This document shows, piece after piece, positions 1-64,000 of a stretch of 64,000 nucleotides of DNA. Origin of the DNA: a virus (taxonomy: Duplodnaviria; Caudoviricetes). The notes below the pieces were generated by a model that was given only the letters and a program-made list of their open reading frames with translations, searched no databases and was not told the origin of the DNA. The stretch is from IMG/VR virus record IMGVR_UViG_3300033120_000925, positions 1 through 64,000 of that record. One strand, given 5' to 3'. The stretch's first letter is position 1; the number at the start of each line of letters is the position of its first letter. A program made the position numbers and the translations under genes.

Positions 1-3
1 CCT

Positions 4-76
4 GAAAAGGGGCGTTCCGCTCACCAAGGCGAAGCCGGAGCCCGATGGAGTGCAGCCCGGAGGGATGTACTCCATC
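4..76. repeat. 73-bp GC-rich sequence identical to 63573-63645, ending in hairpin GATGGAGTGCA...TGTACTCCATC
   Basis: Direct comparison: GAAAAGGGGCGTTCC...GTACTCCATC occurs at 4-76 and 63573-63645; flanks differ. Confidence 0.95.
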
Positions 77-101
77 TACTTACTAATAGTAATTCAATAA
101 A

Positions 102-353
102 TTGAACCAAATGAAAAACTCAACAATATCAAGCAATGGGCAAAAATTGTTATCCTTTTTAGATGATAAAATGATGGATGGAAATTTCACAAATGAGGAC
201 TTAGTTCAATTTATTGAATCTGTGGGTAAGTATTTAGGACTTCAAACAATTCCAAACTATGCCAAAGAAAATAATCTTAGCTACAATGGGGTTAAAAAAT
301 TCCGTGAAGTACAAGAAATTTTAGGAGTAAGATTCGTTGTAGATAATTCTTAA
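102..353 (+). CDS. Small hypothetical protein, possible C-terminal HTH (TIPNYAKENNLSYNGVKK); start may be ATG at 111
   Basis: ORF track; HTH-like spacing by eye. Confidence 0.55.
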   Translation: MNQMKNSTISSNGQKLLSFLDDKMMDGNFTNEDLVQFIESVGKYLGLQTIPNYAKENNLSYNGVKKFREVQEILGVRFVVDNS

Positions 354-491
354 AAGTCAGGAGAATTATCCAGAACTTCTTTACGATTTATTTCGTCTTG
401 ATTTGTGAGGTAAATTAATGTAGTTTCTCTTTCAGAATGCCCAAAAATACCTTGTATTGCCTCTGTACTTATTCCTGTAGAGGCTTTTTTA

Positions 492-1019
492 TTATATATT
501 TAAAAGATAATTTCTAAAATATTTTGCATCACCATTATAAATGTTAATATTTTCATTTGCTTTTCTATAAATATTTCCGGCTTCAATATCAGTTTTAAAT
601 AATCCTAAATAAATTTTTTTGCCGTTAATTTTAATACCTGCTTCAAATTTATTATTTTCTTTTTTCTTTATACCTACAATATTATTTTTATTTATTCTAT
701 CTTTTCTGGTATTTATTCTTTGTGATGTAATTTGTAAATTATCTAATTTATTATTTAACTTATTATTATCAATATGATCTACAACTAATTTTAAGCCATT
801 TGCTTTATGGTTTAAAAAACAAAAAGCAATCAATACGTGGACTTCGTATGTTTTTGTTTTTCCATTGCTATAAAGCCCTATTTTATAGTAACCATTTGTT
901 TTAGAAATATAACCATTAGTTATTTTTTCTACGCCTTTCTTTGAAATAATTTTAATTCTACCTAAATCACTAAACGAATATTTACCATTATAGCCCATTA
1001 ATTCTATCCAATTTTCCAT
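492..1019 (-). CDS. NUMOD4-HNH-AP2 homing endonuclease-like protein
   Basis: N-terminal WIELMGYNGKYSFSDLGRI (NUMOD4), VVDHIDNNKLNNKLDNLQ (HNH), C-terminal AGIKINGKKIYLGLF (AP2-like). Confidence 0.85.
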   Translation of the reverse strand: MENWIELMGYNGKYSFSDLGRIKIISKKGVEKITNGYISKTNGYYKIGLYSNGKTKTYEVHVLIAFCFLNHKANGLKLVVDHIDNNKLNNKLDNLQITSQRINTRKDRINKNNIVGIKKKENNKFEAGIKINGKKIYLGLFKTDIEAGNIYRKANENINIYNGDAKYFRNYLLNI

Positions 1020-1053
1020 ATTTTTATTTTATTTTAAAATTTATTATTAATTA

Positions 1054-1085
1054 TTTGGTATATTAAAATTTATATATTACTTTTG
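1054..1085 (+). promoter_or_regulatory. Bacteroidota-type promoter TTTG-N20-TACTTTTG for the rightward operon
   Basis: TTTG at 1054-1057 and TAnnTTTG at 1078-1085 match the known Bacteroidetes -33/-7 consensus. Confidence 0.65.
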
Positions 1086-1138
1086 ATTTATTATTTAACA
1101 AATAGCCGAATAAGCTATGCCAAAAATACGTAATTTAT

Positions 1139-1348
1139 ATGAGATTCACAAAAGAATTTAAAGAAAAAATCAAAGGGGATAGAAAAAAGTTTGCACTATC
1201 CGAACTATTTGGAGTTTCACACTCGTCGTTTACGAGGTGGTTAAATTTAAAAAATAGTGATAAACTTACTACTATTGATAGGATAAAAATACTATCAGAA
1301 TTTACTGGTTTATCTCAAGAGGAGATATTCGAAGAGGACATCAACTAA
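1139..1348 (+). CDS. Cro-like/XRE helix-turn-helix regulator
   Basis: 69 aa, LSELFGVSHSSFTRWL HTH pattern; first gene of operon. Confidence 0.7.
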   Translation: MRFTKEFKEKIKGDRKKFALSELFGVSHSSFTRWLNLKNSDKLTTIDRIKILSEFTGLSQEEIFEEDIN

Positions 1349-1359
1349 AACTTTTTAAT

Positions 1360-1632
1360 ATGGAACTATCAACCCCTTTAAATTACAGAGCAAGAGTGCT
1401 TTACACTCTAATTGAGAAAGGAAGTACTTCTTTGAAAGATTTTCCGTTTTTGGCGGGCTTTCGAACCCGAATTAGCGAATTAAAGCGCAACTACAATGTG
1501 AAACTAATTCCAACCGTAGTCACAGATGTAGATAAATATGGAAGTCATTACTACTATAAACATCACTCTCTTCCTCCTGAAGAAGTAAATAATGCTATTC
1601 AAGTTTATAATCTAATCAATAAATCGAAATGA
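1360..1632 (+). CDS. Hypothetical protein, possible winged HTH
   Basis: ORF track; FRTRISELKRNY resembles phage wHTH proteins. Confidence 0.5.
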   Translation: MELSTPLNYRARVLYTLIEKGSTSLKDFPFLAGFRTRISELKRNYNVKLIPTVVTDVDKYGSHYYYKHHSLPPEEVNNAIQVYNLINKSK

Positions 1633-1853
1633 CACAGATAGAAAAACACGAAAAGGCGATTAGAGTTTTAGAAGCAATCGACACGGCTACCAATCGTATT
1701 TTTAGAAAAGAAGAAGATTTAAAAAAATACGGAGAAAATGATTTTTTAGGGTGGGGTAAATGGGAGAAAAATAAAATTGAATCCTTAAAAAAAGTAAAAG
1801 AACGCCTTAAAAACTACTACAATAACAACTACAACGTACCTACAAAACTTTAA
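1629..1853 (+). CDS. Hypothetical protein
   Basis: ORF track; ATGA overlap with upstream gene. Confidence 0.6.
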   Translation: MTQIEKHEKAIRVLEAIDTATNRIFRKEEDLKKYGENDFLGWGKWEKNKIESLKKVKERLKNYYNNNYNVPTKL

Positions 1854-1855
1854 TT

Positions 1856-2590
1856 ATGACAGAAGCAAAAACACAAGTAAATGAATTAGCCTTAATAGAG
1901 GCTTCGGAATTGAGTTTGGTAGATGACAATAATCTAAACGATAAACAACTCGCATTAATTCTTAAAAGAACTCCTGCTCAATATGTAAAAACAAGACCGG
2001 CTAAAGGAGGAGGGACTTGGGATTACGTTCCTGGAGGTTATATGAAAAAGATTCTTAATCTAATGTTTGGTTGGGATTGGGATTTTGAGATTATGGACGA
2101 AAAGATTATGCACGGAGAAGTTATCGTAAAAGGAAAATTGACTTGTCGAAGCAACGGAAAGGAGATTATTAAGATGCAATACGGAAATAAAGATATTGCC
2201 TATAAAGCAGAAAAAGTCTTTAACGAAGATGGAACCGCTAAAATGATTAAAAAATACGGGAAGGAAGTTCAGGAAACAAGACCAACAGAAAATCCTTTAT
2301 CTATTGGAAACGACCTTAAATCTGCCGCGACTGATGCTCTTAAAAAATGTGCTGCTGAAATTGGAATCGCCGCCGACATTTATAACAAGGACGACTTCAA
2401 GGAAGTGAAAGTTGCTCTAGATGAAGATGTTGAAGAAAAACATTTTGAAATGCAAGAATTATTTGAATTTAAACAAAACTACATTCCTGCTAATGATTTT
2501 AAAGACATAAAATATGTAATCGACAACAAGAAAATAAAATCCTATCCAGGAACAAAGACTTATTTAGAAAATATTATAATCCCAGAATAA
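1856..2590 (+). CDS. Rad52/Sak-like single-strand annealing protein
   Basis: RPAKGGGTWDYV...LNLMFGWDWDFEI and KSAATDALKKCAAEIGIA motifs typical of Rad52/22 family. Confidence 0.8.
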   Translation: MTEAKTQVNELALIEASELSLVDDNNLNDKQLALILKRTPAQYVKTRPAKGGGTWDYVPGGYMKKILNLMFGWDWDFEIMDEKIMHGEVIVKGKLTCRSNGKEIIKMQYGNKDIAYKAEKVFNEDGTAKMIKKYGKEVQETRPTENPLSIGNDLKSAATDALKKCAAEIGIAADIYNKDDFKEVKVALDEDVEEKHFEMQELFEFKQNYIPANDFKDIKYVIDNKKIKSYPGTKTYLENIIIPE

Positions 2591-2592
2591 AA

Positions 2593-3474
2593 ATGGATAT
2601 AGAAGAAGAAGTATTATTTAGGGCGTCGGGTTCCGGCGCTTTGATGACAAACAAACAAGGAACAGTTTTCACGGAAACTCAAAGAGCAAGAATCTCTGAA
2701 CTACTTCAAGAAAAACTTACCGGACTTAATGCAAACGGAAATAAAGTAAAATTCGAAGGAACCAAGAAACCCGAAGAATTAGCTGAACTAATAGCAAAGC
2801 GTGACGCACCGCCCGAACTATCAGACACTGCAAAAGCCTTCGTTAGAAAGATTTGGTTACAGATAAAAAAAGGAGTTTACATAGATATAAAATCAAAATA
2901 CCTTGACAAAGGACTTTATGCCGAAGAAGATGCAATTACTTTAATTTCTGAAGTCGATGGAGTTTTCTACGTAAAAAACGATGAGCGACGATCAAACGCA
3001 AACCACACAGGAGAATGTGATGTTTTTAAGGAGTTTCCAACAAAGAAAATTGTGATTGATACAAAATGTTCTTGGGACCCAGAAACTTTTATGAACGCAA
3101 AACCTGATATAAACTATGAATGTCAAGGAGATATTTATATGGAGTTATGGGATGCTGATGAGTTTCACTTAAAATACTGCCTTGTCGATGCTCCGCCACA
3201 TTTAGTCCAAAGAGAAAAAGACAACGCTAAATGGAAATACTATTCCGCAGATATGACCGATGCAGAATTAGACCTATTCGAGAAAGCAATGGAGCCAATT
3301 TACGACCAAATAGAAAGGAATATGGTGTATTCTAATAACCCAAACTTTACGAAGGAAGAAAGAGTCAAAACATTCGTCTTTTACCGTGACAGAGAAAAGA
3401 TGAAATTGATGGAGGAAAGAGTGAAAATGGCACGAGAATACTACAAAACTATCACGCTAAATGGAAAAAACTAA
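2593..3474 (+). CDS. Phage exonuclease, YqaJ/lambda-exo-like PD-(D/E)xK fold
   Basis: FRAS start, TGECD...IDTKCSWD, QGDIYMELW motifs; adjacent to SSAP. Confidence 0.75.
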   Translation: MDIEEEVLFRASGSGALMTNKQGTVFTETQRARISELLQEKLTGLNANGNKVKFEGTKKPEELAELIAKRDAPPELSDTAKAFVRKIWLQIKKGVYIDIKSKYLDKGLYAEEDAITLISEVDGVFYVKNDERRSNANHTGECDVFKEFPTKKIVIDTKCSWDPETFMNAKPDINYECQGDIYMELWDADEFHLKYCLVDAPPHLVQREKDNAKWKYYSADMTDAELDLFEKAMEPIYDQIERNMVYSNNPNFTKEERVKTFVFYRDREKMKLMEERVKMAREYYKTITLNGKN

Positions 3475-3479
3475 AATCT

Positions 3480-4229
3480 ATGAGCAAAGACCCAGCATTC
3501 CTGTTTTACCATCAAGATTTTTTCACTGGGGTTTCTGATATGACAAATGAGGAGATTGGCGCATACATAAAATGTATGTGCGTCCAAGCCTCAAAAGGAG
3601 GAATTACAGAAAAACATATGTTAATCATATGTAATTCATATGAAGTACACAATGTTGTCAAAAACAAGTTCACTTTCAACTCCGAAATACAATTATTCGA
3701 AAATACCCGATTAAAAAACGAATTAGAGAAGAGGAAGAAATACTCTGAAAGCCGTTCAAACAATAGGAAAAAGGTAAAAACTACGGCTTCGACGGATGAT
3801 AACATATGTAAAACATATGAAAAACATATGGAAAATGAAGATGAAATAGAAAATATAGATTCTAATAACAATAATTTTCTATTTAAAGATACACTATTAA
3901 AAAACGAAAAATGGAAAAAAGATATTTCGTCAAGTTTTAAAATTACGACGGCGGAAGTCGATTTGAAACTCGAATTGTTTTTTAACCATCTAAGCACCGA
4001 ACTAAAAGTCCATCCGTCGATGAATGAGTTCGCAAAGCATTTCAAATATTGGCTACCAGTAAACAAAGAGAAAAATGACAAATCAAATAGCAATACAAAA
4101 AGAGTGGGTTCCAATACAGGGTACCAGCCTGCCAAAGTTGATCGAGAAAGACTTATACGAGAACTTGCCACAGATGCTAAAAATGGAAATATCCCAGGAG
4201 ATTATAGCCAGAAGCGAACCGGAAGTTAA
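3480..4229 (+). CDS. Replication initiator-like protein (DUF1376/YdaU-type N-terminus)
   Basis: KDPAFLFYHQDFFTGVSDMTNEEIGAYI start; internal iteron-like repeats and low-complexity linker as in lambdoid O-type genes. Confidence 0.65.
   Translation: MSKDPAFLFYHQDFFTGVSDMTNEEIGAYIKCMCVQASKGGITEKHMLIICNSYEVHNVVKNKFTFNSEIQLFENTRLKNELEKRKKYSESRSNNRKKVKTTASTDDNICKTYEKHMENEDEIENIDSNNNNFLFKDTLLKNEKWKKDISSSFKITTAEVDLKLELFFNHLSTELKVHPSMNEFAKHFKYWLPVNKEKNDKSNSNTKRVGSNTGYQPAKVDRERLIRELATDAKNGNIPGDYSQKRTGS
3615..3830. repeat. Two triads of CATATG at 11-bp period (3615/3626/3637 and 3803/3814/3825), candidate replication-origin iterons
   Basis: Read directly from sequence; lies inside the initiator-like gene. 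Confidence 0.6.
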
Positions 4230-4923
4230 ATTAAATCTTGCCGATGACGTGATGCGGTTGCTGAATGTTCGGGAGCGAAACTCGGAAATGGCCAAAGATT
4301 GGTTGATATTCATCTCTACTTCAAATTTCAAGGTTACTGCGGGAGAAATCTACTTAGCATTCAAAATGGCATTAAGCAGGGAGATTTTCGACTCAAACGG
4401 AAAAGAGATTGATTTGTTCCCAGAATTAAGCAACAATACCACTGGAAAAGTGATTTCTGCCTACCTAAAACACAAGAACGAATCTTTGCAATACCAATTA
4501 TCAAAAGATAAATTAAAAGCTCTTAAAACGACTGTAAATGAGATTTCAGAAAACGAGAAATTGGAATTACGAGAAAATCTCCTGAAGATGATTTACGACG
4601 AGATAAAAGAAACAGGATTTAGTAACGACGCTTGGCATCTTTATTTTGACTTGGAGAGTTTAGGAAAAATTAATCCGTCGCCGGCAGAAAAATCACAACT
4701 CTACAAAGAACAATTACGAAAATACGAGTTGGATGAAAAAAGACGAATAAAGACGAAATTCAGCCTAAAAAACGCCACGCCACACATAAATCAACTTATG
4801 GAAAAAGTAACCGGAAAACAGCTCCTTGAAAGCGTATCGAACAAATGCCGAAGCATTGTCGCTTCAAATTACCTCAAACAATTCACAAATGAATACGAAA
4901 CTTTTAAATCACAAATAAAATGA
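4075..4923 (+). CDS. Hypothetical replication-associated protein (helicase-loader position); true start probably ~4171-4180
   Basis: ORF track; overlaps initiator gene; function inferred from position only. Confidence 0.55.
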   Translation: MTNQIAIQKEWVPIQGTSLPKLIEKDLYENLPQMLKMEISQEIIARSEPEVKLNLADDVMRLLNVRERNSEMAKDWLIFISTSNFKVTAGEIYLAFKMALSREIFDSNGKEIDLFPELSNNTTGKVISAYLKHKNESLQYQLSKDKLKALKTTVNEISENEKLELRENLLKMIYDEIKETGFSNDAWHLYFDLESLGKINPSPAEKSQLYKEQLRKYELDEKRRIKTKFSLKNATPHINQLMEKVTGKQLLESVSNKCRSIVASNYLKQFTNEYETFKSQIK

Positions 4924-5645
4924 TACAATACAAATTAATAAAAGTTTATCCAGAACACACTTTAGGAGAAATACATTGTGCTGATAAATCTACCAAATGG
5001 TACGGAACTATTTTCTATGATGCCTATCCTGAATTTTGGAAAAGAGTAGAGGAAGTAGATTATGAAATTTTAACAGTAACTCCTTCTGAAAAAAACTTAA
5101 ACAACACTAATAAGGAAGCTGTAATTACTTTTAAAATGTGTAATAAAGATTTACAAATGTGGAATATTCACTCCGTAAAAAGACTAAGCGACGGAGAGGT
5201 TTTTACTATTGGGGATTTAATTGATTTTGGGGATTTTGGAAATAAAGGTTTTCGTCCAATAGGTAAAATTGAAGTAGATTATTTCGACAAAACTAGAGTC
5301 ACCGCTTGGGATGGTGCTTACGGAAAAGGTGCTATTAATAAATGGGGAAAAGCATCTAAAAAAACTCCATTATTCACTACCGAAGACGGCGTCGAAATTT
5401 TCGAAGGAGATAAGTTTTACTATCCAAACATACATATTTGGAAAACTATAATATCTGAAGCGGATAAACGTGTTCTGATTTTTATAAGGTTAAATAAGTA
5501 TAAACCTTTCTCCACCAAAGAAAAATCCGAAGAATACATACTTCTAAATAAACCTTGTTTGAGCGTGAATGAGATCATAGCTGTAATTCCCGGATTTAAT
5601 TTTCATAAAGAAATATTAATAGCAAAAGCCAAATCTAAACTATGA
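4920..5645 (+). CDS. Hypothetical protein
   Basis: ORF track, ATGA overlap. Confidence 0.65.
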   Translation: MIQYKLIKVYPEHTLGEIHCADKSTKWYGTIFYDAYPEFWKRVEEVDYEILTVTPSEKNLNNTNKEAVITFKMCNKDLQMWNIHSVKRLSDGEVFTIGDLIDFGDFGNKGFRPIGKIEVDYFDKTRVTAWDGAYGKGAINKWGKASKKTPLFTTEDGVEIFEGDKFYYPNIHIWKTIISEADKRVLIFIRLNKYKPFSTKEKSEEYILLNKPCLSVNEIIAVIPGFNFHKEILIAKAKSKL

Positions 5646-5830
5646 GTAAACCACTAAAAACCCCTGCTCTTATTTCGCCTAAAAAAGAACAAGAAATAAT
5701 AAAGTATTTTAAAACAGAGAACGACAATAGAACATCAGTAATCGCTAAATATTTCAAAGTAAGCAAGCACCAAGTAGCAAGGATAATTGATGTTTATTTT
5801 GACAAAATAAGAATGAAAATTTATGAATAA
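5642..5830 (+). CDS. Small HTH protein
   Basis: TSVIAKYFKVSKHQVARII HTH pattern. Confidence 0.6.
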   Translation: MSKPLKTPALISPKKEQEIIKYFKTENDNRTSVIAKYFKVSKHQVARIIDVYFDKIRMKIYE

Positions 5831-6197
5831 TATACACCAACGAAATTTTTTCGATAAACAAATTTCAAACTATGTAGCATTCCTGAAAATTGCCACTCGA
5901 AGCCAAGCAATAAAAATAAGTAAAGAGATAGTAAAACTCTCAAATAGAATTTCAGTTATCGAAGATATGGGATGGTTAGAACAAAAAAAAGAAGTCCCCA
6001 CATACTTCGAAACTAAGCAATCAAAACTAAATTTTAAAACCATTGAAACACCAACAGATATGAGCAACAAGAAACGAAACCCGCCTGAAAAATGCAAACC
6101 AATATTCGGAGAAGCCGCAGAATCACGAAGAAAAGCAATTGAATTAGCAAGCCAACACAAAGACATAAAACCTATTCGTTACATTTTAAAAAACTAA
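5823..6197 (+). CDS. Hypothetical protein
   Basis: ORF track, overlap with upstream gene. Confidence 0.55.
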   Translation: MNNIHQRNFFDKQISNYVAFLKIATRSQAIKISKEIVKLSNRISVIEDMGWLEQKKEVPTYFETKQSKLNFKTIETPTDMSNKKRNPPEKCKPIFGEAAESRRKAIELASQHKDIKPIRYILKN

Positions 6198-6324
6198 TTA
6201 TGACAAAAGAAGAATATAAAGAAGGCGAAAGAAACCTAATTCTTTTTGGATGGGTTTTAATATTGCAAAGTTTGTTTGCTTTTGGGTTTTGGATTTTTGT
6301 AATTAATCATTTAAAAAAGTAAAA

Positions 6325-6723
6325 ATGGGAAGAGAAATTAAGTTTAGAGTTTTTGATAAAATTTCAAAACAAATGTACAGATGGTCGCAAATAGCTTCTA
6401 TTTCATTAGTTGATTTTGATAAAGAACATTACGAATTAATGCAATTCACCGGATTAAAAGACAAAAACGGAGTTGATATTTATGAGGGAGATGTTGTTAG
6501 TTTAAGTATCGAGGGATTTAATTTAAAACCTCACTTAGTTCCTTTTTTAATCGTCTTTAATATTGACGGATTTCAAGGATGTAATTTACAAAAAAAGAAA
6601 ACAGATTTTTTAAACGGTACTTTTTTCCAACAACCTCGAAGGTTTAATTATAAGGAATGGAAAAAATTAGAAGTTATCGGGAATATCTACGAAAATCCAG
6701 AACTCCTAATCCCTAAGAAATGA
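6325..6723 (+). CDS. YopX family protein
   Basis: REIKFRVFD...LMQFTGLKDKNGVDIYEGD...EVIGNIYENPELL signature. Confidence 0.9.
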   Translation: MGREIKFRVFDKISKQMYRWSQIASISLVDFDKEHYELMQFTGLKDKNGVDIYEGDVVSLSIEGFNLKPHLVPFLIVFNIDGFQGCNLQKKKTDFLNGTFFQQPRRFNYKEWKKLEVIGNIYENPELLIPKK

Positions 6724-6852
6724 ATTACGACGAATGGAAATTAGAAACTCCCCCTGAAAGCGAAGAAGATGAGTGCGAGTTTTGCGGGGAGCCTTGTAAC
6801 GGAGAGTTTTGCTCAAATTCCTGCAAAAAAGCATATTTAAACGACTAAAACT

Positions 6853-7128
6853 ATGAAGCAACAAACAATAAAGATTACGCAACATTTCTTTAGGCATTTT
6901 GCATCAAGATTGTCAGAGAGATATAATGTTTTAATCACATTTGAAGAGTACGTAGAGCTATGCAAGTTGCCATTTATCCGAGGGCAAAGACTCAAGACGA
7001 ATGGCGAAAAATCCTTTCACAAAGGAAATGTGGAAATACAAGGAATAAGAGTAAATGTGTATCGAGGCGTTCACGGGATAAGACCTTTTTTAACGGCGCT
7101 TCCAATTAATAAAAAATCAAAATTATGA
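6853..7128 (+). CDS. Hypothetical protein
   Basis: ORF track. Confidence 0.55.
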   Translation: MKQQTIKITQHFFRHFASRLSERYNVLITFEEYVELCKLPFIRGQRLKTNGEKSFHKGNVEIQGIRVNVYRGVHGIRPFLTALPINKKSKL

Positions 7129-7568
7129 GATGTATTTCGTGTAGGGCAAAATTCACCCCAACAAAATTCCTCCAAAAGCACTGCGAAAACTGCAAGGAAG
7201 CCGAGAGGGAATACCAATCAGAAAAAATGGCAAAAACTCCTATCGCAAAGAAACCTATAAATAAAGTTTCTGATAAGCGTAAAGTAGAAAACCTAAAATA
7301 CGGTTCAGATAGACTCATATTCTTAGGTAAGAAGGAAAATAATTTTTGCTTTATTGACGGATGCAAAAGAGACGCCACAACAATAGAACATTCAGCAGGA
7401 AGAATAGGTTTCTACGACGATTGGGCGCGAGAGAATAACATCTCTCTTTATTTAGATAAAAGGTTTTGGAAGCCCTGCTGCAACTTCCATAATTTAGAAT
7501 TGGAGCGAAACTCGGAATTATCAAAAAAATATCAGTTGTCGAAAATCCACGGAGGGGAGAAATTATGA
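7125..7568 (+). CDS. Zinc-binding protein, possibly an HNH-like nuclease
   Basis: CxxC pairs, TIEH...CCNFHN pattern. Confidence 0.5.
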   Translation: MRCISCRAKFTPTKFLQKHCENCKEAEREYQSEKMAKTPIAKKPINKVSDKRKVENLKYGSDRLIFLGKKENNFCFIDGCKRDATTIEHSAGRIGFYDDWARENNISLYLDKRFWKPCCNFHNLELERNSELSKKYQLSKIHGGEKL

Positions 7569-7813
7569 AAAATGAAATTTGTGCCGTTTGCGGAATATTT
7601 GAACGTGAAAAATATTCAAATAAATGCTGTAGCTGTAATAGTTGTATAAGACATTTTCTTAAACAGAAGAAAGATAATTTTTCTTATCGTGATTGGGTTT
7701 TAGATGGAGTTAAAAAACAAAAACAAAACGAATTAATAAACGGACAAAAAATAGTTCACGTAAAAGAAAGTGTAAATGAAAACAAAACCTATGGCAAAGA
7801 AGAAACCAACTAA
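7565..7813 (+). CDS. Cys-rich hypothetical protein
   Basis: ORF track; CAVC and CCSCNSC. Confidence 0.5.
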   Translation: MKNEICAVCGIFEREKYSNKCCSCNSCIRHFLKQKKDNFSYRDWVLDGVKKQKQNELINGQKIVHVKESVNENKTYGKEETN

Positions 7814-8195
7814 ACGAATAATGGTAGAGAGAACACGAAATGCGAATACTCTAACCGAGAGTATGTTTTGGTCGAAAATACGTTCGGCATTAAGACAAGC
7901 GTTTCAATATTGGAAACCGATGCAACAGGCTCTTGATAATGCTTCAAGACCGTCAAAATCAGCAAATAAAGCATTGAAAAAAGAATATCTCTGCAAGGAA
8001 TGTACTTCTTGGTTTCCAAGAAAAGAAGTTCACATCGACCATATAGAAGAGTGCGGGAGTCTAAAGAGTTTTGACGATATTCAAGGATTCATCGAACGGC
8101 TCACAATCGAAGACGTAAATGGGTTTCAAGTTTTATGCAAGCCCTGTCACTACAAAAAATCAAAAGACACAAAACAACTAAACAAAACAAAATGA
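7776..8195 (+). CDS. HNH endonuclease
   Basis: CKEC...HIDHI...FQVLCKPCH motif. Confidence 0.8.
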   Translation: MKTKPMAKKKPTKRIMVERTRNANTLTESMFWSKIRSALRQAFQYWKPMQQALDNASRPSKSANKALKKEYLCKECTSWFPRKEVHIDHIEECGSLKSFDDIQGFIERLTIEDVNGFQVLCKPCHYKKSKDTKQLNKTK

Positions 8196-8428
8196 TAGCA
8201 CACACGCAATTAGATTTGTATGGCTTCAAAGAAGCAATACAAAACACCGAAACTTTCCGTAAAATAGGAAATACAGAATTTCAAAAATTGTATTTCAAAA
8301 CCAAAACTCTCGAAAGACTATTTCAAAATTACAAATGGGGAGTTCGAGAAGGAATTGAATATCTGAAATCAAAACCATCCTTACAAAGCCGTGATGTACG
8401 TATTATAGAAGAAATCTTAAATAAGTAA
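8192..8428 (+). CDS. Hypothetical protein (ORF track 8135; ATG at 8192 overlaps upstream stop)
   Basis: ORF track and ATGA coupling. Confidence 0.5.
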   Translation: MIAHTQLDLYGFKEAIQNTETFRKIGNTEFQKLYFKTKTLERLFQNYKWGVREGIEYLKSKPSLQSRDVRIIEEILNK

Positions 8429-8430
8429 TT

Positions 8431-8706
8431 ATGAGAGCATATAAAAACGAATTAGAAGTTATCGCAAGTGATATTTTAGAGCAAAACGCAGAAGCGATAG
8501 GGAACGAAAACAAACCAAATTATACTAATCGCGAGTTTATGAATTGCTTGATTATTTTTCAAACTGCCCTGATGGATAAAATGTACGATAACCAAGATTA
8601 CGATAAAATGAACTTGAAAGAAAGAAGCAATATGGCTACTCAATGCGGTTTGGATTTAAGAAAACTAATTCACACTTACACGGGATTAGACACTCATAAC
8701 TTTTAA
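8431..8706 (+). CDS. Hypothetical protein
   Basis: ORF track. Confidence 0.6.
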   Translation: MRAYKNELEVIASDILEQNAEAIGNENKPNYTNREFMNCLIIFQTALMDKMYDNQDYDKMNLKERSNMATQCGLDLRKLIHTYTGLDTHNF

Positions 8707-8719
8707 GATTTTTTATAAT

Positions 8720-8917
8720 ATGAGAAAATCAATTCCAAAAATTGAATACTCTCCGGAGCTAAAACAGCGTCAAGTAGATTTACGTAAATTCCTCCGTTCG
8801 GTTCCGGAAATAAAATGGAAAGAACTCCGCCCATTTGGGTTTGAAATAGATGTCGGAACAATTCCTGATTCCGCCGCCGAAGAATTCCTAAAAATAGCAA
8901 ATTCTGTTAAAGTTTAG
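8720..8917 (+). CDS. Hypothetical protein
   Basis: ORF track. Confidence 0.5.
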   Translation: MRKSIPKIEYSPELKQRQVDLRKFLRSVPEIKWKELRPFGFEIDVGTIPDSAAEEFLKIANSVKV

Positions 8918-9211
8918 CAAAATGCCATAAACCTAATTTATAACATAAAAAATAGGCTTTATGACAATTATCACTTTTTAATATGCTATAATACCTACAT
9001 TTACTTTAATTAATTAATTAACCTAACCCCTAAAAATAAAATATGTCAAAATTAAACATCGAACAGAAGAATTACATCAAAAGTCTTGACTCAAAAGAAG
9101 ATCGTAAAGAAGTCAAAAAAGCATTCAAGAAATGCAATAAAGAAAAAGAAATTATCGACTCCGTGAAAGTTTTGAGGGAATTCTTCAAAAGTATATCTCC
9201 AAAATAAAATT

Positions 9212-9247
9212 AAAAAGCCTCTACTTATTAGCAGAGGCTTTTCTTTT
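9212..9247. terminator. Bidirectional intrinsic terminator where early (+) and late (-) blocks converge
   Basis: AAAAGCCTCT-loop-AGAGGCTTTT with A/T tails. Confidence 0.85.
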
Positions 9248-12200
9248 ATGGGTTAATTTTCATTCTTCCAAAATTAGGAACGCCTGGAACTCCTTTTTTA
9301 GAACTTTTAGACTTTTCTTCAAAATCAGGGTCTTTTCTTAATCCAAAACTTTCTACTATTCCTCCTTGGAAAAATCCGTTTAGGAAGCCACTCGTGTAGT
9401 AGTTAGTTTTGTCGTATTCTCCTTTTACTAATCCTTTGTAAATTTGTTTTACATCTTTCGCTGCTCTTACAGGGCCGGGGAATTCAAATCGTTTTCCTAA
9501 CATCGCTCCTAAATCTCCTGAAGCCTCGCTTATTTTTACTTCATCATTTTCCGTATATCCTTTGGCATATTTTTCAAGTATTTTATAAGTATTTTTTTGA
9601 TCGTCGAAGAAGTCTGCTTTTACATTAACCATTTTTGCAATATATCTTCCAAAATCTTTATCTTTAATAGCAAGTATCAAAACTACTGCGTCAGGAACAG
9701 TTTTGTCAAAATACTTTTTAGCCCACTTATTTTCTTTAAGCCATTTTTCTATTTCGTCGTCGGCTCCAGAAGCAGACATTCCCCCGATAATAGAAGCGGT
9801 TATTATTGCTCCCATAAGCATTGTGGCTGATGTACTTCTTAAATTCATACCTCGATATAATGACTCCTCCATATTTTTAATTCCTTCGTCGGTAGTTACA
9901 TCAAGTTTTCCTGCCATTTTTAATTGCATCACGTCATCTCGCAATGAAACTAAACTTAATGGATTGGCGCTTTTTTGAAGTCCTTTTACAAACCAGTTTG
10001 TTCCTCCTCCTACGAATGTAGAAATGAAATTTTTCCATATTATTTGATTAACAACTGCTCCTGCGGCATTACTCCATTTTTTTTCTTTTATGGCATCAGC
10101 AACTTTCTTTTCAATTTGAGCGCCTTTAGCTGATATTTGGTCAGTAACCCAGTTATTTGATACGTGGCCAATATCTTTTCCTGCTGATTTATATGCTGCG
10201 GCGTAAATTGCTTTTAGTTCGGTTTCCGTCAATTGTCCTCCGCTTACCAATGATTCTTTTACGATGTCGGCGGCGAGAGATTTTATAGATGATTCAGAAT
10301 CGTTAAGCAGTTTTCTCCCTGCATCTTCATTAACTTTTTCAATTAATGCTTTTGCTTTTACCAATGCTTCTTTCATAGAATCTCCGGTAATAGCTTTTGC
10401 CACATAGTCTAAAGCATCAGAATTGCTCATTCCTTTTGCTTCTAAAACCTTGATTGTGGCACGAACCATTTTAGCTTCTGTAATCAATATTTTATTGTAA
10501 CTATCCGCACCTTCCAATACGGGTTTAGCCATATAGGTAGAGATAATTGCGTGATACACTCTATTGGTAGTGGCATTATTGAAATAATCCTCAACAGCAC
10601 TATGGTTTAGTAAAAGCGAAGATGTATCTCCATAAGATTCCGCCGCTTCCAATGTAATACCTCTTAGTTTTGCTCTTGCGTTTATTTTAGATTGTGCTTT
10701 TATCGCTTTATTTGATGTTTTTTTACCACTTGCGATATTTGCCATTGCATCCATCATATTATTAGCGGCTCTTGCCATCATTCCGGAAGATATATTTTCA
10801 GCTAAATTCCCAAGATTTACCAATTTAAAACGAGTGGATAAATTGGTAATTTCGCTTAATGCAACGGCAAGTTTAAATTTCCAATCTGCTTGTGAAAAAG
10901 CAAGCGTGGCTACTAATCGAGATTGTCTTCTGCTTAAAGAGTTTACGGCACTTTTGATTTCAGTGTCCGAAAGTCCTGAATCCATTAAAACAGCATAACC
11001 TCTAGCTATCTCTTTCATTTCATCGAACGCCATTTGGTCTAATCCATTAAATCCTAAAACACTATTGATGATTTTTTCGTAGCTATCTTTGTTTTTTTCG
11101 AATAATCCATAATTGTAAAGTTCAGCGAGTTTCTTGGCCGCCGATTTAGTATTTACAGGTTTTCTATCTGCATTTCTGTTTTGAAGTTCATTTAATCCTT
11201 TTTCGATAACGTCCGAAGTCAATCTTACATACTCTCTCTCAAGAGCTTTTTTCATTTCGTTTATCTCGGCTTTGGAATATTTGCTTCCTTTGAGAGATTC
11301 CTCTACATTTTTACGGATATTAGAAATTGTTCCCGCTTCACCCGCAAGTTTTTTCCAATCTAATACGGTACGTTTTTCTTTTGTTTTTACATTTCTACCA
11401 TCCGCATCTTTCACCAATTTACCCGAAGCATCTCTTTCATTTTTAGTAACGGTTATTTCCCTGCTAAAACCTTTTTCTATCAACGCTTTTTTTACAATTT
11501 CCTTTACAGAATCTTGCTTTTCTTGGGCTTCTGTTTTTGGCTTGGCTTTTTTAATGGAATGTTCTTTTAAAATATCTGAAACATCTGTTTTGTTTATTCC
11601 TGGAAAGACTTCTTTGATGTCGTTGTAAACCTCGTTTACTATTTGTCGTGTGGTCATTCCACCAAGTTCTGCCAATAGTTTTGACAGTTTTATGATATGA
11701 GGAGCCACAGCCTGTAATTGGGCTGCATAAGGAATGGAAGACATCGCTGCGTTTCCTTTTGCTACTTTTAGCAGGTCTTTTCTCATTTGGGCCAAAACAT
11801 TACTAATGTCTTTTTTTACGGCCTCTTTGTTTCTTTTTACAGTTGGTTCCTCAATAACAAAATCTTCATCACTTTCCTGATTTTCAGATTCATTATTTAT
11901 GTCGTCAGGGCTAACTTGTATTAGTTTTTGAATTTTACCTTTGTCGTTTTTTTGCTTAGTAGTAAGTATTGCATTAGTAAATTCTTCTTCTGAAAATCCG
12001 TTTTTAGCCAATTCTCTAAATCTTTCAATTCTAAAACGACCTGCCCCCATAGCTCTTGCACTATTAGCTAAAAACTCTTGGGATTTGGCACGAACTAAAT
12101 CTTGCAATTTCTGAACTCCTACATTTTTAGGAAATTCTTTTACTCTTGCATCCATTTCGTTTTCAAGCAATACATAAGCCACAGCTTTCTTTTCAGGGCT

Positions 12201-15200
12201 TAAATTAGCTTGTTCTATGAATGATAAAGTTTTTTCTACATATTCTGCTCCAAACAATCTTTTTGCGTGTTCTATGGCTCTAATTCCAATTTGAACTCTC
12301 GCAAAATCTTTTTGAACTTCGTAGTCTTGGTTGTTTCTTGTTTCACCGTGTTCTCTTGCGATAGTTCGCCCACTATCGTATTGGTTAATTTCATCCGAAC
12401 TTGGATCTAAATTCCAACTATCTCTGAAATCCTCCATATCTTTAGAAGATTCTTTAGATTCAGGTTTTTGTGGCTCGGCTTCCTTCTTAGGATTAATCCT
12501 TTCCTTTATTTCGTCGATGTTTACGTCGAAATCAATGGTTTTTTTAAGGTGTTCAATAGTTTTTGAGATTGCTTCGTCAATATGTATTCCGGCGGCGATT
12601 GCTTGTTTTGCGATATTTGCAATCACTTCTACAATGTCAATTCCGTTTTTGTTTAATCCCTCGATGTCGTCAACTTTTATCTTTATTCCAAAGATAGAGT
12701 CGATACCGTTTAAGGCATCTTTGATATTATCTACTTTGGCGTCGGATAGTTTTATCCTTTCGGCTATTTTTTCTTTGGTTGTGGGCTTTGGTTTTTCGGG
12801 AGAAAATAAAGGCACTGATTCTCCCGTTAATTCAGTATTAATTCTTTGCCATATAGTGAAATTATCTATGTTCTTTCCATTCCTTATTTCTTCTGCACGC
12901 TCAAGTCCTTTTGTAAGATTTTCTTCTTTTGTTTTTTCGCTAACGTGGTCTGCATACTTATCTTCTTTTCTGATTCCACGTTGTATTTTAGCCCAATCAT
13001 CAGCAACTTTATTTAAAGCGTCACTTAATCTTTTTCCTGAAACTTGTTCGCCTGTATGTGTTGTAAATTTTAAATCCTCTACACCACCTTCTTTTTTATT
13101 TGACAGAGGCACATTAGTGTCCCCCTGTGCAATTTCCACGATTTTACCTTTTACATCATCGTAAAATTTGCCAAACGCTTCTTTCGTAGATAATTCTCCT
13201 TTTGGGTCGTATTTATCCCTGAAGGATTTTGACGTTTCGCTTGAAACCCCCTGAATATTTTTAATTTTATCAAAAGCCTCATCAACTGATTTACTTTCAT
13301 TGACTACTTTTTCAAATTCAGCAAAAGGACTTACTTCAACATCTCCTTTTGATTTAGGTTGGGGAGTTTCGGCGGTTTTTTTAAGTTCAATACTATAATT
13401 TTTTATTTCATTTTTTAAATCCTGAAAATACTTTACTGTTTCTTCTCCTTTTTTCTGCGCTATTCCATTAAGCATAACCTTAACTTTATCATAAAGCACA
13501 TCCAGTGCTTTTAAATCATTTTCTGATTTTGCTCTCTGAAACTCTTTATCCCAAGAATTATTATTTCCACCTACCGAAGCATCTCCCTTAACTTCTCCAC
13601 CGTCAACGGAACTCGGTACACTACTTTTTGAATTACTTTTTGGCTTGGCGTTTCCACTTTCTCCCACATTTGAAGCTCCAAGTTGAACGTTTCCATCAAT
13701 AGGAGTATTTGTTTCCGGTGTTGCTTCATTTCTTGGGTTATTTTCTATGAAATTATTTTTATAAGCACTATTCCTTCCTCCTTTGTTTTGAGAATCTTTT
13801 ATTACTACAGTTTCATTTGTGCTTGGTGCGTGTAAAACACTTTCTCCTTGAATAGTTTTACCCACTTCGAACCATCCGTTCCCTTCATTTTTAACTCCAT
13901 CAACTAAAGCCTTATCCCAATGCTCCTGATTATTAATAATTTTTTCAGTTATTTCAGGCTCATTATCAATATTTGCATCTTTAATATCTACAGCCTGTGC
14001 GTTTTCCAAAGAAGGAGTTTTTGTAAAATTATATTTTCGCCCCTCAACACTCGGAGCAACTACATCTTCTACTGGAGGTGTTTCTACTTTCTCTGCTTCG
14101 GCTTGTTGTGGTACTTCGGCTTGTGGTTGGGCTTCTGGAGTAGGGGGAGTTTGCTCATTGGTTTCGTTTATGATGGTTGTATTTTCGTCGTCAAGAGTTT
14201 TGTATTCTTCTTTCAATCCGTCAAGAACAGTTTTTTTAGCGACATCATCTAGTTCGAAATCTTCTTTTACATCAACGGCTTTTTGTTGTATTTCGGATAT
14301 TTTTTTGCTATTCTCATAAACTGTTTCTATTTTTTCCAATGGCATTTCTCCCATTTTATCAATAGTTTTGTTTATGATTTCAGAACTTTCCTTGGTCGCT
14401 TTAGTTATTTGCTGTTCAATTACTGTTTTGGTCGCTTCGCTAATGTTTTCGTTATCCAATTGCTTCGATAATTCCGCTATTTTTTTGGCGTTGATGTCCA
14501 TTGCTTTTACATTGGCTTTGTCTGTAAAAGTTTTCACCGCTGAAATAGCAACGTGAGGAATTGCTCCGGTTGCGCCTATCATTCCCGTAAGCAAAGCAGT
14601 GTCTTTTAATGTCTTGATGGAATTGTCAAAATAACCTACTTTTTTATCCCCAAGAATATCCCTGTTTATGGCATTTTGAACGATATTGTCGGCCAATTCC
14701 GTGGACATTTCTTTTCCGGTATCTTTAGCTATGTTTTTCGCAATGCTTTTTCCAGTAGTTTTTATTGCTTGGTCAATTAACTCCTTTCCTGCCGTTTCTT
14801 TTAAAGCGGAACGCCACACGTTTGCACTGTTTCTTAAAGTAGATATAGTAGGAAGTTCGGATAAAATAGCCGTGGATAGCCCACTAACAAACGGAGTAAT
14901 TGCCATCTGTGCAGGAGTATAGTTTTTCCCGTTCTTTTGAGCCTGAAACATTTCAGAATATTTATCTCCGGCGCCTTCAACTCCTAAAAGAGCTGCTCCA
15001 AAAATACCTCCGGTAGCAACTTGTGACAGAGTTCCCGTTTGGTTTGCTAATAAGTCTGTAGAGTATTGAAAGAAATTATCTAAAGTTATCTCTTTGTTGT
15101 CAGGACGAAAACTATCTTTTTTTTCTTGAAGAAATTCTTTTGCTTCCTTGATTCCTTCTTGTTTGTATTCTTCATTTGCGCCGAGCATATTGGCAACGTA

Positions 15201-16259
15201 ATTGGCTCCTGAATACAAACTTACTCCCGCATTGGCTATTGATGAAACAGCCCTCGAAACAGTATTGTCAAAAGCATTGTAGTTTCTTTTAAACGCATCA
15301 AATTCGTCTTGTGCCGTACCCAATTCGCTATTAGTTGTGGTGAATTTTTTATAGTCAGAATCTAAATATTTTATGATTTTATTTCGCTCATTTGTCAGTT
15401 CTAATCTGTCGTTTTCAGAAAGATTGGAGTTTTCTAAATCCGCCGTCAATTGCTCAAAATACGTTTGATTTAAACCTATTCTATTAGTAATATCCTTTTT
15501 GTCCTTGGATAGTGTTTTAAATCTTTCGTCGGCATCAATTTTTAATGTAGATTTAGTTTGCGGATCAACATTTTCAAGGTAAGTATTTATTTTCTGTTGC
15601 TTTTTCTCCAAATTTATATTGTCAACGTAAATTTGCTTGGCCTTGGCGTTAATGTCTTCTTTTTTAGGACTTTTAATACCTTCCATCTTCAATGACTCAA
15701 TTGCTTCTTTTTTCTCGTCGGCAAAAGGGTCTGTGTTTATTTTTAAGTCTTCTGGAGTAGCGCCTTCATCTGTCATTTTTAAAACAAAATCACTGGCAGT
15801 ATTCAAAAAATCTTTCGTACCGGCTTTGATGTTATTCCAAATACCTTCTTGGTTGGTTTTTGCTAATAAATCAGCTTGAGTATCTTGTTTTTCCTGTTCA
15901 GAAAGTTTGGTGTTTGCTCGGTATTTTAAGATTTCTTTCTTCTGTAATTCCTTTCTTTTGGCAATATTTTCAGGAGAATTTATTACAGCCTCAACTTTTT
16001 TATTTACTTTAGGCAATGGAATTTCAGGCGAATTCATTTTTTTTAAATCCACCGGAGAAAAACCGTCAAAACTCTTAATACTAGATTTTACTCCACCCGA
16101 AGAACCAGTAGGAGTTCCCGAACCCGATTTTTGAGGAGTTGAAGTAGGTTTCGATTCGTCTTTTTTTTTTAATTCTACACTATCAGTAGGAGGAACGAAT
16201 GTGTCACTATTTGATTTTGCAGTTACTTTTCCATCTGTAGGCGGTATGAACTCTCCCAT
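9246..16259 (-). CDS. Large internal virion/DNA ejection protein (2337 aa)
   Basis: Size, helical Ala/Lys-rich composition, last position of podovirus tail/ejection block. Confidence 0.7.
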   Translation of the reverse strand: MGEFIPPTDGKVTAKSNSDTFVPPTDSVELKKKDESKPTSTPQKSGSGTPTGSSGGVKSSIKSFDGFSPVDLKKMNSPEIPLPKVNKKVEAVINSPENIAKRKELQKKEILKYRANTKLSEQEKQDTQADLLAKTNQEGIWNNIKAGTKDFLNTASDFVLKMTDEGATPEDLKINTDPFADEKKEAIESLKMEGIKSPKKEDINAKAKQIYVDNINLEKKQQKINTYLENVDPQTKSTLKIDADERFKTLSKDKKDITNRIGLNQTYFEQLTADLENSNLSENDRLELTNERNKIIKYLDSDYKKFTTTNSELGTAQDEFDAFKRNYNAFDNTVSRAVSSIANAGVSLYSGANYVANMLGANEEYKQEGIKEAKEFLQEKKDSFRPDNKEITLDNFFQYSTDLLANQTGTLSQVATGGIFGAALLGVEGAGDKYSEMFQAQKNGKNYTPAQMAITPFVSGLSTAILSELPTISTLRNSANVWRSALKETAGKELIDQAIKTTGKSIAKNIAKDTGKEMSTELADNIVQNAINRDILGDKKVGYFDNSIKTLKDTALLTGMIGATGAIPHVAISAVKTFTDKANVKAMDINAKKIAELSKQLDNENISEATKTVIEQQITKATKESSEIINKTIDKMGEMPLEKIETVYENSKKISEIQQKAVDVKEDFELDDVAKKTVLDGLKEEYKTLDDENTTIINETNEQTPPTPEAQPQAEVPQQAEAEKVETPPVEDVVAPSVEGRKYNFTKTPSLENAQAVDIKDANIDNEPEITEKIINNQEHWDKALVDGVKNEGNGWFEVGKTIQGESVLHAPSTNETVVIKDSQNKGGRNSAYKNNFIENNPRNEATPETNTPIDGNVQLGASNVGESGNAKPKSNSKSSVPSSVDGGEVKGDASVGGNNNSWDKEFQRAKSENDLKALDVLYDKVKVMLNGIAQKKGEETVKYFQDLKNEIKNYSIELKKTAETPQPKSKGDVEVSPFAEFEKVVNESKSVDEAFDKIKNIQGVSSETSKSFRDKYDPKGELSTKEAFGKFYDDVKGKIVEIAQGDTNVPLSNKKEGGVEDLKFTTHTGEQVSGKRLSDALNKVADDWAKIQRGIRKEDKYADHVSEKTKEENLTKGLERAEEIRNGKNIDNFTIWQRINTELTGESVPLFSPEKPKPTTKEKIAERIKLSDAKVDNIKDALNGIDSIFGIKIKVDDIEGLNKNGIDIVEVIANIAKQAIAAGIHIDEAISKTIEHLKKTIDFDVNIDEIKERINPKKEAEPQKPESKESSKDMEDFRDSWNLDPSSDEINQYDSGRTIAREHGETRNNQDYEVQKDFARVQIGIRAIEHAKRLFGAEYVEKTLSFIEQANLSPEKKAVAYVLLENEMDARVKEFPKNVGVQKLQDLVRAKSQEFLANSARAMGAGRFRIERFRELAKNGFSEEEFTNAILTTKQKNDKGKIQKLIQVSPDDINNESENQESDEDFVIEEPTVKRNKEAVKKDISNVLAQMRKDLLKVAKGNAAMSSIPYAAQLQAVAPHIIKLSKLLAELGGMTTRQIVNEVYNDIKEVFPGINKTDVSDILKEHSIKKAKPKTEAQEKQDSVKEIVKKALIEKGFSREITVTKNERDASGKLVKDADGRNVKTKEKRTVLDWKKLAGEAGTISNIRKNVEESLKGSKYSKAEINEMKKALEREYVRLTSDVIEKGLNELQNRNADRKPVNTKSAAKKLAELYNYGLFEKNKDSYEKIINSVLGFNGLDQMAFDEMKEIARGYAVLMDSGLSDTEIKSAVNSLSRRQSRLVATLAFSQADWKFKLAVALSEITNLSTRFKLVNLGNLAENISSGMMARAANNMMDAMANIASGKKTSNKAIKAQSKINARAKLRGITLEAAESYGDTSSLLLNHSAVEDYFNNATTNRVYHAIISTYMAKPVLEGADSYNKILITEAKMVRATIKVLEAKGMSNSDALDYVAKAITGDSMKEALVKAKALIEKVNEDAGRKLLNDSESSIKSLAADIVKESLVSGGQLTETELKAIYAAAYKSAGKDIGHVSNNWVTDQISAKGAQIEKKVADAIKEKKWSNAAGAVVNQIIWKNFISTFVGGGTNWFVKGLQKSANPLSLVSLRDDVMQLKMAGKLDVTTDEGIKNMEESLYRGMNLRSTSATMLMGAIITASIIGGMSASGADDEIEKWLKENKWAKKYFDKTVPDAVVLILAIKDKDFGRYIAKMVNVKADFFDDQKNTYKILEKYAKGYTENDEVKISEASGDLGAMLGKRFEFPGPVRAAKDVKQIYKGLVKGEYDKTNYYTSGFLNGFFQGGIVESFGLRKDPDFEEKSKSSKKGVPGVPNFGRMKINP

Positions 16260-16262
16260 TTT

Positions 16263-17609
16263 TTAGTTTTTAGTATATGTATTTCCGTCTAATCCAACTA
16301 GTTTTTGACCTTTTTTTAACTTCGCCCACGAAGCATTCCATTGAGCTTGTGTTTGCTTTGGAGTTTCCTTTACTACTGGTTTGGTAGAAGGAGTTTTCGA
16401 ATTAACTTTTGTAGAAGTTCTTATAACCTTGAATGAACCAGCAGGCCAATCTTCGCTAGTCATATTTTTACCTTTGTTTTCAGGTTTAGAATAGAAATCT
16501 TTTTTAGCTTTGGCGCCAATATCTGTAAATTTATATTCTGTAGTTCCTACGGTAACGGTATTTTTGTCTAGTTGTTTTTCGTTGAATTCCTTGGCTTTAA
16601 AATCATTCGCTATTTTATCTTGACCTTTTTCATAATCAAACTTCATTTGGTCTAAATATGGTTTTTCCGATGTCGTTGTAGGCGTGGTTTCCATCAAAAG
16701 TCCTTTATAATAATCGGCTACCTTCGCTAAAACTTCTGGATTCTTGTAATTAGATTCGTCATCCGGATCAATTTTTAATTCCGGCATTTGCTCTATTGCA
16801 GAGTAAACAGCACTGTGGTTTTGAATAAGTTCTTGTGCTTTGGCCGTGGCCACTTTTTCTGCTCCTGGATATGTAGTTGTAGTAATTTCTTTGTTCCCTA
16901 CTATTTTTGGAGTTACCGTTGCTTTGCCTACGTTTTTTTGATACTGTTCAATCAATCCTTTTTCTCCCGAAATATCAAATTTAGGCTCCACGGTAAGTAA
17001 GTCCGTAATTTGTTTGGAATTTAATTTACTGTAGAGAATTTTTGACACATTTCCGTTTTCATCTCTATCTACCAATGTATAAACTGCACGTCCGTTTTCG
17101 TCGTTTTCCTGCATCAAATCTCCTTTAGCCATCTTGTCTAAGATAGCTTTCTTTTTGGACATACTAGAAGGGCTGTAGCCCGCTTCATTTTTTTTCCAAT
17201 CTTCCATTTTTAACGCTAATGCTTTAGGCATTTCGTTAAGATTGTTGATGCTTGATTTTGCGTTTTCGGCTACGGCAAGATATTTTTTATCGCCGGTTTT
17301 ACGGTAATTGTCCTGCGCTTCTAAATATGATTTTTGAGCATTGTCAATAGCTTGTCGATTAGCTCCATCGATACTTGTCCCTGTGGCAATAAACGGGTAT
17401 TTCGAACTAAACTCCATAGAATCATTGAAATCCCTTCTTCTTTGCTCTTGTAAGTTTTGCTCATCTGCAATACGTGTTCTCTCGTCCGCTATACGTTGAG
17501 CATTTTGCCTATACATACTATCTTGTACGTTAGACATTGCTTCTCCTAAATAATTTCTTGTAGGGCCTACTGTTGCGTAACCTGCTTCTCCGCCTATAAC
17601 TCCTGCCAT
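16263..17609 (-). CDS. Putative internal virion/ejection protein
   Basis: Coiled-coil N-terminus; synteny. Confidence 0.6.
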   Translation of the reverse strand: MAGVIGGEAGYATVGPTRNYLGEAMSNVQDSMYRQNAQRIADERTRIADEQNLQEQRRRDFNDSMEFSSKYPFIATGTSIDGANRQAIDNAQKSYLEAQDNYRKTGDKKYLAVAENAKSSINNLNEMPKALALKMEDWKKNEAGYSPSSMSKKKAILDKMAKGDLMQENDENGRAVYTLVDRDENGNVSKILYSKLNSKQITDLLTVEPKFDISGEKGLIEQYQKNVGKATVTPKIVGNKEITTTTYPGAEKVATAKAQELIQNHSAVYSAIEQMPELKIDPDDESNYKNPEVLAKVADYYKGLLMETTPTTTSEKPYLDQMKFDYEKGQDKIANDFKAKEFNEKQLDKNTVTVGTTEYKFTDIGAKAKKDFYSKPENKGKNMTSEDWPAGSFKVIRTSTKVNSKTPSTKPVVKETPKQTQAQWNASWAKLKKGQKLVGLDGNTYTKN

Positions 17610-17612
17610 AAT

Positions 17613-18305
17613 TTATCCGTTTTTAGGTCGTGTTGATGATATTCCTGCTCCCATTGAAGCAAAATCATATTTCTTTTTAACTCCTTTAAACTTATTTAAT
17701 ATATCTGAATTATCAGTATTTACAAGTCCGCTTGGAGTTATTTCAGAAACAGAAGTTAATTTTGCATTTGGAGTTTTGGGCGTTCCTGCTAATTTTCCAG
17801 AACCCGATGCTGCGCCTGCCGCCATACCAAATCCTTGCATCATATTCCCCATACCTTGTGCTTGTGCGTCTTGCGCTCCTGCGTATTGAGAACTTAGCGC
17901 GGCTAGTTTCGCTTGTTGTCGTTGCTCTTTAGTCATCTGGATTCGGCCTTCATCTTGGGCTTTCATCATATCGATGTTCTTTTGTTGAGCGTCCAAGTCG
18001 GCGGCGATGTTTGCATTTACGTTTTGGTTTTGCGCCGAAACTCGACCTACACCAACGCCTAATGCTCTCGATCCTGCATCAGCCAAAGCGCTTGTTTGAG
18101 TGGCGGCCAATCTCGCTTGTTCCTCTTTCTGCAAATCAGAACCAAGCGTAGAAACTTGTAATCCATCTGCGATATTAGTGAGTTTCACTTCTTTTTGATT
18201 GGCAATTTCTTGCGCTATTTTTTTCTTTTGTTTACCGGCACTTATTGCGTTTATTCCACCCATTATCGCCGATGCTCCACCTACTCCTACGGCCACCCAA
18301 GTCAA
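17613..18305 (-). CDS. Putative ejection/pilot protein (Gly/Ala/Gln-rich, TTG start)
   Basis: WVAVGVGGASAIMGGINAISAG start and Q/A-rich helices typical of podovirus pilot proteins. Confidence 0.65.
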   Translation of the reverse strand: MTWVAVGVGGASAIMGGINAISAGKQKKKIAQEIANQKEVKLTNIADGLQVSTLGSDLQKEEQARLAATQTSALADAGSRALGVGVGRVSAQNQNVNANIAADLDAQQKNIDMMKAQDEGRIQMTKEQRQQAKLAALSSQYAGAQDAQAQGMGNMMQGFGMAAGAASGSGKLAGTPKTPNAKLTSVSEITPSGLVNTDNSDILNKFKGVKKKYDFASMGAGISSTRPKNG

Positions 18306-18340
18306 AGCGTATGTTTTTTAAGGTTATTTTTCATCTTTTT

Positions 18341-18793
18341 TTATTTTAAAAGTTTTTTTATCCTGTTTTTCATTTCCAAAGACAAACACGGGTTGTCGTG
18401 CTTCTCTATAATTCTTTCTCCTATTTGCTCTACCGTTTCGTTTTCAGGATTGGGGTGAGAAGTCGCCCAAATACAATCTTCTAATATGTACAAAACTCTA
18501 CGTGTATTAGGTTCAGTAATTCCGATGTACGGCGCTTCAATTAAATGCTCCACTCCATCTATCCACACAATACACTTTCCTTTCATTACAAAATAAGTGT
18601 GTTGTGTTTTATGTATTTTTGACGTAATCAACGAACCTGCTGGCATAAATATCTCTCTTACATAAAGCCCTTCTGTAAATCTATGCGTAACAGGACAATC
18701 CACAATCGGTAAATTTTCCAACATTACCGCTTCTAATTCATCGATTTTATGAGTTAGCGTTTGTTTAGCTATCGTCTTTGAGTTCAATTCCAT
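18341..18793 (-). CDS. Cupin-fold protein in ejection block
   Basis: HRFTEGLYVREIFMPAGSLITSKIHK...H cupin-like pattern. Confidence 0.65.
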   Translation of the reverse strand: MELNSKTIAKQTLTHKIDELEAVMLENLPIVDCPVTHRFTEGLYVREIFMPAGSLITSKIHKTQHTYFVMKGKCIVWIDGVEHLIEAPYIGITEPNTRRVLYILEDCIWATSHPNPENETVEQIGERIIEKHDNPCLSLEMKNRIKKLLK

Positions 18794-18807
18794 TCAAATA
18801 ATTTTAA

Positions 18808-18846
18808 CAAAGATAAAAATAAAACAATTACAAATGTTTGTTGTCG
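18808..18846 (-). promoter_or_regulatory. Late promoter/operator copy 1: CGACAACAAACATTTG-N15-TATCTTTG (minus strand)
   Basis: Motif repeated five times with identical 15-nt spacing. Confidence 0.8.
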
Positions 18847-18847
18847 T

Positions 18848-21800
18848 TTAATTAAACGATTTTACCACTTCGGAGTTAACCGCAAATAATTCAGTTTTAG
18901 TGTTTTTAGTAAGTGTCCCTGAAACTGTCAAGTGATAACCAAGCAATGAATTTACATTCGCGCTTTGCGGTTTCGAACACATTACATAATCTCCGCTTAC
19001 AATATTTGCAACGGCATTTAACGTTAATGTAGTAGCGGTTTTATTCGTTATTGTCCCTACAAGTTGGTTTGATAAATTCCTCACGTCGTCGCCGATGGAA
19101 ATATCGCTACTAAGCGAAAATCCAAAACTCAAAACAAGCCCCGATACGGCACAATTTCCAATCCCCTGCACACTTAACAATGAAGTGTCGATAACTGCAT
19201 TTGAAAGTCTTGCGTAGGCTTTATACACACCTTCTTCTTTATTGAAATCGGATGCGTTCACATATCCCGTGTCAATATCGGTAAGTAAGCCTACTTGCCA
19301 CGCATCTGTTCCTTCAATTTCTACGGTTTTGTAGTTTTTGCGCATCGATGGCTCTTGACTGAAATTTATCGTCCAAGCGCTTGGTGTTTCTACTCCATAA
19401 AACGTGTTCCTAACAGATTCGTTATGTTGATAGATTTCCCCGTTGAAAAATGACAAAAACTTTCCGTTCACGCGGCACATATCTTCCGGATTGAACGTTA
19501 TTCTACCCAACCATCCATTATCTTTATCAGAATAAACCCAAGTTACGTAAGAGCCGCTATTGTATTTTATGTTCAATACATATACATCGTGGTATTGGTC
19601 GTATTCTCCAATGATTTGATTGATTGCGTTGTCACGAAATAGTTTCTTGAAATACGAATTCATTCCCTGGCTTGAAATTTCAAACAGTCCATTGTTGGAT
19701 TTCTTTAATACAACTCCTCGTTTTGTGTCTGTCAAGTAGGAGTTGAACGCATATTCGTCAAAACTTTCCGGATGATAGGAAATGCCATATTCTCCGCCGT
19801 ACATTTCCTGTCCTTTTCCTAAAACCTCATCTGTAACGGTTAAGTTTGAACTTCCGTCGGCGTTAAACAAGAAATCTTTTCCATAATAAACCTTGCTACA
19901 TTTGTCTTCTTGATACACTTCGATATTGGTATCAGTACCTTTTATTTTCAAGATTGGGCCATAACTTTTTTCAATGTCTTCCTTGAAATTCGCCAAATAC
20001 AAATTAAATTCATTCAGCCTGTTTACGTTGGTGCTTGAATTATAAACTCCGGAATACGTAATATCTGTTTGGCGATTTACTTTTTTGAACCCATCTGCGC
20101 TAACCGCCGTGGCCGGAAAGTCAATCGATAAGTATCTTTCGTTGAAAGCATCCCTGATTTGGTAACTTTCGGCACCGTTGCCCATTACAAAACAATTGAA
20201 GGTATGTACCAATGAATGAACCCCGTCAACTACATTGGTTCCGTTGTAAACGTGCAATCCGTTCACGATAGGAAACACGTCTGGAGTTTCATAGAAAAGA
20301 CTGGAGCTTTCTTCAAGTCCTTGTTTCTCGAATATCATAAATCCGGCATTGGTCCTCAAAGTAACTTTCACGTCAAGGAATCCGCTTTTTGGATTTATAA
20401 CCGTATTCCTGCCGTTGGAGGTTCCTGTTATTTTAAAAGTTGTTGCCGTTGTCGATTCTTTGGCAAAAACACCGCCAAAATCAACTCCCGTGTTGTTTCC
20501 TTGAAACACCATCGTGGCAATCTGGGCATTGTAAAAATTTTGAAAATCAGGATAATCACTCGACGCTACAATATCGGCATCATAATCATTAAATTCATCT
20601 TCGTGGCTAAAACTACTCTTCAAAGAAATTGAAAGTATGGAGTTTCGAGGAATGTTTCCTGTTACCACCGAATTTGGAATAGTCAATGTAACCGTCGGAT
20701 AACCACTTCGTTGACCTGCACTTCCTATAAATTCTCTATAGCCATCAGGATCGTATTTCATATCGAATCCTACCGGTTTTATTTTCATATAAAGCCCTGA
20801 AATTTCAGAAACTCCACCTGCAATAAAATCCTGGTCTTGAACTTTTACCTCCAAAACTTTTACGGTAACCGGTTTTGCGTGAATACTCGACACATCACTT
20901 TTTACCAACAACGTATCTCCTTCTTTCACTTTGTTTTTGGTTTCGCCTTCTAATCGAACCCATCTGAAATAGCCATCTTCATAAAAATCCGTGGTATAAA
21001 TTTCTTCGTAGGTCTTGATGGTTTCTTTTATGGCGAATTTATACGTTGTCGCCCAAGCAGGAGGCATCGTGGTTCCCATATTTACCGTAAGCGTGTTCTT
21101 GGAAGTAGATTTCGATAACGGAATGAAAACGGTATTTTTTTCACTGGTCAATGCTGTGGTTTTTCTCCCTTGCGCGTCTCGATACAAAGTAGCTATTTCA
21201 TAACTCCTGTAGCTTTTCATACTTTTTTTGCTTGCAATCGAATCTACATAAGCAGCCGTAAGACTGTCTTGGTAGTATTCCGTGACAAAGGTGTTGGGTC
21301 CCGACGGTAATACTTCAATTTCATATTTCATCGACGGAAACACAATGTCAATTACATTGGTGCTTACTACGGCAACCGTAAATCCATTGTACAACGAAGG
21401 AGGAAATCCCAATGAACCTCCTGGCAACACCAGAAAAGTACTTTTAAACAAATCGTTGAAATAACCTTCAATCCCAGATTTGAATAAATTAATGGAGTCG
21501 TCGGCAATAACATCCGAGATGCTGTCATAATCTTTGTCCAAAACCGTCACGTAAGAATTGTCAAAAACTGCAATAGGTCTTGTTGGAGTTAACGGAGGAA
21601 CAACGGCAATCGATTTTATGTTGAATAAAATAGAAATAGCACCGTCCTTTTTTAGACTTTTTCCGGTAAAATCCAATCGTATTTTCCCGTCTACAATAGA
21701 CGAAGCATCAAATAGGGAAGTGGCCGATAATTTAGTTACGGACAATGGAGAGGACTCCGGCGATAACGACGAAACTCCCACGGTATAATCCATAACCACG

Positions 21801-22873
21801 GGGTTTCCGTTTTTGTCAATCAGGTCTTTTCCTTCTACATAATTTGCATACATAACGCGATTACCCGCTATCGTTCCCGCAACTACACTTTCCGGAACGT
21901 TGTCGTAGGACCTGAAATATTGGTCTTCCGGCAAAACAGAAAATATTTTGTTGTTCGTAAAACGAATTGGTGCCGGAATAGTCACGTTGTCCGCCCAAGA
22001 TTCTTCCGTTTTTACAAATTGGTCCACTTTGTAAACTACGGTTGAATTACTGTATTTAAACAACAAATCCACGCCTATTACTTCTCTTGGACCGGTGTTG
22101 AACGTAATGTCGCAACCATTGTAAATATTGACCATTCCTTTGTTCTCGCAAGAACTAGGGTTTAAATCAAAACGATTGGGCGTGAAAGCGTATTCCTGCC
22201 AAGACGAAATTGCCGAATAGTAATTGTCTTTGTATTTATAACGCGTGGCAAAAGAAACATACTTGTCTTTCAGAAAATTTTCTTTTTCGTCCAAAGTTTT
22301 TACTTGAACTACCGTTGGCGGAAACAATGGTGGCGCTTTAATAAGCATAATCTCCTCGGCGGTAAACCAATCTATTCCGGAACCTGCTAATGCTAATTCT
22401 AAATCTATATATTTTTGTTTGAAACGAGCAATATTTAAAATCCTCGGCGGGTTGCTGTCGCCGGAAAACTTCAATAAAGTATCTGAAACGGTATTTCCGG
22501 AGATTACTTCTACATTCGTAATACGTTCTCCTGTACGGAAATTTAAACGTGTTCCGGTTGTAGATTGGGCGACAATTTCAGAAACGTATGTTTCGCTGTC
22601 GTACTCAATAATATAATCGTGATTAGTTCCTTTTATGAAGTTGTAAACCTTGTTTTCGCTTGTGTTTACACCGTGTCCAATAGTATGACCACCTGTAATA
22701 TTGTAGGCAGTTTTCAAGGCATTTCCCAAGGCGTTCTTGCCAACGCCGCCAGAACTTGAATCTGTTGCAGAGACGAAAAAGTTTTCGGCATCAATCATCT
22801 CGGCAGAGTCAACAAATCTTGAATCTAAATCCTTATTTATAATTCCTTTAGAAAATGTATTTTGTATTTTCAT
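18848..22873 (-). CDS. Tail stabilisation/nozzle protein (1341 aa)
   Basis: NTFSKGIINKDLDSR start, beta-rich; synteny after tail adaptor genes of podoviruses. Confidence 0.7.
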   Translation of the reverse strand: MKIQNTFSKGIINKDLDSRFVDSAEMIDAENFFVSATDSSSGGVGKNALGNALKTAYNITGGHTIGHGVNTSENKVYNFIKGTNHDYIIEYDSETYVSEIVAQSTTGTRLNFRTGERITNVEVISGNTVSDTLLKFSGDSNPPRILNIARFKQKYIDLELALAGSGIDWFTAEEIMLIKAPPLFPPTVVQVKTLDEKENFLKDKYVSFATRYKYKDNYYSAISSWQEYAFTPNRFDLNPSSCENKGMVNIYNGCDITFNTGPREVIGVDLLFKYSNSTVVYKVDQFVKTEESWADNVTIPAPIRFTNNKIFSVLPEDQYFRSYDNVPESVVAGTIAGNRVMYANYVEGKDLIDKNGNPVVMDYTVGVSSLSPESSPLSVTKLSATSLFDASSIVDGKIRLDFTGKSLKKDGAISILFNIKSIAVVPPLTPTRPIAVFDNSYVTVLDKDYDSISDVIADDSINLFKSGIEGYFNDLFKSTFLVLPGGSLGFPPSLYNGFTVAVVSTNVIDIVFPSMKYEIEVLPSGPNTFVTEYYQDSLTAAYVDSIASKKSMKSYRSYEIATLYRDAQGRKTTALTSEKNTVFIPLSKSTSKNTLTVNMGTTMPPAWATTYKFAIKETIKTYEEIYTTDFYEDGYFRWVRLEGETKNKVKEGDTLLVKSDVSSIHAKPVTVKVLEVKVQDQDFIAGGVSEISGLYMKIKPVGFDMKYDPDGYREFIGSAGQRSGYPTVTLTIPNSVVTGNIPRNSILSISLKSSFSHEDEFNDYDADIVASSDYPDFQNFYNAQIATMVFQGNNTGVDFGGVFAKESTTATTFKITGTSNGRNTVINPKSGFLDVKVTLRTNAGFMIFEKQGLEESSSLFYETPDVFPIVNGLHVYNGTNVVDGVHSLVHTFNCFVMGNGAESYQIRDAFNERYLSIDFPATAVSADGFKKVNRQTDITYSGVYNSSTNVNRLNEFNLYLANFKEDIEKSYGPILKIKGTDTNIEVYQEDKCSKVYYGKDFLFNADGSSNLTVTDEVLGKGQEMYGGEYGISYHPESFDEYAFNSYLTDTKRGVVLKKSNNGLFEISSQGMNSYFKKLFRDNAINQIIGEYDQYHDVYVLNIKYNSGSYVTWVYSDKDNGWLGRITFNPEDMCRVNGKFLSFFNGEIYQHNESVRNTFYGVETPSAWTINFSQEPSMRKNYKTVEIEGTDAWQVGLLTDIDTGYVNASDFNKEEGVYKAYARLSNAVIDTSLLSVQGIGNCAVSGLVLSFGFSLSSDISIGDDVRNLSNQLVGTITNKTATTLTLNAVANIVSGDYVMCSKPQSANVNSLLGYHLTVSGTLTKNTKTELFAVNSEVVKSFN

Positions 22874-23725
22874 CTATCGTAAGTATTGTCGTTTCGCATT
22901 CAAAACCAACATCGTGTCACCAATCCTGACATCCATCATTCTGATTTTGGCATTGGTATATTCGGCGCGATATATTTTTTCTGCTTGTTTCTTTTCGTAC
23001 ATTGGTATTCCGGCATCCGAAAACATCATATTGAAATTAATGTAGTGCAGGATGGCTGTTTCGGCGAGTTTGCTTACTTTGATGTCGGACTCGTTCAAAA
23101 ACTCCAAACCATCCGAAACATACTCAAGCATAATCACCCTGCTTGCATTATCCGAACTAAAGTGCATTCTGCCTTCTCTCGGAATAGGCTTGAAAGCTCC
23201 GTTGATATTTTTAGTCGTGTCTAAATTATAATTTGTGTCTTCCGAATTTACATCAAAACTACTCACGAAATTTCGCTCCGTAATCGTGTCTTTTAGCAAA
23301 CTATGATAAGTAGTTCCCTCAAGAATAAAACCATCGTTGTCGAACAGGATATTGGCGTTGTGGTCTTGCAAATAAGCAGTTCCCGCCGGCAAGTCGTCAT
23401 TCACCGATAAAAACATCAAATCGCCTGTAACCGGATGAACATACGAAACACGAACCCAATTAATGTAATCTACTGGCAGAATAATATCAAGCGTGTCACC
23501 CAACTCCAGTTCCACTTTTTTGGTTTCTCGCAAGGCATTTATAGTAAACTGTTTTATCCCCTGTTTGGCGTGGCGAACAATCTTTCTACGATTGGCTTTT
23601 CCTATCAGGGTTCCATTTCCCGTAAACGTATCGATAAAGTCATCTACAATATTTTCCAAACTCACATAAATATAGGAGTTCGTGGCAGGGTCGGAATAAT
23701 ATATTTCAGGATTAATTGCGCTCAT
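22874..23725 (-). CDS. Tail adaptor/ring structural protein
   Basis: Synteny; LPVDYINWVRVS motif like podovirus tail ring proteins. Confidence 0.6.
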   Translation of the reverse strand: MSAINPEIYYSDPATNSYIYVSLENIVDDFIDTFTGNGTLIGKANRRKIVRHAKQGIKQFTINALRETKKVELELGDTLDIILPVDYINWVRVSYVHPVTGDLMFLSVNDDLPAGTAYLQDHNANILFDNDGFILEGTTYHSLLKDTITERNFVSSFDVNSEDTNYNLDTTKNINGAFKPIPREGRMHFSSDNASRVIMLEYVSDGLEFLNESDIKVSKLAETAILHYINFNMMFSDAGIPMYEKKQAEKIYRAEYTNAKIRMMDVRIGDTMLVLNAKRQYLR

Positions 23726-24468
23726 TAGGATTGTTTATTTTCTGTTTTTACTTCTTCATTGTCGGCGATGGCGGCCACGTCATTTTCCTTGATGGAGATT
23801 CCGCAATACGATAATATTTTCGCTACAAGTAGAGGAAATAAAGGCTCCGCTAATTCAAAATCCTGCAAATCTCCGGCTCCCGCATTGTAAACAGGATTTC
23901 CGCCTGATAATACGTATGTCCATTTAGGTGTTTTTGGCGTTCTTATGTAAAACAACTCCAATGAATATCCACTAGGAACAGTGGGGAAAACTCTGTAACT
24001 CACGCCAATTTTAGTGTAGATAGGATATGTATTTGTAGCTTCTTTTGAGGCAATATTCAACTCATATCCTTTGTGAACTTCTTGCACATCACGACGCTTC
24101 CCTGCGGCATTAATCAAGGTCAATCCTTCGGTACGGTATAAATCATTTCCTATGTAACTCCATACATTATTTGGGGCGTTGTAGGTAAAATTCGAAGGAG
24201 TAGAGTAGGTTGCAAACACGTCAATCTGCTCCTGGATGTTCTGAACTATATCTGAATACTCCGAGTTTACGTATTTCTTAGTTTGATTGTTCGTGTGCTT
24301 ATTTAATCTATAAAACAAATTCTCAAATAAGTCCATTTGAGCAAGATGACAAAAAGCGTCAAACTCCGACGTTCCAATTGCGCCGCGATTGTTCTTGTTA
24401 AGCAGGTGTAAAACCGTGTTTCTGACTTTATTTATGGAAATCATATTGATATTATTTTCTATCAACAA
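23725..24468 (-). CDS. Head-tail connector/tail ring protein; start probably ATG at ~24444
   Basis: MISINKVRNTVLHLLNKNNRG...EFD..AQMDLFE pattern; synteny. Confidence 0.6.
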   Translation of the reverse strand: MLIENNINMISINKVRNTVLHLLNKNNRGAIGTSEFDAFCHLAQMDLFENLFYRLNKHTNNQTKKYVNSEYSDIVQNIQEQIDVFATYSTPSNFTYNAPNNVWSYIGNDLYRTEGLTLINAAGKRRDVQEVHKGYELNIASKEATNTYPIYTKIGVSYRVFPTVPSGYSLELFYIRTPKTPKWTYVLSGGNPVYNAGAGDLQDFELAEPLFPLLVAKILSYCGISIKENDVAAIADNEEVKTENKQS

Positions 24469-24504
24469 AGATATTCAATAATCATTTGCAAACATTTGTT
24501 GTCG
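24466..24504 (-). promoter_or_regulatory. Late promoter/operator copy 2
   Basis: CAAAGATA at 24466, CAAACATTTGTTGTCG at 24489, 15-nt gap. Confidence 0.8.
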
Positions 24505-24520
24505 GTTGTTTTTTGAAACC

Positions 24521-24553
24521 AAAAACCCCGACTCCATAAAGAATCGGGGTTTT
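24521..24553. terminator. Intrinsic terminator
   Basis: AAAAACCCCGA...TCGGGGTTTT. Confidence 0.8.
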
Positions 24554-24575
24554 CTACATTCAAGCCTTACGTATT

Positions 24576-25637
24576 TTAGCTGATTGCGTTAGAAAGATAA
24601 TCGTAGGTTGCTCTTCCTTCATTGGTTTGGAAATACTCGGCGATGGCGTCGTATTCGTTTACGTTTCTTCCTACCTCAAGAATCACTTCTTTTCGGTCAT
24701 TGATGAAACGGTATTTGTCAAAAACTAAATACCCCCTTGAAACTGCCGTACGAGCAACTCCTTTGTATTTTAATTTAGGGTCGTTGGCTAATTCTATGTA
24801 CTTTTTAGGCTCTTTTTTGATGTAGGAGTAGATTTCCTCTTTGACGATAGACATATCCCAAGAATCGATATATCCAAGAGAAACTAAACTCGCAATAACT
24901 CTATTGGAACTATCCCCAATTTCACGGGCAAGTTTCTTGGCTTCAAAATCCAAATCCTCTGCTTCAACTGCTTTTCTTGATTTTTCGGTAACGTCAAATT
25001 CCTTGAATAGTATTCCGTTTTCAGGAGTAATAGCCAAGAATTGTTGTAACGCAATATCATTAGCTGAAGTATTTAGCGTACCATTTTTCAGGATGATATG
25101 TGCCGTACTTACGGAGCCTGGCTCTTTCGATTGTTGATCCATAAAGAATGAAGTCTGATTCGTGGCGTATCGTAACGCGTGAGATTTCTTCGTTTCTTTA
25201 TTAAGGTAAGTCAATGGTTTTGCCTCTGTATGCTGATGGGTAATACTTGCCGAAAGTGGCTTACCATCCATCCAAACATAAGTTCTGTCCTTCATAACCC
25301 AATTCCTTAATTCAGGAATGTCATTCGGGTCATTCGGTACTTCATAAACTATCCTTTCTTTTACAGACTCTTGTTTTTGGGGTTGTAGCGATGCTAATGC
25401 TTTGGCTAATTCGCTTGCTACTAATTTTTGAACTTCCGACAAAGGAATTGACGGCTCTTGTTCTTCTGTAGTCGTAGGCGGTTTTTCTTCCGTGGAATCT
25501 GAACTTTCGACGGATTTCAAATACTCGGCCAAAGGAATTTCTCCTACATATTTTTTATCTACTATTAATCCATCTACAACCATTTTTTTGTAGATATTAG
25601 ACAAGTGAGAGGGTAACTTAACTTCTTGTGTTTCCAT
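24576..25637 (-). CDS. Virion-associated protein downstream of major capsid gene
   Basis: ORF track; synteny only. Confidence 0.6.
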   Translation of the reverse strand: METQEVKLPSHLSNIYKKMVVDGLIVDKKYVGEIPLAEYLKSVESSDSTEEKPPTTTEEQEPSIPLSEVQKLVASELAKALASLQPQKQESVKERIVYEVPNDPNDIPELRNWVMKDRTYVWMDGKPLSASITHQHTEAKPLTYLNKETKKSHALRYATNQTSFFMDQQSKEPGSVSTAHIILKNGTLNTSANDIALQQFLAITPENGILFKEFDVTEKSRKAVEAEDLDFEAKKLAREIGDSSNRVIASLVSLGYIDSWDMSIVKEEIYSYIKKEPKKYIELANDPKLKYKGVARTAVSRGYLVFDKYRFINDRKEVILEVGRNVNEYDAIAEYFQTNEGRATYDYLSNAIS

Positions 25638-25670
25638 TTCGATTTAATTTGATTTGAATTTATTTTTATT

Positions 25671-25699
25671 AAAAAGGCGAGAGTAATTCTCGCCTTTTT
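25671..25699. terminator. Intrinsic terminator after major capsid gene
   Basis: AAAAAGGCGAGA-GTAAT-TCTCGCCTTTTT. Confidence 0.85.
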
Positions 25700-25718
25700 C
25701 TTTATTCTAATGCTATGC

Positions 25719-27047
25719 TTACCCCTGAAAAATGAACGTGTTAGCACGCCCTAGCACGACCAAAGCTTGTTCGGCCTGGAATTCAGTACGAATTTCATCT
25801 TTAGTACTTGTTCCATTTTTCCAGTCAAATACGCTCATCTCGTATTTCAAGTTTGTAGGTCCGTATGCTTTGTATCTAAGGTGAAGCAACGGTAAAGTAG
25901 CTTGTTTTCCTTTAGACGCATCGTAAACACTTTTTGAACCTGAAGGGAACATAATAGCGTGAACTTTTTTAGCACCTACCATAGAACCTTGGGCAGTTGG
26001 AGCTTCTACATATCTCCATCTTGATTTACCGAACTCATAACCACCTCTTTTGAATCCAGAGAATTCAAGGTTCAATGCCATTTTTTCGTTGTTGTCGAAC
26101 ATACCCCAAGATAATCCTGTAGTATTTACGGCTGACAAATAATCGTCAATGGTAGAGTTGAAAGCAGTTGTTCCGTACATAAATTGTTGTGACAAACCAC
26201 CTTGTTTGTTGCTACGGTCAATGATGGAATCTACTCCGGCCATTGTAGAAAGAGTACCTGTGTAGATGTTTCCTTCTCTAAATGCGTCGAACAAACCTTG
26301 GGAACCTTGATAACCTGCTGTAAGCAAATCACCGGCCCATTTTTTCTTGTTCAACAACCCTGATTCGATGGCGTTTTTGAAACGTTTTTCTGTGTTGGCA
26401 TAGTTCAAGAAGTACCAAACGTGTTTCACTGAACCGTCTGCTCCTGTAATATCCAACCAAGAAATAGAAGCCATATTTGAACGATTCTCTTTAACCATTT
26501 CTTTGAATTTAGAAAGGTTTTGTTCAAATGAGGTAACTTTGGTGTTCAATGATTCTTGCATACCTTCAGAACCTTTCAAGAATTCGTTGGTATCTGCGAA
26601 AACTACAATTCCAGTAGTTCCGATAGCAGTCCATCCGGCAGCTTCTCCACATAAAGCGGTGAAAGTTGTGCTTGTAACAGAACTAATACGTCCTTGTCTT
26701 ACGTTAGCACCTGCTGTATCTCTGGCTACAATAACTTCTCCTGGACGGAAAGTATGGTCGGCAAGAGTAAATACGTCTGCTGTACGGGCAACGCCTTCTC
26801 CTAATTGAGTCAAACGGTCTTCTTCTTTCCAAAGAACGCTGTCGGCGGCGATTGCAATTTCTTTTCCTTGCAATTCAATCATACCTGTCAATTCTTGAGA
26901 TCCGTAACGTTCTTGAATTTTATTGTATGTTTCTGGTAATTCTTGTCTTAACCAGTCGTAATCTGCGCTACCCAAATAGTTTTCAGGGGTAGGGACTTTT
27001 GTGGCAGAAGGTGTAAAACTTACTGCGGGGGATGTTTCTAATGCCAT
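25719..27047 (-). CDS. Major capsid protein
   Basis: 442 aa after scaffold and portal, followed by terminator; NLEFSGFKRGGYEFGK pattern like Bacteroidota podovirus capsids. Confidence 0.8.
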   Translation of the reverse strand: MALETSPAVSFTPSATKVPTPENYLGSADYDWLRQELPETYNKIQERYGSQELTGMIELQGKEIAIAADSVLWKEEDRLTQLGEGVARTADVFTLADHTFRPGEVIVARDTAGANVRQGRISSVTSTTFTALCGEAAGWTAIGTTGIVVFADTNEFLKGSEGMQESLNTKVTSFEQNLSKFKEMVKENRSNMASISWLDITGADGSVKHVWYFLNYANTEKRFKNAIESGLLNKKKWAGDLLTAGYQGSQGLFDAFREGNIYTGTLSTMAGVDSIIDRSNKQGGLSQQFMYGTTAFNSTIDDYLSAVNTTGLSWGMFDNNEKMALNLEFSGFKRGGYEFGKSRWRYVEAPTAQGSMVGAKKVHAIMFPSGSKSVYDASKGKQATLPLLHLRYKAYGPTNLKYEMSVFDWKNGTSTKDEIRTEFQAEQALVVLGRANTFIFQG

Positions 27048-27091
27048 TTCGTTTTTTGTGTTTAGTTATTATTTAACTTTTGCAAAAAGAA

Positions 27092-28219
27092 TTAGTCTTT
27101 TGATTCCTTAACAGTCCAAGTAGATGTAGGCGTATTGATGCTTTTTATCGTGTCTTGGGTGATATTCTTCGATAGTTTATCATCTTTTTCAACTTGGGAG
27201 GCTTTCCCTAAATTGTAGAAATGTTCTGCTACCTTATCGGCATTTGCACCGAAGTACAATGCTTTGTGAAACCCTTTCGGGTCTTTTAGATTTCCTGTTT
27301 TTTCGTCAAAGAACTGTCTGTTAAAGTTGTTGATGTCTAATTGGGTATTCTTCGTTTCCTGAATATTTTCGGGTTTAATCGAAATTTCTTCAAAACCTGT
27401 TTTCTCATCTCCGACCTTCAATTTGAAACCTTCAAAATCTTTCGTAAAAATGTCATTGGTTTTGGAAACATAGTCTTCCCTGTTTTTAGCCATCGCTAAA
27501 CTGTATTCTTCCTGCTGTTTTTGTGAACTCTCCAATTCTGCTTTGGCATTTCGATATTCTTCCGGTATATAGTCTTCAGAACCTCTGTTGACCATATATT
27601 CCTCCTTCTGTTTGTCGAGGTAGCTGTGGGCTTTTTGTAAATCCACTTTTGCTTTAATCTGTTTTGATTTTATATCCCTGTCCGAGTCTATATCTTCATC
27701 AAAAACATATTTATCTTCATATAGAAAATCAATATCCTCTTTATCAAGAGTTGGATTTTCTTTTTTTAGCAATTCCTTTAAAACCACTTCTTGACTTTCA
27801 GCCGTCCAATCTTTTTGGGTAGCTTCAAAATCCTTGTAACTGTGGTTTCCTGTTTTTTCCACGAACTCTTGAAACTTTTCGATTTCTGGAGCCAATTTCT
27901 TTTGTTCTTTCGGGGTCAACGAATCCTGAAATTCCTCCACCGTCATTCCTCTTGATTCTGCCAAATATTGTAGGGCTAAATCCTCGTCAAGCTCCACCGC
28001 TTCAAATTCGTCTTCTACTACATCAGTAACAACCTCTGCAACTTCTTCTGCTTTGGGAGTTTCCTCTGCTTTTGGCGTTTCTTCCGTAACCTCCGAAACC
28101 TTTACGATTTCTTCTGCCGGTTGTTCGGACCTGTCTACACTTTCGGTAACTTTATATTCTGATTGAGGAGTTTCTACGACTACTGCCGCCTCGTCAATAA
28201 TTGTTTCGTCTTGTGGCAT
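27092..28219 (-). CDS. Capsid scaffolding protein
   Basis: Very acidic N-terminus, coiled coil; between portal and capsid. Confidence 0.7.
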   Translation of the reverse strand: MPQDETIIDEAAVVVETPQSEYKVTESVDRSEQPAEEIVKVSEVTEETPKAEETPKAEEVAEVVTDVVEDEFEAVELDEDLALQYLAESRGMTVEEFQDSLTPKEQKKLAPEIEKFQEFVEKTGNHSYKDFEATQKDWTAESQEVVLKELLKKENPTLDKEDIDFLYEDKYVFDEDIDSDRDIKSKQIKAKVDLQKAHSYLDKQKEEYMVNRGSEDYIPEEYRNAKAELESSQKQQEEYSLAMAKNREDYVSKTNDIFTKDFEGFKLKVGDEKTGFEEISIKPENIQETKNTQLDINNFNRQFFDEKTGNLKDPKGFHKALYFGANADKVAEHFYNLGKASQVEKDDKLSKNITQDTIKSINTPTSTWTVKESKD

Positions 28220-28245
28220 TTGAATTTGATTTGATTTAATTAGGA

Positions 28246-28305
28246 CAAAATTATGTAAAAAATGATTACAAACGTTTGTTGTCGGTTATTTTATTTGTAC
28301 ATTTG
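28246..28305. promoter_or_regulatory. Late promoter/operator copy 3, bidirectional (minus -7 box at 28246, plus -7 box TACATTTG at 28298)
   Basis: Palindrome CAAACGTTTG at 28269; 15-nt gap leftward, TTTG-N19-TAnnTTTG rightward. Confidence 0.75.
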
Positions 28306-28309
28306 CATT

Positions 28310-28500
28310 ACTCTTGGCTCCATATTAGGGCCAATGAGTTTCGAAACTCGATATTTCAAGATATTTACCGAGCTTTGCGGTAAGGCAGAATAAAGTTTGG
28401 ACAGCGAAAGCAGAACTTAATTTAGACAGCCTTTGAGTTGATTCTTCCATTTGGAGAAACCAAATCTAAAAGCGGATAGCCTTGAAGTTATCCGCTTTTT
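28310..28500 (+). ncRNA. Candidate structured non-coding RNA
   Basis: ORF-free ~190 nt between a plus-strand promoter and a U-tailed terminator, with several hairpins. Confidence 0.4.
28468..28500. terminator. Bidirectional intrinsic terminator
   Basis: AAAAGCGGATAG...TTATCCGCTTTTT. Confidence 0.85.
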
Positions 28501-28504
28501 GCTT

Positions 28505-28954
28505 TTAGACTTGCTTTGCTTTTTTAACAAAAACATTTTTGATTTTCGGCATTTCTTTCTCCAACGGTGCTGTTCTACTATAAGAATCCCTTGTAGACGT
28601 AGATATTCCGGTGCTGTATTTATCGACTAGGTTAGAGTCGTTTACGTGTTCCCTTCCTCTCATTACCTGCGGAACTCCTCCTTTTAGCCTTGTTTCGTTT
28701 GCAGTTTTATTACCGGCTCTTGCTTGGTCAACAATATCTTTTCCGTCAAACTTGGCTTTTTTGGCTCCTGATATGCTGTCGCTTTTGGCCATAGACTCTA
28801 CTTCATTTCTTTTTTTATTGTAATCGGTAGTTTCGTTCACTTTTGCAATAAAGTCTTTGGAAAGCCCTTTCGGCACATAGGCTTCCATTTCTACTTTAGT
28901 TTCTGCTGTTTTTTTTGGCACTTTCACCATTACTTTTTTTGCTGGATTTGGCAT
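28505..28954 (-). CDS. Basic hypothetical protein
   Basis: ORF track. Confidence 0.6.
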   Translation of the reverse strand: MPNPAKKVMVKVPKKTAETKVEMEAYVPKGLSKDFIAKVNETTDYNKKRNEVESMAKSDSISGAKKAKFDGKDIVDQARAGNKTANETRLKGGVPQVMRGREHVNDSNLVDKYSTGISTSTRDSYSRTAPLEKEMPKIKNVFVKKAKQV

Positions 28955-28966
28955 CTTTTTTTATTT

Positions 28967-31396
28967 TTATTGGTTAATTTCAAATTGTTCCATTTCGGCT
29001 TTTTCTGACTCGAAATCTATAGGGTCTTTTTCCTTTGCTTTTTGGTCCGCAATACGACTGGTGTGCGTGGCCGCCGCCGCAAGATTTTTCTCTTTGTCGG
29101 ATTGCATCTTTTCGAGTTTCTCGTGCGCTCCTGAATTGATTAGCATTTGAAGCTCTTGGTCATAAACCCTTTTGTCTGCAAGCGTCAAACGGTCTTGCTC
29201 TCCTCTTGCTTTTTCTTTGGCAATTTCTCCTTGAGATATTGACTGTTGAACTTGCATTTTTATCTGTCCTTCAAGCTGTGCTGTTTGCTGTTTAAATTGC
29301 TCGGCTTGTTGGCTCGCCCTGATATTCTCGTCGGCTTGCATCTTGAATTTTTGTGCTTCTTGTTCCTGTGTGATTTTGGCACGTTTCTTAATCAACAACG
29401 TCAAATACTGAACGGCCAAGTCCAATATTTTTATGCCGATGATTTTATACTTGTCGTCAATTCCTATCAATCCTTTTTCGATGGCAAGCGATAAATCAGC
29501 TTCTAATTTTGCTTTTTCTTCGTCGTCCGGCTCCAATGTAAGGTAAATGGCAAAATCACTTAAATGATGGTCTTGAACAGATTCTAAATCCGCTACCGCC
29601 GTCGCTCCTAATTTCTGGATTAATTCCTCTTTTAGTTTTGGGAAGTATTTAAAAATATCCGCAATTCTATAACTGATACATTCGGCGGTTTTCAAGGTTA
29701 CGTATTTCATCCCTTCCAAGATATGACGTGTAGCCAAGTTTGAGTTTAACGAAGCTATTTTTTGAATCCCCACCAAACTATCCTTGTCAGGAGTAGAGGC
29801 ATCGCTGTATTCATTTAACCCGATAACATCGGTAAGGCGTTTGATGTAATACGCACACTCATTACGCAATGCTACAAGTTTGTTGATACTATCACCGGTT
29901 TGTACTTCTTGAAATGGTTTTGCATTGGTATTGTCTCCACCCAATGTTTGACTGTTATAAAAGAAGTTACCCGATTGTAACCACATATTCAACATTGTAT
30001 TGTGATCCGATTTGCTTCCGTCGGCAAATTCAATGTTGGCAATAGCCGCTAAGTCAATTGCAATACCATCGGGTTTTATTCCTTGGCTAATTTGAACAGC
30101 TTTTAGTTCGGTTATGTTACATTGGTCCTCGATAGGAATCATTCTGTAAACCAAACTGTCTATAAATCCGTCTTGGTAGTTTGGAGCAATTCCGTTGTAT
30201 TGTTCCACTACTTTTTGCTTGTTTCCTTTTGGACGCGACATATTTTGGGCCACTTCCCATTTCAATAAAATATCGGTTCCCAATACGTGAACTCCTTCGA
30301 ACAAAACTTCCTCAACCAAAGAAGTAGTTTTATACTTTCTATAGTCTTTTTTCTTGTTAGCTTCGGGAGTAAATTCCCCAACTACTTTACCGCCTGTTTC
30401 GGTTTCTATAACTTTTTTTACCTTTTCCCTAGTAGTTTTATAGGTAAAGTAAAGTAGGTTGGTGGTGCCTTTTAATCTTTGGTTTTGATTAATGCTGTTG
30501 TAGTTGTTCCATTGCTCTCCTGAATTCAAAAGTTGCTCTTTTTGGGAAGCGTATTTTTCCTCATTCAAGTACGGATATTCAATCAAAACATCGCTGACAA
30601 GAGTAGTTTTCAACTCTCCGTGATAGAAACAATCCCTGAAATAAGGGTCGTTGGTTTGTGATTGTATTTTATTGGCAGGGTCAACGTACTCCAGGATAAT
30701 TCCTTTACCTGGATGAAATCTATTTTTCTCCCAACCCACACCACAAACTACCAAGTCCGTAACAATTTGTTTCTCTATGGTTTGCTTGTGCATATTTTCT
30801 TCAAGCACCATTGCAATAAGCATTTCTTCCGAAAGACAATTCGAAGGCTTGTATTCCATTTGTAAATGCAAATTCAACTCATCTTCTGTTTGAGGCAATT
30901 GGTCGATAGGCATACTTGCAATATCCATCCCGAAAGTTTCCTTTGCTTTTTGGATGATGGGTAGGGATTTTTGGTCATCCTGAATACGTTTTCTATACGC
31001 TTGTTTCCCACCCAAAGAGATAGGGTCGATGGCGTTGGCGTGAATAGAATAGTTGCGATTTGTCATTCCGTTTACCACGACATCCACTAATTTCGGGATA
31101 ATGGACAACGATTTTTTAGGCAGGTTCAATAACGAAACATCACCATTTGTACCGATGCTTGGCAGGTATTTTGTCATCGGAACTTTTCCTTTGGCATACA
31201 TCCTGCGCTCCAAGAAATCAGCCCTTGCCGTGTAGAATTTCGAGGAAACTCCCCCAATCCCCACATTAAAAAACCATTCACTCGCAATAGCTTGCGCCAT
31301 CGACATACCCCAATCAGCAGTACTCTTCTTTTCGAAGCTGTCCAATTGGCTCGGATAGGATAAATTCCCCTTAATTATTCCTCTTGTATCTGTCAT
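28967..31396 (-). CDS. Portal protein
   Basis: 809 aa directly after terminase, C-terminal Q-rich coiled coil as in P22/crAss-type portals. Confidence 0.8.
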   Translation of the reverse strand: MTDTRGIIKGNLSYPSQLDSFEKKSTADWGMSMAQAIASEWFFNVGIGGVSSKFYTARADFLERRMYAKGKVPMTKYLPSIGTNGDVSLLNLPKKSLSIIPKLVDVVVNGMTNRNYSIHANAIDPISLGGKQAYRKRIQDDQKSLPIIQKAKETFGMDIASMPIDQLPQTEDELNLHLQMEYKPSNCLSEEMLIAMVLEENMHKQTIEKQIVTDLVVCGVGWEKNRFHPGKGIILEYVDPANKIQSQTNDPYFRDCFYHGELKTTLVSDVLIEYPYLNEEKYASQKEQLLNSGEQWNNYNSINQNQRLKGTTNLLYFTYKTTREKVKKVIETETGGKVVGEFTPEANKKKDYRKYKTTSLVEEVLFEGVHVLGTDILLKWEVAQNMSRPKGNKQKVVEQYNGIAPNYQDGFIDSLVYRMIPIEDQCNITELKAVQISQGIKPDGIAIDLAAIANIEFADGSKSDHNTMLNMWLQSGNFFYNSQTLGGDNTNAKPFQEVQTGDSINKLVALRNECAYYIKRLTDVIGLNEYSDASTPDKDSLVGIQKIASLNSNLATRHILEGMKYVTLKTAECISYRIADIFKYFPKLKEELIQKLGATAVADLESVQDHHLSDFAIYLTLEPDDEEKAKLEADLSLAIEKGLIGIDDKYKIIGIKILDLAVQYLTLLIKKRAKITQEQEAQKFKMQADENIRASQQAEQFKQQTAQLEGQIKMQVQQSISQGEIAKEKARGEQDRLTLADKRVYDQELQMLINSGAHEKLEKMQSDKEKNLAAAATHTSRIADQKAKEKDPIDFESEKAEMEQFEINQ

Positions 31397-31402
31397 CTCT
31401 TT

Positions 31403-34054
31403 TTAATTATTATATCTTTTTAGGTTTAAAACAAATGGTTTATCTTCTCCTTGTTTCGGCTTGTATGGAGTTCTATTTACAGCCATAATTGCATATCCTG
31501 ACGCAATCGTGGCGTCAAAATCAGTCCTTTTAGCCACGTTAAATTTACCCCAATCCCTTAACGTTCTGTCAAAAGGCATACTTCCTATTTCGCCTTCTTC
31601 TCTAACTGGGTGAACATTTTGCCCTTGGACATAATGCCCTACATATTTATCGATGTAGCTTTCAATTCCTGTCCAGTGTTGGGTAATTATATCGGCTCCC
31701 GAACTCGGCACTCCACCCAGATCTTTTTCTACTTGAGATAGTTTATTCATTGGTTTGTCGAACCGGTGTATGGAATATCCTCGATAACCCCTATTTCTAA
31801 AGTGGAGCAAAAACCTTGTTTTGTTATTTTCGATTAAATTTGGCATACCGTAAAAAACACAAGCCATTAAGCAGTCCTCAAAGAATATCTCCGCAGTTTG
31901 TGGTCGTGTGATGTATTCCAAAAAGAAATAATTACTGGGAGCATTTTTCATTGTAGTTTTAGTAAGTCCTAACATAGCCCCTTTCGAACCGCCGTTATAT
32001 TCTGATCCATTTTCCGTATCTTCCAACTTGCTTCCCTGAACAGAGTCTTGGTCATAGGTATCTGTTCCAAAAGCACCTAAATCATCGTTTAATGGGTGTT
32101 TTGAAACGTGTCCAAATTCATTTCTCTTTATTATCCATCTGTTTTGCATTTCGGCAGGAGGAATCCATCCAACCAAGAACCTTCCTTTTTCGGTTGGAGT
32201 CCAAATAACACGACTATCAGGAATGTTGTTCTCCCACGAAAAATTACCTCTCGTTAAGGTTTTTCTAATATCGTAGGTTTCGTTATGTTCTAATTGGTCG
32301 TTTATTTTTTGTTGGTCAAGTAATGTTGAAACTGATTCGTCTCTAAAGGCATCGGCTTTTGTAATCGGGTCTAGTCTTCGAGCATTCCAATAATTCTTTT
32401 CTCCTAATAACCTTGCTGATTTGAATTCGTTTTCTAAATACTGTAATGCCCCGTAGAGTTTTAGTTCGCCTTGTGCGTTTATAAAACTTTTGCCGGTTTC
32501 CACTACTGAATGGCAAACTCCATATTTATCGGTGTAATCCTCTGCGTTTTGATGCGCAGGAAGGAAATAAGCGTATAATCCTGTAATTGTTCTTCCGTTA
32601 TCATTACGCTTTAATACATTCGAGCCTATATCCATTAATTTGAAATCGCTACCTCCTTTGTTCATAGGATTAAGCGTCGAACCAATAAATGATTTTCCAA
32701 CAACTCTACCTCCTTGAATCATTGTAGGTTTTATATTTGCCCAATGTGCCAAATAGCTTAAATACTCCCATTTTGAGGCTTCATCACCTAAATACATATT
32801 AAGTTTTACGGAGTCATAAGAAAGTATCGCAGTGGCTCTATAATCGACTGTTGTGTTTAAATAATCGTGAGTAGATGTATCTTTAGTTTTCTTGGCCGCC
32901 CTTGAATTGTCAGAAGGTTTTCCAAACACCATTTTCTTAATGTCGTCGATTTTCCCCTTCACAATAGGTTGAAAAAAGAAAGGTAAATTCTGAATTACAT
33001 AAGAGTATTTTTGAAAAGCAACCATCGCATCCGTATCGGATTTTGATGTTATTCCTATCTTTTGATTTTTGGTTGTTGTAGATAATTGAACTAAATGGTC
33101 AAGTGCCATCTCTGTGAACCCCGTACGACGTCCTTTTGTAAAAAACATCCCAATACACCTTCTGTCAATAAGGCACGCTTTGGCGAAGTAATACATATTA
33201 GCTTGTGCCATACGAAATTCTTTATAACCACCTGTGTCGGCCATTTGATTCCATTGCATTCCCATATAATGCTCAGGGGTAAGATAAACTGCCTCGCCAT
33301 TATTCATAAACCAAACTCCTTCACGTCGGCGTTTGAATTCCTTAATTATGTATTCTGCAAATGCTTCTTCAGTATCAGGAGTCAATCCTTTTGGAAACTC
33401 TTGCCTTCTCCAAAACTGTTGCTCTTTTGGCATCCTGTGGAATAATATATCCGTATTTTTAGGCTTTTTAGGCAACATAATATTTAGCCCGTCAAGCGTA
33501 ATCACCTTGCCTTTTGTTCCTAAAGGGCAAATCATTACACTGTCAGTATCTACATCATACCATTCTTTATGATAGTTTTTTAATGGTAAAAACTCTTGGT
33601 TAGCAAACTTTTCAGGATACCCCCTTTTGAATTCTCTTGATTGTAAGTCAAACTTATCGGCTTCTATTTGGTTTTTAAGGTCAATATTTCCCGCATTAAT
33701 ATCAGTAATTGCCTTTAATATAATTGGTTTGGAACGAATAGCGTTTCCGTATTTTTCGGCATCTAAGTCTTCGAAATTGATGTCTTTTTTTAATGCTTTT
33801 CTAAGGACTTCGATTGATTTTTCTCCCGCGCGTACAAGTTCTACTACGTAATTTTTAAACTTCTCGTGGCTAGGAGCATTTGGAGAATTTTGCCAAGTGA
33901 CTAAAAGTTCTTTAATCGCAGAAAATGAATCAATTCTTGATTTAACCAAGGAAGACAGTTTATCATCGTCAACTTTTGTCAAGTCAACATTTATCTCCAT
34001 ACCTTGTAAGGCATTGATAATTGATAATTCTATTTCTTCACTTAATCCAATCAT
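31403..34054 (-). CDS. Terminase large subunit with N-terminal TerS-like extension
   Basis: Walker A-like KGRRTGFT, Walker B YLGDEASK, nuclease FGTDTYD and FDATIASG motifs. Confidence 0.85.
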   Translation of the reverse strand: MIGLSEEIELSIINALQGMEINVDLTKVDDDKLSSLVKSRIDSFSAIKELLVTWQNSPNAPSHEKFKNYVVELVRAGEKSIEVLRKALKKDINFEDLDAEKYGNAIRSKPIILKAITDINAGNIDLKNQIEADKFDLQSREFKRGYPEKFANQEFLPLKNYHKEWYDVDTDSVMICPLGTKGKVITLDGLNIMLPKKPKNTDILFHRMPKEQQFWRRQEFPKGLTPDTEEAFAEYIIKEFKRRREGVWFMNNGEAVYLTPEHYMGMQWNQMADTGGYKEFRMAQANMYYFAKACLIDRRCIGMFFTKGRRTGFTEMALDHLVQLSTTTKNQKIGITSKSDTDAMVAFQKYSYVIQNLPFFFQPIVKGKIDDIKKMVFGKPSDNSRAAKKTKDTSTHDYLNTTVDYRATAILSYDSVKLNMYLGDEASKWEYLSYLAHWANIKPTMIQGGRVVGKSFIGSTLNPMNKGGSDFKLMDIGSNVLKRNDNGRTITGLYAYFLPAHQNAEDYTDKYGVCHSVVETGKSFINAQGELKLYGALQYLENEFKSARLLGEKNYWNARRLDPITKADAFRDESVSTLLDQQKINDQLEHNETYDIRKTLTRGNFSWENNIPDSRVIWTPTEKGRFLVGWIPPAEMQNRWIIKRNEFGHVSKHPLNDDLGAFGTDTYDQDSVQGSKLEDTENGSEYNGGSKGAMLGLTKTTMKNAPSNYFFLEYITRPQTAEIFFEDCLMACVFYGMPNLIENNKTRFLLHFRNRGYRGYSIHRFDKPMNKLSQVEKDLGGVPSSGADIITQHWTGIESYIDKYVGHYVQGQNVHPVREEGEIGSMPFDRTLRDWGKFNVAKRTDFDATIASGYAIMAVNRTPYKPKQGEDKPFVLNLKRYNN

Positions 34055-34058
34055 AAAA

Positions 34059-34097
34059 CAAAGGTATATTTTATATGTTTACAAACGTTTGTTGTCG
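34059..34097 (-). promoter_or_regulatory. Late promoter/operator copy 4
   Basis: CAAAGGTA at 34059, CAAACGTTTGTTGTCG at 34082, 15-nt gap. Confidence 0.8.
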
Positions 34098-34113
34098 TTT
34101 AAAAATCGCAAGA

Positions 34114-34677
34114 CTAATCTTGTAGTTTGGCAAGAACACGATTGCTTTTCATCATATACAATCGCTCTCCGTCGATATTGAATTCATATTCTGCATCAAA
34201 ATGAAAGGCAATTTTATCTCCTGGATTTACGCCTTCTGACTGTAGAGTTTTGTTCACGTAGCGTACAATCCCAACGTGTTCTTTTTCTACCTCTCCAAGC
34301 CATTTATCATTTTCGATAATTGGTTCCACGAATACCACGTTGTCAACGGCCACTTTCTTGCCGTCACGAATAGCCATATAAATCAAATCCGGCTCCACTT
34401 GAAACAGATTATCTTTGATATGAAAGTCGCTTTCCCTAATTTTTCCTGTACCCGAATAACTGATGCGAAAGATGTTGTGATGCACTACAACTTCATCGCC
34501 TACTTTTATGTCGCCATTGTAGGTTAGGGGTACGGCGACAACAACTCCTATTCGTTGCACATTTGCAGCGTGTTCGATGGAGGTATTTACAGTTAACTCC
34601 TTGTCCCCAATCTTTACGGTATTAATGTACTGCTCGTTGTTTCTTGGACTTACGATAAAATGAAATGGCATTCTCAT
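34114..34677 (-). CDS. Tandem GroES-like fold protein
   Basis: Two GxVxxV...DIKVGDEVVVH / GIVRYV...VNPGDKIAF repeats resembling Cpn10. Confidence 0.55.
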   Translation of the reverse strand: MRMPFHFIVSPRNNEQYINTVKIGDKELTVNTSIEHAANVQRIGVVVAVPLTYNGDIKVGDEVVVHHNIFRISYSGTGKIRESDFHIKDNLFQVEPDLIYMAIRDGKKVAVDNVVFVEPIIENDKWLGEVEKEHVGIVRYVNKTLQSEGVNPGDKIAFHFDAEYEFNIDGERLYMMKSNRVLAKLQD

Positions 34678-34679
34678 AA

Positions 34680-34922
34680 TTAGTCGATAAAATAAATAAC
34701 GTTTACCCTATCACTTTTAGCAATGTCGCACCAATGTTGTGAGGTTTCGCCTGTTCCAATATATATTTCGTAGCAAGTTTCAGATTCTATGATTTCAAAT
34801 ATTGTACGTTTCTGAACTACATCTTTTATGGGTAAATTTCTCGTTTGGCCCACGGTATAAACAAAAGGCTCTCTTCCGAAGATGGCTTCTGTAATCTGTC
34901 TAATTCTTTTGTTATTTGGCAT
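34680..34922 (-). CDS. Hypothetical protein
   Basis: ORF track. Confidence 0.6.
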   Translation of the reverse strand: MPNNKRIRQITEAIFGREPFVYTVGQTRNLPIKDVVQKRTIFEIIESETCYEIYIGTGETSQHWCDIAKSDRVNVIYFID

Positions 34923-34932
34923 TTTTTATGAT

Positions 34933-35343
34933 TTAAAAATTTACTGAATTTATTGTAGGAATAGCAACGGCACTACTTCTTCCGGTTATGGTTACTGTAC
35001 AAATTGAATCCAACGGGCTTATAGGCATATATGCATAACCTGATGAAGCCACTCCGCTGGAATCTAACGTAACATATCCTGTGCGTATTAAATGTGTTGA
35101 ATCTACCATTGGAACACTTATTGGCGCTGAAAACTCTAATGAATCAAAGTCTACGGCGGCAGAAACTACAAAACTCAAATCAAGGACTTCAAACGGCTCT
35201 CCGTTTAGAAAGTCTAATGTTCCTGTTCCTGCTAATGCCCCCTCTAAAATAGGAGAGGAAGCGGTAATTGTTAATTCGGTTTCGGGAGGCGGTATTAAAG
35301 AGTCTCGCCTCAACATATAAATCATTTTTTTGAATGGGTGCAT
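34933..35343 (-). CDS. Beta-rich hypothetical protein, possibly virion-associated
   Basis: ORF track; follows fibre gene. Confidence 0.55.
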   Translation of the reverse strand: MHPFKKMIYMLRRDSLIPPPETELTITASSPILEGALAGTGTLDFLNGEPFEVLDLSFVVSAAVDFDSLEFSAPISVPMVDSTHLIRTGYVTLDSSGVASSGYAYMPISPLDSICTVTITGRSSAVAIPTINSVNF

Positions 35344-35346
35344 AAT

Positions 35347-36174
35347 TTATACTTTTAGGTTTCCGAGAAGTGTGCATATTTGGTTGTTGTTGTCTCTTTC
35401 GATGAAGGCAGGGTCGTATTGGGCGTTTATTCTGTACCCTACAGGATTGTTCAATACCATTGTTCCGCCGCCGACGAAGGAAACCTCGCCAACTCCTTTG
35501 CGGATAAACCCGCAACAAAACTTGGCTATGGTCAAAGTATCGGGAATCGTTACCACAATGTCCGTGGCGTTTTTCAATTGTATGATGTAGTTGTTGTCCG
35601 AATCCGCCACCGAAAAACTGGTGCTCATATCGCGCTGTAGATTATTGGAAGCGTCTATTCCATTCGTTCCGTTTGTGCCGTTAGTTCCATTTGTTCCCGC
35701 TACTCCCTGAATGCCCTGTATTCCTTGTATTCCCTGAATGCCTTGCGCTCCCGTAGCACCTGTAGCACCAGTCGCTCCTGTAGGGCCAACTGATGTAGGT
35801 ATGGTGATAAAATCCCCTGCTGTAACCGGTGTTTTGTCTAGTCCTATTTCCACGTCCTGTAGTTTCAATATCGACTTGGCTCCGTTCAGGCTAACAACAA
35901 CTACGTGGTATTGGTCTACGACAAAAAACGGATCAAGAGCATTTACTACTTCCTCTACCGTATCGTATGCTTCTCCTGTATAGCTTATTTCAGTAAATCG
36001 CAATGTTCCTCCGGTCAATGGCGAAAGTCCACTTTTGAAATAAGCTCTTAATTTTCCCATCAAGAAATTCTTGGTTGTCTTGGCCGTCGTGTTGCCGTCG
36101 GTTCCAATGATTGAGTCTAAGTCAGAAACATCCGTGTCTATGATATAAACGTCTTGATTGCTTATTTTTGTCAT
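35347..36174 (-). CDS. Collagen-repeat fibre protein
   Basis: G-X-Y run [43 protein letters not shown]; N-terminus resembles 41349-44903. Confidence 0.75.
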
Positions 36175-36180
36175 TTTTGA

Positions 36181-36414
36181 TTAGTTTAGTTTTTCTATAA
36201 TTACGTTATTCTCTTCCAATATTTCTGCGATTGCTTCGAAAACTAAATCTAAAGCCCCGTTGTCGTCGCCTTCAAACTTGTAGGATATTTTCTTTTTCAG
36301 GTTGCAGGTAATCTCGTGTAAAGAATCAAACATTCCATCTGCATTGTTGTACAAATTGTAATCCCTTAAATCATTTTCCCTTCTTAAATCAAGTTTTATC
36401 GTTACTTTTGCCAT
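36181..36414 (-). CDS. Hypothetical protein
   Basis: ORF track. Confidence 0.55.
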   Translation of the reverse strand: MAKVTIKLDLRRENDLRDYNLYNNADGMFDSLHEITCNLKKKISYKFEGDDNGALDLVFEAIAEILEENNVIIEKLN

Positions 36415-36415
36415 C

Positions 36416-36616
36416 TTATTTAGGTTTTATCATATCATTAAAAAATTCGATAAAGTCATTCGATGCTTGATTTATCGGTTCTTGAATAAACTCCTCAATC
36501 TGAACAGCATTCTTGATGTGTTCGCGAACTTTTACTTTCGCCTCCGTAATGTTTTCGGCCTCGACTTTGTATTTAAAATCAATTCCTTTTAGCGTGCAAA
36601 TGAAGTTGTATATCAT
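36416..36616 (-). CDS. Hypothetical protein
   Basis: ORF track. Confidence 0.55.
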   Translation of the reverse strand: MIYNFICTLKGIDFKYKVEAENITEAKVKVREHIKNAVQIEEFIQEPINQASNDFIEFFNDMIKPK

Positions 36617-36828
36617 AATAAAGTTGTTTTTGCTTAATAAACTAGATAGGTTTATTGTTGTTTTTTTGGTTTATTATCCCAATAATATTCACAATTTCCT
36701 TTTTCATCTTTCGGCGGAATCGTAAAAAAAGACTGCATATACTTGCTTTGTGGAGCAGTATAGCGATAGCACTTTTCTTTTAAAGGACAATCCCTGCCCG
36801 AACACATTGTTATATCTGCCATAGCTTT

Positions 36829-37017
36829 TTATTTAGGATTAAAACCTTTTTTTAATTTCATATAATTAGCAGCTCTTTCTTTTGGAGTTAATTCTAAATT
36901 AACCGTGATTTTTCTTGTTTCACACCCCATTTTATGAACTCCGTCTTTCTGACCGCAATATTTACATTTTACCATTTTCATACTTTGTTCATTATTATGT
37001 TCACGAATAATGAACAT
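36829..37017 (-). CDS. Small Cys/His-containing hypothetical protein
   Basis: ORF track; CKYCGQKDGVHKMGC. Confidence 0.45.
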   Translation of the reverse strand: MFIIREHNNEQSMKMVKCKYCGQKDGVHKMGCETRKITVNLELTPKERAANYMKLKKGFNPK

Positions 37018-37400
37018 TTACGTTTCCGTGAACATTACTTTTTAGTGAACAATAAACCCCAATTTTTAGGGTTTAACTTTCGGCAAAAAGTAATGATATG
37101 TGCCGAAAGTTAATTTTTGCTAAACGTACCGTTTTATGGTACTTACCGCAACATTTTACTTCTTCATTTGTCCAGTTTTTAGCGCAATAAACTGGACATT
37201 TCGTTTGCGCTTTACTACACATTGTGTAGTGATTTTGTCACATTTGTAATCTAAATTTGTGACAAACTTTTTCGAACACCTACTTAGTACTTTTTTTGCT
37301 ATTTCCCTTATTTTACAGTGCTTTAGCCTGGTACGTTTGTCGCAATTATCCGCTATATTTGCGACAATTTTGTAACACATCTGTCTAATGTTTGTTACGA
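36986..37400. repeat. Dense tract of short inverted repeats
   Basis: About ten 5-11 bp stems read directly (see findings). Confidence 0.75.
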
Positions 37401-37422
37401 AAACAAATACTTGTTGTCGTTT

Positions 37423-38718
37423 TTACATTTTGCCAAAAATGTAATTGTTTATCCCTTTTTGTTCCTCGAAATAATTGAAATGCGTAAAGCAACTCAATGT
37501 GTTCTTAAAATTTGATTTAACCCAGTCTGATGGAGGACTAAACGCTCCGAAATTCTGGTATTCAAATGCTGTGCTGCTCGTGAAATCAAACATTAATTGG
37601 TGTGAATCTCCCTTGCTGAACTCTACTTTGTATTGATATAGTTTGTATTCGTCAATATAGTTTTTGATTTTCTCTATTTGCGCCGCGTCCAATATTGGTT
37701 TAAAACCAAACTTCAAACTTTTTTCGTCTTTCCCGTGGGTCAAAATAAAACAACGGTTCTGGATGATGTAATGGTCAATGAACTTTCTTTGGTTAATTAC
37801 TTCTATGGTGTTTGGGTATTTAAGCTCTATATAGGCTTTAAATGCGCTATTTACTATATATCCAAAACTCCCTGCGTGATTGTCGTTGCAAATATTTATG
37901 AAGCTAATTTTGTCAAAATACGGCATCAAATTATCTACCAATGCAACCTTGAATTTCAATCCAATGTCAAACATTTGTTGGTTATCCATATTCTGTGGAA
38001 GTTTATGTCCTCCTCTCGTGGTAAAACCGTCGAATCCATCAAGGTAATCTCCAAGGTCTTGTATAACAAGTGTGTTCGATTTCTTATTTTCGATGGTGTG
38101 ATTCACCAGTTCTCCAAGTCTTTTGAATAACGTTGCTTCGTCCCATTCTCCATCATATAAAGCATATCCGTCTTTGTTTACATCCATTCCTATATGAATA
38201 TCGGTAATTACCAATCTATCAAATAAGGCTGTAGGCTTAAAATTATCAATCGGCTTTAAGGCAATAGCCTGTATTTTATCCTTGAATATCGACAAAAAGT
38301 CAATTTCCTTGACGATTTTGTCTTCCTCAACTGGCGCCACGTAATTAGGATTCACAATAAATCCACTCACGCCACTTCCGTCTTTGTTTTTTGTTTTGAT
38401 CCAAAGGTTTTTGGCCGACGTGAAATCTACTTTTATTTCATCGCAAGCATCGTAAACGCCTTCATTTCTATCCAATATTCGGCTTTTATTCCTTCTGATG
38501 TACTTGGAACAAGCCTGTCTTCCGAAAGCATCTAATTCGAGCTTGAGGCGATTAACCACCTCAATCGGCTCAATGCCTTCGTTTTCTTGTAATATTTTCT
38601 TAATCTCGTTATCATAAATGTTCCATTGACTTCCTGTGTGCTGATTTGACATATTTGATTTAATTTGATTTCTAATAAGAACTTTACTGCGTAATGAGTA
38701 GATAACCGGCTCCAACAA
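37423..38718 (-). CDS. Calcineurin-like metallophosphoesterase domain protein; start probably ATG at 38652
   Basis: TDIHIG, DLGDYLDG, NDNHAG, THG and GDSH motifs. Confidence 0.75.
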   Translation of the reverse strand: MLEPVIYSLRSKVLIRNQIKSNMSNQHTGSQWNIYDNEIKKILQENEGIEPIEVVNRLKLELDAFGRQACSKYIRRNKSRILDRNEGVYDACDEIKVDFTSAKNLWIKTKNKDGSGVSGFIVNPNYVAPVEEDKIVKEIDFLSIFKDKIQAIALKPIDNFKPTALFDRLVITDIHIGMDVNKDGYALYDGEWDEATLFKRLGELVNHTIENKKSNTLVIQDLGDYLDGFDGFTTRGGHKLPQNMDNQQMFDIGLKFKVALVDNLMPYFDKISFINICNDNHAGSFGYIVNSAFKAYIELKYPNTIEVINQRKFIDHYIIQNRCFILTHGKDEKSLKFGFKPILDAAQIEKIKNYIDEYKLYQYKVEFSKGDSHQLMFDFTSSTAFEYQNFGAFSPPSDWVKSNFKNTLSCFTHFNYFEEQKGINNYIFGKM

Positions 38719-39364
38719 TTACGGCTCCAGCGGCAACCTGCCAGAATGTTTTTTTGTTTTTCTCTTTGCGTAGCGACTTTTCGGCGTTGTCGATGATTTT
38801 TTCCTGCGTAAAAACCGCTTTATGCAGGTCGATATTCGCTTCGGTGATGTTTTCTATAATCGTGTCTTTAACTATCCCTTTTTTTTCCTCAAGTTGTAGT
38901 TGTACCTTAAATAATTTTACTTCATGGAAACAACCGTCTTTTTCGATTAACTCCACAATATTCTTTTTGGCGATGGTGTCCGATAGTGAAACTCCATATT
39001 GTGTGATTGTAACGGGCAATTTGTAGCGTTCCTGATAGTAATTCGCAATTTGCTTGGTAGTTAGTGCAGGAACTTTTTTAATGGCTGTATCGGTCTTTTT
39101 TTGGATGTAGACGATTTCGGTTTTCACCTTTTGCTTTTGGTTTTCCAACTGCACGATTTTGTCGTTTAGCTCGTTTACTTTGTCGGCGTATTTGTCGGCG
39201 CTTGCCACAAGTTCTTTGGCTTCTAATTTCAGATTGCGATTTGCGATTTGCAATTCCTCGCTTCCGTTGCAGGACCTAAAAAGAAAAAAACTCAAAATAA
39301 TAATTAAAAGGTATTGTCCGTAATCCGAAACCAAGGATTTTAATATTGATAGGTCTGTTTTCAT
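38684..39364 (-). CDS. Spanin-like membrane-anchored coiled-coil protein
   Basis: Hydrophobic N-terminus ending FRSC, long coiled coil, C-terminal hydrophobic tail; after endolysin. Confidence 0.5.
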   Translation of the reverse strand: MKTDLSILKSLVSDYGQYLLIIILSFFLFRSCNGSEELQIANRNLKLEAKELVASADKYADKVNELNDKIVQLENQKQKVKTEIVYIQKKTDTAIKKVPALTTKQIANYYQERYKLPVTITQYGVSLSDTIAKKNIVELIEKDGCFHEVKLFKVQLQLEEKKGIVKDTIIENITEANIDLHKAVFTQEKIIDNAEKSLRKEKNKKTFWQVAAGAVIVGAGYLLITQ

Positions 39365-39912
39365 TTGATTAGATTTTCGTAGTGAATAATAATGTCGGCG
39401 TGTTTTGACGCTAATTCTACTTTATTCGTTTGGTAGGCTTTCAAGTCGCCGGCGTTTGATATAAAACACAATTCAACCAAAGCAACCGTTCCATTTTCAC
39501 GCATTAGTCCAAGACTTCCACGGTGGCTGTCGGCCTCTGTTTTTACTCCACGGTTTTTAATTCCAATGTATTTGGATGTGGAGTCAACCAATTCTTTGGC
39601 AAACGCCTTGTCCAGCCTGTCGGCATCGTTGCCTATCAAAGATGTTGCGCCGGTGGCTGTAGGATTTTCCGATGCGTCGAAGTGATATTCCACAACAACG
39701 GAACCATTTCCGGTTTGAATTCGTTTTAAATAATCCCCCAATCGTTCGTCGTCGTTGTCAGTAATTACTTTTATGTTTTTTTTCTTTAATTCAGCGACAA
39801 CCAAGTTTCGAAACTCCACGGCCAAGTCGGCTTCGTGATAACCGTTTCCAACTGCTCCTGGATCTACTTTAATTCCTTTTGGGTTATGACCCGCGCTTAC
39901 GAATATTGCCAT
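39361..39912 (-). CDS. N-acetylmuramoyl-L-alanine amidase endolysin (Amidase_3)
   Basis: VSAGH, E, EYHFDA, LVELCFISN zinc-amidase motifs. Confidence 0.9.
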   Translation of the reverse strand: MAIFVSAGHNPKGIKVDPGAVGNGYHEADLAVEFRNLVVAELKKKNIKVITDNDDERLGDYLKRIQTGNGSVVVEYHFDASENPTATGATSLIGNDADRLDKAFAKELVDSTSKYIGIKNRGVKTEADSHRGSLGLMRENGTVALVELCFISNAGDLKAYQTNKVELASKHADIIIHYENLIK

Positions 39913-39914
39913 AA

Positions 39915-40349
39915 TTACTTTTGGTTTTTTTCTACAATTTTTAATTTTTTCAAAACAGCATCGTACTTTGCATTTAGAATTTCGTATTTCTCGCTCAATT
40001 CCCTGTATAGTTTTTCCCAGTTTTGAGATACTTCAACTTCTTTTGCATACGAAATATTCATCGTGTTGAACTGTTCTTGTAGGGTAGATATTTTTTTGTC
40101 GCTCTTGTCCATTTCAGTCCTGAAATATTCTTTATCTACAATTCTTTCAGATTTCAATTGAGCATTTTCCGCTTTCAAAAACTCCCTGTCTTTTTTTAAA
40201 TCATCAACGAGATTGTCGTATATGCCTTGAACTTTAGCCGTAAACTCGGCATTGTTGTTTTTTCGACCATAGAAAATCCAACCTAATAACCCAGTTGCAC
40301 TACCTCCGCCCAATAAAACTCCCCAGTTTGATGAAATAAAATCAACCAT
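39915..40349 (-). CDS. Holin-like protein (N-terminal TM plus coiled coil)
   Basis: WGVLLGGGSATGLLGWIFY; next to endolysin. Confidence 0.55.
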   Translation of the reverse strand: MVDFISSNWGVLLGGGSATGLLGWIFYGRKNNNAEFTAKVQGIYDNLVDDLKKDREFLKAENAQLKSERIVDKEYFRTEMDKSDKKISTLQEQFNTMNISYAKEVEVSQNWEKLYRELSEKYEILNAKYDAVLKKLKIVEKNQK

Positions 40350-40352
40350 AAT

Positions 40353-40577
40353 CTATACTTCTTTACTTTTTTTACCAATAAATTCTTGTAACTTGTTTAT
40401 CAGGAAATCAGGCGAGAATATCAACAAAATCCCCACAGCCAATAAAATTGACATTATCACATAATCTGGAGCCACTCCATTAATTAACGATAACCCCACA
40501 TAAGCCAATCCCGACACAAAAAGAATAATTCCTATCAGCGTCGATTTCCATCCTTTGTAAATGTTTTTTATGCTCAT
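40353..40577 (-). CDS. Putative holin (2 TM)
   Basis: Two hydrophobic helices and basic C-terminus. Confidence 0.6.
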   Translation of the reverse strand: MSIKNIYKGWKSTLIGIILFVSGLAYVGLSLINGVAPDYVIMSILLAVGILLIFSPDFLINKLQEFIGKKSKEV

Positions 40578-40652
40578 AATTAGTGTTTTTATGTTTTAAA
40601 GGCGGCCTCGTTCTCTCCAACCAGCATTTCGTATTTATGCACCCGCCTTTTT

Positions 40653-40994
40653 TTATTTATCTATTGATTTAAAGCAATGGTTTTTATCCAATTTATTCAA
40701 AACAGAAACCAAATTCTTTCCTGTTTTTGTAAGCGTTTTGTCGCGCTCGTTTTTTCCTAAAACTCCGGAAATAGTTTCATTAATATCTCCGAATTTATGT
40801 CCTGATTCCAATATCAAAGTTTTATTTAAAAGCGTTCGATACTCCCGATTTCCAAACTTGTCCAAGTTGATTGCAGAACTCTTGAAATAACCTGATTTGT
40901 TTTTGACCACGCAATAATTAATAAGACTCAAAGGCAAAAACAAAACGTATGCTATGATGAATAATAAGAACCCCATTATACCGTAAACTCCCAA
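40653..40994 (-). CDS. Membrane protein of lysis region
   Basis: N-terminal TM; ETISGVLGKN motif. Confidence 0.55.
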   Translation of the reverse strand: MGVYGIMGFLLFIIAYVLFLPLSLINYCVVKNKSGYFKSSAINLDKFGNREYRTLLNKTLILESGHKFGDINETISGVLGKNERDKTLTKTGKNLVSVLNKLDKNHCFKSIDK

Positions 40995-41374
40995 TCACTT
41001 GGATTTAAACCCCTGATTGTTTTTCCGTTTGGTAATAAATTAGATTGCGTGTCAAGCATTAAAGCCAACTTCACTTTTAACCATTCTTTTTCCGATTTTG
41101 TCATTCCTGTAAAATCATTAGTAGATTCTAAATAAGCGTCTAATTGGTTTATCTTTTCGTTATCGTAAAACACTTCTTTAGATGAAATCGCTTCGGGTGG
41201 CGATAGCGTAATATCCCAATCGATAACTAAATAATTGATACCTTCTTTTTTCATTTCAAGAGGCCTAACTTCTACCATAACTTTACCTTGTTTATCGCTT
41301 CGATTACCGTATGCAATAATGTTTTTTGTTTGTATCATTTTTTTATATTTAATTAGCAACCCAATTTGTGCCAT
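40976..41374 (-). CDS. Hypothetical protein after fibre gene (start ~41338)
   Basis: ORF track. Confidence 0.55.
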   Translation of the reverse strand: MAQIGLLIKYKKMIQTKNIIAYGNRSDKQGKVMVEVRPLEMKKEGINYLVIDWDITLSPPEAISSKEVFYDNEKINQLDAYLESTNDFTGMTKSEKEWLKVKLALMLDTQSNLLPNGKTIRGLNPSDWEFTV

Positions 41375-44300
41375 TATAAAATACAGGAGTTATAACTGCA
41401 CCACCACCTACTATTGTAGTCATATATGTTGGCGATAACGCATCACTTACGACTGCAGTTTCTCCTGTTGTAGCAGTTGGTAAAGTAGCAACTGTGTATA
41501 TTTTTAATTTTACTGGCGCAAAAAATTCTGAAACTCCTAATTCATTAATTTCCATTCTCACAGTTTCAGTTTGCATATCTGTTCCTGATGTAGTTTTTGC
41601 ACCTGTAATAAGTTGAATTTTCGAACCTCCAGTTCCTTTTCCTGTTCCAGATTTTAACTTTAAAACCCCACCATTTAAATTTGCAGTCCCTAATGCATTA
41701 TTATTTTGGATATAAATGTCTCCCCCGTTAACATTTGCGTACACATTCCCATTAGGAGCTGCAGCCATTCCATTCCAGTATTTTGTTCCTTGCCCTAATG
41801 CTACAAAATTTCCTGTTCCAGCAGTCTGCATATAAATATCGCCTCCACTTACGAAGGCATGTATATTCCCATTTGGCGCGGCAGTCATACCATACCAATT
41901 CCTAGCAGTTTGCCCTAATGCTACAAAATTTCCTGTTCCGGCAGTCTGCATATAAATATCGCCTCCACTTACTAAGGCATACACATTTCCATTTGGCGCG
42001 GCAGTCATACCATACCAAGTTCTTGAAGTTTGCCCTAATGCTACAAAATTTCCTGTTCCGGCAGTCTGCATATAAATATCGCCGCTAGAAAGACAAGCAT
42101 ACACATTCCCATTAGGAGCTGCAGCCATTCCATTCCAACTCCTTGAGGTTTGGCTTAATGGGTTGAAATTTCCTGTTCCGGCAGTCTGCATATAAATATC
42201 GCCGCTTCCCACGCAAGCATACACATTTCCATTTGGCGCGGCAGTCATACCTGTCCAGTTCCTAGCAGTTTGGCTTAATGGGTTGAAATTTCCTGTTCCG
42301 GTAGTCTGCATATAAATATCGCCGCTTACGACACTAGCATATATGTTACCTGCCGAGGAAGCCGTCATACCTGCCCAAACCCTAAAAGTTTGACTTAAGG
42401 GGTTAAAATTTATATTAGGAACATAATTGATTGCTCGCCCAGCAACTATAGTTAAGTTACGTCCAATTACGGTATTAGCACTCTCTTCTACGCCTATTTC
42501 ACTATCTACTTGATTACCTAAAGTAATATCTTTTGTTGGAGAGGCATATGTCCCAATTCCAAGATAAGTTCCTGTGTCCCACAAACGGGATGAACCCATA
42601 GTTGTCGCAGTCAGAAATTTCGGCAAATAATTAACTACCCCGCCAGTTGGAATGTTCATCTTGTTCGTGTTCACAGAAGCAATGTCCGTCAAGTCAGCAA
42701 GCGTTCCGTCCCTATTTTGTAGGGTGTAGGTTCTCGCTGCTGTATTGGAATTTGTAAAAAATGACGTAAAAGTGTTAGCCACATTACGAAGTCCAAACAT
42801 TCCAGATAAAAAAGTTTTTAATCCTGAAACAGTTTGAGTTGATGCCAATACCATATCGCCACCACCTCCAACTGCTGGATGCGTATGTGTCGTGATTTCC
42901 CCGGTAAGTTTCGCTTCAATTTCGGCTTTTGTAATGTCGCTGTTCTTTTGCGCGTTGTTTGGAGCCGTTGATGGCGTGAAACCCAAAGCTGCAATCACAT
43001 TGGCATAAGTCAAATTCGCCAAAAATCGTGCAACTGTCCAGTATAGGTTTGTGCTTCCTTCGGGTAAGGCATCGGTTGTACTTGCTCCTGTAGCCCCACC
43101 AACTATCCAACCCGCTTCATTATCCCAAATCCATTCTTTTGCATCAACTCCTGTTCCTGAATCTACAATAGCGTAATCGCCATCTGTAGCTGTAGGATGT
43201 GCCGTGGTCAATGCGCCTGAACTAGTGTATTTTCCTTTAAAATGTTGGTTGTATGAGGATGCGTCGAGTTTTGAGTCTAAAGCCGTTTGTTGCGCTGTAG
43301 AAATAGGCTTGTTGATGTCGGAGGTGTTGTCTACGTTTCCTAATCCTACTTGTGTTTTGGTTTGGTTGGCAGGCGTAATGGTAATTTCTTTACCTACTGC
43401 GCTTACGACTGCTCCATTTCCTCCTTTTAAAGTAAATGTATCGTCTTTTATCGTAGCATTGGCTATTCCGCTATCGGTAACAATACTGGTAATCGCTTTT
43501 TGGGTTGGAGACACAACTGAACTTCCTTTTACCAAAACTACGTTGTCAATACTAAATCCTGCATTTGCCCAAGGGAATACTATTTTAATCGTGTCAAAAC
43601 TAACTCCAGTGAATGTAAAAGAAGAAAAATCTACAACTAAAGATTGGTATGATCCAAAACTGCCAAACTTGTAATTATTGAGTCCTGTTTTTATTACATA
43701 ACTTCCTATAGTATTCGAGCCGTTTAAAAAGTAAACATTGATTCCATGTGTTTTACCGTAATTTTCAACAAAAAACAAGTCGAATTTTAGCGTGTTAAAG
43801 TCGGATATGCTTTTGGTGGTGGATGATACAAATTGCGTAAACATTCCTGAAGATGGATTCACGATGTCTGCATTTTTAACTCCTTTTGATGGTCTATTGG
43901 TCGCGTTAAAATTTACTAATCCGCCAAGAGAAGATGTCGCCCATTCCGTATTCTCGTTATAAACCTGCTCAATGGATGAATCTACAGGGGTTGTGGATAA
44001 AGCCGTAACTAATTCAGAAGTAACAAATAATTCTATCCCTTCATCTATGGTAGGAATTAAAGGATTCAACGCAGGGATTCCTGTGGCTTTTTGCGCCCCT
44101 AAAGCATTTACATAAATAACGTCAAACCTCGGATAAGTAGCGTCTGATGCGTTTAGTGTAATTTGCTGTGTTGCCCCTGGATACAAAACTCCCTGAATGT
44201 AGTAATCAGGATAAATTACGTCATAAACATATCCTACTCCTGTCCATACAGCGAAAGCCTGTCCTGTAAAATTAGTGTTAAGGTCCTGCAAGTTCTCCAA

Positions 44301-44903
44301 AACCAAAATCCTGTCGTCTATGTCTTTGGCCGTTCCTGTATATCCGTCTTTGTCTAGTTTTAGCGGATCCGATGTTCCTGCCGATGTCGCTTTTAATTCA
44401 AAGTCAAAAAAGTAAACATTTAGGTTTTCCAACAAAGGCAAAAACTCGTTTTCCTTAAAAACTGTTATGTTAAGAATAAAATAATCCGGAAAATCTTCGA
44501 TGCTCGCAATGTCGAAATAAACCGCATTGTTTTGGTTGTTCGAGTTTCGTAGTTTCAAATAGAAATCCGTGGCGTTGGCCTGAAGAAACAAATAAAGTTC
44601 CTGCAAATTATCCCCTGAATTATTAAACTTATTTATGTATAACTTAGTTAATGATGGCGTACTTAACTCATTTTCGTCAGACAAAAATCGTCCCTCAAGT
44701 AAAACTTCAGTACTTAAATAAGGAGAAGTACTGAATACGTAATTTAATATTGGGGTTCCGTTTAGCTTATTCACCAAACCCGCCACCTCTTCAAATCCAA
44801 AATTTACGGTTTTGTTGAAATCCTCACTATCTGTACCTACAAAATAGTCGGATGAAATAGGTTTTTTCTTCGGGTAGGCAGTCTTTGAGGATATTTTTGT
44901 CAT
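41349..44903 (-). CDS. Main tail fibre / receptor-binding protein with 6x40-aa propeller-like repeat
   Basis: Modular Thr/Gly-rich fibre motifs (KTQVGLGNVDNTSD, TTDALPEGSTNLY) and repeat GNFxxLxQTxRxWxGMxAAPNGNVYA. Confidence 0.85.
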   Translation of the reverse strand: MTKISSKTAYPKKKPISSDYFVGTDSEDFNKTVNFGFEEVAGLVNKLNGTPILNYVFSTSPYLSTEVLLEGRFLSDENELSTPSLTKLYINKFNNSGDNLQELYLFLQANATDFYLKLRNSNNQNNAVYFDIASIEDFPDYFILNITVFKENEFLPLLENLNVYFFDFELKATSAGTSDPLKLDKDGYTGTAKDIDDRILVLENLQDLNTNFTGQAFAVWTGVGYVYDVIYPDYYIQGVLYPGATQQITLNASDATYPRFDVIYVNALGAQKATGIPALNPLIPTIDEGIELFVTSELVTALSTTPVDSSIEQVYNENTEWATSSLGGLVNFNATNRPSKGVKNADIVNPSSGMFTQFVSSTTKSISDFNTLKFDLFFVENYGKTHGINVYFLNGSNTIGSYVIKTGLNNYKFGSFGSYQSLVVDFSSFTFTGVSFDTIKIVFPWANAGFSIDNVVLVKGSSVVSPTQKAITSIVTDSGIANATIKDDTFTLKGGNGAVVSAVGKEITITPANQTKTQVGLGNVDNTSDINKPISTAQQTALDSKLDASSYNQHFKGKYTSSGALTTAHPTATDGDYAIVDSGTGVDAKEWIWDNEAGWIVGGATGASTTDALPEGSTNLYWTVARFLANLTYANVIAALGFTPSTAPNNAQKNSDITKAEIEAKLTGEITTHTHPAVGGGGDMVLASTQTVSGLKTFLSGMFGLRNVANTFTSFFTNSNTAARTYTLQNRDGTLADLTDIASVNTNKMNIPTGGVVNYLPKFLTATTMGSSRLWDTGTYLGIGTYASPTKDITLGNQVDSEIGVEESANTVIGRNLTIVAGRAINYVPNINFNPLSQTFRVWAGMTASSAGNIYASVVSGDIYMQTTGTGNFNPLSQTARNWTGMTAAPNGNVYACVGSGDIYMQTAGTGNFNPLSQTSRSWNGMAAAPNGNVYACLSSGDIYMQTAGTGNFVALGQTSRTWYGMTAAPNGNVYALVSGGDIYMQTAGTGNFVALGQTARNWYGMTAAPNGNIHAFVSGGDIYMQTAGTGNFVALGQGTKYWNGMAAAPNGNVYANVNGGDIYIQNNNALGTANLNGGVLKLKSGTGKGTGGSKIQLITGAKTTSGTDMQTETVRMEINELGVSEFFAPVKLKIYTVATLPTATTGETAVVSDALSPTYMTTIVGGGAVITPVFYNGTNWVAN
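41701..42410. repeat. Six tandem 120-bp repeats
   Basis: GCAGTCTGCATATAAATATCGCC recurs at 41821, 41941, 42061, 42181 and (GTAGTC variant) 42301. Confidence 0.95.
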
Positions 44904-44925
44904 CGGTATAATTGCTTAATCTTGA

Positions 44926-44986
44926 CAAAGATATAAATTAAAAGACCACAAACGTTTGTTGTCGTTTAAAAAAATGCGTAAATTTG
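44926..44986. promoter_or_regulatory. Late promoter/operator copy 5, bidirectional (fibre operon leftward, groEL rightward)
   Basis: CAAAGATA 44926, CAAACGTTTGTTGTCG 44949, TAAATTTG 44979. Confidence 0.8.
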
Positions 44987-45021
44987 TGCCTGAAACTTTA
45001 ATTAACTTAAATCAAATAACT

Positions 45022-46569
45022 ATGTCGCAACGAATCGTCAAGAATTTGACCAATGGCACTATCGCCAAAGAAAAACAACTAAACGCTATTAATAAAGTAG
45101 CAGATGCAGTAGGTTCAACATTAGGCTACCGAGGGCGAACCGTTATAATCGAAACTGATTTCGGCCTGCCGCAAGTCACAAAAGACGGTAGAGATGTGCT
45201 GCAAGCAATTTTCCTTGAAGACCCCGTAGAAGCGGCGGCTTGCGAATTACTAAAAGAGGCAGCCGAAAAAACATACAAAGAAGCGGGAGATTCTACAACT
45301 GCCACGGTAGTATTAGCACAGGCTTTTATTCAAAACTCCATAAAAGCATTAAACGAAGGTAAAAGTTCTATTGATATTAAGCGCGAAACCGAAAATTCAG
45401 TCGCCAAAATAGTCGAATATCTAAAAAGCATTTCCATAGACATTACGGATGAATTAATTTACGATGTGGCTAAAACTTCTGCAAACGGCGACGAAGAAAT
45501 CGCCAAGATAATCCAAAAAGCATTCGTGGATGCAGGACAGTACGGCGACGTCTCCTACGAACGAAGCAACAACGACGATACTTTTGTAGAATACAATGAA
45601 GGTACATTGGTCGAAAGCGGATTCAAGGACGAAGGATTTATCAATAAAGTCGATAGTCAATCGGTGATTTTTGACAACAATCCTTTAGTGTTATGCTCCC
45701 TGAACAACTTCCAAACCCTGAAAGAAATCAAACATTTTATGGAGTATGCCGTCGCCAACGAAAGACCATTGGTAATTATCTCTGAAATGGAGTACGACCT
45801 ACTAAACTCCATACTCATAAATGCTAGAAAAGGATTTCAATTTGCAGTAGTTTCCCCGCCAAGCCACGGCAAGAAGCAAAAAGACACAATGAATGACTTA
45901 GCCTTGATTTTAGGTTGTGATGTAGTATCGGGATTATCTGGACACATCTTCGAAGGAAAAGAAGAATTATACTTGGGAACCTGCTCAAAAATCGTAATCA
46001 CAAGAAACAACACTCGTATTATCCCAAGTTTAATGGTAGATATCGAACCCGTAAAAGGAAAAGTTTCTGAATTAGTAGGATTGCTCAAAACCGACATTGG
46101 AGAATCTGAAAAAAAATATCTTGAAAACAGAATTTCAAAATTATCAGGCGGAGTTTCCGTGATAAAAGTAGGAGGGATTACCCCAAACGAAGTCGAGGAA
46201 AAACTAGCAAGGGTAGATGATGCTGTTTGCGCCGTTCGTTCCGCAAAGGAAGAAGGAGTTGTTGCGGGAGGAGGAATTGCCTTGTTAAGCGCAGGGGGTA
46301 ATTTGGATTTAGACGAAATCACAAGCAAATCTATTCAAGCGCCATTCAAGAAAATCATCAAAAATGCCAATTGCAAAGAACTTATAGAAATCGCAGATTA
46401 CCCTAATGGATATGACGTAAAGTCCTATGAAGAAGTAAATATGTTCGATGCCGGAATTGTAAATGCTACAAAAGCAGAACGCAATGCTCTTGTAAATGCC
46501 GTTTCCGCCTCAAACAACCTACTTGGATCAGATTATGTAATAACCCTAAAACGTATTGGAGATGAGTAA
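45022..46569 (+). CDS. groEL: Phage chaperonin GroEL-like (ORF track start 44956; ATG at 45022 likely)
   Basis: STLGYRGR, VTKDG, AGDSTTAT, KLSGGVSVIKVGG, GVVAGGG motifs; no GGM tail. Confidence 0.92.
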   Translation: MSQRIVKNLTNGTIAKEKQLNAINKVADAVGSTLGYRGRTVIIETDFGLPQVTKDGRDVLQAIFLEDPVEAAACELLKEAAEKTYKEAGDSTTATVVLAQAFIQNSIKALNEGKSSIDIKRETENSVAKIVEYLKSISIDITDELIYDVAKTSANGDEEIAKIIQKAFVDAGQYGDVSYERSNNDDTFVEYNEGTLVESGFKDEGFINKVDSQSVIFDNNPLVLCSLNNFQTLKEIKHFMEYAVANERPLVIISEMEYDLLNSILINARKGFQFAVVSPPSHGKKQKDTMNDLALILGCDVVSGLSGHIFEGKEELYLGTCSKIVITRNNTRIIPSLMVDIEPVKGKVSELVGLLKTDIGESEKKYLENRISKLSGGVSVIKVGGITPNEVEEKLARVDDAVCAVRSAKEEGVVAGGGIALLSAGGNLDLDEITSKSIQAPFKKIIKNANCKELIEIADYPNGYDVKSYEEVNMFDAGIVNATKAERNALVNAVSASNNLLGSDYVITLKRIGDE

Positions 46570-46855
46570 TTTCAAAGGACAAGCCCTAAACTATAATGTA
46601 GTAATAAAAGAAGTAGAAGTAGAGAACGTTTCTACAACGGGATTGGATTTTTCCAACGAAGCCGACAAAAACGACAAGCAGAAAACAGGAATCATTGTTT
46701 CGGTTGGATTGGGATGCCCGAAATTCGACGATGGTACTTACACCATAAATACAGGAGAAATGGTAATGTTCGATAAATACAAATCTACCTCCCTAACATT
46801 AGACGGGGAGTTTTACAAGATTGTTTATTACGCAGATATTGTAATGAAGTTTTAG
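46562..46855 (+). CDS. groES: Co-chaperonin GroES-like
   Basis: Cpn10 pattern GIIVSVG...GEMVMFDKY; overlaps groEL end. Confidence 0.85.
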   Translation: MSNFKGQALNYNVVIKEVEVENVSTTGLDFSNEADKNDKQKTGIIVSVGLGCPKFDDGTYTINTGEMVMFDKYKSTSLTLDGEFYKIVYYADIVMKF

Positions 46856-46872
46856 GTTAATGAGTTTCAAAG

Positions 46873-46914
46873 AAAAACCGCGACTCCTTTAATTTAGGAA
46901 GTTCGCGGTTTTTT
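46873..46914. terminator. Bidirectional terminator
   Basis: AAAAACCGCGA...TCGCGGTTTTTT. Confidence 0.85.
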
Positions 46915-46974
46915 ATTATTTATTCTTTTCTCCCTCAATTAAGAGGTTTTCAAATTCTACTAATTCCTGCTCCA

Positions 46975-47373
46975 TTATTCTTCGTTAGGAGTTTCGGCGA
47001 CAATCACTTCCGGAGCTACAATTTCAGGCTCAACTACTTCGGGTTCGATAACCTCAATTTCTGCATTTGCTTCTTTAATTAAAGCATCTGATTCTTCCGG
47101 AGATAATGTAGATACAATACCTACTGTTCCTTCTTCTGATAATTCGTATGGTTCTTCTACTACCTCTGATTTTCGTTGAATCTCGTTATCCGTAGCATTG
47201 TCGAAATTTACGTCCGAAAGTACTACATACGCTTCATCTTCTACTTGAACCCAATCCGATTCGTGTATCACTAATCCATCGAAATGCTCATTTAGACTCT
47301 CTACTTTGAAGAATGTTCTTCCACCGATGAGTTTTGTTTCAACTCCTTTTAAAATCATTTTTTCTGTGTTCAT
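46975..47373 (-). CDS. Acidic hypothetical protein
   Basis: ORF track. Confidence 0.6.
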   Translation of the reverse strand: MNTEKMILKGVETKLIGGRTFFKVESLNEHFDGLVIHESDWVQVEDEAYVVLSDVNFDNATDNEIQRKSEVVEEPYELSEEGTVGIVSTLSPEESDALIKEANAEIEVIEPEVVEPEIVAPEVIVAETPNEE

Positions 47374-47382
47374 AGTTTTTAT

Positions 47383-48186
47383 TTAATTTGTTAATTTTTC
47401 TTGCGGTTTGTTTCCTAACTGAATCTCCATAATCTCATCATTCATCTCCTGAATCAACTGTTTTACTTCAGGACTTAATGGTGTGAGTGTAGGTTGTTTT
47501 ATTCGTATTGGGTTCATTTTTCCAAGGGTACGATAGATATAAGTGAGTTTTGTCACAAAGGCTTTTGTTAATCGAAATAAGCCCGTTGGTTCCATTTTAT
47601 CCTCGGCGTTGTACACTTTTGCCCGATGAATAATTTCTTCGATTATCCCCTCCCTAATGAGCCTACTTACCCTGTTTGAACTCGTTCCTGTTATTAATAT
47701 GCACGCATTTTCAATCCGATCACGAGTAAAAGGAATATTATCGTAGAAATAAAACCCCAACTCAATGTCGTGTTTCCGGATTCCGTACTTGGTAGAATAA
47801 AAATTAATGACTATCCCGTAGAACTTTAAAAAGTCAAACTCCCTATCCGTAGGCTGAATAACCATAAACTTATTTTTAGTTTCTATGGAGTGCCTATCAC
47901 GATTACGCTTGAAAATTCTTAAAGGGTGGTATTGGGCCAATTCTTCAATTTCATCAATCTCTTTCACCCGACGGCGACGCGTCCTTTTTTGCCATTGCTC
48001 TTTTGTTTCGTTATCTCTAACTTTCATAAACTCTGCCATCGTCCGTTTTTGATAATCCGAAAGCCCTGGTTTTATCTTCCCGAACTTTGACAAATCACCG
48101 TATTTTTTCTTAGGAGATTTTGGCTTATGACGAGGTTGCTTCTTCATACCCGGCCATTTCTTGTTTTCGTTTCGAATATTAGCCAT
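47383..48186 (-). CDS. Basic protein with possible C-terminal winged-helix domain
   Basis: K/R-rich N-terminus; RVSRLIREGIIEE...GLFRLT resembles MarR-like wing. Confidence 0.45.
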   Translation of the reverse strand: MANIRNENKKWPGMKKQPRHKPKSPKKKYGDLSKFGKIKPGLSDYQKRTMAEFMKVRDNETKEQWQKRTRRRRVKEIDEIEELAQYHPLRIFKRNRDRHSIETKNKFMVIQPTDREFDFLKFYGIVINFYSTKYGIRKHDIELGFYFYDNIPFTRDRIENACILITGTSSNRVSRLIREGIIEEIIHRAKVYNAEDKMEPTGLFRLTKAFVTKLTYIYRTLGKMNPIRIKQPTLTPLSPEVKQLIQEMNDEIMEIQLGNKPQEKLTN

Positions 48187-48517
48187 TGTGTTCTTTTAGG
48201 TATAAATCAATCGCCATTTTTGTTTTCTCCAAATCTTCTTTGAACTGTCCTTTTTTCCTGCAACGAACAATTCTTTTAATTATATCAAATTCCCAAGGGT
48301 TTAGTTCTTGGTCATTGCAGAATTTATAAATAGAGCCGTTTTCGTTGTTGTAGTGGGAGGGTTTTGCATCGTAACCTTGTAGAATACCTTTATTTAGGTA
48401 GGCGTCTTCGATTTCTTTTATAATTTTATCGTATTTTTCTCCATATACATAATTAATCTTTGGCATCATCCAAAGAAGATATTCTAATCCTTTTTCTTCT
48501 TTCTGTTTTGAATTCAT
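48179..48517 (-). CDS. DUF3310-like protein
   Basis: KPSHY...IIKRIVRCRKKGQFKEDLEK pattern. Confidence 0.65.
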   Translation of the reverse strand: MNSKQKEEKGLEYLLWMMPKINYVYGEKYDKIIKEIEDAYLNKGILQGYDAKPSHYNNENGSIYKFCNDQELNPWEFDIIKRIVRCRKKGQFKEDLEKTKMAIDLYLKEHNG

Positions 48518-48519
48518 AT

Positions 48520-48822
48520 TTATTGTTTTAGGTCGTTAATTAAAGTATCGTAGAGTTCTTCCGCCGTAATTTCATCGCTGTTTTCAGTGGTACGCCCAAA
48601 TTCCAAACAATCAATAAAGAATTCAATCCTACAAAAGTCCTCAGTCTTAGGGAAATAGATTTGTAGTAGGTCTAAAATCGAGCGTACAAGTAGGTTGTCG
48701 TTGTAGGAGCATTTAGTTTTGATACCAAACATATCACAGATAGCATCTCCATTTTTTCTATCCAAATACATTTGTTGGCGTAGATTTTCTATTATTTGGC
48801 AAAATATTTCTTTGCTTATCAT
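48520..48822 (-). CDS. Hypothetical protein
   Basis: ORF track. Confidence 0.6.
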   Translation of the reverse strand: MISKEIFCQIIENLRQQMYLDRKNGDAICDMFGIKTKCSYNDNLLVRSILDLLQIYFPKTEDFCRIEFFIDCLEFGRTTENSDEITAEELYDTLINDLKQ

Positions 48823-49022
48823 ATATTTTTTTTATTAGCGATTTCTTTTTCTAACTCAAAGAACTCCATCCAGCATAGATAATTCCATTCAGGTTTTGGA
48901 ACTTCCCATAGTCTGTGGTCGGGATAGTGCCATAATACAGCACTCAATTCAGCGTTTTTGTGTTCCTGTTGCCATTTTTTAGCTAAACGACCTTTTTTTA
49001 AACTCAATCCGGTTATGCCCAT
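48819..49022 (-). CDS. Hypothetical protein
   Basis: ORF track. Confidence 0.5.
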   Translation of the reverse strand: MGITGLSLKKGRLAKKWQQEHKNAELSAVLWHYPDHRLWEVPKPEWNYLCWMEFFELEKEIANKKNI

Positions 49023-49145
49023 CTATTTTCTGAATTTTATGGTTAAAATCCAAGCAATAATCCCGAACTGAATTTCGTGTAGGTCGATGGCGATTCCGAG
49101 TACAAATCCATCGCTTTGGTCGAATGAGAAACGTGGTTTTTTCAT

Positions 49146-49409
49146 CTACAAAAGATTAAATTTGATATTCCAATTTGGGATTGTGCCTTTTAGGAAATGA
49201 GAAATTAAATCCTCTCTTTCTACCTGTTGTCTTGCAGGGTTGTTTTCCGCATTTAACTTATAAAGCGATTTCGCCTCTTTTTTTTCTTTCTTCGTAAAGA
49301 AACTTTGCGCCTGTTGCAAAATATTTCCTTCGCTCTCATACAAGAAGAAGTTTTTTACGATGTGAACTCCATTTCCTTTTTCCTCTAAAACGTGTGTGAT
49401 TTTTTGCAT
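49146..49409 (-). CDS. Hypothetical protein
   Basis: ORF track. Confidence 0.55.
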   Translation of the reverse strand: MQKITHVLEEKGNGVHIVKNFFLYESEGNILQQAQSFFTKKEKKEAKSLYKLNAENNPARQQVEREDLISHFLKGTIPNWNIKFNLL

Positions 49410-49410
49410 T

Positions 49411-49608
49411 TTATTTTTTAGTTTTTATGGTTACTTTTACTTCTTTCGATTTTGAATTTCGTCGAACCCAATCGTCCAAAAACTCGTAAAGCTCATTTAA
49501 TGCTACTGAATTACTTTCATTTGGGCGGTTATACCGTATCGTATTAGGACTTCCTGTCAAGATTTTCGATACCTCGCTGTATTTTATTATTTTCTTAAAA
49601 TCTGACAT
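49411..49608 (-). CDS. Small possible HTH protein
   Basis: IKYSEVSKILTGSPNTIR pattern. Confidence 0.5.
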   Translation of the reverse strand: MSDFKKIIKYSEVSKILTGSPNTIRYNRPNESNSVALNELYEFLDDWVRRNSKSKEVKVTIKTKK

Positions 49609-49767
49609 TTCGCTGCTATTTAAATTAAAAAATGTGAGGTTGAACTAGGCATACGCTCTCTTCCTTCCGTACTCACCCAATCTTTGCGTAGATTGACGCT
49701 CCATTCGAGATTTTACCGTAATCCAATGGCTTTACCTTCTCCTAGCGGTGTCTAAGGCAACAGTATT

Positions 49768-50151
49768 TTAAAATGGTAAATCTTGATTGTCATCTTCACC
49801 ACCGGCTTGCGAAGGATTTGTTTTCGTGTTGTATTGCTCGACTGCGCTATTCGTCGCCGGACTTTGTTTCGATGTGTCTTCTTTTGCGATTCTCCACGCT
49901 GATATGGTATTAAAATAGACATCTTCTCCTTGTGGGTTTACCCAAATTCTTCCATTGATATTGATGTCAACTTTTACTGCATCTCCTACTTTGTAGCTAT
50001 CTAATACATCGCATTTGTCTTTTACAAACTGCATAATAATATGCTGTGGATATTCGCTATCTGTTGTGATTACGAAATCTCTTTTTTTGAATCCTTGAGT
50101 TCCGACCTCTTTAGTCGTGTCAATCATCTTGATTTTTCCTGAAATGTCCAT
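49768..50151 (-). CDS. DUF3127 family OB-fold single-stranded DNA-binding protein
   Basis: FKKRDFVI...YPQHI...GRIW...YFNTISAWRI and acidic DLPF tail. Confidence 0.85.
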   Translation of the reverse strand: MDISGKIKMIDTTKEVGTQGFKKRDFVITTDSEYPQHIIMQFVKDKCDVLDSYKVGDAVKVDININGRIWVNPQGEDVYFNTISAWRIAKEDTSKQSPATNSAVEQYNTKTNPSQAGGEDDNQDLPF

Positions 50152-50293
50152 TTGTATTTGTTTTAAATTTTAAAATATTTTCGTTTTTTGTTTCCGTACC
50201 AAATAAGCCAATCTCCTTCGCTTGTTCTGTCAAGTCTTGGATGTAGCCAAAACTCTATAATCCCTAAAATGATAATTCCTGTAATCATACCGT

Positions 50294-50485
50294 TTAGTTT
50301 TGCTTACTCCAAAAACTCTTGTGAAACCAACCTATTCTTTCCGGATTTCCTTCCTGCGAAAAAAGAACCTTTATCCTGTCAAGCCTTTCGTCGCATTTTT
50401 TTACGGTTCCAAAGTACTTTTGGCCCTCAAGAACGACGAAAACTCTATCGTCAACTTCAAATCCGGTGCTGTTGAATAATTCCAT
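50294..50485 (-). CDS. Hypothetical protein
   Basis: ORF track. Confidence 0.5.
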   Translation of the reverse strand: MELFNSTGFEVDDRVFVVLEGQKYFGTVKKCDERLDRIKVLFSQEGNPERIGWFHKSFWSKQN

Positions 50486-50665
50486 TAGTTTTCTGTTTTT
50501 AATTAAATCGGCTTTGATGTTATCTCCACCGATTCCTCTCTATCTAGCGGGATTTCATTGCTACTAAGTTTTGTCGGGTGATTTTATTAAGCTGTAACAA
50601 TCTGAAATCACTTAATCGATTCGTTACCCATTTTTCCGTCCGACAAAAACTCATTACTTTCCCTA

Positions 50666-50872
50666 TTATGGTTCAATTTTATACTGCGCAAACCCCTTCT
50701 GAAACTCCTGATACCGAAACCCTTTCTGCTTCACCATATTCTTGAAATCTCCGTGTGACATTTCCTTTGTTCCGATGTACTCTCCGGTTTTCTTGTTGTA
50801 CTTCACTACTTCCATAATATGACTTGCAGGGATTAAATCAGGTGCATATTTACTCTTATCTTGTTTTGCCAT
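50666..50872 (-). CDS. Hypothetical protein
   Basis: ORF track. Confidence 0.55.
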   Translation of the reverse strand: MAKQDKSKYAPDLIPASHIMEVVKYNKKTGEYIGTKEMSHGDFKNMVKQKGFRYQEFQKGFAQYKIEP

Positions 50873-51268
50873 TTACTACCATCGAGTTTCTTTCGGGCAG
50901 TTCGCCGACGTTTCCCGCAACTCCTTCAATAACCACGACCAAAACTCTCTGAACTTATTCATAATTTATTTTTTTAATGTTTCATTCCAATATTCAATAG
51001 CTGGGTTTAAAATGACAATATACCCTATGGCAAAAAATACCCATCTATACCAATTATGCAGTTGAAAATAAACACCAATACAAGTGAATCCTACCACAAA
51101 AAGAATCCCTACTATAAAAAATCTTACTGCTTTTTCTTTCATAATTTTAGTTTTTGTTTGATAATATTCCTGTAAACCGAATTAACGGATTCCTTGTTTC
51201 CTCCTCGGCGAGTTAAATACTCCATTACCCTAACTATTCTTTGAAGGGGTGAGGTCTTTTGGACTTTT

Positions 51269-51514
51269 CTACTCATTTTTGATTTGTTTTTTAATGTCGC
51301 CAATCGTAAATATTCCTTGAGCCGTATTGTCTAATGGATAAACTTTTGTTTCGTCTGATAGTTTTGAAGCAATCGGGTTAATCCATCGAATCTCGCTACT
51401 CCTAAAAGCCACATCTTCAAATTCCACATAATCCCTAATACCTTCTGGAATATCGCCGTATTCGTCCAATTCGAAATCTTCCCCACTAATTAAAATCCCA
51501 AATATTGTACTCAT
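51269..51514 (-). CDS. Hypothetical protein
   Basis: ORF track. Confidence 0.55.
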   Translation of the reverse strand: MSTIFGILISGEDFELDEYGDIPEGIRDYVEFEDVAFRSSEIRWINPIASKLSDETKVYPLDNTAQGIFTIGDIKKQIKNE

Positions 51515-51732
51515 AGCTTTTCGATTTCGAGTTTTAACTCTTGAAGGCCTTTGATGATATAATCCGAATACCCATCTAAAATACCTTTTCCGTAGCCGAA
51601 ATGATTAATTGTACCTTGCTCTAACATTTTGTCAATCGCCACCAAAGCACATTTTTTAGCCACGATATAAGGCACTGTATGGTCAATTTTAAAATCCATT
51701 ACGAATTCTTCCGCCGTTTGTTTTTTGCTCAT
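51511..51732 (-). CDS. Hypothetical protein
   Basis: ORF track. Confidence 0.55.
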   Translation of the reverse strand: MSKKQTAEEFVMDFKIDHTVPYIVAKKCALVAIDKMLEQGTINHFGYGKGILDGYSDYIIKGLQELKLEIEKL

Positions 51733-51859
51733 AATTTCTCTTCGTTTATTACTAAATACTGAATTCCTTCTTCTGTTCTCTTCACTGTTCCTTTTGGGAT
51801 GAGTGCCGTCGCTTTTTCGTCGCCCAATAAATGAAGAGTTTCGGCCATATAGATTACTT

Positions 51860-53065
51860 TCATAGTTTAAGTTTTGAAATTATTTCTACCAAGCAGTTTA
51901 CTACTATGGAGTTTCCTGCTTGCTTGTAGGCTTGCGAATCCGAAACATCCCATTTGAAATCTTCGTTGAAATCCATCAATCGGAAGCATTCCGCCGGCGT
52001 AAGTCTTCTTATTCTTTGATTACTTGTTATTTTTGGCTCTTGCCCACCTCCTTGCATAGTTGTAAGCGAAGGGGAAACTCCGTTTTTACCGTAAACTCTT
52101 GAGTTTTGTTCGTGATTACCAGGTAAATTAAACTCTACAACTACATTATCTTTCTGAACCGTAGTAAGCGCATTACTAACTCCACTTTCGTTTATTTCAA
52201 GCATTTGTTCTGTGGGTAATCCTGAAACTCTACTTAATGGATTTTGTGGATTACGACCTCGAATGGCGCCTATTTTTACTTGATTTATATAAGTATTTGT
52301 AATTGGCATTTTATGATAAACGGCAGGAATACAAGCGGCTACTTCTTCCGAATCAGAATCTAACGGTTTAAACATACCTGAAAACACACCTGTTTTAGTT
52401 GCAAAATGATTCAGCATACTATCGCTTAAAAAATACTTTTCGTCAACTTCGCTTTCAAGAACATCTTTCAGTCTTTTAACCAAATGAAACTGCTTTGGGA
52501 ACGAAAACTCATTATCCGAATCATCACGAATCCCTATAATGAAAATTCTTTCACGGTTTTGTGGCACTCCGTAGTGTTTTGCATTCATAACCTGGTAGTA
52601 CACATGATACGGAACGCTATTTTCGTGAGGGAAGATTACCGGATTACCGTTTACGGTTTTCCCGCCCAAATAATCAATCCAACGCTGAAAAGTCTTTCCG
52701 CCATCGTCGCTCAACAATCCTTTTACATTTTCGAATATGAAGTAACGAGGATTGTTCTTTTGGATAAATTCGTGGGAGTTGTAAAACAAAACTCCTTTAT
52801 CGATATTTTCCCCTTGACGCTTACCGGCCAAAGAAAACGATTGGCAAGGCGGCGAAGTCATATAAATATCCAATGAATCTGACGGAATCTCTCTATCATA
52901 AACATTCTCCGGATAGTATTTAGGCTCACCGTAATTCAAAATATAGGTTTGACGAGCGTATTTATCCATATCACAAGCGAACATCTTGTCCTGAACTATC
53001 CCCAATCTCGACAAAGCCTGATCGAATGCCCCAACACCGCTAAAATCTGAACCTGTCTTAATCAT
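51860..53065 (-). CDS. C5 cytosine DNA methyltransferase (orphan)
   Basis: FSGVG, SPPCQSFS, FENVKG, PQNRER, RRLTPAEC, YKQAGNS motifs. Confidence 0.93.
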   Translation of the reverse strand: MIKTGSDFSGVGAFDQALSRLGIVQDKMFACDMDKYARQTYILNYGEPKYYPENVYDREIPSDSLDIYMTSPPCQSFSLAGKRQGENIDKGVLFYNSHEFIQKNNPRYFIFENVKGLLSDDGGKTFQRWIDYLGGKTVNGNPVIFPHENSVPYHVYYQVMNAKHYGVPQNRERIFIIGIRDDSDNEFSFPKQFHLVKRLKDVLESEVDEKYFLSDSMLNHFATKTGVFSGMFKPLDSDSEEVAACIPAVYHKMPITNTYINQVKIGAIRGRNPQNPLSRVSGLPTEQMLEINESGVSNALTTVQKDNVVVEFNLPGNHEQNSRVYGKNGVSPSLTTMQGGGQEPKITSNQRIRRLTPAECFRLMDFNEDFKWDVSDSQAYKQAGNSIVVNCLVEIISKLKL

Positions 53066-53313
53066 ACTTTATTTCTTTTCATTCGTTCCTCGGCGTCCAA
53101 CATCCATTTTGGCTTGGCCGGAGCAGATATTAATTCAGGATTGATTTTTACTCCTTCATTTTTAGCTTTTACTCCCTCATTTACTCCCTCACTCTTAACC
53201 AAAACTCGTTTATCCAAAAACTCCCTAACCATAACCTTAAATTCAGCCACAGAAGATGCAGGAACCTTAACCGGAACTCTTACTATTTCTTCACCGTACT
53301 TTAATGGCCTCAT
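53062..53313 (-). CDS. Small protein, possible ribbon-helix-helix
   Basis: RPLKYGEEIVRVPVKVPAS start. Confidence 0.45.
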   Translation of the reverse strand: MRPLKYGEEIVRVPVKVPASSVAEFKVMVREFLDKRVLVKSEGVNEGVKAKNEGVKINPELISAPAKPKWMLDAEERMKRNKV

Positions 53314-54387
53314 ATCTTAATTAGTTTAGGGTGTCCATAACTACTATTTAGAGGTTTAGGGTGTACTAAACTAATCTCTCTAATAATTCAACAAGGCAAA
53401 TTTACGCCATTAGTTTCACATAACCAAACAAAAATGGAAATAATTTCACTTTCAATGGAAACTATTTCTGTAATCCAAATAAAGCCTTGTAAGCAACGAT
53501 AACCAAAAATCCTATCCAAGAACACAGGAATACCCCTTTTCGCTCGTAAGGAAGCGCCTATTTAAGCCTACGAATCTCCTAACGCTGATACTCGTGGGGA
53601 GGTTTAATATTAGAGAGAAAAGAGGAGGGTTGGGGTTATATACCATCATACGGTGTCAATCATAGCAAAGGAAACGTAATAAATTAAAGGGGTGGGGTGT
53701 GTTTTTGGTTTTCCTTTCTCAAATGGTTTCAAATCGTGCTTTTCCTGGTTCTTATGTGTAAATATTGCAACTAAATTACAAACTTAATCTTATTATGATT
53801 AACTATTTTAACGTACAATCGTAGCAATAGCAAGGCTTAGCCAATTTACAACATCGTTTTACTCCGAGTTTTCTATTCAACATTAGGAAACTATTACGTA
53901 TTACATTACAATTAAGACCAAACAATTATAATTTGAATTAACTAGCCGTGTTTGTTGTTGTGATAGCCTCATACAGCCTATTCTAAACTATTTTTTAGAC
54001 ACGCCTAAATTTAATAATAAACGTGTGTTTTTACTCTTGTGTTTTCCTCTTACTGTTTCCTTTCTTTCTTTGGGTAGTTTTGGCGGTATTCCTTGAATAA
54101 CTTTTGTTTTTGGCTGGATTATATTGTCTATGTTATTTGATTGCTTATAACGTCTTAATTTGATTTGATAGTTTTGGGAGTTTTCGTGTATGATTTTAAT
54201 TAGATGGTTTTTGTTGTTTGTTCCTGGTGTTTTACTTATTGTGGTTCTTTGTTTTATTTGGGAGTTTTGATGGTATTATTTTATTTTGTAGGATTTTATT
54301 CATAACATTAAATCCTTGTGAAGTATTGGTTTTACTCACTTTATTAACTTAGTCGTTTGTAAACGGAAATTATTTCACAATATACTT
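53314..54387. other. ~1.07-kb divergent intergenic region, candidate packaging/terminus or control region
   Basis: No ORF of 60 aa or more in track; transcription direction switches here. Confidence 0.5.
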
Positions 54388-54393
54388 GTGGGA

Positions 54394-54416
54394 TATATTT
54401 GTTTGCCATACATTTG
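54394..54416 (+). promoter_or_regulatory. Tandem TAnnTTTG boxes heading the small-gene array
   Basis: TATATTTG 54394 and TACATTTG 54409. Confidence 0.6.
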
Positions 54417-54462
54417 CTACATCAAAACGAAACAAACATTATTAATCTTATATCTTATTATT

Positions 54463-54828
54463 ATGAACTACTCAAACATTAAAAAATTAGCATTGAATGA
54501 ATTAAAAGACTCTTTAAATTATTCTAATTATGCTATTGGACACAATAATACTTATAATAATGGAAGAGGTAACGAACATTATTTAGAGTATGCAACAAGG
54601 TTAAGAGTTACAATTAGTCTTTTTGAACAAAAATTAAATAAAAGGTTTATTACTCTTTTTGTAAAACTGTTCAAACCTGATGTTTTATTAACACTGAAAG
54701 ATTGTGATATTTCGCATTGCATATTATCATTATGTAACTACATTAATTTTGAAAGTGGAACTATTGATTTTGATAAAATCAAAGAAAACAATCGTTTAAC
54801 CGAAAAACAACTAAATTATTTTAACTAA
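54463..54828 (+). CDS. Hypothetical early protein (ORF track 54388; ATG 54463)
   Basis: ORF track; ATG downstream of promoter. Confidence 0.55.
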   Translation: MNYSNIKKLALNELKDSLNYSNYAIGHNNTYNNGRGNEHYLEYATRLRVTISLFEQKLNKRFITLFVKLFKPDVLLTLKDCDISHCILSLCNYINFESGTIDFDKIKENNRLTEKQLNYFN

Positions 54829-54980
54829 AAACTAAACAAATGAAAACACTATCTAAAATCTTCGACAAAATTAGTTTCTTTCTTTATGGCGGTAAGGCTA
54901 TTGGAATTTACGCTTAATCGGGCAGTTTTGCCCATATTTCAAACTCAAACAAAAACAAATAACTCAAAATTTATAACATC

Positions 54981-57188
54981 ATGAAAATAGAACTAATTAC
55001 CCCAGAACAACACGAAAAACTATTTAATATTTATTCAAAATTTCCTGCTTTGACTCTTCAAAATAAAGGTTATGAGTATATTAAAAAAGATAGTTTAACC
55101 GACGAAGAAAAAACAGTCTTAAAAGAAGTTGAAGAAGTTTTAAAAAAATCAATTTGCGGCTTTAGTAGTTTTTCAAATTTCAGACTGGATAAAAATAACG
55201 ATGTTCAGATACGAATACAATATAATTATGGTGCTGAAGACAAAAGCAGTCAATTTATAGGCGCAGGATATATTTTATTAGACGAACTTTTAAACGGATT
55301 TAAAAACTAAAAATTTCACATTATAACAACTTCAAAAAATACTAATTATGATATCAACAAATTTAATCACGTTCGAAATATCATTTCAAAATAACGGTGC
55401 GGAAACATTAATTTTCAATGTTTCAAATGAAAGTTTAAACCAACTTTTAAACGTTTTAAAATCTCGAAAACTCTACACAAGTAAAATAAAAGAGTTTGAC
55501 AGAACGCAAAGCAAGTTTAAAACTGTAAGCAAAAAAAGACTTTTGCAATGTATCGACTATCATACAGAATTATTTGAACTTTTAAAATAACCTTTTTTCC
55601 TCCCTTGTAAGTTTAAAGACTTTTAACCCTTATTCGTTTGGGGCTTGGGAACAATTTTAACAAAGAGTTTTAACCAAATTTAAAAACTATAGTTATGAGA
55701 AAGACAATACACCAGTCAAAGAAAAATAACATAAAAGTTATTAAGGAATTTAAGAAAGATGGCGATTTTACATATTTGATATTTGATTTTCAAGGTAATT
55801 TAATTGAAAATTTAGGTAATAGAAATATTGAGGGAGTTAATAGATATTTAAAATTGTAATTATGGAATATAGTATAAAGCATTTAGATAGTGACACGCAT
55901 AAATCTTACAATTTTACAAGGGATTATACGGAAAATTTCAACAGCGACGAAGAAGCATTTTTATTTGTAGCTAAAACAAACGAAAGTCAAAGTTTCTGTT
56001 ATGGACAAAAAGACTTTTTTAATGATGAAGAAATACAAAAAAAGTACGACAAATGGAGAAGCAATTTAACAATAGCTCAATACAAAAATTTAACCCAATG
56101 AAAAAGCAACCACAAATAATATTTATAATCGTTTTGGGCATCTATTTTTTATTTAATGGATGTTTACCCCGAACAGAAAAGAAAGACTGGCAATTATACG
56201 CTATTGAATTGCAGGGGGAAGGTTGGAGCAAAGAAGCATCGGAACACATTGCAAAAGTAGAATTTAAAATAATTCCAGAAGATAGTCTTTACATAGCTTA
56301 TATGGAGGATTAGATTTAAGGCGAAAACTCAAATTTCAAATTTAAAAAATCACAAAAAATGGAAAATATAAACATTACAACGCAAGGCGTTAAAGGACAA
56401 ACAACAAAATCCCAAAATGTAGGCTATTTATTGGCTTGTTTAAGACACGAACAAGACAGGATTATAATTGATGATTTTGAAGGAACTGGAAAAGAGTACA
56501 AACAAAGAGAATTGCAAAAAATAGAAATTATCCAAAACGGAAAAGTTTTGTTTAGTGGCGACAAATACGAACTTTTTGAAAAACTAAAATCAACTAACTA
56601 AACACATATAAAGATGAAAACTACCATATTTTACGAAAACAGTTTTGGAATAATAAGCCAATGGACTGGCGAAATTTTAGAATTGAAAGGAAACGTAATA
56701 ACTATCAAAACTTCGCCTAAAAAAGCCTATAAATTCGATTTGAAAGCCAATAGTGAGTTTATGATAGTTTGCAAAAAGAAAATAAAACCTTTACCGCTTT
56801 TAAATTCTGAACATCACAAAAATTATTGGACTGCATTTGACGAAAAATTACGATTTGACATTTTGCAGGAACTCGAAAAAAACGACAATATCCAGGATTA
56901 CTGGAACGGAAATAATTTTAATTAACACATATAGAAACAATGAAAAACTTTGATATTATTTTGAATCAGGCGAAAAAAGAAATTCTTTCAGACATAAACG
57001 AAGGTATTGTTCCTGATACCGTTGCGAGTTTTAGCGAATTACACGATTTTGTAGATGCTAATTATTACGGTGGTTTTTGTGACGAAAATTACAAAGCATC
57101 AAAACACTTTCAGTTTGAGGACGAAATCCAAACAAAACTCGACGAATGGATTAAGTCCGAAGAATTTAAAAATCAATTTAAAAAATAG
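54981..57188 (+). other. Run of small hypothetical early ORFs (54981, 55348, 55862, 56053/56098, 56359, 56614, 56940)
   Basis: Co-oriented ORFs in track, no recognisable domains. Confidence 0.6.
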
Positions 57189-57193
57189 AAACA

Positions 57194-57748
57194 ATGGCGA
57201 ATAACTGCAACAACTGGATAACATTAAATGGTAATGTTTCCGAGATTAAAGAGTTTTCAAAACTTTTAGAGATAGGAGAAAATCAAGAAAACGGTTATGA
57301 TATTTACGCAAACTTATGCAATGAGTTTGGAAAATCGGGAAATGATGGTAGATGGTTTGATATTGTCGTAACAAATGAGGACGAAAATGAAATCACAATT
57401 TCGGGAGATAGTGCTTGGTGTCCTTGCCTTGAATTATTCACGAAAATAAGCGAAAAATACCCATCGTTTGAAATTCATTATGAATACGAAGAACCGGGGT
57501 GCGACTTTGCGGGATTTGCGGATATTTCAGAAGGAAATTGTAATGACAATCAGTTTACATATTGGGAAGGAAAAGCGGTTAACGATTATGATTATGCCTT
57601 TCAAAGCGCATTTGAGGACGTTTCTTGCTATTGCGACGAAACCGAAGAGGATTTTATCGAAAGTGACCTTTACAAAGCGTTTAAACCCGAAGAACAAAAA
57701 GAACTTTTAGAAGAATTTCAACGAATGATAACCGAACAAAACCAATAA
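57194..57748 (+). CDS. YubB/DUF1281 ferredoxin-like domain protein
   Basis: MANNCNNWITL start, SAWCP, YEYEEPGCDFAG motifs. Confidence 0.75.
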   Translation: MANNCNNWITLNGNVSEIKEFSKLLEIGENQENGYDIYANLCNEFGKSGNDGRWFDIVVTNEDENEITISGDSAWCPCLELFTKISEKYPSFEIHYEYEEPGCDFAGFADISEGNCNDNQFTYWEGKAVNDYDYAFQSAFEDVSCYCDETEEDFIESDLYKAFKPEEQKELLEEFQRMITEQNQ

Positions 57749-57750
57749 AA

Positions 57751-58623
57751 ATGGACAACTACGAAAAAATACAGGAAGCAAAAGCATTTCTAAAACAAAA
57801 CGGATATTACACGGACAATCTTTGGCACGTTGACGACGTAAAAGCAAGGTTTCAATGTTCCGACGACGAAGCGCAAAAAGTCCTGCACGATGCTTTAAAA
57901 AACGATGCTACAATGGAGCAAATTAGTTTTGCTATCGGATGGCACGGAGAAGAAGAAAACTTAACTAAAATCGAAGAAAACGACTAAAACTCAAAACAAT
58001 GGCAAAGACAAAAAAAGAATACGAAAGAACAAAGGACAGAATCCTAAACTCGAAACTATCCGAGATTGAAAAAGGAAACCAACTATTTGGGAACTGGATA
58101 AATTATATTTGCTCCAGCACCGAAAAAGCAGAAAGCAACAGCCTTAAATATCAATCCGAGCAAATCCGGGTTAGAATGTAGGCGAAAACTCAAAAAACAA
58201 ATTATATTTACAGTAAAAAACAAAAACCTTAAATTATAGAAATTATGAAAACATTATATTACATCTGGAATACAAAAACTGACGAAAATTTTGACCCAAT
58301 CGAAATGAAATTTTACGGAGCTAATTGGGAGCCACAACTTGAAGAAGATAAAGCCTATCTTCAGGGATTAATCGACGACGACAAAGAAAAATTTAAAGAC
58401 TGTATTATAGAAGAAAAAACCTTTGAAAACTAACAAGATGAAAAATAGAAAATTTGACATTAAAAAAGACTTTCAAGAACTCAACAAACTTGAAAACGAA
58501 ATAATACCTTTAATTGACAAAATGGACTATCAAGACGCTTTAGACGATGGCGAAAGTGAATATAAAAGAAATTTATTAAAAAATTATATTAGAATATTAT
58601 TTCATAATCAATTTAAAAACTAA
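57751..58623 (+). other. Small hypothetical ORFs (57751, 57999, 58245, 58423)
   Basis: ORF track. Confidence 0.55.
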
Positions 58624-58689
58624 GATGAAAAAAGAAAAAACAGACTTCTTGCCCCAGATAATTATTTTAGCATTGATAATTATAATTAT

Positions 58690-58899
58690 TTGTGCATTAT
58701 GATAGTAGAAAAAGCATTTGATAAAGAAGCTTTTTTAGCTGATATTAAGGAGGAAATGGCATATTTAGGGATGAAACTTTCGGAGCTTGCTATTCGGGCA
58801 AAAATCCCCCAAAAAAGGTTCATTTGCTTGATGAACAACAAAGCAAAGTTCAAAAAAGAAGACATCGAAGCAATAGAGAATGTTTTAGGAATTAATTAA
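58690..58899 (+). CDS. XRE-type HTH protein
   Basis: MKLSELAIRAKIPQKRF...IEAIENVLG. Confidence 0.65.
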   Translation: MCIMIVEKAFDKEAFLADIKEEMAYLGMKLSELAIRAKIPQKRFICLMNNKAKFKKEDIEAIENVLGIN

Positions 58900-58912
58900 A
58901 AAAAAAGAAATT

Positions 58913-59319
58913 ATGACAAATATACAATTTTACGGAACTAGTTATTTACCACATCAAACTTGGGCGGACAATTATGAAACAACAAGAGATAAAGACAATT
59001 TACAGTTATTCGACGGCGAAGTTGAAGAAAGTTATTTTGCTACAAATGGAGATTTAATTCATTATGTTAAATATGAAAAAGGAACAATTCTAGTACAAGA
59101 TAAAGATAAAAAAAATTAGAAATTATGGAAAATACAGTTTATTTTCAACCTCCAGGAATTAAGCCTAAATATTGTGAAATTGGTATGGTTTCAGAAACAG
59201 ACCCCGAATACATTTGGTATTTAGAAGAACCTTGTAAAATTCTAATTAGCGAGGTTAAAATCATAGATAAAGAAAATGTGATTTTTGACAAAAGAAGCCG
59301 TTTATATATTGTTAAATAA
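58913..59319 (+). other. Two small hypothetical ORFs (58913, 59125)
   Basis: ORF track. Confidence 0.55.
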
Positions 59320-59332
59320 AAAAAAACAACTA

Positions 59333-59557
59333 ATGACAACATCACAAGAAATAGGCGCAATCCTAAAATCCAAACGAAAATCCAAAAACCTAACCCAAAA
59401 ACAACTAGCTGTTCTCGCCTACAATGAAATAACCTATCAAGGATTAATATCCAGAATAGAAAGCGGAACTTACAAAGAAATTCGGTTTCAAGACGTAGCG
59501 ATAATTTTAAGCGCATTTGGGATTGAACTTATTGAACTAATCGAAAAAACCAACTAA
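59333..59557 (+). CDS. XRE-family HTH regulator (ORF track start 59285)
   Basis: IGAILKSKRKSKNLTQKQLA...ISRIESG. Confidence 0.85.
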   Translation: MTTSQEIGAILKSKRKSKNLTQKQLAVLAYNEITYQGLISRIESGTYKEIRFQDVAIILSAFGIELIELIEKTN

Positions 59558-59560
59558 ACT

Positions 59561-60299
59561 ATGAACACAGTACAAACGGAATACTCAAAAGATTTTAATT
59601 TTTTCCTCAACGAACAAATAGGAATTAATGCAAGGAATCAAGGGAAATATATTTCTTTCTTTTCTCGACTAGATGGAAAACTTTTTAAAACTATCGACCA
59701 TCACAAAGAAATTTCTAACGAAGAAATAATAGAAATGAGCAAAACTATTCATTTAACCCTCCCAAAATACGACTAAATATGAACACAACACTTTTATTAT
59801 CAGTAATCGCTTTAATTGTGCTTTGCGTGCTACTTTTGCGAAAAATCATCAAGCAAGAAATTATTATTTTTGATCTAAACGACAAACTTAATATTTCCGA
59901 CTACGAATACATTTCCTTATTCGGGGAGAATAGAAAACTATCAAAAACTATTGATACATTCGCCGAAATTCGTCATTCTGAATCTTGGTATTCCGAAGAA
60001 AACGAAAAAAGAATGAATATTATCGGGCAAAATGGCAACGACGGAGAACATTACAAAAACGAAAAATTATGAAATTATCTACAGACGACATATTTGTTTT
60101 GTCAATCGCTCTTGAACAATTACACAATCCAAAAGGGAAATGCCCTTTAAATGAAGGCGGAATAAGAAAACTTGCTTCTATTCAAGCAAAAATGGCCGAA
60201 CACTTATTGCCAGTAAAAGCAAAAGATATTGTTGATGGTCTCGCAGAACTATTATTAAAAAGTATAAATTACGACAAACAAAAAGCCTCCCAGAAATGA
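59561..60299 (+). other. Three small hypothetical ORFs (59561; 59779 with N-terminal TM; ~60070)
   Basis: ORF track. Confidence 0.55.
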
Positions 60300-60312
60300 G
60301 AGGCTTTTTTTT
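60280..60312. terminator. Bidirectional terminator
   Basis: AAAAAGCCTC...GAGGCTTTTTTT. Confidence 0.85.
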
Positions 60313-60326
60313 ATGTTTAAAAATGA

Positions 60327-60692
60327 CTAAAACTCTTTCTTAACCAAAAGAAAAAAATCATCTTTTATCTCACAATACCCTTTATCGTAAACAAAATAAT
60401 ACTTGTTTCCAGTTTTAGCCTCCAAAAAACTTGTAAAAAATTCAAAATCAAAACCTTTTTTCTTCAAAAGTTTACGTTCTACTTTTGGATTTTCGCATAC
60501 ATTTAATTCAGTCAAAATACGATAATTTTTACGTAGGCGATTGTTTATATTCCTCACTAAATTTGTAGCGTCTTTGTTTTGACGGTTATTGTACGTATTC
60601 CGGCACTTGTTGGAGCAAAACATCTTATCTTCCCTTCCAAAAATTTCTTCTCCACATTCGGCACAAAATCGCTTTTCTTTTATTGGTTCCAT
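60327..60692 (-). CDS. DUF2116-like zinc-ribbon protein of Bacteroidota type
   Basis: CAECGEEIFGREDKMFCSNKCRNTYNN. Confidence 0.75.
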   Translation of the reverse strand: MEPIKEKRFCAECGEEIFGREDKMFCSNKCRNTYNNRQNKDATNLVRNINNRLRKNYRILTELNVCENPKVERKLLKKKGFDFEFFTSFLEAKTGNKYYFVYDKGYCEIKDDFFLLVKKEF

Positions 60693-61924
60693 TGTCGTTT
60701 CATTATTTCGGCATATTCTACCTTACTTGTTTTATTGTAGTGGTCTAATTGGGAGCTTTTTTTACTCCAGCCACAAATTGATTTTATCACGGCATCATCT
60801 ACCTTGCCATAGTTATTCGTAGCAAAACTTCGGCGACAAACGTGTGACGAAATTAGTTTATATTTCTCGAAATACCCAACTTTTTTTCTTTTTAAAACTT
60901 TATCGAACAATTTACCGTAAACCAAATTATCTATTTCGCATACTTGGCAAATGGTTTTAATGTGCTTGTTAAAATCCGAACTGCTTATTTTTTGGGGTAA
61001 ATATCCAAAATTATCATTTAGTAATTTTTCTACTTGAAAATGAATCGGGATAACTACCTTAGCTTTTGTTTTTTGAGTTTTAATTGTAAAATTACCATCC
61101 TTTATATTATTTGCATCAAGTTTCAAAAAGTCACTCACACGAAGTCCTGTAAATAATCCCAAAATAAAGTTTTGCTTTGCAACGTTCAATTCTTCGTCAT
61201 ACGAAAAATCCTTGTCGATTATCTTCTGGATTTCCTGCTCATTCAAATAAACTCCCTCAATATCATTTTCGGGATCGAAATAAATTCTTTCCTTAAATGC
61301 TTGACTTACTTCAAAATCCATTTCTGTAGCACGATTAAAAAAGAAGCGCAATCTACCTATGTTTCTTTCTATCGTAGAGTTTTGGTAGTTTTCGGTTTCC
61401 TGCCAATCGATAAATCCCTCCAAATCTTTTTTGGTATTGTTACGAAGCGTGATTTTCTCTCCTATTACTTTTTCGTATTCCACAAGAGTTTCGACGAATT
61501 TCTTGTATTGGTTCTTCGCCGGTTCTTCCATTTTCTTTTTGGCCGAAACTTTCCAGTCCGAGGAAAAATTTTCCAACCAATATGTAGCAAAGTCCGAAAC
61601 GTAAATCGTATGTAATGGACTTACCATCGAAATTTCCTCTTTCGGGCGCATAAATGTAGTTTTAATTACCTTTTGCAACCAAATCTTATCAATCAAAACT
61701 CCACGGCAAAAGTCTTTATTGTATTGCTTTAAAATATCCGTTTTAAGCTCTTGTAAAGCAATAGTCACTTCATTATTCCCTACAACAGTTTCCGTCGCAG
61801 AAACCCATTCAGAATCCGTCAGCATCACGTTTATCGCTGCCGACACGTCCAACTTATGATGATAGAAGCGAACAGATAATTTCTTTATCGCCTTTGTTCC
61901 GTTTAATGTGAATTTGATATTCAT
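60680..61924 (-). CDS. int: Tyrosine integrase (Bacteroidota arm/SAM-like type)
   Basis: Catalytic GLRVSD, KTQKT, HVCRRSFAT, GW, Y residues present. Confidence 0.92.
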   Translation of the reverse strand: MNIKFTLNGTKAIKKLSVRFYHHKLDVSAAINVMLTDSEWVSATETVVGNNEVTIALQELKTDILKQYNKDFCRGVLIDKIWLQKVIKTTFMRPKEEISMVSPLHTIYVSDFATYWLENFSSDWKVSAKKKMEEPAKNQYKKFVETLVEYEKVIGEKITLRNNTKKDLEGFIDWQETENYQNSTIERNIGRLRFFFNRATEMDFEVSQAFKERIYFDPENDIEGVYLNEQEIQKIIDKDFSYDEELNVAKQNFILGLFTGLRVSDFLKLDANNIKDGNFTIKTQKTKAKVVIPIHFQVEKLLNDNFGYLPQKISSSDFNKHIKTICQVCEIDNLVYGKLFDKVLKRKKVGYFEKYKLISSHVCRRSFATNNYGKVDDAVIKSICGWSKKSSQLDHYNKTSKVEYAEIMKRQWNQ

Positions 61925-61943
61925 AATATAAAGTTTTGATAAG

Positions 61944-62033
61944 CAAAGTTACATATAAATAATCAAATATAGATATATTTTCAGAAATAATTTCATTTTA
62001 ACTGTCTATATATGAAATTAATTCCTATCTTTG
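61944..62033. promoter_or_regulatory. Divergent int/xis promoters (minus TAACTTTG at 61944-61951, plus TATCTTTG at 62026-62033)
   Basis: Match to Bacteroidetes -7 box. Confidence 0.65.
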
Positions 62034-62064
62034 CGAAACAATTTCCATTTAAAAACAAATAAAA

Positions 62065-62298
62065 ATGAAAGAAAAGATATTTATAGAGCTAACAGATGAC
62101 CAAATAAATAAAGTCTTTGAATCTCGACAACCAAAAATAATTGAGCCAATAACTTTTTCAATAACGGATGCGGCTAAAAAATTAGGTATAAGCAAAGCGC
62201 ATATTTACATACTAATAAACTCCGGCGAGATTAAAAAAATTATAATTGGAAAATCGCCAAGAATTCACATAGACGAAATAAATAAATTTTTGTTATGA
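62065..62298 (+). CDS. Excisionase-like HTH protein
   Basis: SITDAAKKLGISKAHIYILINSGEI...RIHIDEI; divergent from integrase. Confidence 0.75.
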   Translation: MKEKIFIELTDDQINKVFESRQPKIIEPITFSITDAAKKLGISKAHIYILINSGEIKKIIIGKSPRIHIDEINKFLL

Positions 62299-63020
62299 AA
62301 GATCAAGTAGAGGTTTGGAAGCCTATTCCTGGATATGAAGGAAAGTATGAGTTTAGTAATTTACATAATGTAAAATCATTAAGTAGATTTATTAAAAGAG
62401 GAAATGGTGGTTTTTGGTCAAAAGAAAAGATATTAAAGATTTTTTTAGAGGAAGGATATTATAAAGTAGGGTTATGCTTAAATGGAAAATCTAAAAGTTT
62501 TGGAATACATCAATTAGTTGCTATGGAGTTTTTAAATCATACTCCCTGTGGGTTTGAATTAGTTGTAGAACATAAAAATCAAATCAGGACTGATAATAGA
62601 ATTGAAAATTTAGAGATAATTACTCAAAGGAAAAACGCAAATAAAAAGCATTTAAAAAGCAGTAGTAAATACACTGGGGTTTCGTGGCATAAAAAGAATA
62701 ATAAATGGAGGTCGGCAATAGTTATCGAAGGAAAAGTAAAACATTTAGGATATTTTGAGATAGAGGAAGAAGCATCAGAATACTATGAAAACGCATTGAA
62801 AAATCATTTATCAGGATTACCTATTAAAACTAAAAATGCAAATTTTAGTTCTAAATACGAAGGAGTTTCTTTAAGTAAAGCAGCTAAAAAATATATGGCA
62901 AGAATAACGATAAAAGGAAAACAAATTTATTTAGGTAGTTTCAATACAGAATTAGAAGCTCATCTAAAATATCAAAATCAATATCGGGAAATCGCCGAGG
63001 ATATGCAGGGCAGAAATTGA
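62295..63020 (+). CDS. NUMOD4-HNH endonuclease with two AP2-like domains
   Basis: EVWKPIPGYEGKYEFSN, VEHKNQIRTDNRIENL, two SKYxGVS...YLGxF repeats. Confidence 0.88.
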   Translation: MKDQVEVWKPIPGYEGKYEFSNLHNVKSLSRFIKRGNGGFWSKEKILKIFLEEGYYKVGLCLNGKSKSFGIHQLVAMEFLNHTPCGFELVVEHKNQIRTDNRIENLEIITQRKNANKKHLKSSSKYTGVSWHKKNNKWRSAIVIEGKVKHLGYFEIEEEASEYYENALKNHLSGLPIKTKNANFSSKYEGVSLSKAAKKYMARITIKGKQIYLGSFNTELEAHLKYQNQYREIAEDMQGRN

Positions 63021-63051
63021 CAAGTTTTTACCCGCTCCTGAATCGTAGTAT

Positions 63052-63188
63052 TCCTGATAACGTTTTGCGTGTATAAGAAGTGGCGGATTAGAACTCCAAA
63101 ACTTTCAGAAAGCACGAAACTGAAATAGAAAAACAGAACTTAAATTAATAACAAAACTAACGCTGAAATGTAGCTGTTGTTACAGGAC
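63052..63188. mobile_element. Degenerate attC-like site 1 (TCCTGATAAC ... GTTACAGGAC)
   Basis: Complementary AAC/GTT ends; inner arms pair poorly. Confidence 0.45.
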
Positions 63189-63209
63189 GGCACTAAAATC
63201 AAATAAAAA

Positions 63210-63479
63210 ATGGGAACATTAAGAAACTTAAAAGGAACTTCTGTAGAAGAAATTGAATGTGAATTTATCACAAAACCATCTGAAATAAAAGATGTTTTAA
63301 AAAACGGAAAAGCCTGTACTGCTGCTGACAGCAATGGTGCGATTAATATATGGAAAGATGATAACGGATTAATTCGTTGTGAATCTATGGCGTATTATCG
63401 CTCTCTTGATACAAAAGAATTTGAAAATATTAAGGACGTAGAAAATTGGGCTAAAAAATGGCTTCGCAAGATAAAGTAA
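63210..63479 (+). CDS. Hypothetical protein, putative cassette ORF
   Basis: ORF track; bracketed by 10-bp perfect inverted repeats. Confidence 0.7.
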   Translation: MGTLRNLKGTSVEEIECEFITKPSEIKDVLKNGKACTAADSNGAINIWKDDNGLIRCESMAYYRSLDTKEFENIKDVENWAKKWLRKIK

Positions 63480-63492
63480 TGTTGCTCTCGCT

Positions 63493-63573
63493 GTCCTGTA
63501 ACGGGCTCCGGCTTGTTCGTCGTTCCGAGAGGAGCTTGCTCCGAAGCGGAATGCGTACAAGCCGGTGATGGGG
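63493..63573. mobile_element. attC-like site 2
   Basis: GTCCTGTAAC left end, 9-bp perfect stem CCGGCTTGT/ACAAGCCGG, bulged T, inner GGAGC-TT-GCTCC hairpin; right end reads GATGGGG. Confidence 0.6.
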
Positions 63574-63645
63574 AAAAGGGGCGTTCCGCTCACCAAGGCG
63601 AAGCCGGAGCCCGATGGAGTGCAGCCCGGAGGGATGTACTCCATC

Positions 63646-63730
63646 GGTCTAGCTTGTAGCTGTATGCCAAGATAGAACGTGAATAGAAAGAAAATAGTCA
63701 TAGCATATAGCTACAAGCGTATGTTAGGGT
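63646..63730. mobile_element. attC-like site 3
   Basis: GCTTGTAGCTGTATGC / GCATATAGCTACAAGC arms then GTTAGGGT. Confidence 0.55.
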
Positions 63731-63822
63731 TCGTTGCGGATGATTAAAGAAGGTTTCATCGAGTACAAAAACGTCTCTCACGATTGAAAGATAAGGCGTT
63801 CCTTCATTTTTAAATTTATATT

Positions 63823-64000
63823 ATGAAATTAACAGATAAACAATTTAGGGTTTTAGAGTTTTTGATAAATAAAGGAAGAAATTATAATACTTCTGTTCAC
63901 GGAACTATGCTGACTAAAATTATCTATGATGAAGAAACTATTAAAAAATATTCTTTTGCTAGAACTGCTAAAATGGTAATTGACACAATGACTTTTTCTT
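63823..64000 (+). CDS. Hypothetical protein, truncated by window end
   Basis: Open frame MKLTDKQFRVLEFLINKGR... to 64000 (manual translation). Confidence 0.5.
   Translation, partial: MKLTDKQFRVLEFLINKGRNYNTSVHGTMLTKIIYDEETIKKYSFARTAKMVIDTMTFS

Follow-up and report, generated by a model that had tools for sequence, protein, structure and literature searches.

Integron-like cassette arrays with hairpin sites and cassette-specific complementary ends in a tailed phage and in Flavobacterium chromosomes

Integrons are the textbook example of gene capture through folded single-stranded sites, a process thought to depend on the integrase IntI. The locus considered here raises the question whether gene cassettes of the integron kind can reside in a phage that has no IntI and, if so, which recombinase could move them. 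It is situated at the end of a stretch of 64,000 nucleotides (the window), comprising bases 1–64000 of the 72,722-bp (72.7 kb) IMG/VR virus record IMGVR_UViG_3300033120_000925, whose CheckV completeness is 96% and whose GC content is 35%. The phage is tailed, with genes for the portal protein, the large terminase, virion proteins, a DNA methyltransferase and a PHROG-1 integrase. Its host is very probably Flavobacterium, as suggested by matches of the intergenic elements to Flavobacterium psychrophilum phages, to Flavobacterium metagenome-assembled genomes (MAGs) and to 141 of 301 Flavobacterium species genomes. An initial sequence-only reading had noticed an integron-style cassette signature around an 89-aa ORF, with a single phage-type tyrosine integrase and no IntI in view. 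The latter observation holds both for the window and for the whole record, which has one tyrosine recombinase gene (60680–61924) and no match to integron-integrase models; the former extends beyond the window, as cognate ends are seen in 16 of 16 units.

The genome was laid out as a whole, and the spacers between the small + strand ORFs were printed for the region from 62 to 72.7 kb. Nearly all of them have the same form, that is, x'-TAAC-G, a short bulge, a stem, a loop, the returning stem and GTTA-x, and across each ORF the x after a spacer and the x' ahead of the next spacer are reverse complements of each other. The array consists of about 16 cassettes of small genes, from 63058 to approximately 72650, each bracketed by inverted ends GTTA-x ... 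x'-TAAC about 15 bp long, with hairpin sites of 70–130 nt (71–128 nt as measured) between the cassettes. The 89-aa ORF belongs to one of them, while the cassettes at 67749–69171 and 69967–70809 contain three ORFs each. The cargo comprises small early genes, likely with host-takeover or anti-defence functions; the Pfam scan of 12 cargo proteins yielded none above the cut-off and weak matches to YueH, YopX and N6_Mtase.

The complementarity of the ends is specific for each cassette. Beyond the 4-nt core, the cognate ends have on average 8.6 Watson–Crick matches out of 11 (16 consecutive pairs), compared to 3.2 out of 11 for non-cognate ends (240 pairs); the observed sum of cognate matches was reached in none of 100000 permutations, and the pairing spans about 15 nt per cassette. 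The only broken cognate case, after 67155, is accounted for by the loss of a hairpin. Of the listed sites, all have TAAC and GTTA, apart from a TGAC variant at 70806, and the positions following GTTA are not conserved as RRRY/RYYY, as exemplified by GTTACAG, GTTATGC and GTTAGGG. The same 6-nt “barcodes” are seen in different places, around unrelated ORFs, which speaks against the integron-like model preferred below. All eleven perfect inverted repeats of at least 9 nt that are led by GTTA and spaced by 60–2600 are confined to the final 13% of the genome, which they tile; their total number, when compared with shuffled sequences, is uninformative, and it is only their location that is telling. 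Out of 16 copies of TAACGTT on the + strand of the genome, 11 fall in the same stretch. A crude genome-wide fold scan for TAAC...GTTA was too noisy and was dropped.

The features at the edge of the array are listed in Table 1. As noted in the sequence-only reading, GTTACAGGACGGC starting at 63179 and GCTGTCCTGTAAC ending at 63502 flank the 89-aa ORF and pair perfectly at 10 of 10 positions, and in the extended pairing, 12 of 13, the position next to these ten is a G.T pair. The string GTTAGGGT at 63723–63730, ahead of the ORF starting at 63823, is present as well. The same reading had predicted that beyond position 64000 this ORF would be followed by a ...ACCCTAAC-like end, and this was borne out by the remainder of the record: the ORF stops at 64167 and is directly followed by GAGCCCTAAC, with TAAC at 64172–64175, this right end pairing with 63723–63737 at 13 of 15 positions. 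The first hairpin site is homologous to the site at 64547–64670. For the x'-TAAC preceding it, the best GTTA candidate upstream matches only at 6/6, which is the chance level, and hence this element is the distal edge of the array.

Table 1. Coordinates of the features at the edge of the array and of the second copy of element R
Feature	Position	Strand	Remarks
x' + TAAC	63047..63061 (TAAC 63058-63061)	+	terminal part of the unit that precedes the first hairpin
hairpin site S0, long type	63062..63182	+	heads the cassette of the 89-aa ORF; ends in GTTA 63179-63182
left inverted end of cassette 1	63179..63193	+	GTTA + x, G at position 11
cargo ORF, 89 aa	63210..63479	+	cassette 1
right inverted end of cassette 1	63488..63502	+	x' + TAAC, T opposite G
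element R	63503..63645	+	143-nt GC-rich structured insert, directly after TAAC
hairpin heading the next cassette	63646..63726	+	16-bp stem; ends in GTTA 63723-63726
left inverted end of the next cassette	63723..63737	+	partner x'-TAAC at 64161-64175, beyond the window
cargo ORF of the next cassette, 114 aa	63823..64167	+	window holds 63823..64000
second copy of R, 3' half	4..76	+	5' half at 72647-72722, at the opposite contig end; closes the array

Two details of the initial description have to be changed. The segment 63503–63645, taken for a downstream site with an attC-like fold, is not the hairpin site but a separate GC-rich insert, element R; and what had been counted as the second and the third site is a single site (TAAC at 63499–63502 and the hairpin at 63646–63726) split by R. 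The GC content of R is 63% in a genome with 35%. Since its second copy is split across both contig ends, the assembly broke in the repeat, and the genome is circular or circularly permuted. R recurs in another two IMG/VR phages and in MAGs of Flavobacterium, always right after TAAC (CAAC in two copies), and on its 3' side there is either a hairpin or the inverted-repeat region adjoining the host recombinase described below. The hairpin at 67682–67752 is empty in this phage, and its close homologue in another array-bearing phage (G2) has R exactly between TAAC and GTT. The element is rare, being present in four of 301 Flavobacterium species.

Five variants of R, 72–100% identical, share a common structure of 63 predicted pairs, 16 of which have compensatory changes. 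A multibranch domain of 120 nt comes first in R, and then GATG-x, a 13-nt loop, which is conserved, and x'-CATC. As this arrangement mirrors a normal unit, R probably is an ORF-less cassette with a variant core. Other candidates for the GC-rich island, a group I or group II intron, a retron, and an attP fragment of a host RNA gene, were dropped, R being a repeat that follows TAAC in several contexts. An IS200/IS605-type miniature element and an omega-RNA received no support, and the GATG...CATC ends fit an ORF-less cassette better. The Rfam E-value scan of positions 60000–64000, of the whole array and of one chromosomal array assigned no family to the sites or to R, Rfam having no entry for attC; ARAGORN found no tRNA or tmRNA, and cUUCGg tetraloops, tried as an RNA hallmark, are not enriched in the arrays.

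Arrays of this type are present in seven phage records. These phages have essentially no other nucleotide similarity, so that the sites are the sole DNA shared by them. The family of 126-nt sites (64900–65025 in the phage studied here) is seen in G0 to G6 with the mean identity of 82%, and its conservation ends exactly at TAAC and GTTA. Sites and cassettes of the same form are found in two phages, the cultured F. psychrophilum phage 6H and Polaribacter phage P12002L. Moreover, the 126-nt family has members in 141 of 301 Flavobacterium species genomes, with up to 97% identity, often paired at a distance of 600–1200 nt. Three chromosomal loci (L066–L068) are long cassette arrays, carrying the same mark at position 11 of the stems as the phage arrays.

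The 89-aa cargo gene itself has no Pfam family. Relatives of its product are encoded at 23 IMG/VR phage loci, the closest one, with 53% identity, in a 74.7-kb phage (G309), and it is the only protein common to G309 and the phage studied here (E ≤ 1e-8). The copy in G309 is flanked by cognate ends GTTACCAGCAGTAT and ATATTGCTGGTAAT, which have a different barcode, the same G.T pair and a TAAT variant of the core, and both junctions of that cassette carry GC-rich structured elements of a second family. The presence of the gene in the cassette format in two unrelated phages is taken as evidence for its horizontal spread. The scan for GTTA/TAAC cores in more distant relatives, from phages of other GC content, revealed no such ends. 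Hence this gene, a cassette in two phages with ends not seen in distant relatives, offers a concrete case for studying how cassettes and sites arise.

We looked for the recombinase of the system and found none in this phage or in G001–G004. The chromosomes provide a candidate. In the Flavobacterium genome G201, the array ends with ...CTCCTAAC, followed by an inverted-repeat region and then by the gene of a 347-aa tyrosine recombinase co-directional with the cargo. This enzyme is 81% identical to the one encoded beside R in two MAGs. It passes the cut-off of NF040815, the NCBIfam model for XerA/“integron integrase” (226 bits, cut-off 220), and is below that of TIGR02249, the IntI model (209 bits, cut-off 265), model positions 176–238, that is, the IntI extra domain, remaining unmatched. 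Enzymes of this type are common in Flavobacterium, where NCBI PGAP names them “site-specific tyrosine recombinase/integron integrase”. Among the ten site-bearing genomes that have the enzyme, four (G201, G210, G211 and G281) have it 0.6–4 kb from the sites in the matching orientation. No such recombinase was detected at E ≤ 1e-60 in ten of the 20 Flavobacterium genomes with sites that were checked.

Could the sites instead be classical attC, a strict CALIN recombined by a true IntI that comes from the host or from some other element? The AAC/GTT cores, the hairpins of 71–128 nt and the signature of cognate ends match this description. Clusters of attC without an integrase have been described in 17 phages, P12002L included (Qi et al. 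2023, PMC9892861), and P12002L_attC1 of that study, called an attC by HattCI, is a member of the present site family; further, IntI1 recombined similar-looking sites of phage PH101 (PMC9892861). However, of the six sites assayed in the same work, P12002L_attC1 was the one that IntI1 failed to recombine. In the present sites the conserved letters are only GTTA, not GTTRRRY, and the outer stem is 15 bp, not 7 bp. The enzyme adjacent to the arrays lacks the IntI extra domain, and classical IntI above the curated cut-off of TIGR02249 is found in only one of 301 Flavobacterium genomes, whereas 141 of the 301 have the sites. We thus consider the involvement of a true IntI to be very unlikely.

The phage's own tyrosine integrase is the sole recombinase in its genome and is encoded just upstream of the array and transcribed divergently from it, a position and orientation that recall intI beside an integron array. 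It is, at that, an ordinary phage enzyme, with a match to Pfam Phage_integrase, a below-cut-off match to SAM_5 and assignment to PHROG 1, and with no match to the IntI or XerA models; an excisionase-like HTH_17 gene adjoins it. None of the seven other array-bearing phage records (G001–G006 and G309) has a homologue. Thus it is extremely unlikely that this integrase moves the cassettes. A search for relatives based on the integrase produced no matches. Of the possible movers named in the sequence-only reading, a host IntI, the phage integrase or an unknown recombinase, it is the last one, most likely supplied by the host, that fits best, and the first two are unlikely.

The folding of the sites depends on the strand. 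The recurrent single mismatch in the cognate stems of about 15 bp is at position 11, where G of the GTTA arm faces T of the TAAC arm; it reads as G.T on the + strand of the phage and as an A.C mismatch on the other strand. The mismatches in the 16 cognate stems include 18 G.T on the + strand and three G.T on the other strand. The rule for position 11 is kept in every other array found, in the complementary A/C form where the array has the opposite orientation. To reconstruct circle junctions, x'-TAAC was joined to its own hairpin and GTTA-x, as they would be in a circular unit, and folded with DNA energy parameters. All 16 units produced one long hairpin, with 13–15 of the outer 15 nt paired, and in all 16 junctions the G.T strand is the more stable one, the sums being −379 and −304 kcal/mol. 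The sites have a bulge of 3–5 nt next to TAACG in one of the arms, and G.T pairs are conserved on one of the strands. MAFFT alignment combined with RNAalifold was of little use for these short sites, as the outer stems were misaligned.

The boundaries of the unit may be read from identical duplicates in one Flavobacterium chromosome (G042), which contains nine cassette copies in different neighbourhoods, five of one cassette and two each of two others, 100% identical within each group. In the orientation of the G.T strand, the identity starts at TAACGTT of the left hairpin and stops at the cassette's own x'-TAACGT. Hence the unit consists of the hairpin, GTTA-x, the body and x'-TAAC, with the exchange point probably inside TAAC|GT, so that in the chromosomal duplicates the mobile unit spans from one TAAC|G to the next. 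When read on the chromosomal coding strand, it has the canonical integron layout, that is, the gene followed by the site, with the crossover at G|TTA. By the same duplicates, each phage ORF is headed by its own hairpin, and the crossover for cassette 1 would be just after TAAC at 63502. The integron-style unit postulated initially therefore stands, but its orientation is mirrored, the phage ORF owning the upstream hairpin, and the crossover proposed at G|TT before the next ORF is likely at the TAAC end instead. On the whole, the integron-style interpretation is partly supported: it was largely right, with the polarity reversed.

This polarity explains another feature of the array. Some phage hairpins contain ATG in an A-rich loop and 15–20 codons in the 3' arm, in frame with the cargo, and if the hairpin heads the gene, such a leader and its cargo form one unit. 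In one case, in G2, the leader from the hairpin is fused to the N-terminus LVTFDFDGTL, which we take to be HAD-type.

These observations bear on an alternative, in which the structures act in RNA. Each early cistron would be closed by the long-range 15-bp stem, with hairpins between the cistrons, and these structures would serve for processing (of the RNase III type), mRNA stability or translation start, the complementarity being maintained by selection at the level of the transcript and not by recombination. Indeed, the G.T strand, which folds better, corresponds to the mRNA throughout the phage arrays; the folding energies are −131.6 kcal/mol for the + strand and −112.5 for the − strand; and the start codons in the A-rich loops of several hairpins, with the frame continuing into the cargo, are what one would expect of such a role. 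However, while the cargo genes of the phages are on the G.T strand, which is thus the coding one, those of the chromosomes are mostly on the opposite strand, and chromosomal arrays carry the same polarity marks mostly on the non-coding strand. Therefore a shared mRNA role is unlikely. The model also leaves unexplained the near-identical sites in unrelated phages and hosts, and it is at odds with the sharp DNA boundaries of the duplicated units at TAAC|G and with the recombinase adjoining the sites. It is because of the opposite gene orientation in the chromosomal arrays that we demoted this model and regard it as unlikely, although an RNA role could be a secondary use in the phages. The contrast in the gene orientation argues for a strand-specific DNA substrate.

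Comparison of the phages themselves yields a more complicated picture. Phages 6H, 1H and 23T are the sole closely related set compared. The members of this set differ by 3.8 kb, the difference in 1H being an illegitimate deletion with the ends in a hairpin loop and not at the core. Further, the bodies common to different phages (G3 and G5; G2 and G3) are bounded at both GTTA and TAAC, and the hairpins on both sides of them are unrelated. A single crossover position does not predict this pattern; either both cores serve as exchange points, or other recombination acts too.

The same observations are consistent with a model that needs no dedicated recombinase. The hairpins would then be regulatory or selfish repeats, similar to the PeSL of T4 or to REP/MITE-like elements, and the genes would be shuffled by general or illegitimate recombination. 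The shared bodies bounded at both cores with differing hairpins on either side, the illegitimate character of the deletion in 1H, and the fact that the sites are the only DNA conserved between these phages are in line with this model. On the other hand, it does not explain the cassette-specific complementary ends with the fixed G.T pair, the exact unit boundaries of the chromosomal duplicates, and the linkage to the recombinase. We consider it improbable.

Instead, the array likely represents a gene-capture system that resembles integrons and belongs to Flavobacterium and its phages, with a host Xer-type enzyme acting on the hairpin sites. The unit consists of an imperfect hairpin of 70–130 nt, GTTA-x, a cargo of one to three small ORFs, and x'-TAAC. 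When the unit is closed as a circle, x' would pair with x, and the whole site would become one long hairpin formed by the 15-bp outer stem with the fixed G.T at position 11, the TAAC/GTTA core, the bulge of 3–5 nt and the inner stem. One strand of the site is predicted to fold better than the other, and the substrate may be single-stranded. The short Xer-type recombinase encoded beside the chromosomal arrays, the putative partner of the sites, would exchange strands within TAAC|GT. A phage without an enzyme of its own would need a host copy in trans for the insertion, excision and shuffling of cassettes, and any movement of cassettes in the phage would proceed in this way. The phage cargo is situated on the folding strand, opposite to most chromosomal cassettes, so that the hairpin heads the gene and sometimes supplies the start codon and the first 15–20 codons.

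In a broader and more tentative form, we suggest that Flavobacterium and its phages possibly share an active integron-like capture system, and that the phage arrays, flipped and devoid of a recombinase, make use of the host enzyme to exchange early genes between unrelated phages and with host chromosomes; the junctions may also accept ORF-less structured GC-rich cassettes such as R, the conservation and covariation of its fold being suggestive of a functional RNA or DNA of an unknown class.

If the system is active, the phages gain a site-specific exchange of early accessory genes, and the phage and host gene pools become linked. Almost no integrons were found in Bacteroidetes by IntegronFinder 2.0 (PMC9024848). 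Thus the logic of integron cassettes appears here in a phylum with almost no classical integrons, and a different branch of tyrosine recombinases is encoded beside the arrays. Host chromosomes and numerous unrelated phages harbour the system, the phage cargo facing the opposite way. If active, it would also allow the origin of cassettes and sites to be studied in a second case, independent of integrons.

Several known systems resemble the array in one aspect or another. The PeSL cassettes of T4-type phages are said, following Arbiol, Comeau and Krisch in 2010, to be promoter and stem-loop repeats that act via homologous recombination. Likewise, small early phage genes are flanked there by repeated intergenic stem-loops promoting modular shuffling; unlike the present arrays, they have neither cassette-specific complementary ends nor an associated site-specific recombinase. 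The pdif (XerC/XerD) modules of Acinetobacter plasmids have 28-bp double-stranded dif-like sites in alternating orientation. These are also discrete gene modules bounded by sites for Xer-type recombinases, but the sites are not long hairpins with cassette-specific stems.

The likeness to classical integrons, above all the sedentary chromosomal ones whose attC sites are uniform, such as the VCR array of Vibrio cholerae, and to phage CALINs is more extensive. In both cases most cassettes are promoterless and contain one gene; the sites are imperfect hairpins of about 60–130 nt with AAC...GTT cores, and the present ones (71–128 nt, with a 3–5-nt bulge) fit the size range of attC, an imperfect hairpin of approximately 57–141 nt with unpaired or extrahelical bases. 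The start of each cassette is complementary to the distal end of the site belonging to it, over about 15 nt here and 7 nt in integrons. Homogeneous families of sites surround cargo genes that are unrelated, copies of one cassette are found in differing surroundings, folding favours one of the strands, and phage CALINs, too, are arrays without an integrase. The differences are as follows. The enzyme linked to the arrays, a recombinase of 347 aa, is of the Xer type and lacks the extra domain of IntI; its gene is upstream of the cargo and co-directional with it. Instead of R'' RYYYAAC and R' GTTRRRY, only GTTA/TAAC are conserved, and the outer stem measures about 15 bp and contains the fixed G.T pair. 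In the phages, the genes are on the folding strand and the hairpin heads the gene. Finally, the one member of the family tested in the literature was not recombined by IntI1 (PMC9892861).

The phage attC clusters of Qi et al. (2023) and rAID-1 of Ross et al. (2019, bioRxiv 10.1101/471110) are partial precedents. In the literature compared, we did not find described the long phage arrays that use the sites of host arrays, the G.T pair fixed in cognate stems of 15 bp, the flipped orientation of phage genes, the unit boundaries, and R. According to Ross et al. (2019), rAID-1 (recombinase-associated acquired interbacterial defence) clusters of Bacteroidales have the gene of a XerD-like recombinase on the 5' side of co-directional genes of low GC content, with intergenic repeats resembling those of integrons, the criterion for the recombinase being at least 44% identity to the enzyme of B. 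fragilis NCTC 9343. That description concerns chromosomal clusters of gut Bacteroidales, whose cargo is immunity genes, and not phages, whereas the cargo of the phage array has no recognisable immunity families; as far as the text could be read, repeat anatomy, cognate ends and crossover are not described there. On the other hand, repetitive intergenic sequences between co-directional low-GC genes are seen here as well, and the chromosomal arrays of Flavobacterium have the same layout as rAID-1, whose clusters are widespread in one order of Bacteroidota. The recombinase situated 5' and co-directional is absent in the phage and present in the host genomes G201, G210, G211 and G281. Hence the phage array may be described as a recombinase-less relative of rAID-1.

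One class of the hairpin sites that separate the cassettes carries the start of a protein. At the three sites of this leader type (see the table), an ATG lies within an A-rich loop and opens a conserved leader, M..N.N..QTSV-S-S/G-S, whose frame continues across GTTA into cargo proteins that are otherwise unrelated to one another. The GenBank annotation of phage 6H, a cultured Flavobacterium psychrophilum phage, also places the starts of such genes at the leader ATG.

The ORF directly before the array (62295–63020) is a homing-endonuclease-like gene with NUMOD4, HNH_3 and AP2 domains. Over 227 nt it has 74% nucleotide identity with gp33, an HNH homing endonuclease gene in Polaribacter phage P12002L that likewise adjoins the cassette array of its genome.

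In the Flavobacterium provirus G006, another array-bearing phage record, a truncated member of the Xer-type recombinase family, of which 132 aa from the C-terminal part are present, directly adjoins the array (L040 1495–1893). Among 301 Flavobacterium genomes, the only classical integron-integrase match over the cut-off was found in one genome (G235:C174:652-1518, 308.6 bits).

Phage 1H, a relative of 6H, lacks 3.8 kb of the latter (L017 10064–13900, compared with L036). Since one breakpoint falls within the loop of a hairpin site, cassette excision is ruled out as the origin of the difference, which is therefore an illegitimate deletion.

Each end of the contig (1–76 and 72647–72722 of the record) breaks off 76 nt into the GC-rich repeat R, a stop at both ends that is typical of an assembly break at k=77. 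The copy at the ends is a variant with about 10 extra nucleotides, present in other phages, and this accounts for the unusual CCT with which the record opens.

Outside the array, the 1184-aa ORF containing the tandem repeats has weak matches to tail-fibre proteins. The GC-rich intergenic hairpin looks like a bidirectional terminator and is what gave rise to the weak leader and sRNA matches in Rfam.

Coordinates of repeats, hairpins and structured elements (positions of the record unless a locus is named)
Feature	Coordinates	Remarks
Tandem repeats, 120-nt period	41740–42411	copies about 82–84% identical; inside 1184-aa ORF 41349–44903
GC-rich hairpin between A and T runs	60233–60380	intergenic, convergent genes
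Leader-type hairpin site	66279–66394	L035 4279–4394
Leader-type hairpin site	69596–69712	L035 7596–7712
Leader-type hairpin site	71247–71372	L035 9247–9372
Second GC-rich element of G309	L100 1749, 3188, 3769, 4766; L103 (G309 74532)	

The 74.7-kb phage G309, in which the 89-aa cassette ORF is the only protein shared with the present record at E ≤ 1e-8, has five copies of a second structured element that is likewise GC-rich but unrelated to R and measures about 160 nt. In the two copies inspected, it immediately follows the TAAT that forms the core at the ends of the cassettes, a placement that parallels that of R after TAAC.
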